Shown: positions 1 through 64,000 of the stretch, piece after piece
Layout of the letters: each line of letters begins with the position of its first letter
Position numbering within the stretch: position 1 is the stretch's first letter
Source of the DNA: Planctomycetota bacterium
GTDB lineage: Bacteria; Planctomycetota; SZUA-567; H5-PLA8
Direction: 5' to 3'
DNA length: 64,000 nt
Assembly: GCA_038227875.1 (NCBI GenBank)
Contig: JBBRPR010000017.1
Coordinates: 64,001-128,000, forward strand
Translations under genes and position numbers: made by a program
Notes under the pieces: generated by a model
Told to the model about the DNA's origin: nothing
Database searches by the model: none
Seen by the model: only the letters and a program-made list of their open reading frames with translations

Positions 1-82
1 TTGCGGGTTTCTATTCATAAAGTATTATGATCGCAACTGAAGCGGATGGGCTCGTCACCTTGTTTTAAAAGGGAGGAATGCA

Positions 83-1807
83 GTGGGAAAGCGTATCATT
101 TCTGAACCCATGGTCGGCGCTCGTCTGTTGTTGGAATGCCTTAACCACGAGGGCGTCGAGTACATCTTCGGCTACCCCGGTGGCGCTCTGATTCCGATTT
201 ACGACGCGCTCTACAGCTTCCCCCAGATCAAGCACATCCTCGTCCGCCACGAACAAGGCGGAGCTCACGCTGCCGACGCGCTCTCCCGCGCGACGGGCAA
301 GGTGGGCGTCTGCATGGGCACCTCCGGCCCCGGCGCGACGAACCTGGTGACCGGCATCGCCACGGCGTTTGCCGATTCCATTCCGATGGTCGCGATCACC
401 GGACAAGTCCGGCGTTCACTGATCGGCAGCGACGCGTTCCAGGAAGCCGACATCACCGGCATCTGCCGACCGATCACCAAGCACGCGTACCTGGTCAAAG
501 ATGTGAACGACATTCCGCGCATCGTCAAAGAAGCATTCTACATCGCCCGCACCGGCCGCCCAGGCCCGGTGCTCATCGACGTGCCGCGCGACGTCCAGAC
601 CGACAAGTACACGGGGCCCATCGACGTCGAGATGGATCTGCCCGGCTACAACCCGCAGGTCGATCCGATTCCGGGACAGTTGGAAGCCGCTGCCGAAGCG
701 ATCAACAAAGCCGAACGTCCGTTGCTGTACGTGGGTGGCGGCTGCGTGATCTCCGGCGCCTACCGTGAACTCCGCGCGGCGGCCGAACGCGCCGGCGTTC
801 CCGTGACCACGACCCTGATGGCGCTGGGTGCTTTCCCCGGTAACCATCCGCTCAGCGTCGGCATGGCCGGCATGCACGGCACCGCCACCGCCAACTACGC
901 GATGGACAACTGCGATCTGATGATCAGCGTCGGCGCGCGCTTCGACGACCGCATCACCGGCAACCTGAACCGCTTCTCCGTCGGCTCGAAGAAAGTCCAC
1001 TTCGACGTCGACCCGACTTGCATCGGCAAGAACGTGAAGACCGAATACCCCGTCGTCGGCGATGTCCGCGAGAGTCTCAAGCGCATCTTCAAGCACTTGA
1101 AGTTCAAAGACCGCAAGCCGTGGCTGGACACACTTAAGGATCAGCGCACGCAGCACCCGCTCCAGTACCCGGCTAACGGCATGCGCGGCCAGCACGTGAT
1201 CGACCGCATCTGCCAGCAGACGAAGGGCAAGGCGATCGTCACGACCGACGTCGGCCAGCATCAGATGTGGGCGGCGCAGTATTACACGTTCGTGGAGCCC
1301 CGCCATTTCCTCACGTCGGGCGGCCTGGGCACGATGGGCTATGGTCTGCCCGCGGCCATCGGCGCGGCGGTCAGTCGGCCGGGCGAAGACGTCTGGTGCA
1401 TCACCGGCGACGGTTCGATTGTGATGAACATTCAGGAGCTGGTCACGGCCAAGCGCCTGAAGTTGCCGATTAAGATCGCGCTGATCAACAACAATCATCT
1501 CGGCATGGTGCGCCAATGGCAGGAGATGTTCTGGGACCGCCACTACTCGGAAGTCGATCTCTCCGACAATCCCGATTTCGTCGAAGTGGCGAAAGCGTTT
1601 GGCTGTCACGGCATCCGCTGCGAAAAGCGCGAAGACGTCGATGAGACGATTCGCCAGTCGTACAAGTTCAAGGACGCCCCGGTGATGCTCGACTTCCGCG
1701 TCGCCCTGGAAGAAAACGTCTACCCGATGATCCCTGCCGGCGGCGCGCTCGACGAAATCGTCTACGATCCGCTGGAGAAGGTGGAGGCGGAGGTTACGGC
1801 GAAGTAA
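83..1807 (+). CDS. ilvB: Acetolactate synthase large (catalytic) subunit
   Basis: [27 protein letters not shown] and ThDP-binding GDGS..N motifs; GGGAGG RBS before GTG at 83. Confidence 0.96.
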
Positions 1808-1912
1808 GATCCGCGCTTCATTTCGATTTCTTTTTTGGGAATCTGACCCCTTGCCGCTTTGCCGGCGAAACGAAGGCTATTGAGCCTTGAAAAACACGGA
1901 GGACACAACGCA

Positions 1913-3094
1913 GTGAAAACTTTTACCGTCGGTGGCGTCAAGGAAACTGTCATTGAGCGTTCGGATGTGACGCCGAAGAAACTGAAAGACACCCTGGGCA
2001 AGGAAACCGTCGCCGTGATCGGTTACGGCGTGCAGGGCCGCGGCCAGTCGCTCAACATGCGCGACAACAAGGTCAAAGTCATCATCGGCTCGCGCCCGGG
2101 CAAAAGCTGGGACCTCGCGGTCTCCGACGGCTGGGTTCCCGGCAAGACGCTCTTCGACGTTCCCGAAGCCGTCCGCCGCGGCACCGTCATCCAGTACCTG
2201 CTCTCCGATGCCGGTCAGAAGGCCAGCTGGCAGGAGATCAAGGCCAACCTGCAGCCTGGCTCGGCGCTCTACTTTTCGCACGGCTTCTCGATCGTCTTCA
2301 AAGACCAGACCGGCGTGATTCCGCCCAAGAACGTCGACGTGATTCTCGTCGCGCCCAAGGGTTCGGGCACCACCGTTCGCCGCCTGTTCCTTGAAGGACG
2401 TGGCATCAACAGTTCCATCGCCATCTACCAGGATTACACCGGCCGCGCCAAGGAACGCGCCGTCGCGCTGGGCATTGCGATCGGCTCCGGCTACCTCTTC
2501 GAAACCACGTTCGACAAGGAAGTGCTCTCCGACCTGACCGGCGAACGCGGCGTGTTGATGGGCGCGATCTACGGCATCTGGAAGGCGCAGTACGAAGTGC
2601 TCCGCTCGAAGGGCCACTCGCCGTCGGAAGCGTTTAACGAAACCGTCGAAGAAGCGACTCAGTCGCTCTACCCGCTGATCGCGCAGAACGGCATGGATTG
2701 GATGTACGCCAACTGCAGCACCACCGCGCAGCGCGGTGCGCTCGATTGGTTCCAGCCTTTCTGCGACGCCAACAAGCCGGTCTTTGAGAAACTCTACGAA
2801 AGCGTCCGCTCCGGCAAGGAAACGGAAATCACGCTGGCCGCCAACAGCCGCGCCGATTACCGCGAACGCCTGAAGAAGGAACTCGACGAAGTCGCCGACG
2901 ACGAAATCTGGCGCATCGGCAAGATCGTGCGGCAGCTCCGCCCGGAGAACAAGAGCGCCAAGGCGCTGCAGGGTGCGGCAGCCGGCGTAGGCATCGCGGG
3001 TACCGCCGGTCCGAAGAAGAGCAAGGCTGTCAAGAAGGCCGTCAAGAAGGCCGGGAAGATCGTGAAGAAGAAGGCCAAGGCCGGAGCGCGTTAA
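1913..3094 (+). CDS. ilvC: Ketol-acid reductoisomerase (fungal Ilv5/Bacteroidota-like type) with a Lys/Ala-rich C-terminal extension
   Basis: IGYGVQG NADPH motif, FSHGFS, VAPKGSG, SDLTGERGVLMG, AFNETVEEATQSLYPLI, CSTTAQRGALDW; GGAGG RBS before GTG at 1913 (ORF track start 1859). Confidence 0.95.
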   Translation: MKTFTVGGVKETVIERSDVTPKKLKDTLGKETVAVIGYGVQGRGQSLNMRDNKVKVIIGSRPGKSWDLAVSDGWVPGKTLFDVPEAVRRGTVIQYLLSDAGQKASWQEIKANLQPGSALYFSHGFSIVFKDQTGVIPPKNVDVILVAPKGSGTTVRRLFLEGRGINSSIAIYQDYTGRAKERAVALGIAIGSGYLFETTFDKEVLSDLTGERGVLMGAIYGIWKAQYEVLRSKGHSPSEAFNETVEEATQSLYPLIAQNGMDWMYANCSTTAQRGALDWFQPFCDANKPVFEKLYESVRSGKETEITLAANSRADYRERLKKELDEVADDEIWRIGKIVRQLRPENKSAKALQGAAAGVGIAGTAGPKKSKAVKKAVKKAGKIVKKKAKAGAR

Positions 3095-3098
3095 CAGA

Positions 3099-3129
3099 AG
3101 GACTGAGGACTGAGGGCCGAGGACTGAGG
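3099..3129. repeat. Heptamer tandem repeat (AGGACTG)n
   Basis: aggactg aggactg agggccg aggactg agg between ilvC and ilvN. Confidence 0.75.
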
Positions 3130-3181
3130 TATGGAACGCTCCGTACCTCAGTTCCGGCTACATAGGAGAAAGTCATTGATC

Positions 3182-3754
3182 ATGTCGAAGACCGCCGATG
3201 CAACTCTTCCCGCCGCGCCGCCTGAAGTGGCGGCCCAACCGGCGCCGCGCTTGAAGCGCCACGTCATCTCGACGCTGGTAAAAAACGTGCCGGGATTGCT
3301 GGCGCAGGTGGCGAACCTGTTTGCGGCGCGCGGGTACAACATTGAATCGCTGACCGTCGGCGAAACCGAGACGTCGAACTTCTCGCGCATGACGATCACC
3401 GTCCGCGGCGAAGAAGCGACGATCGACGCGCTCAAGAAGGGGCTCTCAAAGTTCGTCAACGTCATCAAGGTGCTCGATTTCACCGGCATCGACCACGTCG
3501 AACGCGATCTGGCGCTGGTCAAGATCACCACGCCCGCCGGCGCGCGTCAGGAAATTCTGGAACTGGTCCAGGTCTTCGAAGGCAAGATCGTCGACATCGG
3601 CTTGAAAGACATCATGGTCGAAATTGTCGGGCCCGAGCAGAAGATCGACGCATTCCTCAACATCGTCCGCCCGTTCGGCATCAAGGAGATGGCCCGCACC
3701 GGCCGCCTCGCGCTGGCCCGCGGTTCGGCGATGGAAGGCCGCGAACGCGAGTAA
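3182..3754 (+). CDS. ilvN: Acetolactate synthase small (regulatory) subunit
   Basis: ACT domain (NVPGLLAQVANLFAARGYNIESLTVG..SRMTI), ERDLALVKI, EMARTG; AGGAG RBS before ATG at 3182. Confidence 0.93.
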   Translation: MSKTADATLPAAPPEVAAQPAPRLKRHVISTLVKNVPGLLAQVANLFAARGYNIESLTVGETETSNFSRMTITVRGEEATIDALKKGLSKFVNVIKVLDFTGIDHVERDLALVKITTPAGARQEILELVQVFEGKIVDIGLKDIMVEIVGPEQKIDAFLNIVRPFGIKEMARTGRLALARGSAMEGRERE

Positions 3755-3778
3755 GCTTGTAGTTCAATCAGAATGTTT

Positions 3779-3821
3779 AGCACGCCGCATTTCCAACCCG
3801 GGAATGCGGCGTGTTGCTTTT
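3779..3821. terminator. Probable intrinsic terminator between convergent ilvN and araC genes
   Basis: Stem cacgccgcatt...aatgcggcgtg followed by ttgctttt. Confidence 0.55.
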
Positions 3822-4672
3822 CAGGCTGGAGTACTCTGCGACCGCCGCTGCGCGCGGAACTCGCGCGGGCTTACCGCGTTGGCGCGGCGGAACTGGCGCG
3901 CAAAATAAAACGGTGATTGAAAGCCCGACTCCGCCGCGATCTCTTTCACGCTCTGCTCCGTGAATTCCAGCAGCCGCGCGGCGTGTTGCAGACGCAGACG
4001 CAGCAGGCACGCGATTACCGATTCGCCGGTCTCGTCCTTAAACCGATGCACCAGCCGCGACGGCGAGACATGCGCCAGTTGCGCGAGGCTCTCGAGCGAA
4101 TGGTCTTCGGCGAGATTGTTGGTGAGATGCTCCAGCACCGCGCGGATCGGCGCGGTGATGCGCTGCGTGCCGCTGTTGAGCGCCACTTCGCGCGCCAGCA
4201 GCCAGACGACTTCCTCCAGCGCGTTGAGCGCCAGCTCGCCGCTCAGCGCCGCGGGCGCGGATTGCGCGTACTTGATGGTCCGGAAGAACGCGGCGCGAAT
4301 CAGTCCGCGCGTCGATACATCTGAAATGGGGTAGCGAAAAAGCCCCTCGCCAGTTGCGTGTGTCCGGAGCACCGGCAACCACGCGGGGCGGGGGAGAACA
4401 TGCGCCCACAGGCTGTCCCAGCCACCCGGCTCGACGGGCGCGTAGTGGTGGTAGGAGCCCGGTTCCAGCGCGACCAGGTCGCCGGCTCCCACTTCGAATT
4501 CGCCGCAGGGCTGCTGGTAAAGCCCCTTGCCGGCCAGCGTGTACGTGATCAACCAATCGTTCGTGCCGTGCGGCCGCATGACTGTTTTTCGGTAGCAGCG
4601 GGTCATGTGTCCGGCGCAGAGCAGTGTTGGCCGCAGAGCTTCTTTGTGCTTGTCTTTGGCTGGATAGTGCAT
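3821..4672 (-). CDS. AraC-family transcriptional regulator (N-terminal cupin, C-terminal HTH)
   Basis: SLESLAQLAHVSPSRLVHRFK and SVKEIAAESGFQSPFYFARQFRR motifs; start refined to ATG 4672. Confidence 0.9.
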   Translation of the reverse strand: MHYPAKDKHKEALRPTLLCAGHMTRCYRKTVMRPHGTNDWLITYTLAGKGLYQQPCGEFEVGAGDLVALEPGSYHHYAPVEPGGWDSLWAHVLPRPAWLPVLRTHATGEGLFRYPISDVSTRGLIRAAFFRTIKYAQSAPAALSGELALNALEEVVWLLAREVALNSGTQRITAPIRAVLEHLTNNLAEDHSLESLAQLAHVSPSRLVHRFKDETGESVIACLLRLRLQHAARLLEFTEQSVKEIAAESGFQSPFYFARQFRRANAVSPREFRAQRRSQSTPA

Positions 4673-4881
4673 GTTTCGTTCTCGCCGCGCGGGGTATGTG
4701 TGACTGGCACTGACGCGTTTGTACAGCATTCGCGACGGCGGGGCAATACGGCAGGGATGGAGCTCAAAAGAATTGTTTGCGTCAATACGTTCAAAATTTA
4801 CCACTGCTCAAGATAGCAACATAGACTCCCGAATGACAGGTGTACCAACTGACGGGAAGTGGTCCCCGTGGAGATGTCGCG

Positions 4882-7800
4882 ATGGCTGAAAATTACGAAG
4901 AGCTCCAGAGACACCTGAACCGCGTCCGCCGCGCATGGCGTCGCGCCAAAGCGCTGCAGGGACTCTCGGCGGTGGTGATCGAAGGCGTGGGCATGTTCCT
5001 GGTCTTCGCGCTGATCGATCACGCCTACGCGATGCCGCAGACCGCGCGCATCCTGGTCCTGGCGGGCATCGGCGCGGTGCTCGCCGTGCTGTTTGCGCTC
5101 CATGTCGGCCGGCCGCTGACGAAGAAAATCTCCGACGACCAGATCGCCCTCTACATCGAAGAACACCAGCACGCCGACGGCGCGCTGCTCACCGCGACCA
5201 CGTTCGGCCGTGAGAAATCCAGCGGCAACGCCGTCTCCCGTTTCATCGTCGAACGCGTGATGAATTCGGCAGTGAGCACCGCGGGAAGTCTGAAGCTCGC
5301 CGAACTGCTCGATCTCTCCAAGCTCCGCAAGTACGGCATTGCCGTGCTGCTCCTGATCGGCGTGCTGGGGATCAGCGCGGTCCGGTTTTCGAATCTATTC
5401 GGACGGAGCGTCAACCGGCTGCTGCTGCCGTGGGAAGTCAGTGAAGAAGACCGCAGATCGCAGAACAGCATGACAGGCGAACCGGCGATTCAGTTCGAGC
5501 TCTCCACCGACACCGGCGATCGCGTGCTGCGGGGCACGGCGGTCACGGTAAAAGCGAAGTTGAGCCTTCGGCCGGCCAACGGCGCGCCGGTGGAATTAAA
5601 ATACCGCGCGGGCGGCGACCAGTTCCGCAGCATCAAGCTCGAGGAAATCGACGAACTCAATACCTTCGCCGTTCGACTGCCGGACATCAACGACGACCTC
5701 CATTTCTTCGCGCAAGTGGGCGCTGACAAGTCCGACGAGCGCACCGTCAATGTGTACGACCGCGTGGAGTTGAAAGGCCTGCAGATCACGCAGACGCCGC
5801 CGGCGTACACGCATCTGGAAGCGACGACGCAGGATACCGACAGCGGAGACATCACCGCGCTGACCGGCACACGCGTAGCAATCCGCGCGATGGCCAACGG
5901 CCCGCTCTTCAGCGGCACACTGAAGTTTGACGACGGCCGGACCATCGATCTGAAAGCCGACGAAAAGTCGGGTGCCGTCTCCGGTGAATTCGTGCTCGAG
6001 AAAGATGCGACCTACACGGTCAGCGCGACGACGCTCGACGGCCAGCACGTCGGGCCGACCTCAAGCTTCGTGCTGAAAACGATCAACGATGAGCCGCCGT
6101 CGGTGGCCGTCGACGCGCCGGGCTCCGATCTGGAAGTCCACGCCTTCGCCGAAGTCGACTTCCTCGTCAAAGCAAACGACGACGTGGGGCTCGACAGCGT
6201 TGCGCTGGTTTACACACTGTCCAGTGACGAATCCCATTCCGTGACGGTGCCCTTCAAGCTGGACGGCAAACAAGGTCCCGGCGAGCACATTGGCACGCTG
6301 ACGCTCGCGCTGGGTGATCTGGGCAAGAGTGTTCAGGCCGGCGATTCGCTGATGTACTACGTCTCGGCGAAGGACTTGAAGGGGCAGGAGACGCTCACGG
6401 ATCTGTTCTCGATCCAGGTTCGTCCGTTCGAGGTACTCGTCGCGCTGCCAAAGAAGGGCGGGCACGCGCCGGATCACGAATCATTTGCGTCGCTGCTCCA
6501 GTTCATCGCGACGGCGTGGAATATCCACACGCAGAAGCCGCACACACCGGAGGCCGAATACAACCAGCGCTGCGACGCGCTGGCCGGGCAGATCATGAAA
6601 GTCGACAGCGCTCACATCTTCGGACCCGGTGGTGGCGCGGAGACGCCGGAATCGAAAAAGCAGGTCGGCGATGCATTCAAGTCGGTGCTCGCCGGCGTCG
6701 ACGCGCTGAAACATCACGATGCGCTGAAGGCCGTCACGCTGCTGCGGCAGGGCATGATGATGTACAAGCGTGCCACGGTCAGCAGCAGCGCCATCGCGGG
6801 CGCGCTGGGTGGGAAGCAGTATTCGAGCTTCGCGGGCGGCGACCCGATGCGCCAGTCGCTGGGCAGCGTCGAGATCGCTCCTCCGCCGATCCACGAGGAC
6901 GATCCGCCGTTCTTCAGCAATCCCGTCAAGCCCGACTACCTGCGCCAGATCAACATCCAGGACGAGAAGAACGCCAAGGAACTGGCCGTGAAATTGAAGA
7001 AGCAACAACAGGACATCAACAAAGAAGCCCGCAAGCTCGCCGACCAGAATCAAAAAGGCGGCGGCGGAGGAGACGAGGAGCAGGAGCAACAGCAGCAGAA
7101 CAACGCCAACCCGGAGAAGGCCGCTGCGTTGCAGAAGGAGCAGGAAAAGCTGGCGAAAGATGTCGCGAAGATGGCGCAGCAGCTGGGTGAGAAAAATCCC
7201 AACGGCGACAAGGAGATGAAAGCCGCCACCGACGAACTGCGCAAGACGGCTGACGAGATGCAGAACGCCGCCGCCGATATGAAGGCCGGAAACATGCAGC
7301 GCGCCGCAGCGCACGGCGATCAGGCCGTCAAGGATCTGAACCTCGCCGAACAGCGCCTGAACGCCGGCCAGTTCGATCAGCTCGAACAAGCCGTGGCCGC
7401 CGCGGAGGACCGTGCGATGCAGGTCGCCGACAACCAGAAGAAGATCCGCGAAGCGACGCAGCGTGTTCTCGACGAGGCGAAGAAACGCAATCCCAACAAC
7501 ACTCCACATGCCGGCGAACCCGGCGATGCGAATCCCGCCAAACCCGAGGGTGCGAATCCGGGCAAGCCGGAACTGAACGCGCAGGACCTGCAGAAATTGA
7601 AAGGCATCGCGCGCTGGCAGGCTGAAAATCAGAAGAACGAGGAGAACCTGGAAGAGTACGTCGGCGAACTGGGCCAGTGGGCGGAAAAAGCCAATAAGAA
7701 GGAAACCGCCGACGCCCTGCGCAAGGCCGGCCGCGCGATGAAGCTCGAAAAAGTCGGCGATAACATGCTCAACATCGCCGTCGACCTGGGCATGAACGAC

Positions 7801-8685
7801 CTCGAGGGCGTGGCGGAAGCCCAGGCGAAGCTCGACAAGGCATTGAACAAAGTTGAGGCGCATCTGCAGGACGCCAACGGCGGGCTGGCGCAGACCAGCG
7901 AACAGAAAATGCAGCGCGCGCTGGGAGACGCCAAGCGGCTGCTCGACAAGGCGCAGGAACTGGCCGACGCGAACACCGAGCACAAAGGTGGCGAGGCTCC
8001 GGGCCATGAGAACAAGGACGGCGAGAAGCCGGGCAACGACAAGGCCGGAAACGTGAAGCACGGCGACGACAAAGCCGGCGGCGAGCAGAACAAGAAGCCG
8101 GGCGAGGGCGGCGCTCAAGCCAAAGCCGATGAGAAAAAGGGCGAAGTCAAAGGCGGCGACGCCAACAACAAACCCGGCGAAGCCAACGCTCAAGCCAAGG
8201 CAGACGCGCACGGCGATCCCGGCAAACCGGGCAAGGGCGAGCAAAACGGCGAGCCGAACAAAGACGCCGACAAGCAGGCCGCCAACGCGCCCGGGCAAGG
8301 GAAGGGCAAGGCCGCTCCCGGCGAGAACGCACCGAAGAAACCGGCGCTCACGGCCGAAGAAAAACGCGAAGCGGCGGCAGAGCTCTTCCGCGGCACGGTG
8401 CGTTTGGCCAAGCGCCTGGAGCAGGACAAGCTCGCGCTGAACGCTCAGCCGCAGCTCGGCGATGCGGCGCGCGACGAGAAGAGTTTCGCGGAGATGTTCA
8501 AGGAGGGGCGCAAGACGAAGCTCGACGCCTACCTCGCCACGGTGAAGAGCGTTTCGACGACGCTGGAAGGCAAGCTGGAGATGACGCTGAAAGCGCGGCG
8601 CCTCACGGCCGGCCAGCGCGAAGAGACGCCGACGCAATACCGCGAGATGGTCAACTCGTACTATCAGCGGTTGGCGAACCAATAG
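4882..8685 (+). CDS. Large membrane-anchored protein, DUF4175-like (3 N-terminal TM helices, Ig-like domains, Q/K/E coiled coil)
   Basis: N-terminal hydrophobic helices, ITQTPPAYT and DEPPSV..ANDDVGL motifs, long coiled coil, C-terminal P.QYREMVNSYYQRL; GGAG RBS before ATG 4882. Confidence 0.65.
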   Translation: MAENYEELQRHLNRVRRAWRRAKALQGLSAVVIEGVGMFLVFALIDHAYAMPQTARILVLAGIGAVLAVLFALHVGRPLTKKISDDQIALYIEEHQHADGALLTATTFGREKSSGNAVSRFIVERVMNSAVSTAGSLKLAELLDLSKLRKYGIAVLLLIGVLGISAVRFSNLFGRSVNRLLLPWEVSEEDRRSQNSMTGEPAIQFELSTDTGDRVLRGTAVTVKAKLSLRPANGAPVELKYRAGGDQFRSIKLEEIDELNTFAVRLPDINDDLHFFAQVGADKSDERTVNVYDRVELKGLQITQTPPAYTHLEATTQDTDSGDITALTGTRVAIRAMANGPLFSGTLKFDDGRTIDLKADEKSGAVSGEFVLEKDATYTVSATTLDGQHVGPTSSFVLKTINDEPPSVAVDAPGSDLEVHAFAEVDFLVKANDDVGLDSVALVYTLSSDESHSVTVPFKLDGKQGPGEHIGTLTLALGDLGKSVQAGDSLMYYVSAKDLKGQETLTDLFSIQVRPFEVLVALPKKGGHAPDHESFASLLQFIATAWNIHTQKPHTPEAEYNQRCDALAGQIMKVDSAHIFGPGGGAETPESKKQVGDAFKSVLAGVDALKHHDALKAVTLLRQGMMMYKRATVSSSAIAGALGGKQYSSFAGGDPMRQSLGSVEIAPPPIHEDDPPFFSNPVKPDYLRQINIQDEKNAKELAVKLKKQQQDINKEARKLADQNQKGGGGGDEEQEQQQQNNANPEKAAALQKEQEKLAKDVAKMAQQLGEKNPNGDKEMKAATDELRKTADEMQNAAADMKAGNMQRAAAHGDQAVKDLNLAEQRLNAGQFDQLEQAVAAAEDRAMQVADNQKKIREATQRVLDEAKKRNPNNTPHAGEPGDANPAKPEGANPGKPELNAQDLQKLKGIARWQAENQKNEENLEEYVGELGQWAEKANKKETADALRKAGRAMKLEKVGDNMLNIAVDLGMNDLEGVAEAQAKLDKALNKVEAHLQDANGGLAQTSEQKMQRALGDAKRLLDKAQELADANTEHKGGEAPGHENKDGEKPGNDKAGNVKHGDDKAGGEQNKKPGEGGAQAKADEKKGEVKGGDANNKPGEANAQAKADAHGDPGKPGKGEQNGEPNKDADKQAANAPGQGKGKAAPGENAPKKPALTAEEKREAAAELFRGTVRLAKRLEQDKLALNAQPQLGDAARDEKSFAEMFKEGRKTKLDAYLATVKSVSTTLEGKLEMTLKARRLTAGQREETPTQYREMVNSYYQRLANQ

Positions 8686-9750
8686 ATGTTGGACTATATT
8701 ACTCCGGTGTTGGCAATTCCGACTCTGGAGGCCATGCCCATGGCAGAAGACGCGCAAGTCGTGCCCGCAATCTTCGAAGCCAACGATCGCGTCTACAAGG
8801 CCGACACCTGCGATCCGGTGAAAGTCGCCGTCGAACGCGGGCAGATGCGCAACGTCGCGCTGGTTCATGGCGCGTATCCGGGCCTGCAACTTCCTGCCAA
8901 GTGTCTTCCGGAGCTCTGCTGCGTCGGCTATTGGGACATCACCAAGGATCAGTCGTGGGGTCTGGGCGATCATCGCAACGAAGGGCTTGAGCTCTCGTAT
9001 ATCTCCAGAGGCAAATTGGCGGCGGGAATCGCGGGGCAGGAGACGGAACTGCGCTCCGGATCGCTGGCGGTGATCCGGCCGTGGCAGGTTCACAATTGGG
9101 GCAAGCCGAACATTACGGCCTGCCGGCAGGTGTATTTCATTCTCGATGTCGGCGTGCGCCGTCCCGATCAGGAATGGAACTGGCCGGATTGGCTGGTGCT
9201 CTCACCCGAGGACGTTCGCCGCCTGACGCAACTCCTGCGGCACAACGAACAGTCCACGTGGAAAGCCCTGGCGCTGGGCGATGCGTTTGAGAAGCTGCGC
9301 AAAACCGTCGACGCTTGGAGCTCCGCACCGAACGAATCGCGGCTGCGGCTGTGCATCAACGAACTGCTGATCTCGTTTCTGGAGATGCTGGAAGCGCACA
9401 ACATTCCGCTGGATGAGTCGCTCTCCAGCGCGCAGCGAACCGTGGAAATGTTCCTCGCCGCGCTGCCGCAGCATGTCGCGCATCCCTGGGATCTGGATCT
9501 GATGGCCGAGCAGTGCGGTTTGGCGCGGAGTCGGTTCGCGCATTACTGCAAGCTCTCGGTCAATCTGACGCCGATGGAATTCCTGGTGCGCTGCCGCGTC
9601 AACGCGGCTCAGAAAATGCTCCGCGAACAGCCCGAACGCAGCGTCATCGACATCGCTGCCGCGTGCGGCTTTCAATCGGCGCAGTATTTCTCGACGGTCT
9701 TCAAAGCGCGCACGGGACGTTCGCCGCGCGACTTTGCCAGCACGAAATAG
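8686..9750 (+). CDS. AraC-family transcriptional regulator
   Basis: Cupin HRNEGLE motif; HTH WDLDLMAEQCGL and SVIDIAAACGFQSAQYFSTVFK; true start may be ATG 8740. Confidence 0.88.
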   Translation: MLDYITPVLAIPTLEAMPMAEDAQVVPAIFEANDRVYKADTCDPVKVAVERGQMRNVALVHGAYPGLQLPAKCLPELCCVGYWDITKDQSWGLGDHRNEGLELSYISRGKLAAGIAGQETELRSGSLAVIRPWQVHNWGKPNITACRQVYFILDVGVRRPDQEWNWPDWLVLSPEDVRRLTQLLRHNEQSTWKALALGDAFEKLRKTVDAWSSAPNESRLRLCINELLISFLEMLEAHNIPLDESLSSAQRTVEMFLAALPQHVAHPWDLDLMAEQCGLARSRFAHYCKLSVNLTPMEFLVRCRVNAAQKMLREQPERSVIDIAAACGFQSAQYFSTVFKARTGRSPRDFASTK

Positions 9751-9753
9751 TTC

Positions 9754-10596
9754 TTACAGCACCTTCTGAATCTGTTCGACGCGCGTCGACGTGCGGCAGA
9801 TCGCCTGCTCGACGTCTTTTCGCTTCAGCGGCCAGCGTTCGACCACCTTGTTGGAGATGCGGTAGCGCAGCCCATCGCCGGCGCCAAATTGCCCGCCGAG
9901 CAGCGACAGATGCGTGGAAAGATGGACGAGGTCGAGCGTCGTCGACGGGTGCGGCGCGGATTCCGGCGCATGGTGCCAGCGCACAATTTCGACGAGTTCC
10001 GAAGGCAGCTTCCAGCGTTCCAGCAGCGCGGCGCCGACTTCGGCGTGATCGGTGCCGAGCACTTCCATTTCAGCGACATCGAACGAGACGTTGTTGCGCT
10101 GCGCGAAACTTAAGATCGGCGTGGCGTCGACGTTGACGTACGTACCCAGCACGATTTTGCCGATGTCGGCGAGCAATCCGGCGGTGTAGGCCTGCGGCGG
10201 CTGCGGAATGCGCAGCACTTTCGCCAGTTCTTCAATGCCGAAAGCGGAGGTCAGCGACGCGGCCAGCAGCCGGCCGGGGGGCATGTCGTAGCCTTTGATT
10301 TCACCCCGCACGGCCGAGGGCAGACTGGCGGTGAGGATCAGTTGTCCCAGCAGCGCGGCGCCGAGGCGCATCGCGGCTTCATTGAGCGACGAGAGTTTGC
10401 GCGCGGCGCTGAATGCGGCGGAATTGGCGAGGCGCAGAATGTTGGCGGTGAGTCCCGGGTCGGTCTTCAGGGAATCGGCGATGGCGTTGAGATTCGCGTT
10501 TTCGTCGCGCAGTTTGTGGATCGCATTTACCGCAGACGCGGGAAGGGACTGCACTTTGTAAATCTGATTGAGGATCTCTTCACGCTGGTTAGCCAT
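9754..10596 (-). CDS. HDOD domain protein
   Basis: DPGLTANILRLANSAAF, AYTAGLLADIGK, DHAEVGAALLERWKLP..IVRWHH. Confidence 0.88.
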   Translation of the reverse strand: MANQREEILNQIYKVQSLPASAVNAIHKLRDENANLNAIADSLKTDPGLTANILRLANSAAFSAARKLSSLNEAAMRLGAALLGQLILTASLPSAVRGEIKGYDMPPGRLLAASLTSAFGIEELAKVLRIPQPPQAYTAGLLADIGKIVLGTYVNVDATPILSFAQRNNVSFDVAEMEVLGTDHAEVGAALLERWKLPSELVEIVRWHHAPESAPHPSTTLDLVHLSTHLSLLGGQFGAGDGLRYRISNKVVERWPLKRKDVEQAICRTSTRVEQIQKVL

Positions 10597-10690
10597 ATCC
10601 GCCCCCACTAAAAGGTAAGGAATTGCAAAATTTGCCGAAACCGTCCGCTGAAACGGAAGCTCCGCTGGGTACTACGCAACGGTGAGACCA

Positions 10691-10726
10691 AACAGACCTT
10701 TGTGCCTTTGGGCACAAAGGTCTGTT
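10691..10726. promoter_or_regulatory. Perfect 16-bp inverted repeat in a divergent intergenic region
   Basis: aacagacctttgtgcc-tttg-ggcacaaaggtctgtt; function inferred only from position. Confidence 0.5.
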
Positions 10727-10825
10727 AACACGCTGCACATGCGTTGAAAAAGCGTGGTGATCGGCTCTTCCCATGGATACCGGCGCACAGTATCGTAACG
10801 GGTCCAATCCTGTGGGGGGATTCAG

Positions 10826-13381
10826 ATGACCGTTCTCGTGACGTGCGCTGGTTGCGGCAAGAAGTACAAGGGTTCGCCGGGATCTAAAAAATTCAAATGT
10901 GGGTGCGGCAATCGCTTCACCTATCCCGACATGGCCAAAGCGCCGGCGCTGGGCCACGTGCTCTGTTCCAATTGCTGGACGGAAGTTCCCAGTACTGAAG
11001 ATTTGAAAGCCTGCCCAGCCTGCTCGCAGAAAATGTCCTCCCGCTTCAGCGGCCGCGCGATTTTGGAAGGCGCGGAGAGCGCCTCCACGGAACCCGACGC
11101 GCCGAAGGCTCCCGAACCTGCCGCCACGCCGCCGTCGACCGGGCCGGGTGTGCTGCCCGACGAGCCCCCCGAGAAACCGAAGACGAGCGAATCGCAGCGC
11201 GTCGAAGTCTTCCGCATGGATGCCGATCCGACGCCTCCTTCCGCGCACACGGATTCCGGCGACACGCTGGCTTCCGAAGGCCGCCAGGAACTGGAAGCGA
11301 CCATCGCCGACATGGCGCAGATGTTGAAGGTGACGCGCGACGCCAAGGACGCGGCGGTGAAGGAACGCGATGCGCAGCGCGATGCGCGGCGTGAACTGGA
11401 AGCGAAGATCGCGGAACTGCAGGCGCGGCTGGCGTCCGATGAGGCTGCCGAGAAGACCGCATCGAGTGCGCGCACCAAGCTCGCCGACGAGCGCCGTGAA
11501 CTGGAAGTGAAAGTCGCCGACCTGGAAGCGCGACTGGCCACCGATATCAAGGCCCGCGAAGCGGCGCTGCTGGAACGCGATGAAGTGGCGGAGATCCGCC
11601 GGCAGCTCGACGCCAAGGTCGCCGATCTGACCGCGCGCATCGAAGCCGACCGCCGCGCCGCGTCCGCCACGCCGGCGGCCCGCGACGAACTGCTCGAAGC
11701 CCGCCGCGATCTGGAAGCGAAAGTCGCCGAGCTGTCCACGCTGCTGAGTTCCGACAAGAAAGCGAAGGAGCAGCTGGTCAAGGAACGGACCGAACTGCTC
11801 GACCTGCGGCGTGAATTGGAAGCGCGGGTCGCGGAACTGTCGACGCGGCTCTCGTCGGGACTCACGGAACGGGAGACGGTTCAGAAGGAACGCGACAGCC
11901 TGTTCGATGCCCGGCGCGAGCTGGAAGCGCGCATGGCCGATCTGGAAGCGCGGTTGAAGAACGAACGGGAATCGAAGGACACGCTGGTCGGTGAGAAGAC
12001 GGAACTGACGGAAGCGCGCAAGGAACTGGAAGCGAAGCTCGCCGAAATGGCGACGCGCCTGGCCTCCGACCGCGGCGCGAAGGAAGCGGCGAACAAGAAG
12101 CGCAACGAGCTGACGCAACTCCGCCAGGAACTCGAAGCAAAAGTCGCGGACCTCGACGCGCGCCTGGCGTCCGACCGCAAGGCCAAAGAATCTCTGGTGC
12201 GCGAGCGCGACGGCCTGACCGACGCGCGCCGGGAACTGGAAGCGAAAGTCGCCGACCTGGAGACGCGCTTGAAGTCGGAGCGCGAATCGAAGGAGACGGC
12301 CTTCAAGCGGCGCGAAGAGTTGGTGGAGATCAAGAACGAACTGGAAGCGAAGACCGCCGATCTCGAATCGCGGCTGGCTTCGGAGACGGAAGCAAAGAAC
12401 ACCGCGCTGCATGACAAGGAGAAGCTCGCCGAGACCCGCAAGGAGCTCGACGCGAAGATCGCCGATTTGACGCGGCGGCTGGCCTCCGAGCGTGAATCCC
12501 GTGAAGCGGTCGTCACCGAGCGCGATGGACTGGCCGATGCGCGGCGCGAACTGGAAGCGAAAGTCGCGGACCTGCGCACGCGGCTGAAATCCGAGACCGA
12601 TGCGCGCGAAGCCGTGCGCCGCGAGCGCGATGAAGCCGTCGAGCGAGCGGATGCTTCGGACAGCAAGGCCGATCGTTTCGAAGCGGAGATGGGACGATTC
12701 CGCAAGGCGACGACCGACGCGCTGGAAACCCTGGCCGCCGATTACGACGCGGCGATCGAGCAGCTCACGGGCAGCGTGGTGGAATTGACCAGCCAGGTGC
12801 GCACCGCCAAGAAGCGGTTGGAAGAAGAGCACGCTCACGCCGGAAAGATCGAAACCGCGGCCGGCGACGTGCGCGCGAAGCTGGAGAAGCAGGGCAAGGA
12901 ACTCTCCGAGCGGATGACGCAACTGGTGGAAGCCGCCGCGGAAAAACCCGCAGAAGCGCCGCCGGAACCGAAGAAGGCTCCCGCAGCCGCCAAACCTGAA
13001 GCGCATGCGACCGCCAACGGCGCCGAAGTCGAGACGGCCGACGCAGCAGATGTAACTGAAAAGACTGAAGAAACGGAAGAGGTCGAGGAGGCAGAGGCTC
13101 CGAAGGAGCCCGTTGAGGCCGCTGCCGTGGAAAAAGTGGAGATGGACGCGTCCCACGCAGCCGCTTCCAGCCATGCCGAAACGGAAGATGCGGACGACGA
13201 CGATTCAGGCGAGGAAAAAACCGAAGCGCAGAAAGCCGATCGCGAGGCCGTGCGGCGCCTGCCGTTACGTGAGCAGCAGAAGCTTCGTTCGGACAAGGCC
13301 CCGGCGCATCCGCCGGGTGCGCAGACTCCCGGCGGCAAGGGCGTCTGGTCCCGGTTCTTTGGCGGACCGAAGAAGAAGTAA
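10826..13381 (+). CDS. Zinc-ribbon plus long repetitive coiled-coil protein with C-terminal amphipathic tail
   Basis: CAGC..CGC and CSNC..CPAC at the N-terminus; 13 x 35-aa repeats; acidic region; ends GGKGVWSRFFGGPKKK. Confidence 0.85.
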   Translation: MTVLVTCAGCGKKYKGSPGSKKFKCGCGNRFTYPDMAKAPALGHVLCSNCWTEVPSTEDLKACPACSQKMSSRFSGRAILEGAESASTEPDAPKAPEPAATPPSTGPGVLPDEPPEKPKTSESQRVEVFRMDADPTPPSAHTDSGDTLASEGRQELEATIADMAQMLKVTRDAKDAAVKERDAQRDARRELEAKIAELQARLASDEAAEKTASSARTKLADERRELEVKVADLEARLATDIKAREAALLERDEVAEIRRQLDAKVADLTARIEADRRAASATPAARDELLEARRDLEAKVAELSTLLSSDKKAKEQLVKERTELLDLRRELEARVAELSTRLSSGLTERETVQKERDSLFDARRELEARMADLEARLKNERESKDTLVGEKTELTEARKELEAKLAEMATRLASDRGAKEAANKKRNELTQLRQELEAKVADLDARLASDRKAKESLVRERDGLTDARRELEAKVADLETRLKSERESKETAFKRREELVEIKNELEAKTADLESRLASETEAKNTALHDKEKLAETRKELDAKIADLTRRLASERESREAVVTERDGLADARRELEAKVADLRTRLKSETDAREAVRRERDEAVERADASDSKADRFEAEMGRFRKATTDALETLAADYDAAIEQLTGSVVELTSQVRTAKKRLEEEHAHAGKIETAAGDVRAKLEKQGKELSERMTQLVEAAAEKPAEAPPEPKKAPAAAKPEAHATANGAEVETADAADVTEKTEETEEVEEAEAPKEPVEAAAVEKVEMDASHAAASSHAETEDADDDDSGEEKTEAQKADREAVRRLPLREQQKLRSDKAPAHPPGAQTPGGKGVWSRFFGGPKKK
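11279..12643 (+). repeat. Coding tandem repeat, 13 x 105 bp (35 aa)
   Basis: Consensus ARRELEAKVADLEARLASDRxAKExLVxERDxLxD, no indels between copies. Confidence 0.9.
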
Positions 13382-13533
13382 CTCTTTCTCCTGCCGATGC
13401 GATCCGCAGTCGCGGATCGCTGCTGGCATAAAACGTGCAATCTCCAAGCTATCCAGAGGAGCACCGGGCAAGGTCTGGCGCGGCTGCGTTGTATTTGGAC
13501 AGAACGTTGGACAGCGTGTGTACAGGAGGCGAG

Positions 13534-14583
13534 ATGAGGTACTTTCTAGCACTGATGGCAGTGGTCCTTTCCGTGCGTTGCGTAGTGGCGGCGGAGGTAG
13601 CCTCTCTGGTTGACGATCTGGCCGACGACAAAAAGCGCGCGGTGGCGATTGCTGAAATTCTGAAGATGGGCCCGGCGGCGGAATCGGCTCTCGAACAGAT
13701 CGATCTGGCGGGGAAGGTGAACGAGCGACAGTTGACGATTGTGCGGCGGCTGCTCGGTGAGATTCAGATCAATCGCTCCGAATTGAAACCGGTGGATACA
13801 AGCCATTTGAAGCCGTTCGGGATCAAAAAGGACAATCCTGGCGACCCGACGATCCTGCTCGATCCCGATGAGGCCGCACGCGCCAGGCATCGGACCATTG
13901 TACTGAGCGCCGAAATCGCGCACGAACACGGGGTGCTCGAGTATGCCGTCGTCTGCAAGGATTCGCCGAAAGGGCAGGACTCGCCCAAATTGCATGAAGC
14001 GATCATCGCCATTGACGCGGTGCCGCAGGACGTCTTCGTGGCGTTGCTGGTCTGCGGATACGCGGATGCAGGAGCGATCAGTGAAGAAGGCGTGGTGCCG
14101 CTGGCGAAGGATTCCGGCGTGATGATGTCGGTGGAATTCGAATGGGAAACGCCCGATGCTCAAACCGGCGAGGCCGCTGATGACAACTTGCCGAAGCCGA
14201 ATGACAAACCTGTCCCCATCAAGAGGCTGGTGCGGGTGCCCATCGAGTATTTTGCGTTCAACCGGCAGACTGGAAAATGCATGAAGCGTGTCCCCTTTGC
14301 TTTCACCGGTTCGAAGACGGAGAAGAATCCCAAGAACGGGCGTCAGTATTTCCTGGCCGATCTGGAGAAAACGATTGCCGCCCTGCGTGTCGACGAGATC
14401 GCGGTGCTCAACTCGCCCTTGAACACCAGCACGGTCAATCCGAGGCACGCGAAGGGATACCAGATTAACGAGCGCTGCATTCCGCCCCAGCACTCACCGT
14501 GCAAGCTGGTCTTTGAACCGTACGACGGACCGGAACTCTCCGCGGCGGACCTTTCGGACACCGGCGAGGTCAAAAGCAAGTAA
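13534..14583 (+). CDS. Exported protein, probable YdjY-like domain
   Basis: Signal peptide; LEY..C...K.HEA, VFVALL..G and FAFTGS motifs; AGGAGG RBS before ATG 13534. Confidence 0.6.
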   Translation: MRYFLALMAVVLSVRCVVAAEVASLVDDLADDKKRAVAIAEILKMGPAAESALEQIDLAGKVNERQLTIVRRLLGEIQINRSELKPVDTSHLKPFGIKKDNPGDPTILLDPDEAARARHRTIVLSAEIAHEHGVLEYAVVCKDSPKGQDSPKLHEAIIAIDAVPQDVFVALLVCGYADAGAISEEGVVPLAKDSGVMMSVEFEWETPDAQTGEAADDNLPKPNDKPVPIKRLVRVPIEYFAFNRQTGKCMKRVPFAFTGSKTEKNPKNGRQYFLADLEKTIAALRVDEIAVLNSPLNTSTVNPRHAKGYQINERCIPPQHSPCKLVFEPYDGPELSAADLSDTGEVKSK

Positions 14584-14762
14584 CCCCGCCAGCGCTCCGC
14601 TTATCTAACTAAAGTGAGAACCATCGGCGCGATGAAAAGCCCCTATTTGTCGCGGGGTATATTCATCGTGACACGATTTTATAAAATTCATGTAAACAGT
14701 TGCAGGACAAGACTCCCAGATTAAAACGGAGCGCCACAACTGAACCCAAGGAATCCGATCCG

Positions 14763-17700
14763 ATGAACCGCATTTTTGTGATTCTGATTACCGCATTTGC
14801 AGTGTCCACCGTCCAAGCGGCAAATCTGGACACGGTGGCCGATCGGGTACTGGGGCAGGCGAATTTCACGACGACTGCCGTCGGTGCTTCCGCCACGCAG
14901 ATCAGCACGGCATACGGATTGGGCGTCGACCGGCGCACGGGCCGCATCTATGTGGCAGACACGACCAACAACCGCGTTTTGAGCTGGCTGAACGCGGCGA
15001 CATTCACCAACGGCCAGGCGGCCGACAAGGTCTTCGGGCAGCCGAATTTTACCGCGGTTGCGAGCAACAATGGCGGCGTCAGCGCGTCGTCGCTGAGCGG
15101 CCCGCGCGGCGTGGCGGTGGACGACAATAGCAATCTCTATGTCGCCGACACGAACAACAATCGCATTCTCGTTTACCGCAATCCCAATACACAGGACAAC
15201 GTCGCCGATTTTGTGATCGGGCAGACCTTGTTCACCACGGTCACGTCCGGAACTTCGAGCACGAAACTTTTCGGACCGCGCGGAATCGCCATCGATTCCT
15301 CGAACAACCTTTACGTGGCGGATACCCAGAACAACCGCGTGCTGGAGTTCGACACGCCGCTGGGCACCGATGCGGTCGCCAACCGCGTGTTTGGCCAGCT
15401 GAACAGCTTTACGTCGAACTTCACGAATAACATCGGCGGCGCCAATGGCACGCCGACCAGCACCAATCTGAACAGTCCGTTCGGCGTGGGCGTTGATTCG
15501 CAGTCCAATGTCTACATTGCCGATACCTCCAACAACCGCGTGCTGGTCTACACCACGCCGTTGACGACCGATGTCACGGCGGACTTTGTTCTCGGCCAGA
15601 CGGTTTTCACGGCGGCGGGGACAGGCATCACCTCGACGACCTTGAATGGACCCTACCGCCTGGTCGTCGACAGCGCGGACAACCTGTACGTTTGCGACGT
15701 GAACAACAACCGCGTGCTGGAATACAATACGCCGATCTTCACGAACGGCCAGGCCGCCAACAAGGTCTTCGGCCAAACTAACTTCACCAACAATCTGGCT
15801 AACCAGGGTGGCACGCCCACGGCGAGCACCGTCAGCTCGCCGTACGACGTGGCCGTCGATAGCGCTAACAACGTCTACATCATGGATACGGGCAACTTCC
15901 GCATCCTGGGTTACGACCTTCCCGTGGCCAATACGTTTCCGACACAGAATTCGCTCTTTCCTTCGGTGATTGCGGCGGGGAGTGCTTCGTTTCTGCTGCG
16001 CGTGGACGGGGCGGGATTTGTGCAGAGCTCTTTCGTGCTGGTCAACGGTTCGGCGCGTCCCACTTCCTTTATCAACCCCACCCGGATCGAGGCCGCCTTA
16101 ACCGCAGCGGACATTGCCACGGGCAGCACGGCCACCATTACGGTGTCGACGCCAGTGCCGGGCGGCGGCACGTCGCAGTTGCAGAACCTGCAGATCTACA
16201 CGCGCGCGAATCTCGATACGACCGCCGACCGCATCGTGGGCCAGCCAGACTTCAATACCAAAACCGCCAACACCGGAGGCATCACCGCGCGCAGTCTGAA
16301 CGGCATCGTGGACATGGCCGTCGATCCGAAGAGCGGGCGATTCTGGGCCGCCGACTCCTTGAATAACCGCGTGCTGAGTTGGCCGAGTGCCGCGGCCATT
16401 ACAAACGGCCAGCCGGCCGATATCGTGCTCGGTCAACCGGATTTCAGTTCGAAGATTCCCAATTTCGGCGGCGCGGGAAGCACGCCGACGGCCAGCAATC
16501 TCAATGCGCCCAGCGGGATTGTGGTGGACAGCGTGGGTAATCTTTATGTGTCGGATACGGGCAATCACCGCGTGCTGCTGTACTCCACCCCGATTGTCTC
16601 CGGGCAGGCCGCGTCGAAGGTTTTCGGTCAGACTAATTTTACGTCCGGATCGGCGAACGCGGGCGGCACCGTCGCGGCCAACTCGCTGTTTTCGCCCTTT
16701 GGCGTGGCGCTGGATTCCGTCGGGAATCTGTACGTTTCAGATTACCAGAACAATCGCGTGGTGGTTTACTTCGCTCCATTGACCGGCGACACGACCGCTG
16801 ATTTCGTCTTCGGGCAGGGCGGTTCGTTTATCACGAACACGGCGAACAAGGGAACTCTGGCTACCAACGGCGCGTCGTGTTTGAACGGTCCGGTCTCCGT
16901 GGCGCTGGACAGCCAGGACAATGTCTACATCAGCGACTTCGGAAACAGCCGCGTGCTGGAATACAACACGCCGTTGACCACCGACTCCGTGGCCGACCGG
17001 GTCATCGGACAGAACAACGATTTCACCAGCGCCGTTTCCAATCTGGGCGGAGTGAGTGCCTCGTCGCTGGGCGGTCCGTATGGCGTGGCGGTGACCTTCG
17101 CTGGTGACCTGTACGTGGCCGATTACAACAACAACCGCGTACTGGAATACGATACGCCACTGACCACCGACCTGGTCGCCGACCGTGTCTTTGGCCAGGG
17201 CGGTTCCTTCTCAAACGCGTTTATAAACAACGGTGGAGTGAGCAAGAACAGCCTTAACCATCCGCGCGCCGCGTCCCTGGATTCCAGCGGCAACCTGTAC
17301 CTCAGCGACAACTTTAACAACCGCATCTTGATGTACGACAAACCGACGAACAAGACGCCCGTGGTGGTCTCGGCAGCGATGGCCACGCCGGCGGCGCAGT
17401 TTGTGGGACTGCCGGTGATGTTCACGACGTTCAACACCGATCCCGACGGCGATCCGCTGACGTATACGTGGAGCTTCGGCGATGGCGGGTCGGGGACCGG
17501 AGCGGCGCTGTCTCACATTTACGCGGCGCCCGGCACGTTCATGGCCACGGTAACGGTCAGCGATGGATTTGGCGGTCAGACGACCGGGAATGTGCAAGTG
17601 GTCATCACCGCGCCGGATTTCCCGGCCTTCACCAGTCTGGCCGTTGCATCGGGACCCGTCGGGGTCGCGTTCAACTTTCAAATTTCTGCCACGGGCACGA

Positions 17701-18461
17701 CGCCGATCACCTATGGAATTTCCGCGCTGCCACCGGGTCTGACGAGCAGCGGGACCACGATCAGCGGTACGCCGACGGTGGCGGGAAGTTATCCGATCAA
17801 CGTCACGGCGACGAACGTGGCCGGCACGGCTTCGCAGACGCTGACGATCGTGATCACCGGCGACGGGGTCAGCAATTCCAGTGTCGACAGCGATGGCGAC
17901 GGATTTTCGGATGAAGTGGAGACGGCGCTGGGACTCGACCCGAAGAATCCCAGCGATACACCATTTGGAGGCGCGCCCGCGGGCACGCCGGAATCGCTGT
18001 TCGTCACCAACCTGATCATCGGCGTCAACTTCGCCAAGGCCGGTAGCGACAGTCTTCAACTGGCCGGTGTACTGAACGTCCCGGCGGGATTTACACTTTC
18101 CGGAGCCAAGGTTGTCGTGGATGTCGGCGGAGTAGTGCGCAACTTCACGCTGGATTCTAAGGGCTCTACGCCGAAGGGAAATGACACATTAAAGCTGAGC
18201 GTAAAGTCCGTCAAAGGCGTCGTCGCGGGCCAGGCGTCGAAGTTCACGATTCGCTTCACGAAGGGCAGTTGGCAGGGGCTGTTGACCGATGAAGGCCTGA
18301 CCAACGACAACGCCACGGGCGTACCGAAGACCGTTCCCGTTGTGATCCTGTTCAACAAGAAAGTCTTCAAAGCCGACGTCGCGCAGCTGTACACGGCCAA
18401 GAAAGGCGCATCGGGAAAGACGAAGCTGCCAGCGACCGGCGCAGCGATTCCGGGGCGCTAG
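14763..18461 (+). CDS. Secreted modular protein: two NHL beta-propellers, IPT/TIG-like, PKD, Ig-like (He_PIG), DxDxDG Ca-binding motif, conserved C-terminal domain
   Basis: Signal peptide ending VQA; repeated L.GP.GVAVD..NLYVADT.NNRVL and AD.VFGQ..F; PKD YTWSFGDG..HIYAAPG; LPPGLT....ISGTPT; DSDGDGFSDEVE. Confidence 0.88.
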   Translation: MNRIFVILITAFAVSTVQAANLDTVADRVLGQANFTTTAVGASATQISTAYGLGVDRRTGRIYVADTTNNRVLSWLNAATFTNGQAADKVFGQPNFTAVASNNGGVSASSLSGPRGVAVDDNSNLYVADTNNNRILVYRNPNTQDNVADFVIGQTLFTTVTSGTSSTKLFGPRGIAIDSSNNLYVADTQNNRVLEFDTPLGTDAVANRVFGQLNSFTSNFTNNIGGANGTPTSTNLNSPFGVGVDSQSNVYIADTSNNRVLVYTTPLTTDVTADFVLGQTVFTAAGTGITSTTLNGPYRLVVDSADNLYVCDVNNNRVLEYNTPIFTNGQAANKVFGQTNFTNNLANQGGTPTASTVSSPYDVAVDSANNVYIMDTGNFRILGYDLPVANTFPTQNSLFPSVIAAGSASFLLRVDGAGFVQSSFVLVNGSARPTSFINPTRIEAALTAADIATGSTATITVSTPVPGGGTSQLQNLQIYTRANLDTTADRIVGQPDFNTKTANTGGITARSLNGIVDMAVDPKSGRFWAADSLNNRVLSWPSAAAITNGQPADIVLGQPDFSSKIPNFGGAGSTPTASNLNAPSGIVVDSVGNLYVSDTGNHRVLLYSTPIVSGQAASKVFGQTNFTSGSANAGGTVAANSLFSPFGVALDSVGNLYVSDYQNNRVVVYFAPLTGDTTADFVFGQGGSFITNTANKGTLATNGASCLNGPVSVALDSQDNVYISDFGNSRVLEYNTPLTTDSVADRVIGQNNDFTSAVSNLGGVSASSLGGPYGVAVTFAGDLYVADYNNNRVLEYDTPLTTDLVADRVFGQGGSFSNAFINNGGVSKNSLNHPRAASLDSSGNLYLSDNFNNRILMYDKPTNKTPVVVSAAMATPAAQFVGLPVMFTTFNTDPDGDPLTYTWSFGDGGSGTGAALSHIYAAPGTFMATVTVSDGFGGQTTGNVQVVITAPDFPAFTSLAVASGPVGVAFNFQISATGTTPITYGISALPPGLTSSGTTISGTPTVAGSYPINVTATNVAGTASQTLTIVITGDGVSNSSVDSDGDGFSDEVETALGLDPKNPSDTPFGGAPAGTPESLFVTNLIIGVNFAKAGSDSLQLAGVLNVPAGFTLSGAKVVVDVGGVVRNFTLDSKGSTPKGNDTLKLSVKSVKGVVAGQASKFTIRFTKGSWQGLLTDEGLTNDNATGVPKTVPVVILFNKKVFKADVAQLYTAKKGASGKTKLPATGAAIPGR

Positions 18462-18507
18462 GCGTGTGCGGGGCGTTTTGTGAGAGCGGCGCGTTTAGTT
18501 TCGCCCA

Positions 18508-18583
18508 CTCAGTCCGGCTAAAAGTGGTCGGTGAATGTCAATCAACCCGCATGCTGTTACCGACCACTTTTCGCCGGATTGAG
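18508..18583. repeat. 25-bp imperfect inverted repeat with 26-nt loop
   Basis: ctcagtccggctaaaagtggtcggt ... accgaccacttttcgccggattgag (one mismatch, one G-U). Confidence 0.75.
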
Positions 18584-18703
18584 AATGAACTCGAATGGAA
18601 TGTCCAAGCCCAACTGAGGCTTCACACGGGGTAGAACTGCTAATGCTTTGCATTGCAAAGTTTTTCCGTTGACTTCGTTCTTTTGGACGTTAATTTCTTC
18701 GCC

Positions 18704-19540
18704 ATGAGTTCAATCAAGATGACTCCCAAACTGGCCGCGGCGGTCGCCAAGGCGCTGCGCTGGCCGGTGATTTCGAAGCCGACCGACGACGCGCGCATGC
18801 CCCGGCACGTCGCGATCATCATGGACGGCAACGGACGCTGGGCGACGCGGCGCGGCATGGTGCGCATCAACGGGCATCAGGCCGGCGTCGACGCGGTGCG
18901 CGCGGTGACGCGCTACTGCGGACAGGTTCACGTCACGGCGCTGACGCTCTATGCGTTCAGTACCGAAAACTGGAAACGGCCGAGCGCCGAAATCCGATTT
19001 CTCTTCCGCCTGCTCAAGAAGTACCTCGTGGATGAACGTCCGGAACTGATCGCCAACGGCGTGCGGCTGACGACGATCGGCAACATCGCCGGCTTGCCTG
19101 AAGATGTGCAGGCGGAACTGGCGATCACCCGGGAACTCACCGCGCAGAACACCGGATTGAATCTCTGCCTGGCGCTCAATTATGGCGCGCAGGACGAACT
19201 GGCCGCCACGGCGCTGGCGCTGGCCCAGCGTGCGGCAGCGGGAGAAATTGAAGCGGGCGCGATCACCGACGCGGCGTTTCAGGACAATCTTTTCACCTCG
19301 GGAATGCCGCCGCTGGATCTGCTGATCCGCACGGCCGGCGAGCGGCGGCTGAGCAACTTTCTGCTCTGGCAGGCGTGCGGCGCGGAATTCTATTCGACGC
19401 CCGTGTGCTGGCCGGAATTCCGGCACGGCGATCTGGAAGCAGCGATGATCGATTTCTCGCGGCGCGCGCGGTTCTCGGCATTCGGCGCGCTGACGCGCGA
19501 GAGCCAGGGGTCAGAGATGGGTGTGGGCAAGGTGGGGTAG
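18704..19540 (+). CDS. uppS: Undecaprenyl-diphosphate synthase (cis-isoprenyl transferase)
   Basis: PRHVAIIMDGNGRWA, YAFSTENWKRP, ALNYG, DLLIRTAGERRLSNFLLWQ. Confidence 0.95.
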   Translation: MSSIKMTPKLAAAVAKALRWPVISKPTDDARMPRHVAIIMDGNGRWATRRGMVRINGHQAGVDAVRAVTRYCGQVHVTALTLYAFSTENWKRPSAEIRFLFRLLKKYLVDERPELIANGVRLTTIGNIAGLPEDVQAELAITRELTAQNTGLNLCLALNYGAQDELAATALALAQRAAAGEIEAGAITDAAFQDNLFTSGMPPLDLLIRTAGERRLSNFLLWQACGAEFYSTPVCWPEFRHGDLEAAMIDFSRRARFSAFGALTRESQGSEMGVGKVG

Positions 19541-19558
19541 AATGCCAGGCGCGGTCGT

Positions 19559-20029
19559 TTAGCTCTTCTTCTTTGGCGTCGCTTTTTCGGACTTCAACAC
19601 CGTCGTTCCATCCTGACTGACTTTCACCACAATATCGTTATCGCGCGCTTTCACGCCGACCACGTAAACGGTCTGGCCGCCGCGGGTGCTCAACCATGCG
19701 TCGATTAAACGGGCGCTGGGGTAGGTGTCCTTGATCGTGTCTTTCACGGTCTTGGGCAGGTCGGGCAACTTCACTTCCTGCTGCTCGGCGACCACTTCGC
19801 CCAGGTCGGTGATCTCAATTTCAAAGCGGGTGCCTTTGGCGTCTTCGAATTCGACGGTGAAGTTGCTCTCCTGCGCCTTGGCCTTCGACACGCGCATCGT
19901 TTTGTGCACGCAGTCTTTGTATTTCTCGTTGAAGACCCGTTGCGCGGCGGCCGGGAGGTCCACGTCATCGGCGCGCAGCGTGGGCGCCAGGCAGAGTAAC
20001 ATCACAAAAACAACCAACGTGGTGCGCAT
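19559..20029 (-). CDS. Exported PepSY-like (BLIP-like) two-repeat protein
   Basis: Signal peptide; LPAAAQRVFNEKY and LPKTVKDTIKDTYP repeats with EIEITDLG and VKVSQDG ends; GGAGG RBS. Confidence 0.7.
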   Translation of the reverse strand: MRTTLVVFVMLLCLAPTLRADDVDLPAAAQRVFNEKYKDCVHKTMRVSKAKAQESNFTVEFEDAKGTRFEIEITDLGEVVAEQQEVKLPDLPKTVKDTIKDTYPSARLIDAWLSTRGGQTVYVVGVKARDNDIVVKVSQDGTTVLKSEKATPKKKS

Positions 20030-20201
20030 AGGGCCCTCCATCCGCTACGGCTCTGAGTAGAGTGTGCTCTATATACGCGTCCGTGAGACATGGTTTGGTG
20101 GAAAAATATTCAAATATTCGCCGGCGCAGCGCGATCTGAGCCTCAAACGCCCCAAGCAATAGCATTGGTCATTTTTCATCAAGATGACCGATAACTCAGT
20201 C

Positions 20202-22634
20202 TCAGTCCGCGGTGCGGACGATGACGTGGCTGAGCGCGCAGGCGGCTTCGCGGGTGCGGAAGGTGAGCGTGCCTTTCAGCGCTGAAAGGCCGGCGACCTG
20301 GAGCGTCTGGGTTTTGCCGCCGACGGTGACGTTCAGTGTGTCGCCTTGGATCGCCACGTCGACGTGCGTCGCGGCGGGCTTCCACGCTTTGTCTTGGACG
20401 TTGGCCGCGTCGCCGATGTTGCTGTGCAGGGTCAATCCGCCGGCGTTGAAAATGGCGCTGACGGCGTGCTGCTCGTCGGGTCCGAATTCCACGGCGAAGA
20501 GAAAATTGTTCTGGGGCGCGGTCAGTTCGAAATCGAAACCGATGCGCAGATTCTTGCCGAGGATCGGGCCGCCCACGGCGTCGGCGCGGAGCGCAGTGTC
20601 GCCGCCTTCGGGGCTTTCCTGAACGTACTTGCCGTTCTGGATCGACCAGCTTCCCGAGAGCGCGTCCCAGTCGCTCTGATGCTGCCACTTGCTGAAGTCC
20701 CAGGCGTGGAGATTGCGCATTTCAAAAACGCTGCCGGCGATCGCGGCGGCGGCGGTCGCCTGGCCGGGGTCCTGCAGCGCGGCGTCGAGTTCCTTGCGCG
20801 CGGCGTCCTTGCGGTCCAGCGCCAGCCAGAGGTAGGCCTGGTCGAGATGCCGGCCGCCGAGGTCGAGGCTGTCGAGCAGCTTGGCGAAATCGGTGGGGTC
20901 GATGTTCTTCAGCGAAACCATCAGTACGCCGCTGCTCATTTTCAGGTCCAGCGTCACGCCGCGGACTTTGGCGAGCACGCCTTCGAGCTTCTTGGAGACC
21001 ATATTGAAGACCGGCTCTTTGCCGCTGTCGGCGCGCTTCTGGCGCACGGCTTCCATCTTCTCCAGCAGCGTGTCGGCCATGATCGCTTCCAGCTGCATCG
21101 AGGCGATGACGGCGGCCCACTTGGTGCCGCCGAGTTCATCCAGGGCGCGGCCGAGCGTATCGGCGGCTTCGCGGAGCTTGCCGGCGTGCATTTCGCTCTG
21201 CGCCTGCGTCTGGTATTCGGAGAACTTCGGCTCGGTTTCAATGTCGATGTTGGAGAGGATCTCGCGCGCCTGCTGGCCGTACTTTCCGGACGGATCGGCG
21301 GCGATCAAGCGCGTGCAGCGCTGGGTGGCGACGTTGTATTTCTTGTCCGACGCGGCGCGTTTGGCGCCATCGAGAATGGGCTGCAGCGCGGCGTCGATCA
21401 GCGCCAGCGTGTCCTTCCATTCCTGACGCGCTTTCTTGCCGACTTCGCCTTCCGGATGGGCGGCGGCGAAGGACTGAATTCCCGAGCGCGCGCCAGGATA
21501 GTTACCGGCGGCCAGAGCCTTGTCCCGGTCGGCGAGCGCTTTGGTGAGCAGATCCTGGACGGCCGGATCGGGGGTTTTGGGCGTTGTCTGCGTCTGCGTG
21601 GCCGGAACTGTGGGCACGTCCGGCGGCAAACTCGGTGGAGTGGGCGGAATGTTTGTCTGTTGCGTGTTCGTCTGTTGCGTGTTCGCTGGCGCGATGGGCG
21701 GTAGCACGGCCGGTCCAGGATCGCTGGTCTGAGTGCCGGGTAATGGCGGGGGCATGTCCGTTGGATTTTTTGAGGAATCGCCGGGACTTACCAATCCTAC
21801 TTTGTGGGCCAGTTTCCAATCGCGTTCATACGAGACGACGGCGTACACCGTGATGATGAAGATGACGAGCGCCGCGATGCGGATGCCGGTGCCGATCATC
21901 TTGTTGAACTGGCGCTGCTCGGCGGCTTCGCGGCGGAGGCGGGCGGTCTTGTTGGCCTCCGTCTCGACTTCGCCATCCTCGTGTTCTTCGTGATCTTCCT
22001 CGTGCTGTTCGTCGTGCGCGTCTTCATGAGCCTCTTCGTCGTGCTCGGGTTCCGGTTCGGCGGCGACAGCGGCCTTGCGCTTGGAGACGCGCGGTTCTTC
22101 AGCGACCGCGGCCGGCGAAGCGGCGCGGCGCTTGGATTCGGTGGACTTCTCCAGGCGCGCGGACTTGGCGGGCTTTTCCGCCTTCTCCACCTTTTCGAGC
22201 GTCTCCGGTGTATCGGCTCTCTTCTTCTTCTCGATGCGTATGGTATTCGGCGAGGCTGGAGCCGGTTCGTCGGGGAGGACGATCTCCTCGTCGTCCTCGT
22301 CTTCGTCATCGACGGCCGGCAATTCCATGGTCCGGTCGAGGTGTTTCTCCTCGTCCTGGAAAACGATTTTGGTTTTGCCAATCTTGATCGTGTCGCCGTC
22401 CCTCAGGACGTAGAGCGCTTTGATCCTGTGGCCGTTGACTCGGGTGCCGTTGGAACTGCCCAAGTCTTCGAGCGTGACGCGGCCTTTTTCGGGTTTGACT
22501 TTGCAGTGTGTGCGGGAGGCTTTGTCTTCGTTGACGCGGATGTCGTTTTCTTTGTTGCGGCCAATGACCATTTCTTTCGTAATCGGGAATTCCGCCTGGA
22601 CGCCATCAGCAGAGGTGACTACGAATTTGACCAT
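20202..22634 (-). CDS. FHA-domain membrane protein (FHA, charged linker, TM, Pro/Thr linker, TPR-like helices, C-terminal beta-sandwich)
   Basis: IGR..NDI...SRTH..DLGSSNGTRVNG FHA signature; TM IAALVIFIITVYAVV. Confidence 0.85.
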   Translation of the reverse strand: MVKFVVTSADGVQAEFPITKEMVIGRNKENDIRVNEDKASRTHCKVKPEKGRVTLEDLGSSNGTRVNGHRIKALYVLRDGDTIKIGKTKIVFQDEEKHLDRTMELPAVDDEDEDDEEIVLPDEPAPASPNTIRIEKKKRADTPETLEKVEKAEKPAKSARLEKSTESKRRAASPAAVAEEPRVSKRKAAVAAEPEPEHDEEAHEDAHDEQHEEDHEEHEDGEVETEANKTARLRREAAEQRQFNKMIGTGIRIAALVIFIITVYAVVSYERDWKLAHKVGLVSPGDSSKNPTDMPPPLPGTQTSDPGPAVLPPIAPANTQQTNTQQTNIPPTPPSLPPDVPTVPATQTQTTPKTPDPAVQDLLTKALADRDKALAAGNYPGARSGIQSFAAAHPEGEVGKKARQEWKDTLALIDAALQPILDGAKRAASDKKYNVATQRCTRLIAADPSGKYGQQAREILSNIDIETEPKFSEYQTQAQSEMHAGKLREAADTLGRALDELGGTKWAAVIASMQLEAIMADTLLEKMEAVRQKRADSGKEPVFNMVSKKLEGVLAKVRGVTLDLKMSSGVLMVSLKNIDPTDFAKLLDSLDLGGRHLDQAYLWLALDRKDAARKELDAALQDPGQATAAAAIAGSVFEMRNLHAWDFSKWQHQSDWDALSGSWSIQNGKYVQESPEGGDTALRADAVGGPILGKNLRIGFDFELTAPQNNFLFAVEFGPDEQHAVSAIFNAGGLTLHSNIGDAANVQDKAWKPAATHVDVAIQGDTLNVTVGGKTQTLQVAGLSALKGTLTFRTREAACALSHVIVRTAD

Positions 22635-22816
22635 GGTGAAAGGGAGCCCTTTTGTGAATGTCAGACATGACTGTAAAAGAGGATGAGGAATTTGCAATTT
22701 TGAATTTGCTTCATTGGTGCGATCCCATGCGAGCTGTGCCATTTAAGTTGCGCAGGTGCACGGCTGCGCATAACGTTTGTAACAGTGAGGTGACGTTGCC
22801 CGCGGGGAGAACTCAG

Positions 22817-23641
22817 TTGAAATTGCGTCTATTTTGTCTTTTACCGCTATTCGTTTCATTGGTGCTGAGCGCGGCTGACACTGCGCCGGGTCAGGATGCT
22901 CCGAAAACGGAGACGGCCGCGACGACTTCCAGCGAGACGCAGGCCGTTCCGGCGGACGCGGCCAGCGCACTCAAGCCGACTGAATTCAAGGACACTGACG
23001 CGGGTTACGTGGTGACGATTCCGGCGGGATACTCCCGGCTGTCCGACGATCGCGTGCGCATGGCGTTCAAAGGCGCCAGCAGTTACCTGGGCAAGGATGT
23101 CAGCGAGCGGGCGCTGGTGAAGCCGCCGGCTTGCTTTCAGGGTCCGGTCGATCCACTTCATCCAAAAACATTGCCGCCAGGATTGGCGATTGGTTTTTCG
23201 GCGCTCTCGGCACCCGTCGACCCGGCGCAGATGAGCAAATACAAAGAAGACTACGAACAGGAATTGAAGAAGTCCGGCGAAAGCGCGGGCGATGTTTTCG
23301 TGGACGTGGTGAGCGTTAATGGCATTCCCTCGCTGCGCATCGAACACGATATTTTCAGCCCGATCGACAACACGCGCAGCAGGATGATTAAGTTGTCCGT
23401 GCCGGGACAGCAGCGACGCTACGACATTGTGTTCAGCTTTTTCAATGACCAGGCGCCGCAGGTAAAGGACGCGATGGACGTGGTGATGAAATCGTTCGCC
23501 ACCACAGAGATCGCCGATCCCAACGCGGGCCGTTGGATGCGCGTGGCGCTGTGGACCGTGGGAGGACTGGTGGCCGGCGTGTTGCTCGGCGCCTTGCTGG
23601 GCGCATTGGCCGGAAAAAAGACGACGCCCGCCAACGCGTGA
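22817..23641 (+). CDS. Hypothetical exported protein with C-terminal membrane anchor
   Basis: Signal peptide after TTG 22817 (GGGGAG RBS); C-terminal TM followed by KK. Confidence 0.65.
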   Translation: MKLRLFCLLPLFVSLVLSAADTAPGQDAPKTETAATTSSETQAVPADAASALKPTEFKDTDAGYVVTIPAGYSRLSDDRVRMAFKGASSYLGKDVSERALVKPPACFQGPVDPLHPKTLPPGLAIGFSALSAPVDPAQMSKYKEDYEQELKKSGESAGDVFVDVVSVNGIPSLRIEHDIFSPIDNTRSRMIKLSVPGQQRRYDIVFSFFNDQAPQVKDAMDVVMKSFATTEIADPNAGRWMRVALWTVGGLVAGVLLGALLGALAGKKTTPANA

Positions 23642-23652
23642 GCAAAGCAACC

Positions 23653-24546
23653 ATGCCGACTTTGCCGCGGATGATGATGCCGGAACTCTCGCATCCCACC
23701 GGATTCGGAATGGCGGTGTACCCCGCCGGCGCGGAATTCGGCCCGCGCGTGATGCGTGATTACGAATTCGTCTGGCTGATCGAAGGCGACGCCGAATACC
23801 GTTGGGGCAGCACGACCGTCGCCGCGCCGGAAGGCTCAATCGTGCTCTGCCGCCCGGGCGCGACCGATGCCTTCCGCTGGGATCCGGTGAAGCGGACCCG
23901 GCATGGCTTCTATCATTTTCAAATCACAGCGCTGCCCCCGGATTTCCCACCGGAAAACACGTGGCCGCTGGTGCGCGTCCCGGAAGAAGGCGACACCTTG
24001 CGCCCGCTCTTCAGTCATCTGCTGGCCTGGGTGGGGCAGGGAAACGCGTTGCTGACGCGTCTGACGATGGCGCACATGCTCACGGCCTTTGTCTCCGGCG
24101 AAACGAGCACCGGCGAAATTCCGCGGGACGCGCTGCATCAGGCGGTGCAGCGCGCCTGGACGTTCATCGATGAAACGCTGGAAGAGGACCCCGGCGCGCG
24201 GATCACGCTGGGCGACATGGCCAAGGCGGCGTGCGTGACGCCGGAACATCTCTGCCGCTTGTTCAAAGCGGCTACAGGGCGATCACCGGTGGAGACGCTG
24301 CGGCTGGCGCGGCTGGACCGCGCGGCGCTGCTATTGGCGAGGAGCAACTACGGCGTGGGCGAGATCGCGCATCAATGCGGCTTCGCCAACCCGTTCCATT
24401 TTTCGCGGCAGTTCAAAAGCGCGTACGGACAGTCGCCGCGACAGATGCGCGACGCGATCAAAGCCGGCGCAGTGCCGCCGATCTCGAGGTTAGTGCAGCT
24501 GTTTCAGAACCGGGAAGGCGCGCGGAAACTGGGACGGGTGCGGTAA
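23653..24546 (+). CDS. AraC-family transcriptional regulator
   Basis: Cupin GPRVMRDYEFVW; TLGDMAKAACVTPEHLCRLFK; VGEIAHQCGFANPFHFSRQFK. Confidence 0.9.
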   Translation: MPTLPRMMMPELSHPTGFGMAVYPAGAEFGPRVMRDYEFVWLIEGDAEYRWGSTTVAAPEGSIVLCRPGATDAFRWDPVKRTRHGFYHFQITALPPDFPPENTWPLVRVPEEGDTLRPLFSHLLAWVGQGNALLTRLTMAHMLTAFVSGETSTGEIPRDALHQAVQRAWTFIDETLEEDPGARITLGDMAKAACVTPEHLCRLFKAATGRSPVETLRLARLDRAALLLARSNYGVGEIAHQCGFANPFHFSRQFKSAYGQSPRQMRDAIKAGAVPPISRLVQLFQNREGARKLGRVR

Positions 24547-24550
24547 CAGG

Positions 24551-24572
24551 AATTCGCGCATCCGTGGCACCA
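24551..24572. repeat. Solitary end of the REPIN-like element found at 40451 and 47566
   Basis: aattcgcgcatccgtggcacca matches the terminal repeat of those elements. Confidence 0.75.
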
Positions 24573-24583
24573 CGGCTCAATTG

Positions 24584-24724
24584 CTATTTCTTCTTCGGCG
24601 GATTTTGTTTGGCTTTGTTCAGGCGATCGATCGTCCGCTTGCGGCGCTGCATGGCGGAGATCTTGGATTGCTTGGCGTGTTCGCTCTCACCTGAAAACAA
24701 CATCAGCAATAATCGGATCAGCAT
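24584..24724 (-). CDS. Possible 46-aa small basic protein with hydrophobic N-terminus
   Basis: MLIRLLLMLFSG..RRKRTIDRLNKAKQNPPKKK; AAAGGGA RBS-like sequence; fills an otherwise empty gap. Confidence 0.4.
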   Translation of the reverse strand: MLIRLLLMLFSGESEHAKQSKISAMQRRKRTIDRLNKAKQNPPKKK

Positions 24725-24870
24725 TCTGTATCCCTTTATAGCTCGTGTACAAATAGCCAATGATGTAAACGAGGGCCGATGATACTTGGCAGTGGCCGTC
24801 AATCAATATATGTCTTTGCTCTTTTATCCAGCGCTCCCGTTTCTTGCACCGCCGCCATTCGCCTGCGGAA

Positions 24871-24908
24871 TGGAAAATGGGAAATCGAAAATGGAAACTG
24901 GAAAATGG
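24871..24908. repeat. Heptamer tandem repeat (TGGAAAA)n
   Basis: tggaaaa tgggaaa tcgaaaa tggaaac tggaaaa tgg. Confidence 0.8.
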
Positions 24909-24964
24909 CAGTCCCACTTTTCTACTTCACAGCGTAGCACAAATCATCATACTGTGACGCCATC

Positions 24965-25858
24965 ATGCTTCAACAACGGTTGCTCGCCGGATCCATCATG
25001 ATCGCGGCACTTATCGGTGTACTCTGCCTCGACTACTACGTCTTGCACGACAGCCAACTACTGCACGTCCTGTTTCTAGGCGGGGTGTGCATGAGCATGC
25101 TCGAGTTCTGGAAAATGTGCCGCGCCACAGGGCATCAGACCTTCTCGGTCTGGGGGACGTTCTGCGGCTGCGCTCTGGTGGCGGTTCATTACGTCTGTGT
25201 GCATCAACCTCAAGACAATGCACAAGCGCAGCAGTTCTCGGCGAATCTTTTCAACGGCTCGATCGCACTGGCGATTCTTGGCGCGTTCATTCTCGCGGCC
25301 AAGCGGCATCAGTTCGAAGCTTCGCTCGGCGCGCTGGCGGTGACCTGCCTGGGGCTGCTCTATATCTTTTTCTTACCATCTTTCGTCCTGACGCTCCGCC
25401 ATTTAAGCCCATCGGGGCTGGTGGGCGGGGAAGGCTGGCGGGAATTCGGTCATAAGATGGTTGTAGCGACGATAGTTCTGGCCAAAGGATGCGACGTTTG
25501 GGCGTTTCTTATTGGGAAAATGTTAGGGAAACACAAAGCATTTCCTCAACTCTCCCCCGGAAAAACCATTGAGGGCCTTGCGGCAGGCCTGATCGGCAGT
25601 GTCCTCACGGCACTGTTCTTACATTGGGCACCGATCGGAATTCTGACTCACTTCAGTATTACAAAGACTTGCGTGATCGGATTTTGCATCGGTTTTGCGG
25701 GCATCATGGGCGACCTGTCCGAGAGTCTCCTGAAACGAAGTGCAGGGGCCAAGGACGCAGGCATGGTGATCCCCGGTTTCGGGGGTGCCATGGACGTCGT
25801 CGACAGCTTAATGGTAGCCGGACCCGTTGCCTATTTCCTAATTCAGGCTATGCTATAG
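24965..25858 (+). CDS. cdsA: Phosphatidate cytidylyltransferase
   Basis: Multi-TM; SPGKTIEG, GDLSESLLKRSAGAKDAG..IPGFGGAMDVVDS. Confidence 0.93.
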   Translation: MLQQRLLAGSIMIAALIGVLCLDYYVLHDSQLLHVLFLGGVCMSMLEFWKMCRATGHQTFSVWGTFCGCALVAVHYVCVHQPQDNAQAQQFSANLFNGSIALAILGAFILAAKRHQFEASLGALAVTCLGLLYIFFLPSFVLTLRHLSPSGLVGGEGWREFGHKMVVATIVLAKGCDVWAFLIGKMLGKHKAFPQLSPGKTIEGLAAGLIGSVLTALFLHWAPIGILTHFSITKTCVIGFCIGFAGIMGDLSESLLKRSAGAKDAGMVIPGFGGAMDVVDSLMVAGPVAYFLIQAML

Positions 25859-25949
25859 GGGTCGTTTTCAGCTGTTGGCTGTGGGCTCTTCAGGAGCGTA
25901 GCCAATGTGTTGCGCTCCTCTTGCTATTGGAAGCCCAGAGTCAGGACTG

Positions 25950-27020
25950 ATGCGAAAGACCATTGAACTCGAAGATCAGGAGACGACTCGCACTCTGCTG
26001 GGCGTCGGCGACTGCAACCTCCGGCGCGTCAAAGAAGCCTTGGGCGTCGATATCTTCGCACGCAACGAGATGCTCCATCTTGAGGGCACCGACGACTCGG
26101 TGGACCGCGGTGTCCGGGCGTTTTTAGGGATGCTCCGCATCATCCGCAAGAGCCAGCATTTGGAATCCCGCGATGTGGACCGCATTCTTGATTCGGTCAC
26201 CGGGGAGGACGATACGCCCGATCCCAGCCACATGAACCACAATCAGCACCACAACCAGAATCGACACGGCCGCCATGCGCGTTCGCACGGTCCGCAGGAT
26301 CCCCATTACGGAACTCAAGGGCAGAACGTGACGCAGGAAGCGCATGCGCCGTCGGGCAATCAGGAAGAACGCGCCCTGGCCGGCCGCGTTCGCGCGATGA
26401 CGACCGGGCAGGAGAAGTACCTCGCGGCGATCAAGAAGCACGACATTGTCTTCGCCATCGGTCCGGCGGGCTCGGGCAAGACTTATCTGGCCGTGGCCAG
26501 TGCGATTGAAGCTCTGTCGCGCAATGAAGTGAACCGCATCGTCCTCGTCCGCCCGGCCGTCGAAGCCGGCGAGCGCCTGGGCTTTCTGCCGGGCGATCTG
26601 GCGGAGAAGGTCAATCCCTACCTGCGCCCGCTGTATGATGCGCTTCACGACATGCTCAACCCGAATCAGGTCGCGCGCTACATCGAGCGGGGCGTGATCG
26701 AAATCGCGCCGCTGGCGTTCATGCGCGGCCGAACCTTGAACAATGCTTTTGTGATCCTCGACGAAGCACAGAACACCACGCCCAAGCAGATGAAGATGTT
26801 CCTGACGCGCCTGGGCCGCGACGCGCGCGCGGTGGTGACTGGCGACGTGACACAGGTCGACTTGCCCGATGGCGATCTCTCCGGGCTGGCGCACGCGCGG
26901 GAAGTGCTGCGCGCGGTGGACGGCGTGGAGTTTGTGAAGCTCGACCGGCAGGACATTGTCCGCCACCCGCTGGTACAGCGCATCGTCGACGCCTATGACG
27001 AAAGTGAAGGCTTGAATTGA
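25950..27020 (+). CDS. phoH: PhoH-family ATPase (YbeZ-like)
   Basis: [54 protein letters not shown]. Confidence 0.95.
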
Positions 27021-29497
27021 AACGCGGTACGGCCAAGAAGCTGCGCGACCGCGACGATCACAATCGCAGCGCGGCGTTCACCGAAGAGAGCATCGGCCCG
27101 CTGGGCGTGATCTTCTCGTTGATCCTGATCGCAATGACTGTGGCGATCCTGGACTACGGCGTGCCGCCGCCGCCCCACGCGCTGAATTCCCGCGCTGATA
27201 ACGATGTCAAAGCGCGCCTGGATTTCCGCTACAACGATCCCGACGAGCTCAACCGACTGCGTGACGAAGCCATTCAGCGCGCGCCGCGTGTTTATGTGGA
27301 AGACCCGGCGTGGGTTGATAACACGCTGCACCCCTTAAGTGAGTTGATGTCGATCGTCGATGTTGCCAGCAGCGCCGCCGACGCGCGCGAACGCGCCAAC
27401 CGCTTTCCGTCCGATCTCGCACTGATCGAAGAACTTTACAAGTACAACGAAGAGCACGGCGCGCACCGCAAGAGCTTCCTGGCCAGTACCCTTCTGGAGT
27501 ACATCCGCTCGCGCTTGAAATCGATCTCCGAAACCGGCGTGCTGACTGACGAGAATCTGAAATTCGAACGCAACAAGCAGGGCGAACTGCGCGAGATCAT
27601 TCGTCTGACGCCGTCCGCGGCAAAAGCCGGTCCCGCGCCTTTGCCGCGCGCCAATGAGCCGCGCCCGCGCATCCTCGTGGAGCAGCTCCGCGACATTCAA
27701 TCCGCGCGCGAAACGCTGGAAAACGGCGCCTGGCGCAGCGGCTTGCCTGGCGATTTGAAATTCCAGCTCTCGAATTATTTCTCCAGCAAGCTCACCGCCA
27801 ACCTGCAGCTCGATGAAACGCAGACCGACTTTGAACGTGAACGGGCGCGCGATTCGGTGGGCAGCGGCGAGATTCTCGTCCACCGCAACGATTCGATTTT
27901 GGTCAAAGGCCAGACAATCACCAAGTCGAAGTTCGACAAGCTTCATGAAGAGTACCGCGCGTACAAACAGAGTCTGCCGTTGAGCGACCGGATCCGTCAC
28001 ATCACGGGTTTGGCGACGCTGGCGTTTGGCGTGTTGATGTGCTTCCTCTTCGCCGCCAGCCGCTTGCAGGAGTACGTTTTCAAGCGGCGCCAGGCGCTGG
28101 TGATGCTGGGCCTGCTCTCGATGTCGATCCTGCTCATCACCAAGCTTTACCTGCTGGCGGGCTTGAGCATTGCCCTCGCGCCGCTGGTGTTTCTGGGCAT
28201 GGTCGCGTCGATTGCTTTCGGCCAATCCATTGCAGTATTGACGCTCTTTGGCGTCACCGTGCTTATTATGTTCTCGGGCATCGTGTGGGAAGCGTCGCCG
28301 ATTGAAGTGGGCGTGCCGGCGCTGCCGCTGGCGATGCTCGTCGGCGCCATCGCGGCCGCGCTGCCCGCGCAGAGCTTGCAGGACCGCTGGGATCTGTTGC
28401 GCTACGGCGCGGTCGGCGGCGTGGTGCAGTTTGTGCTCACCGCCGGACTTTCGCTGCTGGGCACCGGCGTGGGCGTTCCGTCCCTTCCCGATGCGGCCAT
28501 TGTGGGCATCAATGGTCCGATCTGCGGACTGCTCGTGCTGGGTTCACTGCCGCTGATCGAATCTCTCGTCGGCATCCTCACCAACATCCGCCTCTTTGAA
28601 CTCTCCGACATGAATCAGCCCGCGCTGCGCCGCTTGCAGCTCGAAGCCCCCGGCACATTCGCGCACACGCTGCAGGTGCGCTTCCTGGCCGAGCCGGCGT
28701 CCGATGCCATCGGCGCCAATACGCGACTGGTCAGTGCCGGCGTGCTCTATCACGACCTGGGCAAGACGCTTAAGCCGGAGTACTTCGTCGAGAACCAGAT
28801 GGACGCGGAAAATCTGCACCGCCGGTTGCGTCCGTCCGTGAGCGCGCTGTTGATCACCGCGCACGTCAAGGATGGCATCGATCTGGCCAAGGAATACAAG
28901 CTCCCGCAGCAGATCATCGATTTCATTCCCGAACACCACGGCACGACGCTGGTGAGCTACTTCTTCCACACAGCCAAGAAGAGCGCCGAAGCGGAAGCCG
29001 TGGCGACCGGCCACGACAACGGTGCGGCCCAGGCGGTGGAAGAATCGTTCTTCCGCTATCCCGGCCCGCGTCCGCGCAGCCGCGAAACGGGCATCGTCAT
29101 GCTCGCCGACACCGTCGAAGCCGCGTCACGCACGCTCTCAAGCCCCAGCGCCGCGCGTCTGCAGACGTTCGTTCACGAACTGATCATGGACAAGATGCTC
29201 GACAACCAGCTCGACGAATGCGAACTGACGTTCGCCGATCTCTCCGCGATCGAAGACGCCTTCGTGCGCGTGCTGGTGACGCGCTTCCACAGCCGCATCC
29301 GCTACCCGGGCCAGCTGCCGGAAGAGGGCGTGCCGCAGGAAGCGACAGGCAAGACGACGATTATCGAATCCCCGCCGCCCGGCACGATTACGCCCAAGCC
29401 GTCGGTTGTGGAGTCGAGCACACGGAACAAGGCATTGACGGAGACGCGCTTCATGGCGCGAAAAGAAACGGGTAAAGGTTCAGGACGAGAAGCTTAA
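27017..29497 (+). CDS. 7TM-HD membrane phosphohydrolase (PgpH/YqfF-like, putative c-di-AMP phosphodiesterase)
   Basis: Extracellular domain, multi-[53 protein letters not shown]; located between phoH and ybeY. Confidence 0.88.
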
Positions 29498-29601
29498 AGC
29501 AGACCGATGATTTTAGTTGAGAGTTTTTAGTTCTATCCGCTCAATACCGGCGTAGAACTGGAGCTTGAGACTGAGATCTGTTGTTACGAAGGAAGATCGT
29601 C

Positions 29602-30105
29602 ATGCGAAAAAAGACGACACACCACGCTCTGCCCGGCGACCTGCCGGTGTTCGATGTGATGCTCGTGCGGCGCACCGGCTCGCCGGCGCGGCCGGGCAAG
29701 GACAAACTCGTGGCGCTGTTCGAGCGCACGTGGAAGCTGCTCCCCGCCAGCCGCCGGCCGGATCGCCAGGGCCTCAAGCGCGTGGCCGTCGACGTCCTCG
29801 TGGTCGACGACGCCGAAATCGAAAAGCTCAACGCCGCGCATTTGAAGGAACGCGGACCGACGGACGTGCTTTCGTTTCCGATGGGCGAGACGGATTTTGA
29901 ACGCGACGCGTTCCACCTCGGCGAGATTGTGGTCAGCTACGATACCGCCGCCCGCGAAGCGAAATCCCGCAGCCTGACGCTGGAGAACGAACTGGCGCGC
30001 TACTGCGTCCACGGCTTTTTGCATCTCCTCGGCTACGAAGACGCGACGTCGACGCAGCAGAAGGAGATGTTTGAGATTCAGGAAAAGAGCTTGGCCGCGG
30101 AGTAA
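29602..30105 (+). CDS. ybeY: rRNA maturation endoribonuclease YbeY
   Basis: PTDVLSFP, LGEIVVS, HGFLHLLGYED. Confidence 0.92.
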   Translation: MRKKTTHHALPGDLPVFDVMLVRRTGSPARPGKDKLVALFERTWKLLPASRRPDRQGLKRVAVDVLVVDDAEIEKLNAAHLKERGPTDVLSFPMGETDFERDAFHLGEIVVSYDTAAREAKSRSLTLENELARYCVHGFLHLLGYEDATSTQQKEMFEIQEKSLAAE

Positions 30106-30120
30106 TGGCGGCATCGCGAT

Positions 30121-30209
30121 GTCGCCCCTGCCGGGGCTTATAAATTTCTAAATCTGCTACTACCCACGGCTCACGCCGTGGGCTACTTTATTTCGCCACT
30201 CCGTGGCTT
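30121..30209. repeat. REP-like triple-hairpin intergenic element
   Basis: gcccctgccggggc / cccacggctcacgccgtggg / gccactccgtggc. Confidence 0.7.
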
Positions 30210-30256
30210 ACGGACTACGCCACAGTACGAAATAATGCTGAGAACTCGATGTATCC

Positions 30257-31108
30257 ATGCCAACGCTCAAAGACAACGTCCAAGTTCTCTCCGTGATCGA
30301 GCAAGGCAACACCAGTCTCGTGCTGGTGATGCTGGGCGAACACGTCGGGCAGATTCATGTTCATGCCAAAGGCGGGCGGCGCTGGCCGAAAAAAGGGTTT
30401 GAAGGCGGCATGGATCTGCTGACCCGCGGCGAGATCGTCGTCTATCCCCGCCCCGGCGAGATGCTCTGGCTGCTCAAGGAATGGAACGAGCAGTCGCGCC
30501 CGCGCTTGGGGCGCACCGTGCCGATGCTTTACGCTGCCAGTTTCCTAAGCGAGCTCACGCAAGCGCTGACGCGGTCGACGACGGGGCAGTCGCCGGAACA
30601 TGCGCACGCTCACGGCCACGGCGCGAACGGCGCGGCCAAGCTCTACCATTTGCTGGCCGCTACTACAGACGCCATCGCCGCCGGAGCGTCGCCGGGGCCG
30701 GTGATCCTCGCCTTCACGCTGCGCGCGCTGGAAAGCGAAGGCTTTCTGCCCTCGCTGAAATCCTGCGACGAATGCGGTCGCGATCTTGCCAAATTGTCCA
30801 CGCCTGCCTGGCTGACGCGCGCCGGACTGATCTGCGCGACCTGCGCTCTGGAAGCGACGCGCGCGATGGGCAAGAGCGGCAATCCCGGCAACGACATCGG
30901 CCTGCGGCTCACCCCCGACGTGCTGCGCGCGCTGATCCACATTCACGCCACCGGACTTCCCGTAAGTTTAAGCCCCACCGGTGCCGACCAACTCGCCCGC
31001 GCGCTGGTCGTGCTGATTCACAGCGCGCTGGAACATGACCTGCGCACGCTGCCGGCCGCCGTGCGAATGGTGCGCAGCATGGGCGGGCGGGCGAAGAAGA
31101 AACCGTGA
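30257..31108 (+). CDS. recO: DNA repair protein RecO
   Basis: N-terminal OB fold with HAKGGRR; GFLPSL..CDECG and CATC zinc finger; gene context. Confidence 0.85.
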   Translation: MPTLKDNVQVLSVIEQGNTSLVLVMLGEHVGQIHVHAKGGRRWPKKGFEGGMDLLTRGEIVVYPRPGEMLWLLKEWNEQSRPRLGRTVPMLYAASFLSELTQALTRSTTGQSPEHAHAHGHGANGAAKLYHLLAATTDAIAAGASPGPVILAFTLRALESEGFLPSLKSCDECGRDLAKLSTPAWLTRAGLICATCALEATRAMGKSGNPGNDIGLRLTPDVLRALIHIHATGLPVSLSPTGADQLARALVVLIHSALEHDLRTLPAAVRMVRSMGGRAKKKP

Positions 31109-31109
31109 C

Positions 31110-31210
31110 TTTCCATTTTCCATTGCACGGCCGTCGCGAAGTCATTGTGCATCGGCCGAGCGGACCGTTCCGATGGAAAATGGGAAATGGAAAATGACCG
31201 ATGGAAAATG
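31110..31210. repeat. Inverted heptamer arrays (TTTTCCA)n ... (TGGAAAA)n
   Basis: tttccattttccatt at 31110 and atggaaaatgggaaatggaaaatg..atggaaaatg at 31173-31210. Confidence 0.75.
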
Positions 31211-31281
31211 CTTTTGAAGCCCGTCTTCCGGACACGGTCTATTCCCTAATACCCGGTCCGACTTCGGCCGATACACCTGGG

Positions 31282-31378
31282 GCAGCCCTCGAAAGGATTT
31301 TTGGCCGACGCCGTGATACGCCTCTACAGCCAGGCGTTTCACGGACCCTCAGGCGGAAAGACGCTTTTAACGGGCTGC
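31282..31378. repeat. ~97-bp structured dispersed element, copy A (MITE-like or ncRNA)
   Basis: GCAGCCC...GGGCTGC termini; 35-nt core 32/35 identical to 62040-62074; identical cttttaacgggctgc end. Confidence 0.8.
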
Positions 31379-31430
31379 CAGGGGCTTAATTCGATTGCGT
31401 TCACACGTCACTAAGTTAAAGATATTGCCT

Positions 31431-32405
31431 ATGTTAACACGGGTGGGCCTGGTTTTGGTGCTCTGCGCGGCGGTGCTGCGTTGCGGCGTCGCGTTTGCCG
31501 CGGCGGCGGGCGCGGATGACGATTTGGCCGATTGGGCCAACGAAGGCAAGTGGCCGCGCGGACCTCAGGCCGTCGAACCCACGCCCGAAAAGCAGGAAGT
31601 CAAAGCCAAGCGGCTGCAAGGCATCGGCGACAGCCGCCAGGCGGCTGATCAGTTCAGGCGACTGGCCGACGTCTACAGCGAATCGACAGAAGCCGAAGAA
31701 GGCCTGATTCTGTCCGCCAAGAATTACCTCGCGGCCGGCGATTTCACGCACTGCCGCGAAGAAATCAATGAACTGCGCCGCCGCTACGCCAACCCCACGT
31801 TCCTCGACGCCATCGGCGAAGTCGAAATCGCGCTGGGCCGCGGGTTCCTCGAAGGCAAGGGCGAAGGCGGTACATACACGCTCAAGAGCCGCCTGCGCAA
31901 AGCCAACGCGATCTTCCAGCGGCAGCTCGACAGCGACCCGCAAGGCCGCTGGGCTGCCGATGCGCTCTTCGGCCTGGGCCAGTGCGCTCAGGTGATCCAC
32001 GACTACACGCTTGCAATCAAGAATTACAAGCTGCTGCTGGAGAAGTACCCGCGCTCCGAACTGCGCGCCGAAGCGGAAGGCAACATCGCCATCTGTATCA
32101 GCCGCCGCGACCCGACGCCGGAAAAGACCGAGTCGGACACCGAAGAAGCGCAGCGCCGCATCAAGCAGGCCTTCGATGAAGCTGCCAGCGAAGACGTGGA
32201 CCTGGACATTGAAGCGCTGAAGGAAAACGAAACGATCCTGAAAGAACGCCAGGCCCGCAAGCGCTACGAACAAGCCTTGTTCTATGAGAAGAACGCGCAT
32301 TTCCACGCCGCAGAAGTCTACCTGGAACTCGTCCGCGACCGCTTCCCCGACACGCCGTGGGCGGAGAAGGCGAAGGCGGAGTTGGAGAAGATTCGAAAGC
32401 GGTAG
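31431..32405 (+). CDS. TPR protein, BamD-like outer-membrane assembly factor
   Basis: Signal peptide; TPR motifs (YKLLLEKYPRSE, YLELVRDRFPDTPWAEKA); located between recO and lptE. Confidence 0.72.
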   Translation: MLTRVGLVLVLCAAVLRCGVAFAAAAGADDDLADWANEGKWPRGPQAVEPTPEKQEVKAKRLQGIGDSRQAADQFRRLADVYSESTEAEEGLILSAKNYLAAGDFTHCREEINELRRRYANPTFLDAIGEVEIALGRGFLEGKGEGGTYTLKSRLRKANAIFQRQLDSDPQGRWAADALFGLGQCAQVIHDYTLAIKNYKLLLEKYPRSELRAEAEGNIAICISRRDPTPEKTESDTEEAQRRIKQAFDEAASEDVDLDIEALKENETILKERQARKRYEQALFYEKNAHFHAAEVYLELVRDRFPDTPWAEKAKAELEKIRKR

Positions 32406-32412
32406 ACGGGTA

Positions 32413-32526
32413 GTTTTGAATTTTGAATTTTTAGTTTTGAGTTGTGTTAGATCAGGTAATTCGTGTGGGTCTGGAGAAAAGGTTTTGAGTTGCCGCAACG
32501 TAACTAAGACCTAAAAACTCAAAACT
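32413..32526. repeat. Inverted heptamer arrays (TTTTGAR)n ... (CTCAAAA)n
   Basis: gttttgaattttgaatttttagttttgagtt ... ctaaaaactcaaaact. Confidence 0.7.
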
Positions 32527-32548
32527 GTTTGTAAAAACGCTGTCCGTC

Positions 32549-33085
32549 ATGGAGCTGAAATCAATGTCCGTCCGGTTTACTGCACTCTGTCTCGCGCTCG
32601 CTATCCTCATCTCCGGCTGCGCTTACACCACCAAAAACGGCCTGCCGCCGCACCTGAAGTCGATCGCGGTGCCGGTCTTCAACAACAAGACGTACGTGGA
32701 AGATTACACGCGCAAGCTGGAAGTCGAAATCACCGACGCGACGCGCAAGGTGTTCGTCCAGTCCGGCGAACTGAAGCTGGCGGGGCGCGAAGACGCGGAT
32801 TTGATCCTGGAGGCGGACGTCGAAAAGCTTGACCGCGAAATTCTGCGTACCGACCGGTACGGCGATCCGGCGGAAATCCGTATCGTAATCCGCTGCCGCA
32901 TGAGCCTCTACGACGTCAAGGAAGCCAAGTACCTGCTCAAGAATCTGCTGGTGACCAACGGTGACCGGTCCAGCGAGTCGGGAGTGTACAGTCTGCGACG
33001 CGGTGAAACCGAAGACCTGGTCCGCGTCAAGGCCGTGGAAGACATGGGTCGTGTTATTGCGCACCGGGTCGTTGAAAAATGGTAG
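32549..33085 (+). CDS. lptE: LptE-family lipoprotein
   Basis: Lipobox ISGC followed by AY; KSIAVPVFNNKT; ADLILE. Confidence 0.85.
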   Translation: MELKSMSVRFTALCLALAILISGCAYTTKNGLPPHLKSIAVPVFNNKTYVEDYTRKLEVEITDATRKVFVQSGELKLAGREDADLILEADVEKLDREILRTDRYGDPAEIRIVIRCRMSLYDVKEAKYLLKNLLVTNGDRSSESGVYSLRRGETEDLVRVKAVEDMGRVIAHRVVEKW

Positions 33086-33316
33086 GATAGGAACAGGTGC
33101 AAAGACGTTCCGATTTTTGGACGGCAGCGCATTCGTTGTGAGTTTACTGCAACACTTCGACAGCCAAGATTTTATGAATAAAAGCACATGTTTGTGCATT
33201 GAATTGATGTGGGAAAAGCTTCCAGCCGGACCCCCTGAAATCAATGGACATGTGCTGGCGTAGAAGCTAACATTTCCGAGTGGTGAGATTCCTCCTCGAA
33301 CACTGGAGTACATCAG

Positions 33317-35389
<2,073 letters not shown>

Positions 35390-35400
35390 ATTTCAACCTG

Positions 35401-35432
35401 TGCGCGAAGCCACCCGAGTGTGGCTTCGCGCA
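35401..35432 (+). terminator. Hairpin after ftsH, possible terminator
   Basis: tgcgcgaagccac-ccgagt-gtggcttcgcgca; U-tract is displaced. Confidence 0.5.
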
Positions 35433-35529
35433 TAGTGCTGTTTTTGGGACATTTACGGCTTGACTTATTTTTAGAACGGACTAAGACGGCGTCTTCAGAC
35501 AACAAACGAAACTCCGGAAAAAGGCGCTT

Positions 35530-36657
35530 ATGGGTCTGTTTGACGTATTCAAAACCTGGCGCTCGACGACCCGCATCAAATCGCTGGAGTCGTCTATGCA
35601 GGGCCGGCCGACACCGGGCCTGTATCTGCAGCTGGCGGACGCCCACAAAGAAGCCGGGAACTCGCAGAAAGCTGCACAGGTGCTTAAGTTAGGCGCCGCG
35701 CGCTTTCCCAGTGCCCCGGAGATCATCCGCCGCCAGGCTGAAGCTGAAAAAATTGAACGCGAGAACGAAAAGAAGCGCCTGATCGAAAAGATCCAGACGC
35801 ACCCCAATCCCATTCTGTACGCGCGCCTGGCCGAACTGTTCAAGGCGGACAACGAACTCGAAAAGACCATCGACACGTGCCAGAAGGGCATCCGGGCGTT
35901 CCCCAAGTATGGTGGCACGTATTTGGTGCTCGGTCAGATCTACGTCGAGAAGAAGCAGTGGCAGGAAGCCGTCACCCAGCTTGAAAAATCAGTCGAGCTC
36001 GACAAGTACAACTACCTCGCGTTGAAGCTGCTGGCTCAGGTCTACATGGAACTGACCCGCCCGGCCGACGCGGCGCAGCGCCTGGAAGACATCCTCTACT
36101 TCGCGCCCGGCGACGAAGCGATCCTCGAACTGCTCAAGAAGGCCAAGGAAAAAGCCGGCCAGCCGTTTGAAACGCGCAAGGCCAGCATGAGCGGCCAGCA
36201 TGCGGCGACGTCGGCCAACAAGAGCGGCGAACAGTCCGGCGTCCGCAAGACCATCCGCATCGGCAAGCTTCAGAACCAGCAGCGTGGCGGCGGCACCAGC
36301 GAACGCGATAAGGCGCTCAACGATGGCGTGATCGCGCTGCGCACCGTGGCGGGCGTCACCGGCGCGATTCTCGTCGATCAGTACGGCCTCGTGGTCGCCG
36401 CCGATCTGGATTCTTCGATTGATGAAGGCCTGGCTGGCGCGCTGATCACCAATGTCTACCGCACCGCCAGCGGCAACGCCGTGAAGCTCAATGTCGGCAC
36501 CTTTGAAGAAGGCTTGATCGAAGGCGACAAGGGCAACATTCACATCGTTCAGCTGGACGAAATGATTCTCGCCGTCTTCGCCAAGTCCGACGTGAAGATG
36601 GGGCTGCTCGAAAAGAGCATCCGCGATTTCGCCTCGAACCTGATGCAGCAGAAGTAA
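35530..36657 (+). CDS. TPR-repeat protein with C-terminal roadblock/LC7 domain
   Basis: TPR helices; C-terminal GVTGAILVDQYGLVVA..NVG..EEGLIEG.KG.IHI..KMGLL. Confidence 0.85.
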   Translation: MGLFDVFKTWRSTTRIKSLESSMQGRPTPGLYLQLADAHKEAGNSQKAAQVLKLGAARFPSAPEIIRRQAEAEKIERENEKKRLIEKIQTHPNPILYARLAELFKADNELEKTIDTCQKGIRAFPKYGGTYLVLGQIYVEKKQWQEAVTQLEKSVELDKYNYLALKLLAQVYMELTRPADAAQRLEDILYFAPGDEAILELLKKAKEKAGQPFETRKASMSGQHAATSANKSGEQSGVRKTIRIGKLQNQQRGGGTSERDKALNDGVIALRTVAGVTGAILVDQYGLVVAADLDSSIDEGLAGALITNVYRTASGNAVKLNVGTFEEGLIEGDKGNIHIVQLDEMILAVFAKSDVKMGLLEKSIRDFASNLMQQK

Positions 36658-36675
36658 GCCCGGGGATCTGAATCA

Positions 36676-37023
36676 GTGAAAGACATTCTCGCCAAGCTCA
36701 ACAAGACCAATGGCGTCCGCGGCTCCATGGTCGTCAACCGCGACGGCATCGTGGTCCACAGCGATTTTTCTGTTGAGATTCAAGAGAAGAGCGTCGGTGC
36801 TGTTTCCTCGTCGATCCTGGCCGCGCTGGAAGGCGCGCTGAAGCGCATCGACATGGGCAAGTTCACCCGCTTCGTGATCACCGGCAGCGAAGGCAAGGTC
36901 GCGATGGTCAACGCCGGCCAGACCATCCTGCTGGTGCTGCTGCAGCCGGACATCAACGTCGGCATGGTTAACGTGGATATCAAAGAAGCCGCCGCGGCCG
37001 TGCTCGAACGTTCGAAGATGTAG
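36676..37023 (+). CDS. Roadblock/LC7 (MglB-like) domain protein
   Basis: ILAKLNKTNGVRGSMVVNRDGIVV..INVGMV. Confidence 0.88.
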   Translation: MKDILAKLNKTNGVRGSMVVNRDGIVVHSDFSVEIQEKSVGAVSSSILAALEGALKRIDMGKFTRFVITGSEGKVAMVNAGQTILLVLLQPDINVGMVNVDIKEAAAAVLERSKM

Positions 37024-37088
37024 CCGTTGCTGCGAATCAAGCCCTCTCTGCATCAAGTCAACACCCTTCCTGATCGATACTCTAGTTC

Positions 37089-37937
37089 ATGACCATCGTT
37101 GATATCACCATTCTGGCGCTCGTTCAGGGCGCGGCCGAATTGCTTCCGGTCTCCAGCTCCGCCCACGTCATCCTCGCCGGGCGGCAATTGGGCGTCGATC
37201 TGAAATCGCCGGCATTCCATTTCCTGATGGCGATGCTCCACACCGGCACGATGGGCGCCGTGATCGTCTTCTTCTTCAAGCGCTGGAAGGCGCTGCTGAC
37301 CGGTGAGAAAAGCCGCCGCAACGCGTTCATCGTCAACGTCATCATCGCCACTGCGGCGACCGGAATCGTCGGCTTCGGCCTGAAGCACGTGATCGAACAC
37401 GACATGCTTGACGGGCGACCGATCGAAGACCTCTTCGCGAATCTGAAATTGATCGCCACCGCGCTGGCCCTCGTCGGGGTTTTTATTCTCTTCTCCGCGC
37501 GCCAGGAACGCCTCACGCCAAACAAGACGCCCCTTTCGTACTCCGGATCCTTCATCATCGGCTTCGTGCAGGGAATCTGCATTCCCTTCCGCGGCTTCTC
37601 ACGTTCGGGCGCGACGATTTCGATGGGGATGATTCTCGGCCACACCAAGGACCTCGCCGAGGAATTCAGCTTTGCTCTGGCCGTCGTGATCACGCCGGCC
37701 GTGATCGTGCGCGAAGCCTGGCGACTCCACAAGGATCAAGTCAATCCTGCAGTCGAACACCTGACGCTCAACCTCTCCGTCTTCGGTCCCGGCTTGCTCG
37801 GCATGGTGTTGAGCTTCGTGAGCGGCATGATCGCGCTGCGCTTCCTGGCCAGCTGGCTCGAGAAAGGCCGCTGGAGCTATTTCGGCTACTACTGCATTGC
37901 GCTGGCCGGCGTATTTTTATATCTGAGCCGAAACTGA
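37089..37937 (+). CDS. uppP: Undecaprenyl-diphosphate phosphatase (BacA)
   Basis: VQGAAELLPVSSSAH, GFSRSGATI, EFSF; multi-TM. Confidence 0.92.
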   Translation: MTIVDITILALVQGAAELLPVSSSAHVILAGRQLGVDLKSPAFHFLMAMLHTGTMGAVIVFFFKRWKALLTGEKSRRNAFIVNVIIATAATGIVGFGLKHVIEHDMLDGRPIEDLFANLKLIATALALVGVFILFSARQERLTPNKTPLSYSGSFIIGFVQGICIPFRGFSRSGATISMGMILGHTKDLAEEFSFALAVVITPAVIVREAWRLHKDQVNPAVEHLTLNLSVFGPGLLGMVLSFVSGMIALRFLASWLEKGRWSYFGYYCIALAGVFLYLSRN

Positions 37938-37938
37938 G

Positions 37939-38033
37939 CATTTTCCATTTTCCATTTCTCATTTTCCATCGAACAGCAACGTGACCAATCACGTGTCGCT
38001 TCCGCAACGCTGTTCAATGGAAAATGGAAAATG
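37939..38033. repeat. Long hairpin built from heptamer arrays between convergent genes
   Basis: cattttccattttccatttctcattttccatcgaacagc ... gctgttcaatggaaaatggaaaatg. Confidence 0.8.
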
Positions 38034-38042
38034 ATCCGTTTC

Positions 38043-39149
38043 TCACCATTCCGCGTTGGCCAGCGACCGCACAAACTGCAGCGCTTCGTCGAGCGTACAA
38101 ACCTGCGCGCCGGGCACGCGGCCGCCGCTGTCGCACTCCTCGAGTAGCTGCAGGTCTTCGAAGTCCTCCGACTCCGCCAGCCGCACGCTGGCGCGGTGGC
38201 CCAGCGTGCCGTTGCGATAGGCGTGCGCGTCCATGTGATGAGCGATCAAGAACTCCGTGCGCGGCGTGATCGCGCCCTCCAGCGCTTCCAGCGCCGCGTT
38301 GACATGGTCATGGCGGTCGATCGCCTTGCCGACGTCGTGAAGCAGCGCCGCGAGCAGAAATTCCTCATCCCACGGCTTGGCGCGCCGCGCCAGTTCAAAG
38401 ACCTGGAGCGTGTGATAGAGCGCGTCGCCTTCCGGATGATAGGCGGAGTTCTGTTTGACGTTCTCCAACGGCGCGAGGAGCAGGCGAAAGAGATCGAACG
38501 CGTCGATCTGCGCATCCAGCGATTCTTCAACCTCGTCGAGCTGGAGGTCTGGATACTCCGCGGCCATGAATTGTTCGAGCTGCTCCAGCGTCGCGCGTTC
38601 GATCGCCTTGCCGGTGATCGAACTCTTGAACGTGTAGGTCGCCTTGTCTTCCGTGTAGACGGTCAGCTCCATGTTGAAGCGCCCGTCGACGTGAACATGG
38701 GTAAAGATGCGCTCCTCGTCGTGCTTGACGATGCGCTTGTGTTCGATGTCGTAGGTGAGATTCAGATCGTCAAGCACCATCGTGATTGCGGCGGTCTGGT
38801 CGGCGAAGACGTGGATGTCGATGTCGGAGCCCTTCCGCACATGACCGGTCCACGTGCTGCCGATCAGCGCGGGGCGGAAACGCTTGAGCTTGCGCATCAA
38901 CTTCAGCGCATCGGCGCGCATTTCGCGCAGGTTTTCGGTGCGCTGTTCGCCTTCGTGGAGACAGGCGAGCATCTGAATGTGATCGCGGATCTCGCGGTTG
39001 GAAGGCAGGTCCTTGGGATGGTAGCGCGAATCAATCCCGACCTGCTTGGCGGCCTTTCGTTTGGCGGTGAAGTATTCCGTCTCCAGCCGCTCGTACATAA
39101 GTTGTGCTGCAAGGCGAGCAATATGCCCGCGAACGCGTGGGTCTGCCAT
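38043..39149 (-). CDS. Nucleotidyltransferase (Pol-beta fold) fused to an HD phosphohydrolase
   Basis: LIGSTWTG...SDIDIHV NTase motif; YHPEGDALYHT..AALLHDVGK..HHM..D HD domain. Confidence 0.87.
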   Translation of the reverse strand: MADPRVRGHIARLAAQLMYERLETEYFTAKRKAAKQVGIDSRYHPKDLPSNREIRDHIQMLACLHEGEQRTENLREMRADALKLMRKLKRFRPALIGSTWTGHVRKGSDIDIHVFADQTAAITMVLDDLNLTYDIEHKRIVKHDEERIFTHVHVDGRFNMELTVYTEDKATYTFKSSITGKAIERATLEQLEQFMAAEYPDLQLDEVEESLDAQIDAFDLFRLLLAPLENVKQNSAYHPEGDALYHTLQVFELARRAKPWDEEFLLAALLHDVGKAIDRHDHVNAALEALEGAITPRTEFLIAHHMDAHAYRNGTLGHRASVRLAESEDFEDLQLLEECDSGGRVPGAQVCTLDEALQFVRSLANAEW

Positions 39150-39237
39150 GTGTGGGTTGTGCGCCGATATGAAGCCCATTCGTGCGGCGCGAGGGCTGAA
39201 CTACGATTGTGTCGCTGCTCGAAGCGTTTCAGCAGGA

Positions 39238-39276
39238 CGGTCAAATTATGGCAGAGGTTGTCGACAATCGCAACGG
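39238..39276 (-). promoter_or_regulatory. Predicted sigma70 promoter with palindromic operator, copy 1
   Basis: Minus strand TTGCGA-17bp-CATAAT with TG extension; spacer contains TTGTCGACAA; 38/39 identical to 39807-39845. Confidence 0.75.
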
Positions 39277-39290
39277 CTACTTTCGGCAAA

Positions 39291-39776
39291 CTAGCCGATC
39301 GTCACTTTGGTAATTTCAGGATCGGGCTCGTAGGCTTCGTACACAACAAACTGAGTTGTGCCATGGGTCAAGTGTTCGATGAACAGTGGTCTCACGTCCT
39401 GCTCCCAAGACAATTTCCCAAGGCCCGCGCCAATTTTCGGAAGTGCGACGGTGTCAATTTGATGGTTCTGCGCCCACTTTGCGAGTTTGCGTACTGATTT
39501 GCGAACAAAGGGCAATGTCGCGTGGTACATGTCGGGTTGGGTGGCCAGATAAATTACGCCGGGATGGTTTTCGCCAGGATCGCATACCCAAATCTCGCCA
39601 CCTTTAAATCGGCCGCTACGAGCATGCCGTTTGAACGCTGTTTGCACTGCCGGCCATAATTTGGAAATCTTGAGCGCAAGCCCAGTTCCCAAACCTTCCT
39701 GATTGCCTTCCGCAACTCCTTGAGCGATGTACCGCGCATCTGCCCTCAGTAGATCACCGTGTATAAATTTTAACAT
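39291..39776 (-). CDS. Macrodomain protein (Poa1p/TARG1/DarG-like ADP-ribose processing)
   Basis: IHGDLL, GLGTGLA..I...WP, TVALPKIGAGLGKLSW; visibly lower GC than the flanking genes. Confidence 0.88.
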   Translation of the reverse strand: MLKFIHGDLLRADARYIAQGVAEGNQEGLGTGLALKISKLWPAVQTAFKRHARSGRFKGGEIWVCDPGENHPGVIYLATQPDMYHATLPFVRKSVRKLAKWAQNHQIDTVALPKIGAGLGKLSWEQDVRPLFIEHLTHGTTQFVVYEAYEPDPEITKVTIG

Positions 39777-39806
39777 GAGTTGTCTCGCTGGTTCTGGCGA
39801 TTAGCG

Positions 39807-39845
39807 CGGTCAAAATATGGCAGAGGTTGTCGACAATCGCAACGG
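39807..39845 (-). promoter_or_regulatory. Predicted sigma70 promoter with palindromic operator, copy 2
   Basis: Minus strand TTGCGA-17bp-CATATT; direct repeat of 39238-39276. Confidence 0.72.
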
Positions 39846-40047
39846 TTCAAATTTGAAAATAGTACAACGCCGAAATGACGCTGAAATATTTTCTGATCGA
39901 ACTCCCGACAGCGACTCACCTGCACTAGTGCGACGAGTTCAAAGTCTTTGTTAGCGCTAATAATGGACTAATGTTTGCAACACACCGTGCGTCAATCGGC
40001 ACTGCTCTCTTTTGCGTCTAGGCAACACATAGAAGTGGAGGCGAACC

Positions 40048-40437
40048 ATGAAATCAGACCCGCACTGCGATGTACTCCGTATTGATTCTGACGTGATTGA
40101 GAAAGCTGCGGTGACCGTCGTCAAGATCACCGGCGCCATTGACGCGCACTCGTATGAAGAGATCGAGGAATATCTCGACAACGTTTTCTCCACCGGCGCG
40201 GCGCGTCTGGTCTTCGATTTGAGCGGCGTCCGCTACATGTCATCGGCCGGAATCGGCGTCTTCGTCGGCGCGCTGGCCAAAGCCCGCCAGGCCAGCGGCG
40301 ATCTGCTGCTGATGAACCTCTGCGACACCGTCCGCGGTACGCTGGAACTGCTGGGCCTGATGCCCATGTTCTTCGTCGCCCCCGACCGCAACACCGCCAT
40401 CGCCTACTTCGAACGACAAGCGAACGGAAAGCGATGA
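40048..40437 (+). CDS. STAS-domain anti-sigma factor antagonist
   Basis: ITGAID, LVFDLSGVRYMSSAGIG phospho-Ser motif, LELLGL. Confidence 0.9.
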   Translation: MKSDPHCDVLRIDSDVIEKAAVTVVKITGAIDAHSYEEIEEYLDNVFSTGAARLVFDLSGVRYMSSAGIGVFVGALAKARQASGDLLLMNLCDTVRGTLELLGLMPMFFVAPDRNTAIAYFERQANGKR

Positions 40438-40450
40438 GTTTTGAATTTTA

Positions 40451-40609
40451 TTGGTGCCACGGATGCGCGAAATTTTGAGCGCGAGCGAAGAATTTCGTTC
40501 ATCCGTGCGTTGTGTTCCGCCTTCCTCATAGTGCTGAATTCATAGTCGCTCGGCACGGATGAACGTCCGCTTTCGCTACGCTCAAGCGCCCGCGCATCCG
40601 TGGCACCAA
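40451..40609. mobile_element. REPIN/MITE-like palindromic element, copy 1
   Basis: 19-bp terminal inverted repeat ttggtgccacggatgcgcg; inner cgttcatccgtgc / gcacggatgaacg; homologous to 47566-47708. Confidence 0.75.
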
Positions 40610-40684
40610 GTCGATATTCTGCGTTTACATCCCGATCCGAACCTGCGAACATAGTCGTTGAAGTTCCGCCTCGCAGGAGCGGCT

Positions 40685-42790
40685 GTGTATAGTTACATCG
40701 ATCCCAACACGGTTCAGAACGTATTCGGCGGACTCGGGCCGCTGATCTTCGGCTTCTTCGCGCTCATCCTCGGGTTTCTTTTTCGGCCGCTGCGCTTCGT
40801 TTATCGGAGCATCAAGGATTTTTATTTTCGGGGCTCCGGGATTAGAAAAGCAGGGGTACTGCTGGCACTGGCGCTGGCTTTGACCGCCACCGGCAGTGCG
40901 GCGGCGTTGTTATTTCTCGGAAAGGGAGAATCACCACCCATGCGAGCGGCGAAAAATCCGAATCCCGCCGCGCCGTTCGCGCGCACGATTGTGTTGGGCA
41001 TGGATGGTCTCGATCCCAACATTGTCGAAGCGATGATGTCCAAGGGCGAGCTTCCCAACTTTTCCAGGCTCGCGGCGCTGGGCGGATATTCGCGGCTGGC
41101 GACGAGCACCCCGCCGGAAAGTCCGGTCGCCTGGTCGACCATCGCGACGGGTTGCCAGCCCGGCGAGCACGGCATCTTCGATTTCCTCCACCGCGATCCG
41201 AAGACCTACCTCCCGTTCTTGTCGCTGCGCAAACCGGTGCAGGGCATCATGGGCACGCGCTACGAAAAAGCGCGCAAGCGCGACGGCTTCTGGGCGTTCA
41301 CGTCGAAGGCCGGCGTGCCGACGACGGTGATCCGCTGGCCGGTCGCTTTTCCCGCCGAGCAGGTGACGGGAAACTTCCTCTCCGGATTCGGCACGCCCGA
41401 TCTGCTCGGCAACGAAGGGAAGTACGTCTACTACTCCAGCGCGATCGCCAAGGACGATCCCAGCCCCCGCAACACCGTGGAGGTAAAGTGGGACGGCCAA
41501 TCCGCGCTGACGCAGATTCAAGGTCCCGCCAAGGGGAAGGATGTCTACGCGACGCTCGAGCTGAAAATCACGCGCGCCGGATCGGACGCGGTGAAGCTCG
41601 AAGTCGCCGGCGCGCCGTCCATCGTCGCGAAAGTGGGCGAATGGTCCGCGTGGGCGCCGCTGAAATTTAAAATCAACTTCTCGGAAATCTGTGGGCAGGT
41701 CAAATTCATGCTGACGGAAGTCGAGCCGGCGTTGAAGCTCACTGCCTCGCCGATCCAGATGGATCCCGCCAAGGAAGCGTTCTCGTTCACCTGCCCGGAT
41801 TGCTACGGCAAGGAACTGCAGGACACCATCGGCGCCTTCCATACACTCGGTATGCCCGAGCAGGTCCATCCGCTCAGTCACGAACGCTACGACTACGACG
41901 CGTTCCTCGCCGAATGCAAAGCCGTCACCGCCGAGCGGCGCAAGATGCTCGCGCTGGAACTCGGCCGCTTCAACTCCGGCGTGCTGGCGTTCGTCTTCGA
42001 TTCCAGCGACCGCATCCAGCATGCGTTCTGGAGCATGCGCGATCCGCAGCATCCGGCTTACGACGCGAAGCTCGCCGCGAAGTACGCCGACGTGATTCCG
42101 GCTGTCTATCGCGAGATGGACGAGGTTCTCGGCGATGTGCTGGCGAAAACCGATGCGCAGACGGCGCTGATCGTGCTCTCCGATCACGGCTTCAACTCCT
42201 TCCGCCGCGCCGCCCACGTCAACCGCTGGCTGATCGAAAATGGCTACATGACACTGAGCGACGGCAACGAGAAGGAAGGCCAGGAGCTCTTCCGCAATGT
42301 GGACTGGTCAAAGACGCAGGCGTACGCGCTGGGCTTCGCCAGCGTCTACATGAATGTGAAGGGCCGTGAAGGGCAGGGGAGTATCGATGCCGCCGGCGCC
42401 AAAGCGCTCGCCGCGGAGATCGCCGCAAAGCTGCGCAGCTGGAAAGACCCGGCCACAGGCGAGCCGATGGTGAAGAACGTTTACATCGCCTCCGAAATCT
42501 ATTCCGGTAAGGCCGCGCCGACGGGGCCGGACCTGGTGCTCGGCCTCAATCCCGGTTACCGCGCGTCATGGCAGACGGCGCTCGGCGCCGCGCCGCTGGC
42601 GCTGGTCGAAGACAACAAGAAGCGCTGGTCCGGTGATCACCTGATCGACCCGAGTTGCGTGCCCGGCATCCTCTTCACCAACCGCAAGCTAGAGGTGCTC
42701 AACCCGGGTCTGACCAACATCGCGCCGACCGTGCTGAAATCGCTCGGCGTGCCCGTGCCGGACGAGATGAAGGACAAGCCGCTGTTCTAG
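40685..42790 (+). CDS. Alkaline phosphatase superfamily protein (type I phosphodiesterase/nucleotide pyrophosphatase), membrane-anchored
   Basis: VLGMDG, PPESPVAWSTIATG..PGEHGIFDF, DRIQH, VLSDHGF, WSGDH; N-terminal YIDP plus TM helices; AGGAG RBS before GTG 40685. Confidence 0.9.
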   Translation: MYSYIDPNTVQNVFGGLGPLIFGFFALILGFLFRPLRFVYRSIKDFYFRGSGIRKAGVLLALALALTATGSAAALLFLGKGESPPMRAAKNPNPAAPFARTIVLGMDGLDPNIVEAMMSKGELPNFSRLAALGGYSRLATSTPPESPVAWSTIATGCQPGEHGIFDFLHRDPKTYLPFLSLRKPVQGIMGTRYEKARKRDGFWAFTSKAGVPTTVIRWPVAFPAEQVTGNFLSGFGTPDLLGNEGKYVYYSSAIAKDDPSPRNTVEVKWDGQSALTQIQGPAKGKDVYATLELKITRAGSDAVKLEVAGAPSIVAKVGEWSAWAPLKFKINFSEICGQVKFMLTEVEPALKLTASPIQMDPAKEAFSFTCPDCYGKELQDTIGAFHTLGMPEQVHPLSHERYDYDAFLAECKAVTAERRKMLALELGRFNSGVLAFVFDSSDRIQHAFWSMRDPQHPAYDAKLAAKYADVIPAVYREMDEVLGDVLAKTDAQTALIVLSDHGFNSFRRAAHVNRWLIENGYMTLSDGNEKEGQELFRNVDWSKTQAYALGFASVYMNVKGREGQGSIDAAGAKALAAEIAAKLRSWKDPATGEPMVKNVYIASEIYSGKAAPTGPDLVLGLNPGYRASWQTALGAAPLALVEDNKKRWSGDHLIDPSCVPGILFTNRKLEVLNPGLTNIAPTVLKSLGVPVPDEMKDKPLF

Positions 42791-43155
42791 TTCCAGCCGG
42801 CTGATTTGCGATGTCGCGTGGCCAGCGTGACGAGACCGCCGGCGGCGGCCAGAATCGCCACGCCCACGCCCACGTTGCTCAGTAGCGCGGTGAAAATAAA
42901 TTCGCTCGGCCCGACTCTGTTGACGGCGTAGGTGTAAAAACACCACGGCCAGCCAATCCCCATCTGCACCGGCAGACCACCGGTGTGCAAGCGCACCAGC
43001 ACCCAACTGATACAGTTGATGATCACCAGCGCGCTGGTCAGCGGCACGAGGACTAAAATGTGTGTGCTGTTAAACACGCGAGCAGTATGAAGCGAGCGCA
43101 CCGGGATTACAACGAGTCGTACCTTTAGGACTCGGGTCCTGAAGGTCTGCGGCAT
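42787..43155 (-). CDS. Hypothetical small membrane protein
   Basis: Two hydrophobic segments around GWPW; fills the gap; start uncertain. Confidence 0.4.
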   Translation of the reverse strand: MPQTFRTRVLKVRLVVIPVRSLHTARVFNSTHILVLVPLTSALVIINCISWVLVRLHTGGLPVQMGIGWPWCFYTYAVNRVGPSEFIFTALLSNVGVGVAILAAAGGLVTLATRHRKSAGWN

Positions 43156-43253
43156 AAATTTATACTAAGCTAATATATGTATTTGTAATACGTGTGGCAC
43201 ACCTTGGCACAAATTTGTACCAGGGTTCCGATTCCCTCTGGATTCATCATTCA

Positions 43254-45908
43254 TCATTTCGTTTTTATCTTCACCGCCATGTTGTTGGCGAAGTCGGGGA
43301 AATGGAGCGTGGCGGTTTCGCCGCCAGCGAGGTTGATGTTCTCGGACTTCGCGATTTTGCCGTCGTAGCAGTCCCAGTATTCTACCGTGTAATCGCCCGC
43401 GTCCAAGCCCGGGATCTGCACGTCGACTTTCGTGTACTTCGTGCGCTTGTCGGCCGGTGGCATCTGGCGCATTGCGGCGTCGTCGTAAACCCACGCGTAC
43501 GCGCCCTTCTTCCAGATAAAGGCGTGGCCAGCCAGAAGGTTGGTCGTGTTGCCGCCGGTGATCGAAACCTGCGCGGAAATGCCGTCGATGCCGCGGCGGT
43601 CTTCGCCTTTGGCATAGTTCGCGAAGGCGCGCGCGTATGAGTAGAGATTGTTGCGGTCGATGAAATCGTACCACCAGAACATCGGCGTTCCCGCGCCCTC
43701 CGTCATCCACGTGGCCCACGGGCCGCAGTGGAGATCGGCTTCCAGCGCCGTCGGCGTCGTCGCGTTCCAGTCGCCGCCGTACTCGGTGATCCAGAAGGGC
43801 TTGGGCGTGCCGGAATTCAGCAGCGTGGACTTGGCCCACGCCTCCATGCGCAACGCGGCGCCGGTGTAATTCTGGTCGGGGCGATAGGCGTCGGTGACGA
43901 CGTAATCAAAGGCCGATGACTTGGCCAGCACCACGTCGACGAATTTGTAGTCGGTGGCGTAGTGAACCGTGATCGGGTGCTTGTACGGATCGCTGGCGCG
44001 CACGTAATCGATCATTTCCTTCGCCCAGTTCTGCAGCGTCGGGGAGCGATGGAAGGTGTTGCGCGCGCCCATGTCGTTGCGATTGGTGCCGCCGACGAGG
44101 TCGAATTCGCTGACCATCTCCCAGCCCAGGATCGTCGGGTCGGAACCCCAGCGCGCGACGATGTAGCGCAGCTTGTTGCGGTGCCATTTGCGCGCGGTTT
44201 CGTTGGTGAAAAATTCCTGCGCCGAATGCACGCAGCCGCCGCCTTCGGTGTTGGCGTTGTAGGGATTCTGGTCCCACTCCCAGTCGCAGTACTCACTGAA
44301 CTTGCCGTGATTGTCGATGACCAGGTGGATGTTCAGGCCGTGTTCGTGCGCCATTTTCAGGACGGTGTCGAGCTTCCAGGCGTTCTGCAGCGAGTAACGC
44401 CCGTGGCCGAAGAAGTCGCGCCAACTCGCCGTCCATTCAATCCCCACCCACCACGACGCCATCCAGACTTCCGCGGTGTTCTCGCCGGCCTTCTGCATCT
44501 TCTCGAAGAAATCGGCATACATGTTCAAGCCGCGGCCGGCGGGCGGTTCCTGCTTGAAGATTTCCTTCCAGCAGCGGATGTCGACGGGTGAATGCAGGTT
44601 GTGGCCGATCGGGTAGAAGAACTCGCCGTTCTCAAATTCAAAGTAGCGCGGATCTTTTTTCGAGACCGCGATGAAGCCCTTTTCATCCGATGGTGTGCTG
44701 ACAAACGTCGCGGGTTTCGTGGCGACGCTGTCGCTGCCGAGCTTCGCCGTGACCACGTAAGTGTAGAGCCCCGGTTCGCGCGGCGTGATGCGCACGCGCC
44801 ATTCCGGGCGGCCCATCGCGTTCAGCTCATCGCCGGAGAAACTGTCGACGCGGTCGTAATCCTGGTACCAGAAGCCGATGTACTCCGCGACCTGCCCGCT
44901 GGGCGCGGTGACTTTGCAGGTGATGTCTGCCTTTTCGGGATCGAACGGGTTGTCGGCCTGGCGATTGAGTTCGAAGCGCACCGTCAGCGTCTCGAATTTT
45001 TTGACCGCCGGCAGCGCCGGGGATTCACCTGGCTTGACCGGCGGGGCCGCGGGTTCGGTGCGCAGGTTGATGATCTTGAGCGGATCGGGCGTGATCTTCG
45101 CCGCCAGTTCCTTCATCGCTTTTAACTTGGCGGCGCAATCGGGTGGGACGGGTTCGGATTCCAGCCGCGCAAGCAGGCTTTCAAAGCGCTGCGGCCGCAT
45201 CCAGCCGCGAATGTTGTCGACGAGCACTTCGCCGTGAAATTCACGCTCGCCGTAGAGCGTGATGCCGATGGCGCTGACGCGCGAGGCCTGGTTCTCGTCC
45301 CACTGGCCCTGGTGGCCGAGCGGAATGACGTCTGGCGAATCGCCGCGGATGTCGGCGGTAACGGTCGTCCAGCGTCCCGGCAGCAGCGCCGTGCGCGAAC
45401 GGGCCTGGTACCAGAGGCCGTCCTTGTCCTTCAAAAACAGGAGCGAGCCGACGTAGCCGTGACATTCCTTCGGGACCAGCACGTCGTAGGAGACGTAGCG
45501 GACGCCCTGCATCTTGTAAAGGTCGCCGGGAATCGTGGTTTCGCGGTAGATCGACGCAGGATCGGGAAAGTTCACAGGCACGGCCAGCGCGTGGAGTCCC
45601 TCGCTGCCTTCGTTGCCGAGTTTCAGCGTCTCCGATTTCTTGCTGGCATCGTTTTCGAGCGTCCAACCCTGGGCATCGTTTTCGAAATTGAAAATCGGAT
45701 CGCGTTGCGAAGGGAACCAGCCGGCCTTGCGGGTTTCGTCGTCGACCTGAGCCAGCGCCTTGGCGGCGAGGGTCTTGGCTTCCGGTTCGGGGATTTCCTG
45801 CTTCCACGTGTGGACCGCGTCGCGGTACAGCATGATCCCTGCCAGCACCCAGAACAGGGTCGCTGCGAAGAGAATCAAGACATTGGTACCGCGCCCCGTG
45901 CCCTGCAT
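43254..45908 (-). CDS. Membrane-anchored clan GH-A glycoside hydrolase (CBM-like, DUF5060-like and TIM-barrel domains)
   Basis: NPFDP..APSG..GFWYQDY..WRVRITP; RYIVARWG..ILGWEMVSE; DPYKHPIT; PFWITEYG nucleophile motif. Confidence 0.8.
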   Translation of the reverse strand: MQGTGRGTNVLILFAATLFWVLAGIMLYRDAVHTWKQEIPEPEAKTLAAKALAQVDDETRKAGWFPSQRDPIFNFENDAQGWTLENDASKKSETLKLGNEGSEGLHALAVPVNFPDPASIYRETTIPGDLYKMQGVRYVSYDVLVPKECHGYVGSLLFLKDKDGLWYQARSRTALLPGRWTTVTADIRGDSPDVIPLGHQGQWDENQASRVSAIGITLYGEREFHGEVLVDNIRGWMRPQRFESLLARLESEPVPPDCAAKLKAMKELAAKITPDPLKIINLRTEPAAPPVKPGESPALPAVKKFETLTVRFELNRQADNPFDPEKADITCKVTAPSGQVAEYIGFWYQDYDRVDSFSGDELNAMGRPEWRVRITPREPGLYTYVVTAKLGSDSVATKPATFVSTPSDEKGFIAVSKKDPRYFEFENGEFFYPIGHNLHSPVDIRCWKEIFKQEPPAGRGLNMYADFFEKMQKAGENTAEVWMASWWVGIEWTASWRDFFGHGRYSLQNAWKLDTVLKMAHEHGLNIHLVIDNHGKFSEYCDWEWDQNPYNANTEGGGCVHSAQEFFTNETARKWHRNKLRYIVARWGSDPTILGWEMVSEFDLVGGTNRNDMGARNTFHRSPTLQNWAKEMIDYVRASDPYKHPITVHYATDYKFVDVVLAKSSAFDYVVTDAYRPDQNYTGAALRMEAWAKSTLLNSGTPKPFWITEYGGDWNATTPTALEADLHCGPWATWMTEGAGTPMFWWYDFIDRNNLYSYARAFANYAKGEDRRGIDGISAQVSITGGNTTNLLAGHAFIWKKGAYAWVYDDAAMRQMPPADKRTKYTKVDVQIPGLDAGDYTVEYWDCYDGKIAKSENINLAGGETATLHFPDFANNMAVKIKTK

Positions 45909-46008
45909 TCAGGCCCTCAAAAAAGTGTACGTCCTATAAAGGTGGATACATCGACCCAGTGGGAAGCGTCACGGGAACGCCGAACTTTCAATCGCACTCT
46001 CAATTAAA

Positions 46009-47499
46009 TCACTTGCCGATGCAGAATGTAGCAAAAATCCGGTCGAGCATCGACTCCGTAATCGCATCGTGGCGCACCCGGACGCCTTCCGTCTGCCAGA
46101 ACGCGTGAAGCGCCTCGCGGAGTTCCACCGCAACGATGTCCTCGCCGTGTCCCGCCGCCAGGCCTGAGTGCGCGCGTTCGAGCGCCGCGGCGGCGGTGCG
46201 CACGGCAGCCATGCCCGAGGCGCCGGCCGTCAGCACCGCATCGGCGTGCCGCGAGCCGAGTTTCTCCAGCGCGGCGGAGAGGAAGTCGTTCAGCGCGGGC
46301 AAGCCGGCTCCGGTTTGGGCGGAGACTTTGAGTTGCGCGATCGATTCAAGCCTCAGCAGCTCACTGGCAAGCGCGAGAATTTCGAACCGCACGGGTGAAT
46401 CGTTTTCCGGCAGATCGGCCTTGGTCCAGATGAGTGCGGCGTGAGCGGGATGCGATCCGGAAAGTGCCGCGCGGACGGTCGCCAGTGTCTGTTCGTCCGG
46501 CGGCCGGGACCCGTCGAGCACCACCAGCACGACATGGGCACGCGCGAGCGCCTGGCGGCTGGCCTCGCAGCCTGCGCGCTGCAGATCGCTGCTGCTTTCC
46601 GAAAGGAGTTGATCGAAGCCGGCGGTGTCGCTGAGCACGCACGAACCGCTGGGCAGGGCTAGCCTCGCTTCCACGGCATCGCGCGTGGTATGCGCGGCGG
46701 CGTTGACGATGGCGGCATCGCGGTGGAGCAGAGTGTTGAAGAGGCTGCTCTTGCCCGCGTTGACGGGTCCGGCGAGGACCACGCGCGGCAGCGCGGTGTT
46801 GAGCTCGGCGGAATTGAGCGACGGGTTCCCGGCGGTGTTCTCATCTTTCGAAGATGTGGCGAGAGCGATGGCGCGGTCGCGCAGGCGTGCGAGGCGCTGG
46901 AGCATTTCCTCCGGCGAGAGCACGCCGACGTCTTCCTGCGAGAAATCGAGACCGAGTTCGACCAGCGAGAGCAGGTCTTCGATGTCCGTGCGCAGTCGCG
47001 TGAGCTGCGTCTGCGGCGTCGCCTGCACTTTCGCGGCGTAGGCGAGGGCCTCGTCGGCGGTCTGCGCCTGGATCAGCGCGCCGATGGCCTGAGCCTGATC
47101 AAGCGTGATGCGCCCGTTCTCGAACGCGCGGCGCGTGAACTCACCGGGCTGGGCGAGCCGCGCTCCGGCGGCGAGCAGTTTTTCAAGCACCGCGCTGACC
47201 AGCCAGGGGAGGGCGGGGAGGTGGAGTTCGATTACGTTCTCGCGCGTATAACTGTGTGGCGAGGGCATCATGTACGCATGCGCTGGAAGTGTGTGGGTCA
47301 GCCACGACACGCGTCCGGGGACGCGGCGCCAGCGCGTGCCGGATTGGAGTTTCGTCGCGTCGGCATCGATCTGAAAAACAGTGGCGGCGTACGTAAATGC
47401 CTGAGGGCCGGAAAGTCGGACGATCGCGCGGCTCAGATCGCCGGCCCGTGCGTCGCTGGAAATGAGGGGTTGAGCGCTGGAGCAGGCGACGATGGTCAT
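46009..47499 (-). CDS. mnmE: tRNA modification GTPase MnmE
   Basis: IVRLSG, PHSYTRE, AQPGEFTRRAFENG, GPVNAGKSS, TTRD, DTAG, C-terminal FCIGK; start refined to ATG 47499. Confidence 0.93.
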   Translation of the reverse strand: MTIVACSSAQPLISSDARAGDLSRAIVRLSGPQAFTYAATVFQIDADATKLQSGTRWRRVPGRVSWLTHTLPAHAYMMPSPHSYTRENVIELHLPALPWLVSAVLEKLLAAGARLAQPGEFTRRAFENGRITLDQAQAIGALIQAQTADEALAYAAKVQATPQTQLTRLRTDIEDLLSLVELGLDFSQEDVGVLSPEEMLQRLARLRDRAIALATSSKDENTAGNPSLNSAELNTALPRVVLAGPVNAGKSSLFNTLLHRDAAIVNAAAHTTRDAVEARLALPSGSCVLSDTAGFDQLLSESSSDLQRAGCEASRQALARAHVVLVVLDGSRPPDEQTLATVRAALSGSHPAHAALIWTKADLPENDSPVRFEILALASELLRLESIAQLKVSAQTGAGLPALNDFLSAALEKLGSRHADAVLTAGASGMAAVRTAAAALERAHSGLAAGHGEDIVAVELREALHAFWQTEGVRVRHDAITESMLDRIFATFCIGK

Positions 47500-47509
47500 G
47501 GGGGAAATT

Positions 47510-47559
47510 TCGAATGTCGAGTGACGAATGTCGAGTGACGAATGCTGGAATGTCGAGTG
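47510..47559. repeat. Heptamer tandem repeat (WCGARTG)n
   Basis: tcgaatg tcgagtg acgaatg tcgagtg acgaatg ctggaatg tcgagtg. Confidence 0.8.
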
Positions 47560-47565
47560 AATAAA

Positions 47566-47708
47566 TTGGTGCCACGGATGCGCGAATTCCTGAGCGTAGC
47601 GAAGGAAGTCGTTCATCCGTGCGTTGCGCGTTCCAATTGCAGCGCGCCTCGCACGGACGAACGGATGTTTGAGCTGACGCTCAAACATCCGCGCATCCGT
47701 GGCACCAA
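47566..47708. mobile_element. REPIN/MITE-like palindromic element, copy 2
   Basis: Same 19-bp terminal inverted repeat and inner arms as 40451-40609. Confidence 0.75.
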
Positions 47709-47714
47709 GGTCAG

Positions 47715-50354
47715 TTATTCACGTTCCCATGGGCGGGTCGAACGTTCGCCCGACGGGGCGCTGGAGCTGCGTTCTCGGCTGGGGGCGCGGTCGCTGCTCG
47801 GGCGCGACGGACGGTCGCCGCGAGGAGCTCGCTTTTCCCACGGCTTGCTGCCGCCACCACTGCCGCCGCTGGGTGCGCCGCGGTAACCACCCCGATCACC
47901 TCCACGATCCGCACGCGGGCCGCTGCTGGTGCGGTCGCGCCGGTCTTCCCACGGACGCGAATTGCCGCGTTCGCCACCACGGCTTTCGCGCGGACGGTCG
48001 TCCCCGCTGCCTTCGCGTTTCTGGTACGGCTTGCGGTCTCCACCCCCCGCGTAACCGCCGCTGCCTTCACGTTTCTGCCACGGCTTGCGATCTCCGCCGC
48101 CGGCATAGCTGCTGCTGCCGCCTTCGCGCTTCTGCCACGGCTTGCGATCTCCGCCGCCGGCGTAGCTGCTGCCGCCGCCTTCACGCTTCTGGTACGGCTT
48201 GCGATCTCCGCCGCCGGCGTAGCTGCTGCTGCCGCCTTCGCGTTTCTGGTACGGCTTGCGATCTCCGCCGCCAGCGTAGCTGCTGCTGCCGCCTTCACGC
48301 TTTTGCCACGGCTTGCGATCTCCGCCGCCCGCGTAGCTGCTGCTGCCGCCTTCACGCTTCTGCCACGGCTTGCGATCTCCGCCGCCGGAGTAGCTGCTGC
48401 CGCCTTCACGCTTCTGATACGGCTTGCGATCTCCGCCTCCGGCGTAGCTGCTGCCGCCGCCTTCGCGCTTCTGCCACGGCTTGCGATCTCCGCCGCCCGC
48501 GTAGCTGCTGCTGCCGTCTTCGCGCTTCTGCCACGGCTTGCGATCTCCGCCGCCGGAGTAGCTGCTGCCGCCTTCACGCTTCTGATACGGCTTGCGATCT
48601 CCGCCACCGGCGTAGCTGCTGCCGCCGCCCTCACGCTTCTGCCACGGCTTGCGGTCTCCACCACCGGATCCTGAGTACGGCCGGCTGCCGCCTTCGCGTT
48701 TCTGATACGGCTTGCGATCGCCGCCGCTGCTGCGTCCACCGCGGTCGTCGCGCTTCTGCCAGGGCTTGCTTTCCCGGCTGGCTGAGCGGGAGCGTTCGGT
48801 GCCGGTCTCGTCCAACGGTTGCGCGGCGTTCGGGCCGCGGTCGCGGACGTGGTGATCGGTCACGCGGCGCGGACGCACGGCCGCGGGCTTCTTCTTCTCT
48901 TCACCTTCCTTGGCTTCTTCAACATCTTCCTCTTCGCCGTCGCCTTCTTCGTCCTCGTCGCTCAACGACGTCTCTTCAGCGGATTCTTCTTCGCCTTCCT
49001 CTTCTTCCTCTTCTTCCTCATCGTCGTCGAGGTCTTCGTCGTCCTCGTCTTCCTCATCTTCGTCGTCGTCGGCATCCAACTCGGCGTCGAGGGCTTCGAG
49101 TTCCTTCTCGTCGATCTCTTCTTCGGCGTCGGCGCCACGGTCGCGGGTTTCAGCGGCTTTCACGGCCGGCGCGAGCACGATGGCTTCTTCATCGAGTTCC
49201 TCGACGTCTTCCGACATGTCCAGCTTGGCTGATTCGGCCAGTTCGTCGATTTCCTTGGCGTGTTCGGCCGGCATGGTCTGCGTCTGGGCGGCGGCGACGT
49301 GCGAGACATCCTTTTCGTCGTCGTCATCATCGTCGTCGGAGTGCTTCGGACCGGCGAACTTCACGGCCGCGGTATCCCAATCGTCTTCGACGATCGAGCG
49401 CGGGCTCTTTTCCTTCTCTTCGCGTTCCTTGCGGTCCTTGCGCTTTTCCTTCTTCGCCGGTCGTTCGGAGGTGCCCGACTGCCCGGTGCTCACGGGACGT
49501 GCCGGCTTGGGCGCGGGCTTCTGCCAGCGGTCTTCGCCTTCTTCCTGAGCGTCTTCGTATTCGGCGACTTCCTGCGGGCGGCCTTCGGAGGCGCGGCGCG
49601 CGACTTCGATCGCCGATTTCAGGCGGCGGATTTCATCGGGCGTCAGGCGGCGGGAAGCGCCGAGCGGCAGTTCTTCCAGGCGGATCGGTCCGATGGCGAC
49701 GCGGCGCAACAGGCGGCAGCGCAGATCGACGCGGGCGAGCATGCGGCGGATCTGGCGGTTCATGCCTTCGGAGATCGTCATTTCAACGCTGCTGTGGTGA
49801 TCGCCGGCGCGGCGGACGCGCACGCGGGCGCCCTGCGTGCGGCCTTCGGACAGGAACACGCCGGATTCAAGTTTCTGAACCTGGCCCTGCGCGACATGGC
49901 CATCGCACTTGGCGATGTAGGTCTTCTCCACGCCGTAGCGCGGATGGGTGAGCTGGTTGGTCAATTCGCCATCGTTGGTGAGAAGGATCAGGCCTTCAGT
50001 GTCGATGTCGAGGCGGCCGACGCAATAGATGCGGCGCTTTTCGGGCACGAGCTGGATGGCGAGCGGGCGGCCGGACGGGTCTTCGTTGGTGCAGAGGACG
50101 CCGCGGGGCTTGTTGAGAATGTAGTAGACCTTCTCTTCCGCATCGCGAACGGACTTCGAGAGCTTGCCGGGTCCGCACACGCGCTGGCCGTCGAATTCGA
50201 CGCTCTGCGTTTCCGGATCGGCCTTGGAGCCCAACTGGCGGACGACGGCGCCGTCGACGGTGACGCGGCCATCGGTAATGAATTCCTCACAGGACCGGCG
50301 GGAACCAAAGCCTGCCTGGGCCAGGAGTTTTTGTAAACGTACGGGTTCGGACAT
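47715..50354 (-). CDS. rluB: rRNA pseudouridine synthase (RluB/RsuA family) with a very long disordered C-terminal tail
   Basis: S4 domain RLQKLLAQAGFGSRR; LNKPRG; VGRLDIDTEGLILLTNDG; EGMNRQIRRM; start refined to ATG 50354; exact subfamily uncertain. Confidence 0.85.
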   Translation of the reverse strand: MSEPVRLQKLLAQAGFGSRRSCEEFITDGRVTVDGAVVRQLGSKADPETQSVEFDGQRVCGPGKLSKSVRDAEEKVYYILNKPRGVLCTNEDPSGRPLAIQLVPEKRRIYCVGRLDIDTEGLILLTNDGELTNQLTHPRYGVEKTYIAKCDGHVAQGQVQKLESGVFLSEGRTQGARVRVRRAGDHHSSVEMTISEGMNRQIRRMLARVDLRCRLLRRVAIGPIRLEELPLGASRRLTPDEIRRLKSAIEVARRASEGRPQEVAEYEDAQEEGEDRWQKPAPKPARPVSTGQSGTSERPAKKEKRKDRKEREEKEKSPRSIVEDDWDTAAVKFAGPKHSDDDDDDDEKDVSHVAAAQTQTMPAEHAKEIDELAESAKLDMSEDVEELDEEAIVLAPAVKAAETRDRGADAEEEIDEKELEALDAELDADDDEDEEDEDDEDLDDDEEEEEEEEGEEESAEETSLSDEDEEGDGEEEDVEEAKEGEEKKKPAAVRPRRVTDHHVRDRGPNAAQPLDETGTERSRSASRESKPWQKRDDRGGRSSGGDRKPYQKREGGSRPYSGSGGGDRKPWQKREGGGSSYAGGGDRKPYQKREGGSSYSGGGDRKPWQKREDGSSSYAGGGDRKPWQKREGGGSSYAGGGDRKPYQKREGGSSYSGGGDRKPWQKREGGSSSYAGGGDRKPWQKREGGSSSYAGGGDRKPYQKREGGSSSYAGGGDRKPYQKREGGGSSYAGGGDRKPWQKREGGSSSYAGGGDRKPWQKREGSGGYAGGGDRKPYQKREGSGDDRPRESRGGERGNSRPWEDRRDRTSSGPRADRGGDRGGYRGAPSGGSGGGSKPWEKRAPRGDRPSRPSSDRAPSRERSSSAPSGERSTRPWERE
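48004..48726 (-). repeat. Coding tandem repeat, 13 units, mostly 54-57 bp
   Basis: GGGDRKP(W/Y)QKREGGSSSYA units. Confidence 0.92.
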
Positions 50355-50777
50355 GTTGACGTGCCTTTCTGAAGAATTTCCAGTTTCGGAAGCAAGCCGT
50401 AGAAAAGGGTCGCGGTCAGCGCGCAACAACACTTCACCGTGTGAAGGTTTGAGCGGGATCTCTGCGCTGGCGGTTTTTGTACGAACTCCTCGTAACGACA
50501 CCCCATGCCTCACGGCATTGTTCAGGTTCGTTCGAAATCAGGAAATCATGAATGTAACCACTGAGTACTTCTGTCAGGCGCGGGCGTCCTCGCGACGACC
50601 GCTGAAAACCGGACTGAAAGATGATCTCATAAAAGGGAGGATTGTAAAGAGAAATGTTCTGAGAAATTCAGGGCGCAAACTTCGCGCGCATCCTCAGTAC
50701 GTATATTACACTTGAATACAATCTCTCTCTAAGTGATGCTTTTTCGACGCTCGCAGCAACGAATTTTGAAGATCAAC

Positions 50778-52034
50778 ATGGCCTATGACGTCACGTGGTA
50801 TCCCTTTAAGGACAAGCCCGACGCCGATTCCTGCTGGGCGCTGCATACGGGCCCGGATGGGCGCGTCTATGTCGCGGCCTGCGCCGAGAGCGCGCCGGGA
50901 GGCGTGGTCGCGCTGACGCGCTACAAACGCGAAACGGATTCGGTGGAGTACCTTTTCGATCTCGACACCAAGGTCGACGACCCACGCGACAACGGACGCG
51001 CGACGCAGTGCAAGATTCATTACAGCTTTGCGCCGTCGGCGTCGGACGGGATCATGTACATGGCGACGCATCTCTCCGGTCCTCCGATCGATCTGCCGGC
51101 GTATTCGCCGTGGAATTTCTGGCACAACAAGGAGCGCTGCTTTCGCGGCGCGGCGCTGCTGGCGTTCGATACGAAAAACGACCAGGTGCTCTGGTCGGAC
51201 ACGTTGATCCCCAAAGAAGGCTGCCGCTGTCTGCTGTTGGATGAAGAACGAAGCCTGCTGTATGCGCTGAGTTACCCGCGCGATCATTTCATCATCTACG
51301 ATTTGAAAAAGCGCACGAGCCGCGATGTCGGACGCATCGGTTCGGTGAATTCGCAGGCGCTATTCTCGGACAAGAAACACCGCATCTGGACGACCGACGA
51401 CTACGGCCACTTGGTTCGCTACGATCCCGAACGCGGTCGGCTGGACCGTTCTCCGTTCGTGCTGCCGCATACCGGGCCGGTGCAGAATGGCTGGCACAGC
51501 GTGTTTTACGACGTCGTCGCGTCGCCGGAACGCGACTGTGTCTACGCGGTGACGTGGAATGGCGGCGCGCACTTGATGCGCATCTGGCCGAACGAAGGCG
51601 AGTGGGGGCGCGTCGAAGATCTGGGAACGGTGACGCCGCCGCATGATCTGACGGTGCCTGAGAATTTCTACGTCGACCACTGCGGCGGGCTGACCTTCGC
51701 CGCCGACGGGATGCTCTATTTTGCCGCGTCGCACTGGGAGGGCGAATTTCCATCCAACAGCGACGCGATCAACCACGTCGACGGTCCGGACAGTCCGCGC
51801 CGCGTCGAAGGCGTCGTTTATCGGATGGACCCGCGCACGCTGAAGCGCGAGAAGATCGCGCAGTTGCGCCGGCCCGACGCGAGTTCTCACTACGTTTCGC
51901 GCGGGGCGGTGGACAAGCACGGCGATCTGTTCTTCGGCCACGTCGGAAGGACGCCGGTCGGTTTCTTCAAAGTCGCGATGCCGGACGACCGGCGAAAAAA
52001 AGACGCGCACCTGCCGCTGCGAACCTGGGGTTAA
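50778..52034 (+). CDS. Hypothetical beta-propeller-like protein
   Basis: Blade-like motifs GPDGRVY, DGIMYM, HRIWT..LVRYDP, AADGMLYF, VYRMDP. Confidence 0.7.
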   Translation: MAYDVTWYPFKDKPDADSCWALHTGPDGRVYVAACAESAPGGVVALTRYKRETDSVEYLFDLDTKVDDPRDNGRATQCKIHYSFAPSASDGIMYMATHLSGPPIDLPAYSPWNFWHNKERCFRGAALLAFDTKNDQVLWSDTLIPKEGCRCLLLDEERSLLYALSYPRDHFIIYDLKKRTSRDVGRIGSVNSQALFSDKKHRIWTTDDYGHLVRYDPERGRLDRSPFVLPHTGPVQNGWHSVFYDVVASPERDCVYAVTWNGGAHLMRIWPNEGEWGRVEDLGTVTPPHDLTVPENFYVDHCGGLTFAADGMLYFAASHWEGEFPSNSDAINHVDGPDSPRRVEGVVYRMDPRTLKREKIAQLRRPDASSHYVSRGAVDKHGDLFFGHVGRTPVGFFKVAMPDDRRKKDAHLPLRTWG

Positions 52035-52037
52035 GGA

Positions 52038-53159
52038 ATGACTGCGATGCAAAAACGGAAGTTCTACGATCCCAACCAGCCCGGGGCCAAAGCGCTGCGC
52101 GATTCCATTGTCCACGGCGCGGCAATCACGGAAGGCACGATGGTCGCGTTTCCGACCTGCTTTCCCAACGTGACTGAAGCGGTGCGCGCGGACGAAAGTT
52201 TCATTCGCGCCATGGACATCACGGCCGACGGCATCGTCTACGCCGGGACCAGCGGCTACGCCTCACACATTCTCGTCGGCATGTTTCATGGCATCACCGG
52301 AATGGTCTTCGACCTGGGCGTCGCCGAAGGCGCGACGGAGTGCGCGGCCGTCTGCTGCGGCCAGCAGAGCATCGTGGCTGCGGTCAACGGTCCGTCGGGC
52401 GCGCGCTTGGTGCGCCGTCCGCTGCAGCCGCTGCCGTTCGACTTGATTCAGGAATGGCATATGTGGCGCGTGCCGTTCCAGTACACCGACTTGGGCCTCA
52501 GCGCCGGACGCGTGCTCCATGCCGTGACGGATTTAGGACGCGCGACGGTGATCGGCGTGACCGAATCGTCGCTCTTCACCTTCGAGATTGAAACGGGGAC
52601 GTTGCGGACCGTGAGTGAAATTCCCTGCTCCGGACGGCTTGCGCGCGGCTCCGGCGGGAACATTTTCGGACGCGATGGCGCGGAGCACCTCTGGAAATTC
52701 GATCCGCGTTCGCAGCAGCTCACGCGAAAGGCAGTGCCGCTGCCCAAGGGAGAGTGGAGTTCCGCGCCGCTGCTATGGGCGCGCGACGAAGCGGACGGGC
52801 AGGGCGCGCTATATCTCGCCGATGCGCGCGGAACGCTCTTTCGCTTTCACGAAAAAACAGGCTTCGGCAGTGCGCTGGCGACCATTCCACTGTCACCTAT
52901 CGGCGCGATGGCCGTGACGTTTGACGGCCGCATTTTCGCGAGCGCCGGCGACGGCATCGCGCGCATGTTCTGCGTGCAACCCAGCACTGGCAAGATTTCG
53001 GATCTCGGCGTCGCCGTCTCCGTGATCGAGCGCCGGCGCTACGGCTACTGCTTCGGCGACGCCGTGGTGGGCCGCGATGGCGAGATCATTTTTGGCGAGA
53101 ACGATGACCTCGGGCATCTATGGCTGTATTTTCCCAAGATCATCCGGCCAGCGGTGTGA
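52038..53159 (+). CDS. Hypothetical beta-propeller-like protein
   Basis: ADGIVYAGT, LWKFDP, FDGRIF, ISDLG, GRDGEIIFGE; starts 3 bp after the previous gene with an AAGGA RBS. Confidence 0.7.
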   Translation: MTAMQKRKFYDPNQPGAKALRDSIVHGAAITEGTMVAFPTCFPNVTEAVRADESFIRAMDITADGIVYAGTSGYASHILVGMFHGITGMVFDLGVAEGATECAAVCCGQQSIVAAVNGPSGARLVRRPLQPLPFDLIQEWHMWRVPFQYTDLGLSAGRVLHAVTDLGRATVIGVTESSLFTFEIETGTLRTVSEIPCSGRLARGSGGNIFGRDGAEHLWKFDPRSQQLTRKAVPLPKGEWSSAPLLWARDEADGQGALYLADARGTLFRFHEKTGFGSALATIPLSPIGAMAVTFDGRIFASAGDGIARMFCVQPSTGKISDLGVAVSVIERRRYGYCFGDAVVGRDGEIIFGENDDLGHLWLYFPKIIRPAV

Positions 53160-53904
53160 TGTACTCGCAAATCACTGGAATCAATGCGTCGGCGGTTGCA
53201 GGCGTGTACCGCGGCGATTGCGTCAGGTAGACGTAATCGAATGGACGCGGGGCTTGGAAATTTTCCCAAGCGACGATGGTTAGCGGGACTTCGGGTTCGA
53301 GGCCGAGAATCTCGCGGGGATCAAGATTGGCGTCGTGTGTTGCTTGCATGCCTGGGCGGAGTTTTTTGAGCTGCAGCGCCTGGGTGCCGGGATTAAAATT
53401 CTTCAGCGCCAGGCGCGGAACGTCGCCGAGATCGAGATGGAAGAGGCGTTCGCGGTGATGGACGTAGCTCAGCGCGCCGAGCCAGCGGCAAGCGACGGCG
53501 ATGGCAAGGAAATTGCCTTCGTGGAGCCCTTCGCGCCCGTCGAGCAAATTGGGGCGGTCCGGAACGGCTTGGTGGAGCAACTCACCGCCGATGAACGGCC
53601 AGCTCGCGTCATCCTCCCCGAGATCGGCATGCGCGTCGACGTGTACGACATCGAACGGCGCGGCGAGCGAACCGGTTGCAATTTGCGTGCGCCAGAGTTT
53701 AAAGACCTCGTGATGTGCTTCGACAAACGCGCCGGGCACCGGGCGCTGGCGATTCAGTCCGCAGCGCGTTTCCAGAAACTCACGCACGGCATCTGCGGAC
53801 CACGGTTCCAGCGCATCAGTCTGTCGCTGTCCCCTCGACGCACGGCGGGTAGCGACGCCGTTGAGGAAGAAGTCGAGATCGAGGTCGAGGATGATGGTGT
53901 TCAT
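53140..53904 (-). CDS. UPF0489-family protein (arginase/deacetylase-like)
   Basis: ILDLDLDFF, HHEV, VHVDAHADLG, EGNFL, SPRYTP. Confidence 0.75.
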   Translation of the reverse strand: MNTIILDLDLDFFLNGVATRRASRGQRQTDALEPWSADAVREFLETRCGLNRQRPVPGAFVEAHHEVFKLWRTQIATGSLAAPFDVVHVDAHADLGEDDASWPFIGGELLHQAVPDRPNLLDGREGLHEGNFLAIAVACRWLGALSYVHHRERLFHLDLGDVPRLALKNFNPGTQALQLKKLRPGMQATHDANLDPREILGLEPEVPLTIVAWENFQAPRPFDYVYLTQSPRYTPATADALIPVICEYITPLAG

Positions 53905-53933
53905 CGCGCGTATCTTAATGGACGACGACTGAA

Positions 53934-54087
53934 TATCTCACGCAAAGCCGCTAAGTCGCAAAGAACAACGAACGGCGGGAATGGGGATTCGGGAATCGGG
54001 AATCGTCGCGCATCTGTCTTGGCGAATCCCGAATCCCGCCGCTGCTGTTCTTTGCGGCTTTGCGGCTTCGCGGCTTTGCGTGAGATA
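53934..54087. repeat. Composite palindromic element: outer octamer arms, inner heptamer arms
   Basis: tatctcacgcaaagccgc...gcggctttgcgtgagata termini; inner gggaatc repeats versus gaatccc repeats. Confidence 0.8.
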
Positions 54088-54096
54088 AGAAGCGAC

Positions 54097-55632
54097 TCAA
54101 TGTGCGAAGAGATTGAACAACCAGAAAAGCCCGCCCGCCACGATCGCGCCGGTGAGCGTGCAGGCGAAATTTACCACGCCTTTTCCGAGGCCGGGATAGC
54201 GGTCCTCCACCGTTGCCCCGAGGAGGCTGTCGACAACTGTTCCGAGCAGGCCGGCGACGACGAGGATGAGACTTAAGACGCCGCGGTAGTGCCAAGGCGT
54301 GGGCGAGTTGGATAAGAGGTGCTGGTAGAAGTCGGTGTACGCCGCGAGCGTGGCGAGGATCACGCAAGCGCCAGTGGCGGCGACGAAGCCGAGGAGACTG
54401 ACCGCACCGTTGGTGCCGTGCGGGACGGGCTTGAAGGTGGTGATCAGGACCGGTTCGCGGCGCGCGAAGGTGCCGATTTCGGAGCTGGCGGTGTCGGCAA
54501 ACGCGGCGCAGAGCGCACCAGCGAATGCCAGCAGCATCGCACCGTGGCCGCCGGACATGGGATAGGCCAGGCAGCACAATCCGGGCACGAGCAGATTGGC
54601 GGCGACGTTCGACGCGCCGCGTTTGCCCTCGTCGGCTTCGGCGACGCCGAGTTTTGCTTTGTACTTCAAGCCAATTTTGCTGAGCACGCTGCCGCCGAAC
54701 GCGAACGTCAGGAACAGCAGATAGCCCTGCCACTGCGCGAAGAAGAAGACGATCACGCCGAGCACCGCGCCCAACACCGCGCCGGCAACGTTCGAGAACT
54801 TGAGGAGCAGCGCGGCCCCGCCGATTACGGCGTTGAGGGCCAGCGCCTTGAGCAGGTTTTCCGGTTGGACCGGCGTGTCCTTCGGCAACGGATGCGTCGC
54901 CCAGCTTAAGAAGAGCGCGGCGATCCAGAGCACGCCGCCGGTGACAATCGGCACGCGGACGTTGTCGTCGAGTTTCGCGGGCAGACTTTCGACGATCGCG
55001 CCGGTGACCGCCGCGAGCACGGCGAGGGTCCAGACGTAGGGTAATTCGGGCCAGCCATCGACTTTCAGAAACAGCTTACATGGCACGAGGTAGAGCGCGG
55101 CGTAGCACACAGGAATGGAGACGGCGATGAAGCCAAACAACCCCGCCCAGCTCTTTTGCGGATTCCACGGCAGCTTGGGAATTGGAACGTGGCGGCCGGC
55201 GAAACTGGCGGCGGCGTCGCCGGCGGCCATCGCCGCCCACGCGCCGACGACGGCGAACGGCGGGTAGATCAGGAAGCAGAGGCTTAACGTCAACGGGTAG
55301 AGCCACAGGCCGTTGATTTTACTTTCGTCCGGCCGCGCGAGACGCTTTCCGGTTTCCAAGTGCGGGAGGACGACGATGTTGAAGACGGCGATGCAGAACA
55401 GGATCGCGGCCGAATACAGATGGCCGCGCCCGCCGAGTCGCGCGTCCTGCGCCAGAACGCCGAGCGGAAAGGCGAGCAGCACGAAGACCAGCACGTGAAT
55501 TCCGTTGCGCAGCAGCGGCGAGTGCATCGAATCGGCTGTGGAAGAAGTCATGGGAGCGGGCGGCTGCTGCTGCGGCGGCGGCGAAGCCGGAGTTGCTTCG
55601 TCGCGCGCGCTGCGTCCCGGCTCGGAGGTCAT
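54097..55632 (-). CDS. Fusion of a polyprenol/phytol-kinase-like domain and DUF92 (TMEM19/VTE6-like)
   Basis: GDAAASFAG..LPWNPQKSWAG..VESL..DDNVRVP; KRGASNVAAN..ADTASSEIG..GTNGAVSLLG..DSLLGATVE..VVNF; ATGA overlap with the upstream gene. Confidence 0.85.
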   Translation of the reverse strand: MTSEPGRSARDEATPASPPPQQQPPAPMTSSTADSMHSPLLRNGIHVLVFVLLAFPLGVLAQDARLGGRGHLYSAAILFCIAVFNIVVLPHLETGKRLARPDESKINGLWLYPLTLSLCFLIYPPFAVVGAWAAMAAGDAAASFAGRHVPIPKLPWNPQKSWAGLFGFIAVSIPVCYAALYLVPCKLFLKVDGWPELPYVWTLAVLAAVTGAIVESLPAKLDDNVRVPIVTGGVLWIAALFLSWATHPLPKDTPVQPENLLKALALNAVIGGAALLLKFSNVAGAVLGAVLGVIVFFFAQWQGYLLFLTFAFGGSVLSKIGLKYKAKLGVAEADEGKRGASNVAANLLVPGLCCLAYPMSGGHGAMLLAFAGALCAAFADTASSEIGTFARREPVLITTFKPVPHGTNGAVSLLGFVAATGACVILATLAAYTDFYQHLLSNSPTPWHYRGVLSLILVVAGLLGTVVDSLLGATVEDRYPGLGKGVVNFACTLTGAIVAGGLFWLFNLFAH

Positions 55633-57449
55633 GGCGTGCGGCCGCCGACCCAGGAGATGCGCACGATTTCGTTGGCGTCGAACTGCAGTTCTTTGGCGAT
55701 CTTCAAATCGAAGGGAACCAGGAACTGGCAGTCGGGCACCGGCCATTGCTTTTCAATATTTACGCGCTGAAAAACCACGATGGAGTAAAGCCCGCGATTG
55801 TATTCGGAGATGATCTCGCCGTAGTTGCGATTGGCGTATTTGAAATCAACGGAACCGTAGCCGAGCGCGACGAAGTCCACGGAGCGTTCGGAGATGACCA
55901 GGATGTGCTTGTCTTTGATCTTGCTGAGGAAATCGTATTCGGCTTCCGTCTCGCGGATCAGCGTGGCGGTGTTGGTGAAACGGTTTTCGATCGAGATCGG
56001 GTGGTACATGATCGCGGAGAGCAGCGCGATGGCCAGCAGCACATTGCGGCTCAGAATGTTCGGATAGAAGAAATGAAAGGCGACGGGCATCAGCGCGGCG
56101 AGGACCGTGAAGTACACGAAGAAACGCGCTGAAGCGGGATGGATGCCCGTGCCAAAATAATACGACATGTACAAGACGAGCAGCGCGCAGGTGGCGACCA
56201 GCGCGATCGCGAAAAAGGGACGCTGCCAGCTCGCCTTGATATTCTTGAAGACGCCGATGACCACGCCGACGAAGCTGACGATCGCCACGTAGTTCAACAG
56301 CGTCGCGTAGGGCACGGTATGGCCGAAGTCGATCAGCGTGCCCAGCATTTCCTTGGTGTGATCCCAGAAATGTCCGAAGCTGAAGTTGGGCGTGCCGGTG
56401 GTGTTTTCAAATTGTTCGCCGAGCAGCTGCCGCTGCAGAATCAGCGGCATGACCAGCCAGGGCGTCAGCGCGAAGTGGTACCAATACGGTTTGAAGTACT
56501 CCGCTTCGACAAAACCCAGCACGGCCAGCGCGAGGATGACAACGAAGAACACCAGCGCTGATTCGTAGCGCGTGTGCGCGAAGAGCACGGCGGTGATCCA
56601 GACCAGCGCGAATGTGTCGGCCGAGGGCTTGTGGAGGAACACCGCAGTGGTCACGAGCACGCCGCAGAGCACAAACGCCGCGAAGAGATCGAAGCCCGCA
56701 GACGTCGCGCACAGACAGACCAGCGGGTACGTGGCCACCAGCAGCATCGCGGAGAAGCCCACCATTCGCCCGATGAAGCGCTGCGCGATCACGCCGATCA
56801 TCGCCAGCAGCGCAAACAAGGCAAACGCGTTGGCCAGGAACGCGTTCGAGACGTCGTAGCCGCGGACGATATGAAGCAGGTGCACGAAGAACGGAAAGAG
56901 GAACGGCCGCTTTTCGAGGTGTTGCTCGCTAACGATGGGCTGCAGGTTGCCGTAGTAGAATTTCGACATGACGTTGTTGAGTACGGTTTTTTCATAGAGC
57001 ATGTTTTGAGAAACGGAGACGAGATTGGCCTCGTCGCTTAAGACACGGAAGCGCGGCGGCACGGTCCAGAAGCACATCACCGTGATCAGAAGCGCCGCGA
57101 GAAATTCCGGCCAATGGCGCGTGACGAAGGCTTTGAGCGAGAACTCCCGCGCGCGCATCACGACGATCAACTGCGTCAGCCAGAGCAGCACCAGCACGAT
57201 TAAGACGTAATACGTGCCGCGTTCGAAGAAGATGCTGCTGTAGACGCGCGGGTCGGGGAGCGCCACGCCGCCTTTTATCTGATCATCGTAGAGCTGCTGG
57301 GTGTTCACCGCATAGCCGAGAAATCCGACGGAGCCCACGACGGAGACCAGCGTAGCGATGACCGGCCATATCTTCTTCAAACCAGAATCCTCCCCTGACG
57401 CAGACGTTCGTCGGGGCAACATGCGGCCATGAGAATGAGCAATTTTCAC
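55629..57449 (-). CDS. Multi-pass membrane protein, probable GT-C (ArnT/PMT-like) glycosyltransferase
   Basis: More than 10 TM helices; SDE motif in an early external loop; KRPFLFP; TRYE; start uncertain. Confidence 0.6.
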   Translation of the reverse strand: MKIAHSHGRMLPRRTSASGEDSGLKKIWPVIATLVSVVGSVGFLGYAVNTQQLYDDQIKGGVALPDPRVYSSIFFERGTYYVLIVLVLLWLTQLIVVMRAREFSLKAFVTRHWPEFLAALLITVMCFWTVPPRFRVLSDEANLVSVSQNMLYEKTVLNNVMSKFYYGNLQPIVSEQHLEKRPFLFPFFVHLLHIVRGYDVSNAFLANAFALFALLAMIGVIAQRFIGRMVGFSAMLLVATYPLVCLCATSAGFDLFAAFVLCGVLVTTAVFLHKPSADTFALVWITAVLFAHTRYESALVFFVVILALAVLGFVEAEYFKPYWYHFALTPWLVMPLILQRQLLGEQFENTTGTPNFSFGHFWDHTKEMLGTLIDFGHTVPYATLLNYVAIVSFVGVVIGVFKNIKASWQRPFFAIALVATCALLVLYMSYYFGTGIHPASARFFVYFTVLAALMPVAFHFFYPNILSRNVLLAIALLSAIMYHPISIENRFTNTATLIRETEAEYDFLSKIKDKHILVISERSVDFVALGYGSVDFKYANRNYGEIISEYNRGLYSIVVFQRVNIEKQWPVPDCQFLVPFDLKIAKELQFDANEIVRISWVGGRTP

Positions 57450-57504
57450 CTATGAAATGATGGGGCTTGAGCTTAGTGAGCGGGCGGGGTTTGTCCACGC
57501 CGGT

Positions 57505-60500
57505 TTATTTGCGGACCGACCCGCTCTTGCCCGCGTGGCCCGTATAGAGGGCAGTGACGATCGCTTCATACGTCTGATTTAAGAACGCGATATCCACGGT
57601 CAGCGGCATCTTCTGGTTCTTCGCATCCGTCGTCGGATCGAGTCCGAGTGGCGCCCACGCGGCGCTGAAGTTCCCGTTCTTCAGGCGCGCGGAAAATTTG
57701 ACGTTGCCGCCGAGGTAGGACGTGATTTTGGTTTTTGGATCGCGCTTGCGCTTGAGCTGCAGCGCAAACGTGCCTTGCGCGGATTTCGCGTGGCCCTTCG
57801 CGTCGAGCGTAAACGCGGCGCTCACGCCACTGACGTTGAGCGTCAACGCGACGCCGCTTGGATTCAGGCCCGCGGCCAGATTGGGCAGCATGCCGGTGAA
57901 CGAGAGCGTGTCGTGATTCTTCGTGGTGTATTTCATGTTCGCCTGCAGATGGCTGAGCGTCATCGGAAGCGCGGCTGTTCCGCCGCCACCGCCGCTGCTC
58001 GCGCTGAACGTCGTTGCGAGCACGGACGTCGACGCGGCGCTGTCGCCGCTGGGAACCAGGCTGCGCACGCGGAAGTAGTAATTCGTCGCCGGCGACAATC
58101 CGGTATCGGTGGCGCTGGCCTGGCTTCCGGGGACGGTCACTCCGGCGGTCCAGGTGGTTCCGTCAAGACTGTGTTCAATCTGGAAGCCGGATTCGTTGTC
58201 GCCCATCGCCGTCCAGGTGAGATTCGCGGTCGTGTCGGAAGCTCCGGCGGCGGTCACGTTCAGCGGCGTGGCGGCGAGGCCTTCGATCCAGGCGGAGATC
58301 ACGGAGACGGCGTTAGTGTCGATGGTGTTGCGCGCCAGCGGGGGCATCTGGATCGTGCCGACGGTGTTGATGCGAATACGCCCGATCGAGCGCGCGAGGT
58401 TGCCGCGCGCCATCTCGACGGCGCCGGGGATGCTTAAGTTTGAATTGACCAGTCCGTCGAGAATATTCTGGCTGGCGATCGGCGTGTCGAAGCGTGCGTC
58501 GAAATTCGCGGGAGCGCCCAGCGGCCGGTGGCACTGCGAGCAGTTGGCATCGAGGTACGAACGCGCGCGAGTTTCCAGCGAGGCGGTGGTGTCGTTCAAG
58601 TTCGCGAGCTTCGCGTAGCCGGGGATCTGCGTTTCGTCGAGCGTCGTGGAAAAGAGGCTGACGTGATTGAACGAGCGGATCTGGTTGTCGGTCACACCGG
58701 TGGCGGCATACGTGAAGGGCCCGTTGAGCTGCCGGGTTTTTACGCCGAGGATGTAGTTGGCGTTGGTGTTGTGGCAGGTCAGGCAGTCGCCGCGGCTGGG
58801 GTAGGACCAGGTCTGGTTGCGCGAACCGGTCGACGTCGCGATTACTTCGTTTTCCGTCAGGCCGCTGGCGAGCAGGTCGGCATCGGTCTGCGCGGCGTTC
58901 CATTTGTAAGTGACGCCGTAAACACTGCCGCTGGGACCGACGACAATCAGGCGCGTCTCCAGACGATTGCGGATCGACGGATTGGTGTCGTCGGTGCCGA
59001 GTTCGAAATGCTTGACGAAAACCGTGCCGGAGGGAAAGGTCCATTCTCCCGTCGGCGCGAAGGTGATGCTCTGGCCGTTGGGCACGGAGATCCAGCGCGT
59101 CTTGACCGCGCCGTCAGACCAGAGCGGCGTGTTGACATTATAAGGGAGCAGCGCGGCGCTGGGCGTCAGCGTGGCGGTGTTCGAGAACGCGCCGGTGGCG
59201 GAGAGCGTGGCGGGAATCGCGCCGGTGCTGGTCGTCGGCATGTTGAGGTACGGCGGCGAATTCGGGCGCGCGACCAGGCCGTAATCGTTGATGGTGAGCG
59301 CGAATGTCTGCGTCGCGTTGGGAAGCACGCCGTTGGTGGCTTGCACGGTGATGGAGAACACACCCGCGGCGGTGGGCGTCCACGTGATCGCGCCGGACGT
59401 CGCGTTGATCGACAATCCCGCGGGCGGAGAGGCGATCGAGAACGTCGGCGCCGGATTTCCGCCGGACTGCACGGTGTACGCGTACGCGACGCCGATGTTG
59501 CCGGTGGTGACGGGCGTGGAAAAAATGGACGGCGCGTTGCTGATCACGAGCGCGAGCGCTTTGCTGGCGGTGGCCCCGGCGCCATCGGTCAGCAGCGCGG
59601 TAAAGTTGAACGTCCCCGATGCCGTCGGCGTGCCGCCGACCACGCCGCTGGTTGAAAGCGTCACGCCCGCGGGCAGCGCTCCGGCGGAGACCGTCCACGT
59701 CAGCGGACTCGTGCCGCCGGTCGCCGTGAGCGTCTGGGAATACGGCGCGTTGATATTTCCGCCGGGAAGCGAGGTCGTCTGAATGGAAGGCGCGGCGTTG
59801 ATGGTCAACGCGAAGGTCTTGCTTGCGGTTGCGGCGATGGAATCGGTAACCGTGGCGGTGAAATTGAACGTGCCGGTCGCGGAGGTTGTGCCGGAGACGA
59901 CGCCGCCGCTGGAAAGCGTGATTCCCGCCGGCAGCGCGCCGGACGTTAGCGACCACGTGTAGGAAGGCGTGCCGCCAACGGCGGTGAGCGTTTGCGAGTA
60001 GGACTTTGTGGCGGTGCCTTGCGCAAGCGGCGATGTTGAGGAGATCGCCAGTGCGTTGTTGATCGTCAGCGCGAATGCTTTGGTGACGGTCGAGCCGTTG
60101 GCGTCGACGACCTGGATCGTAAAGTTGAACGTGCCTGTTGCCGTCGGCGTGCCGGAGAGCAGACCACCGGACGTCAGCGTCAGTCCGCCTGGCAGCGTGC
60201 CGAGGGTCTTCGACCACGTCAGCGGCAGCGTCCCGCCGGTCGCGGTGAATTGCTGCGAGTAGGCCGTGCCGATATTTCCCTGCGGCGTCAGCGGTGACGA
60301 CTGCTGAATCACCGGCGTCGCGTTGATCGTGACGGCGTACGCCTGCGTCGCGGTCGCGGTCGTCGCGTCTTGAACCTGGACGGTGAAGTTGAATGTGCCG
60401 TTTGCGGTCGGCGTACCGCTGAGGACACCGGCGGTGCTTAACGTCAAACCCGTCGGCAGCGTTCCGGTGATCACCGTCCACGTGTACGCGGGAGAACCGC

Positions 60501-61761
60501 CAGAGGCGGCGAGCGTTTTCGAATAGGCCGTGCCTACGGTTCCGGCGGGGAGCGATGCCGTCGTGATTTTCAGCGAGCTGACGATCTTCCAGATTTCGCC
60601 GCCGCCGTAGTTCGTGTAGTAAATTTCCCCCGCGCCGTCTTCGCCGAACGCCGTCACGCCATTCAGCGCGCCGGACGGATTGAGACTCGACGTCACTTCC
60701 TGCTGGCTGCTCAGCGCCGTCCCATTATAGACCAGCGCCCAGAAGCGCGACGAACCGTAATCGGCGTGGATGTACGTTCCTTGCAGGCCGGGAATCGCGC
60801 TGCCGCGGTAGACGTAACCGCCGATGATCGCGTTGACGCCGATGCTGTGCGCGTAGTCGACAACCGGATCAATCGCTGTGGTCACGGGCGTTTCGCTGGT
60901 ATGCGCCGGCTCTTGGATGAAACCTTCGCGCGCGCGCCAGCCGTAGTTGCGTCCGCCCACGCCGGCGGGATTGAAGTCGATCTCTTCGCGCGTGTTCTGG
61001 CCCACGTCGCCGATCCACAGGTCTCCCGTGGAACGGTCGAAGCTGCAGCGCCACGGATTGCGGACGCCGAACGCCCAGATCTCATGCTTGAATGTTGGAT
61101 CGGTCGCGTACGGGTTGCTCGGAGGAATGGTGTAGGGGAGGGCGCTGACGTCGATCCTCAGAATTTTTCCGAGCAGCACTGTGCGGTCCTGACCGTTGCC
61201 GATCGTGCCGTGCTGATCGTCGCCGCCGCCGCCGTCTCCGGTGCTGATATAAAAGTAACCGTCGGGGCCGAAGCCAATCCAGCCGCCGTTGTGGTTGTAC
61301 TCGGGTTTGTTGATGCTGAGGATGACGATCTTGCTGGTCAGATCCACCGTCGTGGCCGTGGACGGCGTGCCGATGACTTTGAAGCGCGAGATTTCCGTAT
61401 GCCCGCTCGCTCCGCCGCCGGTCTGGCTGTACGACACATAGACGAAACCGTTCGATGCGTAGTTGGGATCAAATGCCAGGCCCAGCAGTCCCTGTTCGCT
61501 GTTGGAGAGCAACGGGCTGATGGTCATGAACGGCGTTGCGTTGACGCTGCCGTCGGAGAGATTGACGATGCGAATCTTTCCAGAGAACTGTTCGCAGACA
61601 AACAGCCGCGTGGTATCGCCCGGCGCCGTGGCGATGCAGACGGGATTGGAGAGACCGGTGGAGATGCGCCGCGACGCGATGCCCGGAGTCGCCGCTGACG
61701 CGCTGGAAATGAACAGCACGACCGCGCTGAGGATGACGCGGCGACTCAGTGATTTTAGCAT
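57505..61761 (-). CDS. Secreted modular protein: PQQ-type glucose/sorbosone dehydrogenase propeller, 5 Ig-like (He_PIG) repeats, diheme c-type cytochrome, FN3, conserved C-terminal domain
   Basis: EQGLLGLAFDP, NHNGG, GDGG, GVRNPWR, GDVGQ..EE; repeated LP.GLTL..G..SGTPT; CLTCH and CSQCH; NESGFQIE..GLSPATNYYFRV. Confidence 0.9.
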   Translation of the reverse strand: MLKSLSRRVILSAVVLFISSASAATPGIASRRISTGLSNPVCIATAPGDTTRLFVCEQFSGKIRIVNLSDGSVNATPFMTISPLLSNSEQGLLGLAFDPNYASNGFVYVSYSQTGGGASGHTEISRFKVIGTPSTATTVDLTSKIVILSINKPEYNHNGGWIGFGPDGYFYISTGDGGGGDDQHGTIGNGQDRTVLLGKILRIDVSALPYTIPPSNPYATDPTFKHEIWAFGVRNPWRCSFDRSTGDLWIGDVGQNTREEIDFNPAGVGGRNYGWRAREGFIQEPAHTSETPVTTAIDPVVDYAHSIGVNAIIGGYVYRGSAIPGLQGTYIHADYGSSRFWALVYNGTALSSQQEVTSSLNPSGALNGVTAFGEDGAGEIYYTNYGGGEIWKIVSSLKITTASLPAGTVGTAYSKTLAASGGSPAYTWTVITGTLPTGLTLSTAGVLSGTPTANGTFNFTVQVQDATTATATQAYAVTINATPVIQQSSPLTPQGNIGTAYSQQFTATGGTLPLTWSKTLGTLPGGLTLTSGGLLSGTPTATGTFNFTIQVVDANGSTVTKAFALTINNALAISSTSPLAQGTATKSYSQTLTAVGGTPSYTWSLTSGALPAGITLSSGGVVSGTTSATGTFNFTATVTDSIAATASKTFALTINAAPSIQTTSLPGGNINAPYSQTLTATGGTSPLTWTVSAGALPAGVTLSTSGVVGGTPTASGTFNFTALLTDGAGATASKALALVISNAPSIFSTPVTTGNIGVAYAYTVQSGGNPAPTFSIASPPAGLSINATSGAITWTPTAAGVFSITVQATNGVLPNATQTFALTINDYGLVARPNSPPYLNMPTTSTGAIPATLSATGAFSNTATLTPSAALLPYNVNTPLWSDGAVKTRWISVPNGQSITFAPTGEWTFPSGTVFVKHFELGTDDTNPSIRNRLETRLIVVGPSGSVYGVTYKWNAAQTDADLLASGLTENEVIATSTGSRNQTWSYPSRGDCLTCHNTNANYILGVKTRQLNGPFTYAATGVTDNQIRSFNHVSLFSTTLDETQIPGYAKLANLNDTTASLETRARSYLDANCSQCHRPLGAPANFDARFDTPIASQNILDGLVNSNLSIPGAVEMARGNLARSIGRIRINTVGTIQMPPLARNTIDTNAVSVISAWIEGLAATPLNVTAAGASDTTANLTWTAMGDNESGFQIEHSLDGTTWTAGVTVPGSQASATDTGLSPATNYYFRVRSLVPSGDSAASTSVLATTFSASSGGGGGTAALPMTLSHLQANMKYTTKNHDTLSFTGMLPNLAAGLNPSGVALTLNVSGVSAAFTLDAKGHAKSAQGTFALQLKRKRDPKTKITSYLGGNVKFSARLKNGNFSAAWAPLGLDPTTDAKNQKMPLTVDIAFLNQTYEAIVTALYTGHAGKSGSVRK

Positions 61762-62012
61762 GTCGAGTTCTCCTTGCTAAAAACGAGTCTTTGGGATTCG
61801 AAGCCAAGCGTGCAGACTGATGACGGGTGTGGCGGATACGTTACTCGGAAGAATCTACCATCTTTTTGTGTGCGTCGGCGCGGAAAAAGGTTACGCACGA
61901 GTGCCGCGGCTGGCCCATCAGCGGGGAAATGAGTTGCATACGTGCGTGGGTGCGAGTAACTTACTCGACTCGCTATGCCCGGTGCCGTGCACGGGGTGGA
62001 ACCGATTCTCCA

Positions 62013-62108
62013 GCAGCCCGCTGATCAACTTTGGGCGGTGCCGTGAAACGCCTCAACAGCCAGTCGTTTCACGGGAGAATTTGGCGAAGTCGACTTTTAA
62101 CGGGCTGC
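62013..62108. repeat. ~96-bp structured dispersed element, copy B
   Basis: GCAGCCCG...CGGGCTGC termini; core ccgtgaaacg-cctcaacagccagt-cgtttcacgg; homologous to 31282-31378. Confidence 0.8.
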
Positions 62109-62127
62109 TTGGGGTTGAAGGACTGAC

Positions 62128-62406
62128 ATGGGCCATTCATTAAGTGCAGACAAACGTGAACGTCAGAACGTCAAGCGCAACAGCCGCAACCGTGGCAACA
62201 TGATCACGCTGCGCAAGGCGATGAAGAAGGTAACGGCAGAGATTGAGACCGGCAAGGCCGATCCGAAAGCCACGCTGGCCGAAGCGTTCAAGGCTCTCGA
62301 CCGCGCCGCGCGCAAGAACGCGATCCCGAAGAAGCGCGCCGACCGCAAGAAGTCGCGCCTCGCGCTGGCCGTGGCTCGCGCCAAGGCTGCTGCGACGAAG
62401 GCTTAA
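62128..62406 (+). CDS. rpsT: 30S ribosomal protein S20
   Basis: SADKRERQN.KRN.RN, LDRAARKNAI.K..A.RKKSRL. Confidence 0.95.
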   Translation: MGHSLSADKRERQNVKRNSRNRGNMITLRKAMKKVTAEIETGKADPKATLAEAFKALDRAARKNAIPKKRADRKKSRLALAVARAKAAATKA

Positions 62407-62451
62407 GAACTACTTCGATCGTATTCGTCAATTAAGCTCCACTGAAAATTG

Positions 62452-62489
62452 CACGCGAGTTGGATGGCAACTGCCGTCCAACTCGCGTG
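62452..62489. terminator. Long hairpin downstream of rpsT (terminator or REP-like)
   Basis: cacgcgagttggatggca-ac-tgccgtccaactcgcgtg; no clear U-tract. Confidence 0.45.
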
Positions 62490-62522
62490 TCTATGTCGGC
62501 ACATATTCGAAAAGGGCGATCT

Positions 62523-63539
62523 ATGAAGCGGGAATTTCTCACACTGTCTGTATTGCTCTTTCTCCTCGGTTGCGGTGACGCGCCACCGGCCCGCGTCCAG
62601 GTTCCCACTCCGCCACCCACTCCTGCGCTAACTCCCGCTCCAACTGTGCAGCCGCCGGTCGCTCCGGCGCCCGTGGCCGCGCAGGACTCGCCATTGCGCG
62701 CGGCGCGGAGAGCGTTCAAGACCACGTTAGTACCAAAGGAAGAGAAGAAGGAAAAGGCCAGTGTTCCGCCGCCGGCTATTTTCTCGCTCGTGAAATACGA
62801 TGCTGCGCCTGGAGCGCTCTCGGCCTATCTGACGCCGGATCCCAAAGACGGCAAGAAACATCCGGCGATCATCTGGATCACGGGCGGCGATTGTAATTCC
62901 ATTGATGAAGTCTGGCATCCCGCTCCACCCAAAAACGACCAGACGGCAGCGGCGTACCGCAAGGCGGGAATCATCATGATGTTTCCGTCGCTGCGCGGCG
63001 GCAATGACAACCCTGGCACCAAAGAAAGCTTTCTCGGTGAAGTGGATGATGTACTGGATGCGGCTGAGTTTCTTTCCAAACAACCGTACGTCGACCCTGC
63101 TCGCATCTATTTGGGTGGTCATAGCACGGGCGGTACGCTGGCGCTGTTGGTCGCCGAAGTCTCCACGCGTTTTCGCGTTGTGTTTTCTTTTGGTCCGGTC
63201 AGCAATGTGGGCCATTACGGTGCGGATTATCTCCCTTTTAATTACCGCGACGCGCAGGAATTATTGCTGCGCGCACCGGGGAAGTGGCTGAGTTCCATTA
63301 AGAGTCCGGTGTATGTGATCGAAGGCACGCTGCCTCCAGCCAATGCAGACGATCTAATTAAGATGAGGAAAGATTCCACCAACCCGCAGATCCATTTTCT
63401 GTCGCTACCCGGAGCCACGCATTTCAATACGCTCGCACCGATGAACAAATTGATCGCAGAAAAGATTTTGAAAGATGACGGTCCGACCGTGGATCTGGCA
63501 ATTACGTCGTCGGAGTTGCCGAAGACGTTTGATAAGTAG
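62523..63539 (+). CDS. Lipoprotein alpha/beta hydrolase (prolyl oligopeptidase-like)
   Basis: Lipobox LLGC; Pro-rich linker; VDPARIYLGGHSTGG nucleophile elbow; ATHF. Confidence 0.88.
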   Translation: MKREFLTLSVLLFLLGCGDAPPARVQVPTPPPTPALTPAPTVQPPVAPAPVAAQDSPLRAARRAFKTTLVPKEEKKEKASVPPPAIFSLVKYDAAPGALSAYLTPDPKDGKKHPAIIWITGGDCNSIDEVWHPAPPKNDQTAAAYRKAGIIMMFPSLRGGNDNPGTKESFLGEVDDVLDAAEFLSKQPYVDPARIYLGGHSTGGTLALLVAEVSTRFRVVFSFGPVSNVGHYGADYLPFNYRDAQELLLRAPGKWLSSIKSPVYVIEGTLPPANADDLIKMRKDSTNPQIHFLSLPGATHFNTLAPMNKLIAEKILKDDGPTVDLAITSSELPKTFDK

Positions 63540-63556
63540 GTTGAGACTGCCGCCCC

Positions 63557-63907
63557 CTAAACTTCAAGCAGCGAGTCATCAAACCAGACATCTTCATAAC
63601 CCGGCGCAATTATGAACCGCCAGCCAGGTGGAAGCTGAAGAAACGGTATTGCGTCTGGGCGCCAACCGTCCATGTGTGCAACGTGGATTGGCACAAAGAA
63701 GTCGGGTGACTTTGACAGCTCTTCTCCAGCCCAAAGGTACCAGCCGCAGGTACCGCCTGCTGCGGGATGTCGCAACCCATTCAGCGGTTGCAGATCGGTT
63801 CGCACATTCAGAGCGATGCCCAGCTTTTGATCATCAGAAATCGGGTATGGCTCCGTGTGATATTTCTGACACTTCGCCAATTGCAGCGCAGACCAAGTTT
63901 CATTCAT
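63557..63907 (-). CDS. Imm33-like putative immunity protein
   Basis: NGLRHP..TCGWYLWAGEE..FFVPIHV..FLQLPPGWRF..DVWFD. Confidence 0.65.
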   Translation of the reverse strand: MNETWSALQLAKCQKYHTEPYPISDDQKLGIALNVRTDLQPLNGLRHPAAGGTCGWYLWAGEELSKSPDFFVPIHVAHMDGWRPDAIPFLQLPPGWRFIIAPGYEDVWFDDSLLEV

Positions 63908-63959
63908 AAATTACCATCGGTCAACCGTAGCGGGAATGCTGCCTGAGCGCGCCCCATTC

Positions 63960-63991
63960 CAATCCGCAATCCGCAATCCGAAATCCGCAAT
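63960..63991. repeat. Heptamer tandem repeat (CAATCCG)n
   Basis: caatccg caatccg caatccg aaatccg caat. Confidence 0.8.
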
Positions 63992-64000
63992 GCCGTTAGA

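Follow-up and report, generated by a model that had tools for sequence, protein, structure and literature searches.

The window analyzed here is a stretch of 64,000 nucleotides from the genome of an uncultured planctomycete, and the gene under study, with the parts of its product, is mapped in Table 1. The coding sequence matches related genomes without stops, its start codon fits the N-termini of homologues, and eight homologues of 744 to 838 aa align over the full length with the 851-aa window protein. The parts follow one another in the order of an eight-Cys head, a Pro-rich linker, the repeats, a helical domain of about 100 aa, an acidic disordered stretch, and the tail GKGVWSRFFGGPKKK. 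This head-rod-tail layout, claimed in a preliminary description of the DNA, was supported by the repeat analysis and by the AlphaFold2 model, and the Pro-rich linker and acidic tail described there were likewise confirmed, the latter by 28 D+E versus 7 K+R in aa 716 to 800. The AlphaFold2 model of the full-length monomer was of low global confidence (pTM 0.24), and pLDDT was <50 across aa 68 to 146, the region of the linker, which is of low conservation and differs in length between homologues. No signal peptide was found in the window protein, and the highest 19-aa Kyte-Doolittle mean was 0.57, so the earlier statement that there is neither a signal peptide nor a TM helix was true. Because both are lacking and because Cys4 zinc knuckles are present, the cytoplasmic location that had been proposed is also supported, and on the same grounds a secreted or surface fibril of the M-protein type was ruled out.

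TABLE 1 Positions within the window of the gene and of the parts of its product
Feature	Position	Strand	Residues and description
Whole CDS	10826..13381	+	ATG start, 851 aa plus stop codon
Head	10826..11068	+	aa 1-81; compact all-beta domain; four Cys knuckles C7/C10, C25/C27, C47/C50, C63/C66
Pro-rich acidic linker	11066..11281	+	aa 81-152; predicted disordered; 14 Pro in 72 residues
Rod	11282..12646	+	aa 153-607; 13 gap-free 35-aa (five-heptad) repeats; consensus RRELEAKVADLEARLASDREAKEAAVKERDELADA
C-terminal helical domain (CTD)	12647..12940	+	aa about 608-705; conserved, amphipathic, common to short paralogues
Disordered leash	12941..13330	+	aa 706-835; acidic 716-800, basic 801-835; pLDDT <50
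C-terminal tail GGKGVWSRFFGGPKKK	13331..13378	+	aa 836-851; putative amphipathic membrane-targeting helix, then polybasic end

No model from Pfam, NCBIfam, PADLOC, or PHROG reached its cut-off with the window protein, a Foldseek search with the full-length model returned nothing at E <= 0.001, and the top ESM Atlas feature score (0.78) was below a useful level. Kinship with SMC/Rad50 was rejected: TIGR02168 reached 39.7 of the 567 bits required, in coil segments only, and ABC ATPase head halves were absent. The name "chromosome segregation ATPase," which one database source gives to a homologue, is unsupported by such a coil-only match, and Lamassu LmuB, Zorya ZorA, and phage families were also set aside as weak coil-only matches.

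The zinc head

The window protein contains exactly eight Cys residues, namely, those of the four knuckles listed in Table 1. The Cys-pair zinc ribbons of the preliminary description therefore stood as far as the four knuckles are concerned, but the second knuckle is C-x-C (C25-G-C27) and not CxxC. The C-x-C form also occurs in P0009, a fragment with 87% identity, and more distant homologues have CxxC at this place. The four knuckles imply two putative Zn(Cys)4 sites, and because relatives carry knuckles 1 and 2 alone, we infer that pairing is sequential (knuckles 1+2 and 3+4). All eight Cys residues and W51 were invariant across 47 head sequences, and the net charge of aa 1 to 80 is +8. AlphaFold2 modeled the head with strands only (pLDDT 87.5; pTM 0.74).

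Searched for in 1.84 billion cluster representatives, the head was found 53 times, at the N-terminus in every case; on this distribution, the head is a narrow, family-specific module common to the long proteins and the short paralogues. The head missed the gathering cut-offs of PF13717 and PF13719 (Zn_ribbon_4/5, the MJ0042/ZitP/GltJ-type zinc ribbon); for PF13717, which requires 30.3 bits, the head scored 10.5 and P0002 scored 20.0. Foldseek with the head model found nothing at E <= 0.001, and the top VIA-align Z was 3.2, to ribosomal zinc-ribbon proteins, with no ZitP or GltJ entry among the matches listed; as modeled, the head would be without a close solved fold in these fold searches, which neither point to a family nor eliminate one. 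In PMC11135422, ZitP of Caulobacter and GltJ of Myxococcus, both membrane attached, are described as binding partner proteins through an N-terminal zinc ribbon, and in the arrangement outlined there, as in the window protein, an N-terminal cytoplasmic CxxC...CxxC ribbon is followed by a flexible linker. The window protein, however, packs two ribbons into a single compact domain of ~80 aa, and its membrane link would be not a TM segment but a putative amphipathic tail beyond the rod, at the end away from the head.

Reading the head as a RING E3 domain failed on several counts. PF14447 (Prok-RING_4) and PF13920 scored 21.0 and 19.9 bits, respectively, against a cut-off of 27, and only the second half of the head aligned to RNF4/BRE1 RINGs (best E, 8.4e-4). 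Moreover, a C3HC4 cross-brace demands 2 to 3 residues between ligands 4 and 5, whereas 19 residues separate C27 and C47, and H44 is not conserved.

The repeat rod

The 13 repeats of 35 aa announced in the preliminary description were borne out, as they run in register and without a gap over aa 153 to 607. Identity at lag 35 was 0.474, compared to 0.113 +/- 0.015 (maximum, 0.160) in 1000 shuffles; the best lag other than multiples of 35 gave 0.202, and the mean pairwise identity among the 13 repeats was 0.46. As DNA, the repeats are old; TRF recovered a 105-bp unit in just 2.5 copies (70% match). For the rod, hydrophobicity had a power of 157.8 at period 3.5, compared to 10.7 +/- 10.3 (maximum, 54.9) in 500 shuffles, and the heptad signal stayed in phase throughout the 455 aa. 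With regard to the 455 aa of continuous coiled coil described earlier, the heptad signal speaks in favor of the claim, but continuity can only be presumed, since AlphaFold2 placed helix breaks within the rod at 279-282 (P283) and 414-431. The long helices of the model span aa 146-278, 283-413, and 432-668, with no helix-turn-helix per repeat. An alpha-solenoid of the PPR/TPR type, to which a 35-aa repeat might have pointed, was ruled out by these uninterrupted helices of 130 to 237 residues and by the hydrophobic period of 3.5.

Large hydrophobic residues occupy 25 of the 65 a-phase positions and 43 of the 65 d-phase positions of the rod; each repeat has K/R at three a-positions and D/E at one d-position. 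The predicted hydrophobic core is weak, so that the sequence fixes neither the number of chains in the oligomer nor their orientation. A complex prediction with two copies of aa 433 to 720, run without controls, scored 0.00, which counts neither for nor against.

At the coiled-coil rise of ~0.148 nm per residue, 455 aa corresponds to ~67 nm, in agreement with the 65 to 70 nm given in the preliminary description. The 35-aa phase is conserved in orthologues, and when P0001, one of three genus-g10 orthologues compared, was set against the window protein, its nine repeats paired with W5 to W13 mostly along the diagonal. The number of detectable repeats among orthologues varied from 7 to 13 and the rod span from ~312 to 455 aa, with indels in the middle of the rod at 414-431. 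A molecular ruler of fixed length, which had also been suggested, would fit the nearly equal rod spans of 447 to 455 aa in three genera. It is nevertheless disfavored, because the repeat number is variable among orthologues, and the mid-rod indels speak against it as well.

C-terminal domain, tail, and genome context

The CTD departs from the heptad pattern of the rod, with a power of 79.7 at period 3.6 versus 27.4 at period 3.5, and AlphaFold2 continued the last long helix up to residue 668, followed by a break and a second helix at 680-703. By BLASTP, the CTD was collinear with the C-terminal parts of short paralogues, which have the same head and CTD without rod repeats or tail, and it was found in 45 of 51 head-bearing proteins of at least 240 aa. 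The number of residues after the CTD is 95 to 166 in long relatives and 1 to 68 in short ones.

The preliminary description had called the terminus MinD-like on the basis of the motif KGFLKRLFGG; checked against E. coli K-12 MinD, which ends in ...EEEKKGFLKRLFGG (final residues, KKGFLKRLFGG), the resemblance is real. Position by position, the two read K-G-[V/F]-[W/L]-x-R-[F/L]-F-G-G. The MinD membrane-targeting sequence (MTS) likewise lies in the extreme C-terminal 8 to 10 aa, with K-G-hydrophobic-hydrophobic-x-R-hydrophobic-F-G-G and the same helical-wheel pattern, and by motif test the window protein carries a C-terminal amphipathic motif of the MinD type. V840, W841, F844, and F845 share one face of the predicted tail helix, and W841, F845, P848, and K851 were invariant in a nine-sequence alignment. 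For the 10-aa tail, a modest hydrophobic moment of 0.33 was computed, compared to 0.45 for E. coli MinD. Unlike MinD, the window protein is without a ParA/MinD ATPase domain, as no family of the ParA/MinD/CbiA type, including TIGR01968, was found for it (Pfam, E <= 1; NCBIfam, E <= 0.01), and PKKK extends beyond the tail motif.

A hydrophobic-basic tail, defined as hydrophobic-hydrophobic-x-x-hydrophobic-F/W with flanking K/R within the last 16 aa, was seen in 20 of the 22 relatives that carry a rod and have at least 700 aa and in none of 50 shorter head-bearing proteins, counts that overstate the independent support because the genomes behind them are kin. Of the two long relatives outside the pattern, one nearly matches it (GGFFARFKRGNKK), and the other is encoded by a frameshifted gene with KKKGFLGLFGR* in the next frame. 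Within this genome, the tail motif seldom arises by chance, occurring in 4 of 28,669 frames of at least 120 aa; a relaxed scan returned 13 of 20,175 frames, among which only a kinase and the window protein were convincing. The kinase, a Ser/Thr kinase of 301 aa, ends in the same tail, which is also found on giant coil proteins and on single-ribbon relatives with a different head. Since it occurs on differing heads, on giant coil proteins, and on a kinase, the tail looks like a portable module and behaves as a portable targeting peptide would.

A tblastn comparison of the window ORFs of at least 150 aa in the first 30 kb with 11 related loci found no shared neighbor; the only other matches were those of three ORFs, one of them an AraC-type regulator, onto one stretch of one locus. 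Two paralogues in the same genome have metabolic and unrelated genes as neighbors, and no division or cell wall genes are linked to gene 10826..13381. No FtsZ was found in this genome (88% complete), in keeping with the absence stated for planctomycetes in the preliminary description, and no MinD scored over the family cut-off. To our knowledge, cell division and the organization of a complex cell envelope proceed without FtsZ in planctomycetes, for which only a small number of structural proteins have been described. Full-text literature searches turned up no account of zinc ribbons combined with a heptad rod of strict periodicity and a tail of the MinD type, but none other was looked for here; judged by these comparisons, the family is new and lineage restricted.

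Proposed arrangement and alternatives

The layout kept in relatives suggests a membrane-anchored scaffold. We give roughly even odds (a probability of about 0.5) to a membrane-held cytoplasmic coiled-coil oligomer in which several weak amphipathic tails act together and the zinc heads are presented as a docking site. In such an arrangement, the rod and CTD would drive self-association, and the resulting elongated homo-oligomer, in the simplest case a dimer, would gather two or more tails, one tail being probably too weak for a membrane hold. Through avidity, the clustered tails would then attach to the cytoplasmic membrane on its inner side, in the manner of dimeric MinD, while the mostly acidic leash of ~130 residues would give the rod mobility relative to the bilayer. 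At the opposite end, the basic double zinc-ribbon head may dock a specific partner, either protein or nucleic acid, and the short paralogues without rod or tail could be soluble counterparts using the same contacts. Passages of PMC8155659 describe a single E. coli MinD MTS as too weak, with binding by the dimer, and parts of PMC7935970 describe a designed coiled-coil dimer with weak MTS peptides that bound membranes only if dimerized. By analogy with MinD as portrayed in these excerpts, more than one copy of the tail would be needed for binding, with oligomerization provided by the proposed permanent coiled coil of the window protein rather than by the ATP switch of MinD. Against the scaffold model stand the weak rod core, the tail moment of 0.33, the AlphaFold2 rod break at 414-431, and the lack of a conserved neighborhood.

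Three well-understood blocks are joined in the family: a head of zinc ribbons for docking, a heptad rod that repeats strictly, and a putative lipid-binding tail of the MinD type. If the tail binds membranes, the MinD-type targeting peptide would be a portable tag in this lineage, carried on rods and kinases, as well as a defined handle for what is held at the membrane, and the family would be a candidate part of the planctomycete membrane skeleton. If it does not, the family would simply be another lineage-specific coiled-coil protein.

An unlikely alternative is that the protein forms a nucleotide-independent, membrane-attached cytoskeletal filament of the crescentin/FilP kind, or a ruler of ~65 to 70 nm, possibly acting in FtsZ-less division. 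Crescentin, FilP, Scy, and Helicobacter Ccrp share with it a nonhelical head, a long heptad rod, a tail, and the lack of a nucleotide-binding domain, and an operational intermediate-filament-like layout was found (heptad rod, helices at 146-703, disordered linker and tail). The head-rod-tail order and the long in-phase rod favor a filament or ruler, as does the failure to find FtsZ in this 88% complete genome, and the joint occurrence of head and CTD in 45 of 51 family members fits head-to-tail longitudinal contacts. Sub-threshold matches to the crescentin rod were seen in the L012 protein and, by precomputed annotation, in P0001, P0003, P0005, and P0008. The likeness to crescentin and FilP drawn in the preliminary description nonetheless found no family-level match: the window protein was not listed for Pfam PF19220 (Rod_CreS) at E <= 1, and the best relative, L012, reached 34.9 bits against a cut-off of 100. 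The zinc head, the strict 35-aa repeat, and the lipid-type tail also set it apart from crescentin, FilP, and Scy, the gene is unlinked to division or cell wall genes, and a fixed ruler meets the variation described above (7 to 13 repeats, rods of 312 to 455 aa, and mid-rod indels).

More doubtful is a hairpin, in which the rod would turn back near aa 414-431 and pair with itself, like SMC arms, as an antiparallel coiled coil within one chain, giving a membrane adaptor of ~35 to 40 nm; the zinc head and the CTD and tail would then lie at the same end, with head and CTD forming one composite module. The AlphaFold2 break falls exactly at 414-431 between arms of like length (146-413 and 432-703), this is the sole indel-prone, Pro-containing spot of the rod in genus-g10 orthologues, and head and CTD are coinherited in 45 of 51 members, short ones included. 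In addition, antiparallel mixed a-d' layers could take the polar residues at many a and d positions. In the window protein, however, the 35-aa and heptad phases cross 414-431 without a gap and without Pro, and the only break in single-ribbon relatives lies far from the middle. Moreover, monomer predictions tend to fold back long helices, confidence at the break is low, and alignment gaps at 414-431 could themselves produce it.

We consider quite improbable a golgin-type tether, in which a rod of ~70 to 80 nm, held by clustered MinD-like tails on the cytoplasmic membrane or its invaginations, would keep cargo (nucleoid, inclusion, or membrane) at a set distance via the zinc heads, or, in the same reading, a membrane skeleton for shape or division polymerized through head and CTD. 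The short tail-less paralogues would serve as soluble regulators or caps, in a lineage without FtsZ and MinD. Eukaryotic golgins likewise have a rod of tens of nanometers with one end on a membrane and a capture module at the other, and some use amphipathic lipid-binding motifs. The likeness is one of analogy only, as there is no sequence relationship and the window protein is bacterial and cytoplasmic, from an organism not known to have vesicle or organelle cargo.

Least probable is that the tail binds not lipid but a protein hub, as a docking peptide on a disordered acidic linker. FtsZ and SSB carry hub-binding C-terminal peptides behind linkers of this type, which the acidic disordered leash and the conserved extreme C-terminal peptide of ~10 aa resemble, and the same tail on kinases and giant coil proteins could equally mean a common protein partner; the agreement of the tail, position by position, with the MinD membrane-targeting sequence, and the hydrophobic face with flanking polybasic residues typical of lipid binding, argue otherwise. 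Tail sequences also drift freely (FWAKVF, FLGGIF, FFNRFF, and WLGGIW) while the hydrophobic pattern and charge are maintained, which is seen more typically in lipid-binding segments than at interfaces specific for a protein.

Gene, relatives and genomic setting

The start of the 851-aa open reading frame agrees with the N-termini of its homologues, and neither a transmembrane helix nor a signal peptide was detected, because no 19-aa window in a Kyte-Doolittle scan exceeded a mean of 0.57; this accords with the preliminary description. No known family reached its curated cut-off for this protein in Pfam, NCBIfam, PADLOC, or PHROGs. Pfam returned sub-threshold coil and RING/zinc-ribbon matches only, NCBIfam returned only SMC/Rad50 coil segments (39.7 bits versus 567), and the PADLOC and PHROGs matches were weak and to coils. 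Some homologues carry a precomputed label for PF19220, the crescentin rod model, against which the top relative scored 34.9 bits (cut-off, 100). A word-indexed search retrieved eight homologues (744 to 838 aa, 34 to 40% identity), all from Planctomycetota MAGs wherever the source named the organism, and every one of six loci from a species-genome collection was titled "Planctomycetota bacterium." Sampling of 41 genomes around that of the window gave matches in 18. Within the same family, 15 of 16 genomes had one (the window's genome not counted), compared with 0/1 and 1/2 genomes in two other families of the order and 0/15, 0/4, 1/1, and 0/1 genomes in other families of the class; the matches beyond the family were weak (E values of 3.7e-4 and 6.9e-6). 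The window's genome (88% complete) had no FtsZ match, in line with the earlier statement that planctomycetes lack this protein, and no MinD above the cut-off (top match, 133.8 bits versus 212.9).

The gene is neighbored by genes for an AraC-type regulator, a divergent HDOD protein, a YdjY-domain protein, and an NHL-repeat protein, none of which was kept beside the homologues, and the two paralogues in the same genome are surrounded by metabolic genes. The gene looks monocistronic and stand-alone. Just upstream lies the gene for a 1281-aa protein that is hydrophobic in an N-terminal region and matches DUF4175 weakly (33.9 bits); its long C-terminal half is rich in K/E/Q/A and punctuated by Gly and Pro. 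It did not match the 851-aa protein. A 1253-aa NHL-repeat protein, which matches ScyF-like and choice-of-anchor Z repeats, is likely to be secreted and has no relationship with the 851-aa protein. Several R/L/F/G-rich open frames, the longest of 861 aa, run antisense across the gene; no homologue support was found for them, and they are taken to be by-products of a GC-rich, E/A/L/R-rich repetitive coding sequence.

Positions of the features discussed, with C-terminal residues where relevant
Feature	Position	Detail
Gene of the 851-aa protein	window 10826..13381 (+)	
Zinc head	aa 1-81	
Rod	aa 153-607	13 gap-free repeats of 35 residues
C-terminal domain (CTD)	aa 600-713	about 110 residues
Acidic stretch	aa 716-800	28 D+E versus 7 K+R
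Predicted helices	aa 146-278, 283-413, 432-668, 680-703	full-length AlphaFold2, low confidence
Upstream 1281-aa protein	window 4840-8685 (+)	
1253-aa NHL-repeat protein	window 14700-18461 (+)	
Antisense frame (example)	window 10589-13174 (-)	
Short paralogues	L015:613-1755 (-); L016:964-2244 (+)	
Frameshifted orthologue, L013	G014:C2:666768-671474	KKKGFLGLFGR and stop in another frame
Giant proteins, L035 and L036	G006:C1:241500-248500; G007:C67:1-5500	NLFSRIFKK, SVFGRWFKKKE
Ser/Thr kinase	L040:1447-2352 (-) = G000:C13:71946-72851	GGLLNRLFKKRK; MinD-like end KGPGGLLNRLFKKRK directly after kinase domain
Tail, genus g10		SGTFWAKVFKRP
Tail, homologue P0030		SSFLGRLFGGKKK
Tails, single-ribbon relatives		KKKGGFLGGIFGR, KKSGLFGIFGRK
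Tails, 1039-1367-aa forms and others		KTFLGRFFGKK, KKKGWLGGIWGKK, GGFFNRFFGGKKK

Zinc head and C-terminal domain

The protein contains exactly eight Cys residues, all within the first 66 positions and arranged in four knuckles (C7xxC10, C25xC27, C47xxC50, and C63xxC66). The two Cys-pair zinc ribbons described earlier stand, except that the second knuckle is not of the CxxC type. When aa 1-95 were searched with phmmer against 1.84 billion cluster representatives, no more than 53 proteins, 98 to 836 aa long, reached E ≤ 0.001 (47 reached E ≤ 1e-10). The match began no later than residue 14 in 50 of the 53 hits; the exceptions were P0041 (residue 30), the N-truncated P0006, and P0022 (residue 100), in which the head occupies residues about 100-180. 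Across an alignment of the query head and 46 further sequences, of which 43 came from the 53 hits and the rest were P0003, P0005, and P0008, all eight Cys and W51 were invariant; P0022 (head not N-terminal), P0053-P0057 (weak hits), and P0006 (truncated) were left out of it. Given this alignment, AlphaFold2 confidently predicted the head to be a compact all-beta domain (pLDDT, 87.5; pTM, 0.74). Foldseek gave no match of this model to solved structures at E ≤ 0.001, and the top VIA-align Z score was 3.2, to ribosomal zinc-ribbon proteins. Sequence similarity to RING fingers such as RNF4 (E value of 8.4e-4) was confined to the second half of the head, which resembles their last two knuckles. Relatives in other genera have knuckles 1 and 2 alone (CPGCGKK...CPGC), which argues that the head is probably built of two ribbons in sequence and not as a cross-brace.

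About 100 more helical residues follow the repeats, and the CTD is collinear with the C-terminal part of short head-bearing proteins. Of the 51 head-bearing proteins that are at least 240 aa long, an HMM built from those matches detected the CTD in 45, each time close to the C-terminus; the tally leaves out twelve shorter fragments, and its seed sequences necessarily count as matches. The CTD was absent from six proteins: both single-ribbon relatives, P0053, P0057, and P0022 and P0051, the last two having quite different C-terminal parts. This distribution makes head plus CTD the family signature. Typical members with both domains are 250 to 450 aa long, and two of them, with lengths of 381 and 427 aa, are encoded in the window's genome. 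A full-text literature search found no published description of this family; each building block belongs to a known kind, and what is new is their combination, together with the family-specific head and CTD. The layout is striking and conserved, and most of its carriers are uncultured.

The short paralogues, which lack rod repeats and tail, have C-terminal signatures of their own (L015, L016, P0015, P0016, P0018, P0020, P0021, P0023, P0026, P0031, P0032, P0043, and P0050). Of 38, nine terminate in ...AA, often as HAA or PAA, which recalls ssrA-type degrons, and six have a conserved GPxxELLAAG(V/I)PP motif within their last 60 residues.

Linker and repeat rod

The head is succeeded by a linker of 72 residues, 14 of them prolines, and both this Pro-rich linker and the gap-free 35-residue repeats of the preliminary description were recovered. 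Lag-35 identity was 0.474, versus 0.113 ± 0.015 in 1000 shuffles, and the mean identity between repeats was 46%. At the DNA level, only 2.5 copies of a 105-bp unit could be traced (70% match); the repeat array is therefore old and not recently expanded. Hydrophobicity showed a sharp period-3.5 peak (power of 157.8, versus 54.9 at most among 500 shuffles), and the heptad phase is unbroken through the array because 35 = 5 x 7. Per repeat, positions 4, 8, 11, 15, and 32 are hydrophobic, a-positions 1, 22, and 29 are R/K, and d-position 18 is D/E; the hydrophobic core is not strong.

The full-length AlphaFold2 model, run with 11 sequences, had low global confidence (pLDDT, 64.5; pTM, 0.24), with the linker and all residues past 706 disordered. 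Its helix break at 279-282 falls at P283, and that at 414-431, across which the window protein maintains phase, corresponds to the sole indel-prone, Pro-containing site of the orthologues from genus g10. A TPR/PPR-like solenoid is unlikely, since the model predicts no turn per repeat.

An HMM of the 13 repeats found 7 to 13 repeats in long relatives, mostly spaced by 35 or 70. Window repeats 5-13 fell mostly on a diagonal with the nine repeats of P0001, from which the core array may predate those genera; the diagonal was weaker with P0002 and P0006 and unclear with the single-ribbon relatives. The rod spans 447-455 aa in three genera versus 312-342 aa in genus g10, where a longer low-complexity linker holds the total length at about 800-840 aa. 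Because of this variation, the molecular ruler proposed earlier is unsupported in its strict-length form. We regard a polymerizing filament or ruler in general as unlikely. A rod folded back as a hairpin appears slightly less likely still.

Tail and proposed membrane attachment

Beyond the acidic stretch, which had also been recognized earlier, the protein has a basic end that closes with GGKGVWSRFFGGPKKK. The RefSeq record of E. coli K-12 MinD ends in EEEKKGFLKRLFGG, and the window protein aligns with it as K-G-V-W-S-R-F-F-G-G at equal distance from Gly-Gly, bearing out the MinD likeness first proposed; it differs in that PKKK extends it past Gly-Gly. V840, F844, W841, and F845 share one helical-wheel face, and among relatives the residues vary while the pattern is constant. 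Among all sequences compared, 20 of the 22 proteins of at least 700 aa carried the motif within their last 16 residues, versus 0 of 50 shorter ones; this is a count of kin, some near-duplicates, and not a statistical test. One of the two long exceptions was a near match, and the other was a frameshifted gene with the tail in the next frame. In the whole genome, the strict motif occurred in only 4 of 28,669 frames of at least 120 aa; a 301-aa Ser/Thr protein kinase of the window's genome (Pkinase, 147 bits) terminates in it, and giant coil proteins of relatives end in a similar tail. By these sequence comparisons, the tail has the behavior of a portable module that is under selection and linked to long rods.

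The original papers on the MinD membrane-targeting sequence (MTS), by Szeto (2002 and 2003) and by Hu and Lutkenhaus (2003), are cited in PMC8155659. According to PMC8155659, one copy of the E. coli MinD MTS is not strong enough, and it is the dimer that binds; PMC7935970 describes coiled-coil dimerization conferring membrane binding on weak MTS peptides by avidity. PMC11135422 describes the zinc ribbons at the N-termini of ZitP and GltJ as binding partner proteins. The sequence evidence establishes the architecture, that head, CTD, and tail are conserved, that the tail motif matches MinD, and that tail and rod go together. We give a probability of about 0.5 to an oligomeric, membrane-held rod with an acidic leash and docking heads. 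The rod and CTD would oligomerize, the clustered tails would fix the protein to the cytoplasmic membrane, the acidic leash would provide reach, and the heads would dock a putative partner. Within this model, the oligomeric coiled coil is highly probable and membrane binding by the tail is reasonably likely; that the tail docks a protein instead is improbable.

The open frames of the giant proteins (1519-1840 aa) match the 35-aa rod repeats, and Pfam found nothing in the parts scanned, which cover the N-terminal regions incompletely. The orthologue at L013, in a nearly closed genome, reads out of frame near its 3' end, through a frameshift in the gene or an error of assembly.
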